A stretch of 11,962 nt of DNA from Ignavibacteria bacterium (GCA_041694835.1 JBGFRZ010000029.1:1-11962), one strand, 5' to 3'; shown: positions 1-11,962, counted from the stretch's first letter. Notes: generated from the sequence alone by a model not told the origin. A program made the numbers and translations.

Positions 1-111
1 TTGGGTGAAATTTCTTTCAGATTTAATCATAGAGACGAAGACCTTTTTCCGACTATACTGAAGATGTTACAGCACACTCATTTTGATGAAAAATTAGTCC
101 GAATTGTTTAG
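1..111 (+). mobile_element. 3' end of a probable IS1595-family (ISXO2-like DDE) transposase, truncated by the window edge
   Basis: Frame 1 reads LGEISFRFNHRDEDLFPTILKMLQHTHFDEKLVRIV* (TAG at 109-111). The ExxFRFNxR motif is typical of IS1595-family C-termini. TAGCCATTACC (109-119) may be the right inverted repeat. Confidence 0.7.
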
Positions 112-119
112 CCATTACC

Positions 120-151
120 TTGAACAAAATCCGCTTGCGGATTTTGTTCAA
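120..151. terminator. Perfect 15-bp inverted repeat, likely a bidirectional terminator between the converging transposase and tRNA
   Basis: TTGAACAAAATCCGC-TT-GCGGATTTTGTTCAA. The GC core is followed by a T-rich tract on both strands. Confidence 0.55.
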
Positions 152-203
152 AAAAAGTTCGGATTTTGTCCAAAATTCCTGCCAAAATCCAAAAAGTGAA
201 AAT

Positions 204-293
204 TGGCGGAGAGGGGGGGATTCGAACCCCCGATACCCTTACGGGTATACACGCTCTCCAGGCGTGCCGATTAAACCACTCTCGCACCTCTCC
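204..293 (-). tRNA. tRNA-Ser (anticodon GGA), long variable arm, encoded CCA
   Basis: Minus strand reads GGAGAGGTGCGAGAGTGGTTTAATCGGCACGCCTGGAGAGCGTGTATACCCGTAAGGGTATCGGGGGTTCGAATCCCCCCCTCTCCGCCA. Acceptor stem GGAGAGG/CCTCTCC, anticodon arm CACGC-CTGGAGA-GCGTG, T-loop TTCGAAT, discriminator G. Confidence 0.97.
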
Positions 294-319
294 GTTATTA
301 CCTGCTAATGTACTATGAT

Positions 320-677
320 GAGACCGTCGAAAAACTCATCAACCACTTTTTTATTTTTGAACGCAGATGAAAAAAGATTTGAACCACGAAAGCGCGAAAA
401 CACGAAAAATATCGTTCTCTTTTTGTAAATCCCCCTGCTTCGCTTCCCCCTTTACAAAAGGGGGATAGAGGGGGATTTTCCGTGATTTCTAATTTTCGTG
501 ATTTCGTGGTAAAGTTTTTAATCTGCGATAATCCTGTAAATCTGCGTCCTAAAAAATAATTGAACGCAGATGAACGCAGAAACAACTTTGATAAACGCAG
601 ATTAAAGCAACTATAAACTCATCTGCGTAAATCTGCGTCCTATTTCTACTCCACAGAGCGGGGTTTTCAATAATCTA
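320..677. mobile_element. MITE-like non-coding element with nested palindromic repeats and a 5-bp target duplication (ATGAT)
   Basis: Left end GAGACCGTCGAAAAAC (320-335). Right end GGGTTTTCAATAATCTA (661-677). ATGAT flanks both sides (315-319 and 678-682). The ends resemble those of the 6401-6576 element. Confidence 0.6.
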
Positions 678-750
678 ATGATGATACAAAATTATAGAGT
701 TTATTGTAAAATTCACTACGACAACATCGTCGGTAGGTCGTTTAGATTGC

Positions 751-2913
751 TTACGGATTTTTGAGTATTGTTATTTCCACCCTTCTGTTTTGAGTCCTGC
801 CAGCCTCTGTTTTGTTCGACGCCACAGGCCGCTCTTTACCCCATCCTTTTACTGACAACCTCGCCGGCTCAACCCCGTTTTTTACGAGGTAGCTGTAAAT
901 CCCCCACGCTCTTTTGCTGGATAAAACCCTGTTGCTTTCAGCGCTCCCTACAGAGTCAGTATGACCCTCTATAAGGACTTTATTTTGTGGATAGGTATTT
1001 ATTATTTCGATTACTTCGTCCAGCGCTTTTTTTGCTTGCGGCTTTATCTCGGATTTTCCATGGTCGTAAAGAATGTGGCTTGCCATGGTCATAACAAGAC
1101 CGCGCGCTTCTTCTTTCACCCGAACCTCTTTCACAATTTCTTTTACGACTTCCTTTACAGTTTCTTTTGGTGGTCTTATGACGGAGAAGGGAACATCGGA
1201 TATGTGTCTATTGCCCGCATTATCTGCGCCCATAAGTTTTGCAATATAATTACCTTCGGGGATAAAGAGGCCGTAGTAATCGTCTTTTCCATTCCATACA
1301 ACCTCGCTTACGGTTTGTGTAGATTTGAAGGTTTTTACTGATCTTTTCTTTTCGTTGTAAATATTGAGTTGCCAAAAGTCAATGCCCGATAAATCCGACA
1401 ACGACATATAAAATGTTAGATTGTTTTCGAGGCTCTCTTCGGTTATATTAAACGTGCCGGTCGCAAGGGTAAGAAGAACTGCCGGCGGGGTGAGGTCGAT
1501 TTTTATGTCGTAAGCGTCGGATGAAGCGAACGTGGTTCTGTCTTCAGCCGTAAAATATGCCTTATAGGTTCCCTCGGGCGGAATCCCGCCTTTTGCGTCT
1601 TTCCCATCCCACGCTATGATTTTCGGATAACTTTCTTTGTCTGAATATGTTTTGACTGTTGCGCCGGAAGCGTTGTTTATTTTTAATTTCCATGTTTCCA
1701 CTTTCTTAAGTCCGGTAGTTTCAGGTATAAAAAAAACAACGTCCTTCGCCCCGTCGGAATTTGGTGAAAAAACAGTTGGCTCAACTTTGAGCGATATCGG
1801 TATCTTTTTTTTCCTTATATACCAGCCTAAGAACCTCCACTGAAAATCAATCGTGTGAGTGTCTCCGAGCGATGCAAGTGGGTTGTAGGCGTAGTTGATC
1901 TGAATGTTTTTGATTCTGATGCTGGCGCCCGCCGTAAGCCGCGAAATCGAATCTTGGGCGGACTGCTGGAATTTATCCTCAATGTGTCTGTATCCAACTC
2001 GCAGGCCGAGAATCCTCGCTCCGATATGTTCTATCGCCGCGCTATAGACGGGCTTTTTATTTTCCGTCTGATTGTAACCGAAAGCAAGAATTATGTCCGA
2101 GTAGTGTTCAGGAAGCGACCACTTGAACGAAAAACCGCCGAGATAAGTTTTTGGGAGAGAAGGACTGCTATATAAATTGCGGCCCGCAACCCCCGCCGAA
2201 AAGACCTCATCGATTGTTCTTATCAGGAGGCCGGTGTCCGAGCCATATAGAGAGAGCGTCGAGTCGCCTATTACATCGTAGAGATATTTAAGCGAAAGAC
2301 CGAATGAGATGGACGGAAAAATTTTAAGTCCATATCCCAAATTTCCCACTGCTGTATAATATGTGAAATCAGATAATTTTGTTCCGTCTTCAAAACCCTT
2401 GATTTTTGGACCCGAGAAATAATCGGCACTTATGGCGGCAACTCCGAATCCGTCTGGTCTCATATAGCCAAGAGATGTCAACGAGTTTTCAGCCACATAT
2501 ATGTTATGCATCATTTGAAGTTCGGGGGAGTATATAAAGCCTAATCCAGCCGGATTGTAGTGGACAGCGGATGTTTCGTCGGCGATGCTTACAAAGGAGT
2601 CCCCGAAAACGGATGCCCTCGCGCCTTTATTGATATTTAACACATCCGTACCGGCAGAATGCAAATAAATGCAAGAAATAAGAAGTAAGAAGGAAGAAGT
2701 AAGAAGAGCGAATAGCGAATAGAGGAGAGAGATAAGGGGTGAGAGGTCAGAGGTGAGAGAATAAAATGCCGTAAAGCGGAAAGCGTATATCGGAAAGCGG
2801 GAAGCGGAAAGAGTTAAAAGCCGTTCACCCTTCACGCTTTCCGCTTTGCGTTCTTCTCTTCCCGCTTCCAGTTTTCTGTCCTCTGTTCTCTGTCCTCTGT
2901 CTTCTGTCGTCAT
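751..2913 (-). CDS. Outer-membrane protein: PorV/PorQ-like beta-barrel + two FlgD-like Ig domains + C-terminal OmpA-like peptidoglycan-binding domain
   Basis: 720-aa ORF. GARASVFGDSFVSIADETSAVHYNPAGL is a PorV/FadL-like N-terminal motif. FSPNSDG...WDGKD and WNGKD...PEGNY are FlgD-Ig-like. IEGHTDSVG...N..LS..RA...G.G...P.ASN....GR..NRRVEI is OmpA_C. The N-terminal ~80 aa are encoded by heptamer repeats. Confidence 0.85.
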   Translation of the reverse strand: MTTEDRGQRTEDRKLEAGREERKAESVKGERLLTLSASRFPIYAFRFTAFYSLTSDLSPLISLLYSLFALLTSSFLLLISCIYLHSAGTDVLNINKGARASVFGDSFVSIADETSAVHYNPAGLGFIYSPELQMMHNIYVAENSLTSLGYMRPDGFGVAAISADYFSGPKIKGFEDGTKLSDFTYYTAVGNLGYGLKIFPSISFGLSLKYLYDVIGDSTLSLYGSDTGLLIRTIDEVFSAGVAGRNLYSSPSLPKTYLGGFSFKWSLPEHYSDIILAFGYNQTENKKPVYSAAIEHIGARILGLRVGYRHIEDKFQQSAQDSISRLTAGASIRIKNIQINYAYNPLASLGDTHTIDFQWRFLGWYIRKKKIPISLKVEPTVFSPNSDGAKDVVFFIPETTGLKKVETWKLKINNASGATVKTYSDKESYPKIIAWDGKDAKGGIPPEGTYKAYFTAEDRTTFASSDAYDIKIDLTPPAVLLTLATGTFNITEESLENNLTFYMSLSDLSGIDFWQLNIYNEKKRSVKTFKSTQTVSEVVWNGKDDYYGLFIPEGNYIAKLMGADNAGNRHISDVPFSVIRPPKETVKEVVKEIVKEVRVKEEARGLVMTMASHILYDHGKSEIKPQAKKALDEVIEIINTYPQNKVLIEGHTDSVGSAESNRVLSSKRAWGIYSYLVKNGVEPARLSVKGWGKERPVASNKTEAGRTQNRRVEITILKNP
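2674..2910. repeat. Degenerate heptamer array, purine-rich half then pyrimidine-rich half, inside the 5' end of the PorV/OmpA gene
   Basis: Units AGAAGTA, AGCGAAT, AGAGGTN and AAGCGGA on +, switching near 2820 to CGCTTTC and TGTCCTC units. Confidence 0.85.
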
Positions 2914-2917
2914 TGAG

Positions 2918-3730
2918 TTATCTTACCACAGCCAAATGCCTGTTGATTCTTAATTTGTCGCTTTCATCGTAGAGATTTACTATATATATCCCTCGAGCCA
3001 CAAATACTCCGTCTTTGTTTTTGCCGTCCCAATCAACGGTGTAGTAGGCATCTTTAAGAACGGTTATCTTCTCCCACTCTTTTACGAGCGTGCCGGAAAT
3101 TGAAAATATCCTTAATTTGAAATCTCTGTCTCTATCGAAAGCAGAAATCTGTATTTTTGTGATTTTCCCTGATTTAAGGGGATTGTTGAAATCGATTTTC
3201 ATATCCGCTTTCGTTCCGGAAAGAACAACGCTTGCCGACGATGTGAAAAATTTACTGTGCGCCACAAGTGAAGTGGTTTCGGTGGATGCGCCTTTTTCAT
3301 ATACGGAAACACTCCAGTAATATGTCGCCCTGGTATCGAGCCCTTTATTTCCTTCGTATCTTGCCTTTATCAGCGAATAATTTACATAGTTGGTCGCATC
3401 CATTGTTCGCGAAGAAATATGTTTAGTCCATATGGCAGCGGATTCTGTCGCTGACGCTACGTCGATGATAAAATAATCTATTTTATTGCCGTCCGCAACT
3501 TCAAACGAAAACACCGGGTCCCTTCGCGTTTCATCTATCTTTACGATTACCGACGGATTCTCATAAATACCGTCGACTTTCAAAGTTTGTGTGCTTAAGG
3601 TTGTGGCTGACAAAATATTTTGATGAGAAAATATATAGAAAAGACAAATGAGGAGAAAGAAAGGTGCAGGAAGATAAAAACCGGTTGTCGCCGCCTGTAA
3701 GCCGAAGAGCGTTTGCTTCCGAATTTTCAT
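2918..3730 (-). CDS. Secreted protein with a C-terminal FlgD-Ig / T9SS-CTD-like domain
   Basis: 270-aa ORF with a hydrophobic N-terminal segment, an FN3-like YYWSVSV strand, and C-terminal NNP...LRIFSISGTLVK...WDGKNKDGVFVARGIY...LAVVR. Its stop lies 4 nt upstream of the next ATG, suggesting an operon. Confidence 0.75.
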   Translation of the reverse strand: MKIRKQTLFGLQAATTGFYLPAPFFLLICLFYIFSHQNILSATTLSTQTLKVDGIYENPSVIVKIDETRRDPVFSFEVADGNKIDYFIIDVASATESAAIWTKHISSRTMDATNYVNYSLIKARYEGNKGLDTRATYYWSVSVYEKGASTETTSLVAHSKFFTSSASVVLSGTKADMKIDFNNPLKSGKITKIQISAFDRDRDFKLRIFSISGTLVKEWEKITVLKDAYYTVDWDGKNKDGVFVARGIYIVNLYDESDKLRINRHLAVVR

Positions 3731-3778
3731 AAGTTTATGTTATCAAAAGATGAAAAAAAAATCAAATTTTTGTAGAAT

Positions 3779-4045
3779 GAGATTATTGAAAAAGTTCTTC
3801 TACCACACAAGACGCAAAAAAATGTGTAAGAAATTTTTTGCAACAAAGCACAAGTTTTGTAGTTGCAGACCTTGGTCTGCACAAGTGCACAAGTCACTGT
3901 AAATCCCCCTGCTTCGCTTCCCACCAAATCCCCCCTTCCCCCCTTTATTAAAGGGGGAATAAAAGGGGGATTAAGGGGGATTTTCCGTGATTTCCAACTT
4001 TCGTGCTTTCGTGGTAAAGTTTTTTCTCTGTGGCTCTGTGGTGAG
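3779..4045. repeat. Composite repeat region: MITE-like left end, GTAG-headed palindrome, CCCCC/GGGGG hairpin and TTTCGTG repeats
   Basis: GAGATTATTGAAAAA (3779-3793) is identical to 6401-6415. 3898-3922 is identical to 424-448 (25 nt). 3974-4024 matches 469-519 at 48/51. Confidence 0.8.
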
Positions 4046-4058
4046 GCAAAATCCCATT

Positions 4059-4949
4059 ATGGGCGTATTTTACAATCTTTTAGCCAGGGTTTTTATTTTT
4101 ATAGCCGTTGGATGGCTTTTGCAGAAACTCCTTCACAAAAAATTTGAAGCGTTTGAAAAGGCTATCATAAACTTCGTCTATTACTTCGTCGTTCCTTTTT
4201 TCATTTTTGTGTCGATGCTCAGGATGCCGGCTGAGATTGGCGCGGTATGGAGGATAATTCTTTCGAGCGTATTCGTAGTTTTCGGCTGCGGAATTTTAGC
4301 ATTTCTATTTTCAATTTCGATTAAAACACCCTTCAGAAATGTTGTTCTTCCGATATCCATAATGAATAGTGCATACCTGGCCATACCGGCAAACACAGTT
4401 CTTTTCGGAAGTGAGGGAGCTTTCTGGGCCATAATATACAATATTTCCGTAACCATCATACACTTTACCATCGGAATTTTGATAGTAAAAAACGGAGGCG
4501 TCGCACAAATCCGGGATATGCCGGCAATCTATGCCATCATTCTGGGCTTTATCTTCAAATTCGTTTTCGGCGAGTTGCGCTTCACAGCTTTTCTTAAGGA
4601 CGCATACTATTTGATTTCTCAGATACTCCTTCCCATTATGCTGGTCTTTATGGGAATGAAATTGAGCGGATTGAAGTTTTACAAATTGAAAGATGTTTTA
4701 ATCGGAGTTTTTCTGAGGATGGCGGGCGGGTTTCTGCTCGGGATTTTGGCGTTGAAAATATTCGAACTCTCCGGGGCGGCGGCGGGGGTTTGCATGCTCA
4801 CTTCAACTATGCCTTCGGCGATAAATACCTATATAGTTGCGAAAAAATTCAACGCCGACCCCGAATTTGCAAGCGGAATGATTATCTGCGGGATATTGGC
4901 GAGTATCGCCGTTATACCTTTGGTTTTTTTATTTATTTCGGGCGGCTAA
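4059..4949 (+). CDS. AEC (auxin efflux carrier / malonate transporter-like) family permease
   Basis: Highly hydrophobic ORF with NSAYLAIP, P.ML..MG..L and MPSAINTYIVAKKFNADPEFAS motifs. Start moved from 3987 (inside a repeat) to the ATG at 4059, which follows GTGAGG. Confidence 0.88.
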   Translation: MGVFYNLLARVFIFIAVGWLLQKLLHKKFEAFEKAIINFVYYFVVPFFIFVSMLRMPAEIGAVWRIILSSVFVVFGCGILAFLFSISIKTPFRNVVLPISIMNSAYLAIPANTVLFGSEGAFWAIIYNISVTIIHFTIGILIVKNGGVAQIRDMPAIYAIILGFIFKFVFGELRFTAFLKDAYYLISQILLPIMLVFMGMKLSGLKFYKLKDVLIGVFLRMAGGFLLGILALKIFELSGAAAGVCMLTSTMPSAINTYIVAKKFNADPEFASGMIICGILASIAVIPLVFLFISGG

Positions 4950-5321
4950 ATCCATGTCAATGACTTTGTTGACTTCGGTGTTCATAACACAGTTGCCTTC
5001 AAAAATCGCGCCTTCCCCTATTGATAAAAGCGCCGTATGGATATCGCCGTAGACTTGGGCCTTCGTTAGTATTTCGAGATTCTGATATGCCGTTACGTTT
5101 CCTGTGACTTTGCCTCCGACAATGACTATTTTAGCGTTCAAATCACCTGTGACCAGACCCTTTTCGCCGACGACGACCCCCGCAGCCTCGTTTATGTTTC
5201 CTTCAAGTTTTCCGTCTATTCTTACCGCCCCCTTTGTCTTTATGCTCCCCTGAAAGACGGTGTCAGCGCCGATGATAGTTTCCATTTTTCCGATATGATG
5301 AGTTTCTTTTTTTGTGAACAT
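4929..5321 (-). CDS. Bactofilin (polymer-forming cytoskeletal protein)
   Basis: ETIIGADTVFQGSI....AVRIDGKLEGNI...V.GDL.A..V.V.G.V.GNV.A...LEI...A.V.GDI....L.I.EGA.FEG.C.M beta-helix pattern. SD-like GGGAG upstream. Confidence 0.93.
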   Translation of the reverse strand: MFTKKETHHIGKMETIIGADTVFQGSIKTKGAVRIDGKLEGNINEAAGVVVGEKGLVTGDLNAKIVIVGGKVTGNVTAYQNLEILTKAQVYGDIHTALLSIGEGAIFEGNCVMNTEVNKVIDMDLAARNK

Positions 5322-5334
5322 AAGCGTCTCCCGA

Positions 5335-6279
5335 TTATTTTTTTGCGAAGAAATTATCCTCGTCCAGAAAACGTTTTGGATTCAGGATTTTATCATTAAA
5401 TTTGACTTCGTAATGCAGATGATAGCCGGTTGATGTGCCCGTGTCGCCGACTGCAGCGATGATATCTCCTCTTTTTACCATGTCGCCCTGTTTGCAGATT
5501 ATTTTGTTCAGGTGGCCATAAAGCGTCTTGTAGTTGTGGCCATGGTCTACTATGAGCAACTTCCCATAACCTTCCGACCACCCCGTGAAAACCACCCTGC
5601 CATCGGCCGTCGCCACGATTGGCGTGTCTCTGGGAGCGGCGATATCAATGCCGGAATGCAACTCAAAAGTGCCATGTACGGGATGTATTCTAAATCCGTA
5701 TCCCGAGGTTATCCTTCCTTCGGCTGGCCATATATTGGGCGTAGCCCTGTAGAGAGATCTTTGACGATCTACGGTAGTCAGAATCTCGGAGATGCTATTG
5801 AGCCGCGTTTTTGATATCTCTTTGAGTTTCAGCGCTTGCTTGTGAAGTTCTTCCGGCGTGATTTCAAGTTTTCCGCTCAAATACAACTCCAGTTTTTCTA
5901 TTTCTTTCTCGGAAGGCCCGCCTTTTCCTTCTTCGACGATTATCGATTTTTTGCTTTTTAATTCAAGCAACTCTCTGATTTGGTTGTCGTTTTCTTTGAC
6001 CTGATCAAGATACTCTCTCGATTGGTTGAGCTGTTTTGCAAGGAGGGTCATCCTGAGTTTTATGAGGCTGTGCTCCGCCCTTACGCGCCAGTAGTCTATG
6101 TGCTTGCTTGAAAGGTATCCTGCCCATATCGTCAGACCCGTCCAGAAGCAGAAGAGAAAAATCAAAAAAGAAACCGAAAAACTGAACCTCATGGGCTTAA
6201 AGCCCGAGTGGGGAACGAGCATTATCGTAAAGTGTCTTCTCAGTTCCTTTTTAATCCATTGAGACAGTCGATTGGCCAT
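5335..6279 (-). CDS. M23-family metallo-endopeptidase with an N-terminal TM segment and coiled coil
   Basis: TPNIWP..GRITSGYGFRIHP, HSGIDIA (HxxxD), YGHL and STGYHLHYEV (HxH) motifs. Confidence 0.93.
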   Translation of the reverse strand: MANRLSQWIKKELRRHFTIMLVPHSGFKPMRFSFSVSFLIFLFCFWTGLTIWAGYLSSKHIDYWRVRAEHSLIKLRMTLLAKQLNQSREYLDQVKENDNQIRELLELKSKKSIIVEEGKGGPSEKEIEKLELYLSGKLEITPEELHKQALKLKEISKTRLNSISEILTTVDRQRSLYRATPNIWPAEGRITSGYGFRIHPVHGTFELHSGIDIAAPRDTPIVATADGRVVFTGWSEGYGKLLIVDHGHNYKTLYGHLNKIICKQGDMVKRGDIIAAVGDTGTSTGYHLHYEVKFNDKILNPKRFLDEDNFFAKK

Positions 6280-6289
6280 ATAGTTGTTA

Positions 6290-6319
6290 TTTATAGCAAA
6301 TTATCGGGTTTTTTGTCAA
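6290..6319 (-). promoter_or_regulatory. Putative sigma70 promoter for the M23-bactofilin operon
   Basis: Minus strand TTGACA (6319-6314), 18-nt spacer ending in TGC, then TATAAA (6295-6290), 10 nt before the ATG at 6279. Confidence 0.55.
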
Positions 6320-6371
6320 GTTTATATATATATACCAAAAAATTTGACGAGCGTCAAGGTTTTTTTATGTT

Positions 6372-6400
6372 TTGGAAAGTGAGGATAATTTATGTATAAT
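6372..6400 (+). promoter_or_regulatory. Putative sigma70 promoter for the kinase/RRE/rSAM operon
   Basis: TTGGAA (6372-6377), 17-nt spacer, TATAAT (6395-6400). Confidence 0.55.
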
Positions 6401-6576
6401 GAGATTATTGAAAAACCCATCTTTTTCACTTAAAGGGCAGTTTCTTAACGGTTAAAAGTTTCAATCAGACCGCAAAACTCCTCGCTTTGCTCGTCAGACA
6501 TTGCGGTCTAAACGATTTCAACTTTTAACCTGAAACTGCCAAATCGTTCAAAAGATTAAGGTTTTTCAACGAGCTC
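6401..6576. mobile_element. 176-bp MITE with terminal inverted repeats, a 5-bp target duplication (ATAAT) and a long internal hairpin
   Basis: TIRs GAGATTATTGAAAAACC and GGTTTTTCAACGAGCTC match at 14/17. ATAAT at 6396-6400 and 6577-6581. Internal arms: 6436-6444/6532-6540, 6450-6460/6520-6530, 6467-6475/6501-6509. Confidence 0.8.
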
Positions 6577-6612
6577 ATAATTTTAAGTGGTGCATTGGGG
6601 AAGAAGCGAAAT

Positions 6613-7425
6613 ATGTATTTTTCTTGCATACCCGAGATTTTTTCAATAAAGTTAAAAGCGGATAAAATAAAAAGACGATTTTTGGACGAAATTCGTGAAA
6701 AATACGCCGATTTCATAATAGAAAAACCACCGACGGGCGCAGGAATCGCTCACATTAAATTTGAAGTTTCGCGGGGGGGGTCTGTGGCGACGGGAAAATC
6801 CGGGAAACACGGAAATAAACATTTTGTGTTCAGCAGGAGGGATGTCGATTTTCTGTTTGATATTTCTAAACTGACGGGCGTATGCAGGATATCCGAAAAC
6901 ATATACTCTTTCGATTCTTTTATGAGGTTGCTTTGGAGTGTAATGCTCGTTCGCACTCAAGGAATGCTTTTGCACAGTGCGGCTTTAACGATGGGCGGGT
7001 ATGCATATCTCTTCGTAGGCCCTTCGGGTGCGGGAAAATCAACTGTCGTCAAGAATTCACTTGCAGGGAATTTCGGGGTTATTTCGGACGAGCTCGTTCC
7101 AGTTTTTATAAGAGATAAAAAATTGTTGACCTCAAGGAGTCCTTTCTGGGGCGAGTTGGAGCCGGTTAAAAATACTTCGGGCGCCTGTTTCGAGGTAAAG
7201 AAGATATTTTTTCTTTCCGGACATTCGGAGGCGTTGTCTGTTCGTCGGGTATTTCAAGATGATGCCGTCGGCTCCCTGCTGAAAAATCTCTTTTGGGTTT
7301 TTGAATGCCCCGCGCTTTCGGAAAATATTCTTGGATTGGCTGGATGGATATACGAGAAGGCGCTTTGCAAAAAAATTTTTTTCAGAAAGGATTTTATTCC
7401 GACGGAGGAGTTTTTGAATTTATGA
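6613..7425 (+). CDS. HPr-kinase-related P-loop protein of the type found in RiPP clusters (ScmC/PadeK-like)
   Basis: LLHSAAL, Walker A GPSGAGKST, ISDE and SPFWGE motifs. Start is uncertain (TTG 6595 or ATG 6613). Its stop overlaps the PqqD start (ATGA). Confidence 0.8.
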   Translation: MYFSCIPEIFSIKLKADKIKRRFLDEIREKYADFIIEKPPTGAGIAHIKFEVSRGGSVATGKSGKHGNKHFVFSRRDVDFLFDISKLTGVCRISENIYSFDSFMRLLWSVMLVRTQGMLLHSAALTMGGYAYLFVGPSGAGKSTVVKNSLAGNFGVISDELVPVFIRDKKLLTSRSPFWGELEPVKNTSGACFEVKKIFFLSGHSEALSVRRVFQDDAVGSLLKNLFWVFECPALSENILGLAGWIYEKALCKKIFFRKDFIPTEEFLNL

Positions 7426-7673
7426 GGATTATAAAAGGTGTCGCGCACAGGAAAATCGATGGCAGGGTTTATGTTGTTGATTCAAAAAATTCGTCTCTCC
7501 ACTCATTGAATGAAACTGGAAGTTATATATGGGAGCGTCTTGCCGCCGGGTCTGACGAAAAAAAAATCGCAGCATCAATCGCTTCCAGGTATGATATCCC
7601 TGAAGCCGACGCCGTTAAAGATGTTTCGGATTTCATAAAAAAACTTAAAGCGAAAAATTTGGTTGAGCCATAA
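7422..7673 (+). CDS. PqqD-family RiPP recognition element (RRE), 83 aa
   Basis: MRIIKGVAHRKIDGRVYVVD...LHSLNETGSYIWERL....IAASIASRYDI....AVKDVSDFIKKLKAKNLV. SD GGAGGA at 7404-7409. ATG 7422 overlaps the upstream TGA. Confidence 0.92.
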   Translation: MRIIKGVAHRKIDGRVYVVDSKNSSLHSLNETGSYIWERLAAGSDEKKIAASIASRYDIPEADAVKDVSDFIKKLKAKNLVEP

Positions 7674-7813
7674 GAATGGTGAAACGAAGATATAATCGTG
7701 GCGGTCCGTCCCACGGAGATAGTTCATTTTTGCTGTGCATAATGCGTCATTGTGATGCTATCAAGTGATAACACCTTACAAAGGCGCTCTGACATCCTGC
7801 CACGACAACAATT

Positions 7814-8848
7814 ATGATAGCAAACGAGCTTTTCGATAAAACATACAAAAAGGGCATACCATTATACACCTTATTTGAACTAACATACAGATGCAACCTC
7901 CGATGCAGGCATTGCTATATCCCGGAAGTCGACAGGAAAACCGCTGAACTTGAAACAAGCAGGGTGAAGATGGTTATAAAGGATATATCCTTGCTTGGGG
8001 GTCTTTATATGGTTTTTACGGGCGGCGAGGTTTTCTTGAGAGGTGATATCTTTGAACTTTGTAAGTTTGCAAAGGGACTCGGTTTTTTCGTAATAGTTTT
8101 TACGAACGGGACGCTTCTTGACGCAAAAAAGATATCCGGACTCAAAGATGTCGGGGTTGACAAAGTTGAAATAAGTCTCTACGGCGACAAGGTTGCCCAC
8201 GACTATATCACGCGCAAAAAAAACTCCTATGAAAGAACTGTCAGGGCTGTAAAGGAGATGAAAAAACTTGGCATCGACGTGTGCATAAAATCGCCTTTGA
8301 TGAGCATTAATTTGAAGGACAGGAGATTTCTTGAAAATTTTGCAAAATTGCTGGGTATAAATTGTAAATTCGATGCTGTAGTTACCCCGAAAAACGATGG
8401 CGATGATTCACCCGTGCGATATAATCTGTCACGAAAAGAACTGAAAAAAATTTTTGCAGAATCAAAAACGAAATATCGAAGTTATGCGGGTGAAAAATTC
8501 GATATACAGAACTCTTTATCTTGCTCGGCGGGAAGAAATATCGTCGGCATAACCCCTTCCGGAAAAGTTTTTCCATGCATCCAGCTCCCTTATTTTCTCG
8601 GCGATTTGAATAAAAGCGGTTTTGCGGACATATGGCGCAAAAGAAAGTTGGATTTTTCTCAAAAAAGAAATCTCAAAAAGTATACGCTCTGTCTGGAATG
8701 CGGCTATCTTAATGACTGCAACCGGTGTCCAGGCCTGGCTCTTTTAGAGTCGGACGACATATACGGCTGTTCAAAAACAGCGAAATTCCTGGCTAAAATA
8801 GGAAAGAGGTTAGAGGTTAGAGGTGAGAGGTCAGAGGTGAGAAGTTAG
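7814..8848 (+). CDS. Radical SAM / SPASM-domain peptide maturase
   Basis: CNLRCRHC (CxxxCxxC), FTGGE and FTNGTLL. SPASM region CSAGR...GKVFPC...CLECGYLNDCNRCPG...YGC has 7 Cys. The last ~13 codons are encoded by a heptamer repeat. Confidence 0.93.
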   Translation: MIANELFDKTYKKGIPLYTLFELTYRCNLRCRHCYIPEVDRKTAELETSRVKMVIKDISLLGGLYMVFTGGEVFLRGDIFELCKFAKGLGFFVIVFTNGTLLDAKKISGLKDVGVDKVEISLYGDKVAHDYITRKKNSYERTVRAVKEMKKLGIDVCIKSPLMSINLKDRRFLENFAKLLGINCKFDAVVTPKNDGDDSPVRYNLSRKELKKIFAESKTKYRSYAGEKFDIQNSLSCSAGRNIVGITPSGKVFPCIQLPYFLGDLNKSGFADIWRKRKLDFSQKRNLKKYTLCLECGYLNDCNRCPGLALLESDDIYGCSKTAKFLAKIGKRLEVRGERSEVRS

Positions 8849-9060
8849 AGGTGAGTTTTTTCTCTTTTCTCTTCTCTCTTCTCTCTTCTCTGTCCTCTGA
8901 CTTCTGCCCTTGTGCTCCTGCATCCTGTATCGGTTCTGAACTCGTCTCTGTCCTCTGTTCCCTGTCCTCTGTCCTCTCGTCTCTGACCTCTGACCTCTGA
9001 CCTCTGTCCTCTGACTTCTGCTCTTGTGCCCTTGTGCTCTTGTGCACTTACGCACTTTCC
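8805..9060. repeat. Inverted heptamer/octamer tandem array between the rSAM gene and the precursor
   Basis: AGAGGTN x7 (8805-8853, one unit AGAAGTT), then TCTCTTC, TGTCCTC, TGACCTC and CTTGTGCN units. Confidence 0.9.
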
Positions 9061-9083
9061 TGCTCTATGAAATAAAAATTCTC

Positions 9084-9114
9084 TTGAAATTTGCCCAAAA
9101 TTTGTGTATATAAT
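9084..9114 (+). promoter_or_regulatory. Possible internal promoter for the precursor gene
   Basis: TTGAAA (9084-9089) and TATAAT (9109-9114) in an AT-rich stretch. The 19-nt spacer is suboptimal. Confidence 0.35.
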
Positions 9115-9137
9115 TTAGTTAAGGATAAGGAGGCAAA

Positions 9138-9290
9138 ATGGGAAAAACAAATGAGAAAAAAAAGCATTACAAAAAGCCGGAGATTAGAACAGAAAAGATA
9201 TTCGAAACAGCAGCGCTTTCCTGTGGAAAATGCACATCAGGCAACCCTGTTTTTAAAAGCGCCTGCAATATAGCGCCGAGACTTTCTTGA
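9138..9290 (+). CDS. Putative RiPP precursor peptide, 50 aa: MGKTNEKKKHYKKPEIRTEKIFETAALSCGKCTSGNPVFKSACNIAPRLS
   Basis: Strong SD TAAGGAGG (9126-9133), ATG 9138, TGA 9288-9290. Lys-rich leader with YxxP-x-I motif and a core with 3 Cys. Lies between the rSAM/SPASM and peptidase genes, and the next ATG is 3 nt after its stop. Confidence 0.88.
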   Translation: MGKTNEKKKHYKKPEIRTEKIFETAALSCGKCTSGNPVFKSACNIAPRLS

Positions 9291-9293
9291 AAA

Positions 9294-9638
9294 ATGTCAA
9301 GAACCGTATTTGCAGTTAAAACATCGGGCGGATGTATGAGGCCATTCATAGGAAGTGGTCGATTTGTTTTTATTCAGCGAAAGGAAAGATATAACTCGGG
9401 CGATGTAGTTTTTTACAGCTTGAGAGGTCAAAAATATATACACAGAATCGTAAAAATGAACAATAATGAAGTTGTCGTGTCCGATGATTGCGGGATAACG
9501 ACTCCTGTAAGAATTTCTTGTCATGACATAGTCGGTATTTGCCACACAGGATTGAATGGATATTGTGGTTTTTTATACAACTTTTTTACCAGATGGGCAT
9601 TTGCTTTGCGGGGAAAAATCCAATTGTCGAAGCTTTAA
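9294..9638 (+). CDS. S24/S26 (signal peptidase I-like) protein, putative leader peptidase
   Basis: GGCMRPFI..G (cf. GxSMxP), GDVVFY, IHRIVK and DIVG motifs. No N-terminal TM anchor. Confidence 0.78.
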   Translation: MSRTVFAVKTSGGCMRPFIGSGRFVFIQRKERYNSGDVVFYSLRGQKYIHRIVKMNNNEVVVSDDCGITTPVRISCHDIVGICHTGLNGYCGFLYNFFTRWAFALRGKIQLSKL

Positions 9639-11962
9639 TGAAGAAAAACTTTGCATTGATTATTATCGGCTTTTGTCTGCCTCTTACTGTCTGCAAAAGC
9701 CTTTCCGCCGCAACAAGGATAAAAACCGTTGAATATAATTTCGGTGTCGGGTCCTCAACAGGAGTGTCGTCAGGGGCGACTTATAGTTTCCCGACGCTCA
9801 ATTTCCGACTGCCCGACGCAACAACTATAAGGAAAGTATGGCTTGAACTTGACGGTCTTTCGGAAAGCGCTGTAAACACGAACATAAACGGTATTGACAT
9901 ATTTTTTAACCAGGGAACTTCCGCAACTACTATCCGAGACACCTTCCCCAACGCTATAATAGTCTACGGCACTGGTGATGAGAGTTTGAGATTTCATGTC
10001 AAATGTGAAATTCCGGGGTCAGTTTTTGCCAATGTGACATCATACAACAACTATACCGCTGCTGTAAGGTTAACATCGGCCTCCGGGCTTCTTTTCAATA
10101 TGCTAGTGCTGAAACTTTATATAACATACGAATACGATGACACCGCACTGATACAGGTCAACACGGTGAGGTTCCCGCTTAAAGCGAACTGGGCAGGCTC
10201 AATAGCATCAGCTCAAGGCGCCTCAGCTCCTGGAACAATTCCATTCACATACCAAACCGATATAGCAGAAAGCGGTTTTGCGAATTTCCTGATACATCAG
10301 CAGTGGTTTGAGATAAATGGTCATCGACTTTCCGGCGGAGTTACAACCGACGGAACTATAAGGGCACGTATAGGCACAAACGCATCCGCCCCGATGATGA
10401 CACTTGATGGCTCACTGATAGATTCCTACGACTTCCTTTATCTTACTTCAACAGGGACGATGAGCGGTTTTTCTGTGAACACTCAGCAGACGTTGAATAT
10501 TGAAACAACCCAGAATACGTTCTTTAATCTCGGTGGCGAGTGTGTTGTAACATATGAGTTTTCAAGGGATGCCGGAACTAAAACAAGGACGGTCTATTAT
10601 CTTGTAGGTCAGTCGACGGCACCCGGAATAGCGTTTCAATTCCCGGATGTCAACTTATTTCTTGAAGAGAGTGGTATTAGTTTCAGGGCGCTTTATTCAC
10701 GCATTCATGGAACTTACAACTCCGCAACCGCAGGAAATGTCACATGGGGGTACTCGGTAGGCGGCACCTCAGGGACAGCGCAGATATATTCTCATCAGAC
10801 ACAGTCACTATCAATAGGCAATCATCCGTTTTTTCTTGATTTATGGTCGGCAAACCCGGCTGTAAACTGGTCTAACGGCGCTCCGATAAGGGTTGCTTAC
10901 ACTCCCGCTAACACTACAAATACTGGCACTATGGGCGCGGAACTTATAGTTACTTATCAATACACCTCCGCGGCGAAGTGGACTGAGTTCTACAAAACAT
11001 TCGCCTATCAGGCGAACCACGGGGTCATAACATCTACATCTATTGCTTTTTCGCTCTTTTCACCGACGATAGAGATACCGCAAGGAAGAAAGGTAAGAAA
11101 CTCAGGGTATCTGGTGGGCGCCTTCAAGGTTCACAGGAACGCCGACACTATTACCACTGGTTACCGTATAACCCAGAATATAAACGCCCTTGCAGCACAA
11201 CTCCATACCCCGAGAACATCCGCAGAGGCAACATACACCACCGGCATTTACATCGACCCACTTCGACTTTTAACAACGACCAGTGCAACATTGACAGCGA
11301 ATGTAAGTGTGTCGGCAAACCAGATATTCCCTTGTGCGAATGCGAACATAACATATTCTTATTTCCCGCCGCCCAACACGCCAACCGCGCTTAATCAGTA
11401 TAAAGCCGACGGAACGACCTTCATTACTACGGGCACATGGACAAACCAGTCAACAGTTGTCCTGAAATGTAATATGTCTTCAAGAATTTCTGATACGTTG
11501 ACACCTGTTTTTGAAGTGAAACCTGTTGGGCAGACGTTTAATGGGGCAAACCTTTCAACAGGGACTGCAGTTAGTTATCCCGGAACTAGTGTTATTGTTG
11601 GTTCTGTGACAGTTACAGGTCTTTCCGACGGGACTACATACCACTGGCGTGCGAGGGTTATTTCACCGAATGGTTCGTCTTTATGGTCAAGTTTCGGCGG
11701 TAATCCTGACGGACAGATTGACTTTGGGGTTGACCGCAGCTCGCCGACCGTTTCGTTAGTATCGCCGCTTAATAATTCTGCCACAAATCAACTCTCTTTG
11801 ACTTTCCAATGGACGGGAACGGAGTTTCCTTCCGGGTCAAACTCCGGCATAAACGGCTATGAGTTTTATATCTCCACCACTTCAGATTTTTCCGTCTTTA
11901 CCTCTTCAGAGTTTGTAGTTGCTCCATCGCTTAATCGCTCCATCGCTCAATCGCTGTATTAC
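9638..11962 (+). CDS. Large secreted Thr/Ser/Gly-rich beta-sandwich protein with FN3/Ig-like modules, 3'-truncated (at least 775 aa)
   Basis: ATG 9638 overlaps the upstream TAA (TAATG). Manual translation is open to the window end: signal peptide MKKNFALIIIGFCLPLTVCKSLSA, later GLSDGTTYHWRARV (FN3-like) and DRSSPTVSLVSPLNNS...FQWTG...SGINGYEFYIS (Ig-like). Confidence 0.88.
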   Translation, partial: MKKNFALIIIGFCLPLTVCKSLSAATRIKTVEYNFGVGSSTGVSSGATYSFPTLNFRLPDATTIRKVWLELDGLSESAVNTNINGIDIFFNQGTSATTIRDTFPNAIIVYGTGDESLRFHVKCEIPGSVFANVTSYNNYTAAVRLTSASGLLFNMLVLKLYITYEYDDTALIQVNTVRFPLKANWAGSIASAQGASAPGTIPFTYQTDIAESGFANFLIHQQWFEINGHRLSGGVTTDGTIRARIGTNASAPMMTLDGSLIDSYDFLYLTSTGTMSGFSVNTQQTLNIETTQNTFFNLGGECVVTYEFSRDAGTKTRTVYYLVGQSTAPGIAFQFPDVNLFLEESGISFRALYSRIHGTYNSATAGNVTWGYSVGGTSGTAQIYSHQTQSLSIGNHPFFLDLWSANPAVNWSNGAPIRVAYTPANTTNTGTMGAELIVTYQYTSAAKWTEFYKTFAYQANHGVITSTSIAFSLFSPTIEIPQGRKVRNSGYLVGAFKVHRNADTITTGYRITQNINALAAQLHTPRTSAEATYTTGIYIDPLRLLTTTSATLTANVSVSANQIFPCANANITYSYFPPPNTPTALNQYKADGTTFITTGTWTNQSTVVLKCNMSSRISDTLTPVFEVKPVGQTFNGANLSTGTAVSYPGTSVIVGSVTVTGLSDGTTYHWRARVISPNGSSLWSSFGGNPDGQIDFGVDRSSPTVSLVSPLNNSATNQLSLTFQWTGTEFPSGSNSGINGYEFYISTTSDFSVFTSSEFVVAPSLNRSIAQSLYY

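Follow-up and report, generated by a model that had tools for sequence, protein, structure and literature searches.

The LPP clusters of Bacillota comprise LppA/K/B/S/D/N, and in the available part of the paper that describes them LPPs are presented as restricted to that phylum (Popov et al., Nat Commun 2026, PMC13381572). According to the same part of the text, a SipW-like peptidase (S29/H68/D93) cuts the YxxP...FET leader and requires a discrete RRE, while an HprK-like kinase acts alongside it in the same pathway. The full leader motif is given there as YxxPxVLxHQxIxFETxxS, the kinase (LppK) targets core Ser3 and not the C-terminal Ser, and the product is described as linear, with a phospho-Ser at core position 3 and no other primary modification (PMC13381572). 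HprK homologs of lasso peptide pathways are reported, in the accessible parts of two papers, to phosphorylate the C-terminal Ser of the precursor, the rest of the peptide mattering little (PMC8498205, PMC6993621).

We analysed a window of 11,962 nucleotides, which belongs to an Elusimicrobiota (Endomicrobiia) MAG and carries a cassette that, among characterised systems, comes nearest to the LPP family. We consider it likely that this cassette is a RiPP-type maturation operon conserved across Elusimicrobiota, that its radical SAM enzyme (rSAM), kinase and S26 peptidase act on a precursor with three cysteines, and that the product probably works alongside a giant surface protein.

Comparison of the cassette with the LPP clusters showed that both have a discrete RRE of the lasso type (in the cassette, a relative of TbiB1 and TfuB1) and an HprK-like kinase, as well as an S26 peptidase of the archaeal/SipW type with a Ser/His/Asp arrangement. 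The leaders are also alike, with Y-x-x-P-x-[VI] followed by [IV]-x-F-E-T in LPPs or by [IV]-[FI]-E-[TQ] in the cassette, and both systems are found in cell-surface loci (capsule loci for LPPs, giant surface proteins for the cassette). However, the cassette has an integral radical SAM/SPASM gene, whereas the terms 'radical SAM', 'rSAM' and 'SPASM' do not occur in the available text of the LPP paper (PMC13381572), and unlike the LPP clusters it has no recurrent NTP transferase (LppN) or MsbA-like exporter (LppD). The distance from YxxP to FET is two residues shorter in the cassette, the core is conserved and 21-26 aa long rather than variable and 35-200 aa long, and Ser3, the target of LppK, is not conserved in the cassette precursors, in which the C-terminal Ser is invariant instead. 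The cassette peptidase lacks the N-terminal helix of LppS (nucleophile at residue 14 rather than 29) and has a C-terminal helix, its nucleophile is a Cys in the clade of the window and a Ser in LppS, and the cassette is from Elusimicrobiota rather than Bacillota.

Two other groups of RiPPs share parts of this machinery. Like the cassette, the phosphorylated lasso peptides paeninodin and pseudomycoidin have an HprK-homolog kinase and a B1 RRE; B1 proteins are the closest solved relatives of the cassette RRE, and the YxxP leader motif and a precursor ending in Ser are further likenesses. In the cassette, an rSAM/SPASM enzyme and an S26 peptidase take the place of the lasso cyclase and the B2 cysteine protease, and neither of the latter two (the cyclase being asparagine-synthetase-like) was found in the 12 window ORFs scanned. 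Sactipeptides and ranthipeptides, the radical SAM/SPASM thioether RiPPs (with SkfB and PqqE-type enzymes as examples), have in common with the cassette a Cys-bearing core, RRE-assisted recognition and an rSAM enzyme with CX3CX2C and a SPASM domain in which the auxiliary-cluster cysteines are conserved. They differ in that no curated family cutoff is reached by the cassette, that its core is conserved throughout the phylum while the core of thioether RiPPs is hypervariable, and that its rSAM is paired with a kinase and an S26 peptidase.

Layout of the locus and its enzymes

An earlier reading of the window, made from the sequence alone (the sequence-only reading), had described five co-oriented genes with tight junctions at kinase/RRE and precursor/peptidase, and our gene calls bore this out. 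The five ORFs lie on the + strand: a kinase-like ORF with an HprK-related P-loop (6613..7425, 270 aa from the ATG at 6613, with an alternative upstream TTG start at 6595), a stand-alone PqqD-family RiPP recognition element (7422..7673, 83 aa), a radical SAM/SPASM maturase (7814..8848, 344 aa), the precursor peptide (9138..9290, 50 aa) and a minimal Sec11/SipW-like S26 peptidase of the ER/archaeal type (9294..9638, 114 aa). The ATG of the PqqD gene overlaps the TGA of the kinase gene (ATGA at 7422-7425), and the peptidase gene starts 3 nt past the precursor stop, at 9294. The unit had been drawn at 6613..9638; its genes were confirmed but its end was not, because an ATG at 9638 overlaps the TAA of the peptidase gene and opens the gene of a giant secreted protein, the 5' part of which (9638..11962, + strand) continues beyond the contig end. 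Nor did the remaining large ORFs of the window include a lasso cyclase, YcaO, LanM or an ABC exporter, in agreement with the sequence-only reading.

The 315-nt intergenic region 5' of the kinase gene contains promoter-like sites (6344..6400, + strand), both of them candidates by consensus matching only: TTGGAA-17-TATAAT at 6372-6400, with 10/12 consensus matches, and TTGACG-16-TATGTT at 6344-6371. Between the rSAM and precursor genes are arrays of a 7-nt repeat (AGAGGTN, then its complement; 8805..9049, unstranded), which supply the codons for the final ~15 residues of the rSAM protein and of which the predicted RNA fold has an energy of -99 kcal/mol (z = -8.6). The AGAGGTN-type repeat occurs in 88 copies in the genome versus 0 for a reversed control, so the arrays belong to a repeat scattered through the genome rather than being peculiar to the cassette.

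The RRE, SPASM and S24/S26 domains named in the sequence-only reading were all recovered by HMM searches (Pfam PqqD, 6.1e-17; SPASM, 3.2e-9; Peptidase_S24, 2.7e-6), the latter two above gathering scores, as was Radical_SAM (8.9e-24) in the rSAM ORF. The best NCBIfam match of the PqqD ORF was the lasso PqqD chaperone NF033530 (46.1 bits versus a cutoff of 70), the two lasso PqqD chaperone models scoring 46.1 and 36.9 bits, above the 20 bits of ScmD, and its best solved relatives were the lasso RREs TbiB1 (1.5e-5) and TfuB1 (7.6e-5). No NCBIfam equivalog was matched at cutoff by the rSAM ORF, of which the best solved relatives were PqqE (6.8e-20) and SkfB (5e-11). Its CX3CX2C motif (C27/C31/C34) is kept in 37-38 of 38 orthologs and the SPASM-region cysteines C237, C255, C293, C296, C302 and C305 are present in all 38, while C319, the seventh SPASM-region Cys in the window, is found in only 10/38.

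The assignment of the kinase is weak by sequence and is supported by the predicted fold. The window protein matched HprK_rel_A (9.3e-6) and ScmC (7.3e-4), both far under cutoff, and its 21 orthologs matched HprK_rel_A (17/21), ScmC (14/21) and HprK_rel_B (10/21). H121, G136, G141 and K142 (P-loop) and D159 of 'SD[ED]' are invariant. The AF2 model (pLDDT 89.8) matched the PEPCK and HprK/P folds in Foldseek, with moderate TM-scores (~0.5 to PEPCK and 0.26-0.28 to HprK/P). The likeness to the LPP kinase is drawn at the level of the HprK family, from the invariant P-loop, His and Asp, the HprK_rel_A matches and the PEPCK/HprK fold.

In the peptidase the nucleophile position holds Cys14, accompanied by His50 and Asp65; the His and Asp are invariant among orthologs, whereas the nucleophile is a Cys in 14/40 distinct orthologs, including the clade of the window, and a Ser in 26/40. 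Comparison of its profile with the PDB gave human SEC11A (1.5e-7), with GxSMxP, HRV and DD aligned. Among 29 orthologs, 27 matched sigpep_I_arch, 11 matched SipW and two matched the NiSOD maturation protease model; the window peptidase scored 28.9 versus the NCBIfam cutoff of 51.85 for ER/archaeal-type signal peptidase I. The AF2 model (pLDDT 91.3) consists of a beta-barrel (residues 1-83) and a C-terminal helix (89-113), and Foldseek matched it to the LexA C-domain, UmuD' and SpsB. The GxSMxP, HR and DD motifs and the S24/S26 fold are common to this enzyme and the Sec11/SipW signal peptidase I, but its catalytic domain is only ~85 residues long, neither the ORF sequence nor the AF2 model has an N-terminal membrane anchor, and Cys replaces the Ser nucleophile in the orthologs counted above. 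In class Elusimicrobia, the C-terminal segment of the peptidase is short and basic. As judged from these sequences, the lack of an anchor, the short basic C-terminus and the Cys nucleophile fit a cytoplasmic enzyme.

The precursor peptide and its proposed maturation

The precursor gene is preceded by AAGGAGG, 7 nt 5' of its ATG, and encodes the leader YKKPEIRTEKIFET, then AALS, then a core that opens with CGKC and closes with PRLS. No Pfam or NCBIfam family was matched by the peptide, which has homologs in 1,965 database clusters at E<=1e-3, all of them unnamed. We computed residue statistics on the best 120 of these 1,965 clusters. In this set of 120, YxxP is present in 120/120, with its Y exactly 18 residues upstream of the first Cys, three Cys are present in 120/120, CGKC opens the Cys core in 119/120, the C-terminal Ser is present in 120/120, and an R or K is found two residues before it in 115/120 ([RK]-x-Ser). 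The residue preceding the first Cys, again in the best 120, is Ala in 108, Ser in 10 and Gly in 1 of the 119 readable homologs. The leader consensus of the cassette precursors is YxxPx[IV]xx[EQ]K[IV][FI]E[TQ]AAL[AS]. The precursor is better conserved than the enzymes, with an identity of 45-77% versus 22-41% for the kinase, 29-47% for PqqD, 28-48% for the rSAM and 22-45% for the peptidase. The precursor is present as a single copy in 63 of 65 genomes, and its relatives in Planctomycetota retain the leader but differ greatly in the core.

The genes present, their conservation and synteny, the catalytic motifs, the folds and the co-occurrence were established directly; the chemistry of thioether cross-links and phospho-Ser is inferred, and it is most likely that the cassette cross-links, phosphorylates and trims one small, well-conserved cysteine peptide. 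By its likeness to the lasso and LPP RREs, the PqqD protein would bind YxxPx[IV] in the leader and hand the peptide to three enzymes. The rSAM/SPASM enzyme would modify the three-Cys core, most likely through Cys-derived thioether cross-links. The HprK-like kinase would phosphorylate a Ser, most likely the C-terminal one preceded by R/K, as the lasso peptide kinases suggest; the phosphorylation site is a guess here, because the position matching LPP Ser3 is mostly Ala in the homologs, and the invariant C-terminal Ser could serve the rSAM enzyme instead of the kinase. The small, probably cytoplasmic Sec11/SipW-type S26 peptidase, with its Cys nucleophile in this clade, would strip the leader, the cut falling either behind F-E-T, as in LPPs, or behind A-L-[AS], in keeping with the signal-peptidase rule. 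Cleavage after F-E-T would give a core of 26 aa, and cleavage before the first Cys one of 22 aa. The sequence-only reading had predicted a crosslinked, possibly phosphorylated peptide of ~22 aa: a crosslinked, phosphorylated product is still the most reasonable prediction, but by the LPP precedent the core may be 26 aa long instead. The operon is proposed to extend into the giant secreted protein, an Ig/fn3-repeat protein which would be translationally coupled to the peptidase.

Distribution of the cassette and the giant secreted protein

A search for neighbourhoods with all five genes, suggested in the sequence-only reading, showed the same order in 6 of the 7 ortholog loci first fetched. The view of the locus as a RiPP-type cassette that comprises a stand-alone RRE, an rSAM/SPASM enzyme, a kinase, a genuine precursor and an S26-type peptidase is supported. 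Profile HMMs on 41 named loci found the kinase in 34/41 and the peptidase in 37/41, in each of the latter directly after the precursor despite differences in gene order; of the other four, two lie at contig ends and two are from Planctomycetota. The kinase-PqqD-precursor-peptidase-rSAM order of class Elusimicrobia puts the peptidase within the cassette, also where no Endomicrobiia-type giant was detected beside it, as in several 12-kb loci of that class. Orthologs of the rSAM were found in 16 of 40 relatives (E 1.6e-102 to 8.3e-71). Among other genomes, the precursor is present in 22 of the 121 from the class (0/89 in one family, f4, and 22/32 elsewhere) and in 64 of the 400 sampled across the phylum, in which two large families lack the cassette (0/89 and 0/118). 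The recurrence of the cassette far exceeds chance. No exporter linked to it was found in the window or in 38 neighbouring ORFs of 8 related loci, and no NTP transferase (LppN) or MsbA-like exporter (LppD) was found in either set; the nearest to an exception among the 38 ORFs were a CCA-adding-type enzyme and a single ABC fragment, the latter at the edge of a locus.

The giant protein of the window has a signal peptide ending in ...SLSA, followed by ATRIKTVEYNFG. Its orthologs reach 8,832 aa (G010) and 4,161 aa (G039, fused to the peptidase), and Pfam matches on the latter were SusE, LTD, fn3 and Big_13. In six genomes, which represent five families, the peptidase and the giant share a single reading frame; in a seventh the frame is interrupted. 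Of 35 other genomes with the N-terminal domain of the giant, 34 also have the precursor; 30 genomes have the precursor without this domain. The peptide probably acts with the giant surface protein and not as a free antibiotic.

Competing explanations and the product of the cassette

The S26 enzyme could be the dedicated signal peptidase of the giant protein, the precursor being cut by another enzyme or left uncut; we give this little probability. SipW serves TasA as a dedicated signal peptidase, and Sec11/SipW-type signal peptidases are the best sequence relatives of the enzyme. The overlap of the peptidase stop with the giant start in the window points the same way, as do the fusions, which are compatible with a role in processing the giant, the A-x-A type sites immediately preceding the conserved R[IV]KTVE[WY]NFG in giant proteins, and a genome (G003) which keeps precursor, peptidase and giant together, apart from the kinase, PqqD and rSAM genes. 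However, without an N-terminal anchor the catalytic domain should be cytoplasmic, and a signal peptidase would need it on the opposite side of the membrane. The peptidase of class Elusimicrobia, between precursor and rSAM and with its short basic tail, also argues against this role where the giant was undetected, as do the 30 genomes with the precursor but not the giant domain, given that the peptidase follows the precursor in nearly all named loci. A SipW-like peptidase is, moreover, a proven RRE-dependent RiPP leader peptidase according to the available LPP text (PMC13381572). A product in the manner of PQQ or mycofactocin, that is, a peptide-derived cofactor or metal-binding peptide, or else a NiSOD-like N-terminal Cys hook, is likewise unlikely. 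The core is housekeeping-like in its phylum-wide identity, its CGKC (119/120 of the best 120 of 1,965) and its single copy; PqqE is the best solved relative of the rSAM, CGKC would become the new N-terminus if the cut precedes Cys, the NiSOD maturation protease model is matched by the two peptidase orthologs, and no exporter or immunity gene was linked in the window or the 38 ORFs of 8 related loci. Yet the genes nearby encode surface proteins, neither an oxidoreductase nor any other candidate user of a cofactor is linked with consistency, and the Planctomycetota relatives keep the leader with a different core, like ordinary RiPPs. The two families without the cassette also count against a cofactor, since their lack of it means that the cassette is not essential.

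The sequence-only reading had been reminded of the SynChlorMet (Scm) cassettes (TIGR04248-TIGR04251), which are defined solely through comparative genomics and, like the present cassette, uncharacterised. They combine HprK-like ScmC, PqqD-like ScmD and rSAM/SPASM enzymes, a gene mix similar to that found here, and ScmC was matched weakly by 14 of the 21 kinase orthologs (best E 2.8e-10, still under cutoff). We rejected this identity, and membership of the family is very improbable: ScmC (TIGR04249) scored 18.9 bits versus 125, ScmD (TIGR04248) 20 versus 100, and ScmE (TIGR04250) and ScmF (TIGR04251) 79.1 and 63.1 versus 400 each, all far below the curated cutoffs. The cassette has one rSAM gene and not two, its kinase orthologs matched HprK_rel_A more often than ScmC, and its precursor, though identified, matched no precursor family. 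It also has an S26 peptidase, which is not known to be part of the Scm definition.

Within the preferred reading of a RiPP-type operon, it is possible, and we propose it tentatively, that the product, rather than being an antibiotic-type RiPP, is a conserved, single-copy modified peptide which serves the giant surface protein as a dedicated partner (for example a small subunit, anchor, assembly factor or signal). The cytoplasmic Sec11-like peptidase would then mature the peptide at the membrane, translationally coupled or physically fused to the signal-anchor of the giant. If true, this would be a new functional class of radical SAM-modified peptides, and one in which the nucleophile of an S26 peptidase has naturally changed from Ser to Cys.

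Gene layout and cassette enzymes

The window is one contig of a 1.9-Mb genome that is 97% complete. Annotation of its ORFs placed five co-oriented genes on the + strand, as the sequence-only reading had described: a kinase-like ORF (6613-7425, with an alternative TTG start at 6595), a PqqD gene (7422-7673), a radical SAM/SPASM (rSAM) gene (7814-8848), a 50-aa precursor ORF (9138-9290, its start preceded by AAGGAGG) and a gene for a 114-aa peptidase (9294-9638). The tight junctions reported in that reading were also present, the ATG of the PqqD gene overlapping the TGA of the kinase and the peptidase starting after a 3-nt gap past the precursor ORF. The proposed end of the unit at 9638 did not hold, because the ATG of a signal-peptide-bearing ORF (the giant gene, 9638-11962, + strand, open at the contig end) overlaps the peptidase stop codon and extends the unit downstream. 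The remaining genes of the window are those for an OmpA-family protein, an FlgD-Ig protein, a Mem_trans transporter, a bactofilin, an M23 peptidase and a tRNA-Ser (anticodon GGA, 204-293, minus strand); those for the M23 peptidase and the bactofilin adjoin the cassette on the opposite strand. No lasso cyclase, YcaO, LanM or ABC exporter is encoded in the window, in agreement with the earlier statement.

A TTGAAA-N19-TATAAT sequence (9084-9114), a sequence match only, is located 5' of the precursor and was missed by the promoter scan because its spacer exceeds the rule of the scan. Among sequencing runs, the only one listed was a DNA run with a 0.07 share of the sampled words, and no RNA run was listed. 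Between 8805 and 9049, CT-rich arrays come after arrays of the 7-nt repeat AGAGGTN, to which they are complementary, and the two sets are predicted to fold into a long hairpin (RNA fold z = -8.6); the repeat also codes for the C-terminal ~15 residues of the rSAM protein. The arrays were rejected as a cassette-specific regulatory hairpin because the repeat is dispersed genome-wide, with 88 matches versus 0 for the reversed control, while the modeled hairpin may have a local effect on the mRNA.

The HMM searches that the sequence-only reading had proposed gave clear Pfam matches for PqqD (6.1e-17), Radical_SAM (8.9e-24) and SPASM (3.2e-9). The top NCBIfam models for the RRE were the lasso-peptide PqqD chaperones, and its nearest solved relatives were the lasso RREs TbiB1 and TfuB1. 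The nearest solved relatives of the rSAM protein were PqqE and SkfB, and its 38 orthologs share a CX3CX2C motif and six invariant cysteines in the SPASM region, a seventh being found in only 10 of them. The sequence match of the kinase-like protein was weak (HprK_rel_A, 9.3e-6; ScmC, 7.3e-4); among 21 orthologs, 17 matched HprK_rel_A, 14 matched ScmC and 10 matched HprK_rel_B, and the P-loop lysine, a histidine and the aspartate of SD[ED] are invariant in the ortholog alignment. Since a comparison of the kinase profile with PDB sequences returned P-loop matches only, a fold search was needed, and the search with the structural model (pLDDT 89.8) led to PEPCK and HprK/P.

Conservation and distribution of the precursor

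The precursor is the best-conserved member of the cassette, with 45-77% identity versus 22-48% for the enzymes. Its consensus is M-(K-rich)-Y-x-K-P-x-[IV]-x-[ST]-[EQ]-K-[IV]-[FI]-E-[TQ]-A-A-L-[AS]-C-G-K-C-x-x-G-N-P-x-x-x-x-x-C-x-x-x-x-[RK]-x-S. In the best 120 precursor homologs, the three cysteines, the C-terminal serine and the spacing of exactly 18 residues between the tyrosine of YxxP and the first cysteine were found in 120 of 120, CGKC in 119 and an arginine or lysine two residues before the end in 115. Core conservation of this degree resembles that of a housekeeping protein and is uncommon among RiPPs. Two Planctomycetota loci (L076 and L077) retain the leader (Y..P...SEKVFEQAALS-C) and carry a different core, rich in Thr and Ser, whose last residue is again a serine. 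This sharing of the leader by precursors with different cores identified the N-terminal part as the leader. The only cassette neighbours at these two loci are rSAM and PqqD genes, neither an HprK-like kinase nor an S26 peptidase being found there; a Hanks-type kinase-like ORF is present on the opposite strand in both.

Orthologs of the rSAM protein were found in 16 of 40 relatives, at 39-50% identity. The sequence-only reading had proposed a search for neighbourhoods holding all five genes, and these were present in the same order in six of the seven ortholog loci fetched, the seventh (genome G003) having its precursor, peptidase and giant gene on another contig. Within the class, 22 of 121 further genomes contained the precursor (0/89 in family f4 and 22/32 elsewhere). 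In a sample of 400 other genomes of the phylum it was present in 64, commonly in family f24 (31/47), and had no match in either of the two largest families, f4 (0/89) and f20 (0/118); 63-64 of the 65 matching genomes carried a single copy. A search of a large protein database gave 1,965 clusters at E<=1e-3, and the named clusters among the best 120 were all 'hypothetical protein', none with a Pfam domain.

Precursor loci from species-representative genomes numbered 41, of which 36 were titled Elusimicrobia or Endomicrobia, two Planctomycetota, one Deltaproteobacteria and two unnamed bacteria. Profile HMMs found the peptidase in 37 of the 41, almost always directly after the precursor (the exceptions being an IS200-type transposase ORF in L078 and a gap of ~0.4 kb in L062), and the kinase in 34. 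Of the four loci without a peptidase match, two are contig ends and the others are the Planctomycetota loci; those without a kinase match were four truncated contigs, the split G003 locus and again the two Planctomycetota loci. In most loci of the Endomicrobiia an HD_5 (HD-GYP-type phosphohydrolase) gene is located directly before the kinase (L036:5903-7054); it is absent beside the cassette of the window. Literature listings on Elusimicrobia RiPPs and radical SAM/PqqD proteins, on SynChlorMet and ScmC/HprK-related kinases, and on signal peptidases combined with radical SAM, PqqD and kinase genes contained no account of the cassette; the other SpI clusters tabulated in the supplement of PMC13381572 may include rSAM-linked ones.

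The peptidase and the giant surface protein

The peptidase had been read as S26-like, and its model (pLDDT 91.3) is a minimal S24/S26 fold for which Foldseek returned the LexA C-domain, UmuD' and SpsB. The best alignment of its profile was with human SEC11A (1.5e-7), with matching GxSMxP, HR and DD motifs, and 27 of 29 orthologs matched the archaeal-type signal peptidase model, which bears out this identity. It lacks an N-terminal membrane anchor, and its last helix spans residues 89-113, with basic residues after it; in the class Elusimicrobia the C-terminal tail of the peptidase is short and lacks hydrophobic character. The nucleophile position is occupied by a cysteine in the window (GGCMRP; Cys14, codon 9333-9335). 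Among 40 distinct orthologs, 14 have a cysteine (TGT/TGC) and 26 a serine (AGC/AGT in 17 and TCN in 9) at this position, while the histidine and aspartate are invariant. On the tree the Ser/Cys exchange requires at least two changes, though it may have had a single origin. The nature of the leader residue located three positions before the LPP-type cut (F versus I/L; LPP, linear polyphosphorylated peptide) seemed to track the nucleophile perfectly in Endomicrobiia. This correlation was rejected because it fails phylum-wide, where the counts of nucleophile and leader residue were S/F 15, C/F 12, S/I 10, C/I 2 and S/L 1.

Six genomes, belonging to five families, have the peptidase and the giant gene in one reading frame, the fused product consisting, in order, of the peptidase, a helix, a basic loop, a hydrophobic segment, an A-x-A type site and the conserved R[IV]KTVE[WY]NFG. 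In a seventh genome (G043, loci L024/L050) the peptidase frame passes through the hydrophobic segment, enters the start of the giant and stops after 242 aa, the giant continuing in a different frame; this otherwise fused gene is interrupted by a frameshift, or else the assembly is wrong here. That the peptidase might serve the giant gene alone is argued against by the gene order in the class Elusimicrobia, kinase-PqqD-precursor-peptidase-rSAM, which makes the peptidase part of the peptide cassette. In four loci of genus g4 (L004-L007), an ORF of ~278 aa with a P-loop (ITGEYGxGKT) directly follows the peptidase and separates it from the giant gene.

The giant gene encodes a secreted repeat protein of 8,832 aa in genome G010 (L036/L080) and 4,161 aa in genome G039 (L034/L081), and the Pfam domains found in 3,277 aa of the latter were only Ig-like, fn3, LTD and SusE-type. 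In G039 it is followed by genes for a PorV-like protein and for a beta-propeller protein that carries a type IX secretion tail. PF01364 (C25 protease) had no match in five genomes, and control genomes were equally silent. Of the 400 other genomes sampled, 35 contained the N-terminal domain of the giant, and 34 of these carry the precursor, although related genomes do not count as independent; the sole exception is a 340-contig assembly that carries the rSAM ortholog. Thirty precursor-bearing genomes lack this domain. At four loci of the class Elusimicrobia (L064, L065, L075 and L060), the upstream flank encodes large proteins that carry an N_methyl motif like that of type IV pilins and the downstream flank an Rrf2 regulator and then fn3-rich secreted proteins of >1,279 aa. 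The link between the cassette and surface proteins seems to be real.

Relation to known systems and proposed pathway

None of the cassette proteins reached the cutoff of an NCBIfam equivalog, and the cassette failed the curated Scm models. The RiPP interpretation was partly supported: it held for a cassette of RRE, rSAM, kinase, precursor and S26 peptidase, and its suggested resemblance to SynChlorMet did not hold. On homology, the locus is an uncharacterised rSAM-containing relative of the processing module of LPP and phosphorylated lasso peptides. In the passages of Popov et al. 2026 (PMC13381572) that describe LPP clusters, the leader consensus is YxxPxVLxHQxIxFETxxS, LppK polyphosphorylates the core residue Ser3, and LppS (S29, H68, D93) cleaves after T(-1) only when LppB is present, the unphosphorylated precursor being poorly cut. 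Lasso HprK homologs, in the corresponding passages of PMC8498205 and PMC6993621, phosphorylate the C-terminal serine of the precursor, the rest of the peptide mattering little.

As far as these LPP passages go, the two systems share the module of RRE, kinase and SipW-like peptidase, have leaders of related sequence ([IV][FI]E[TQ] in the cassette), and differ in the serine, which is invariant and C-terminal in the cassette whereas LPP has the conserved Ser3. The cassette also has an rSAM/SPASM enzyme, whereas the terms radical SAM, rSAM and SPASM are absent from the text of PMC13381572. Unlike LPP clusters, it lacks an NTase and an exporter, its core is short, conserved and Cys-bearing, and the N-terminal helix is missing from its peptidase, whose nucleophile is a cysteine in the clade of the window.

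In the proposed pathway, the RRE would bind the YxxP leader and the S26-type peptidase, probably cytoplasmic, would remove it, both by homology to experimentally studied systems, while the rSAM/SPASM enzyme would cross-link the Cys core, most likely through thioethers, and the kinase would phosphorylate the C-terminal serine. Signal peptidases act where small residues occupy positions -3 and -1. Cleavage after A-L-[AS], which fits this rule, may release the 22-aa core that the sequence-only reading had assumed, and cleavage after F-E-[TQ] may, by analogy with LPP, release a core of 26 aa. The small size and clear boundaries of the five genes make the pathway directly accessible to co-expression and mass spectrometry.

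Elusimicrobiota as a whole have kept this cassette, which combines an unusually conserved core with a Cys-for-Ser peptidase and with coupling to a giant surface protein. Leader processing by a SipW peptidase, an RRE and an HprK kinase, described in Bacillota, would extend to Elusimicrobiota, to pathways in which a radical SAM/SPASM enzyme takes part as well, and to a peptidase whose serine nucleophile is replaced by a cysteine. Genetic coupling to giant surface proteins, with fusion in some genomes, suggests a physiological function at the cell envelope, in a phylum with almost no cultured members.
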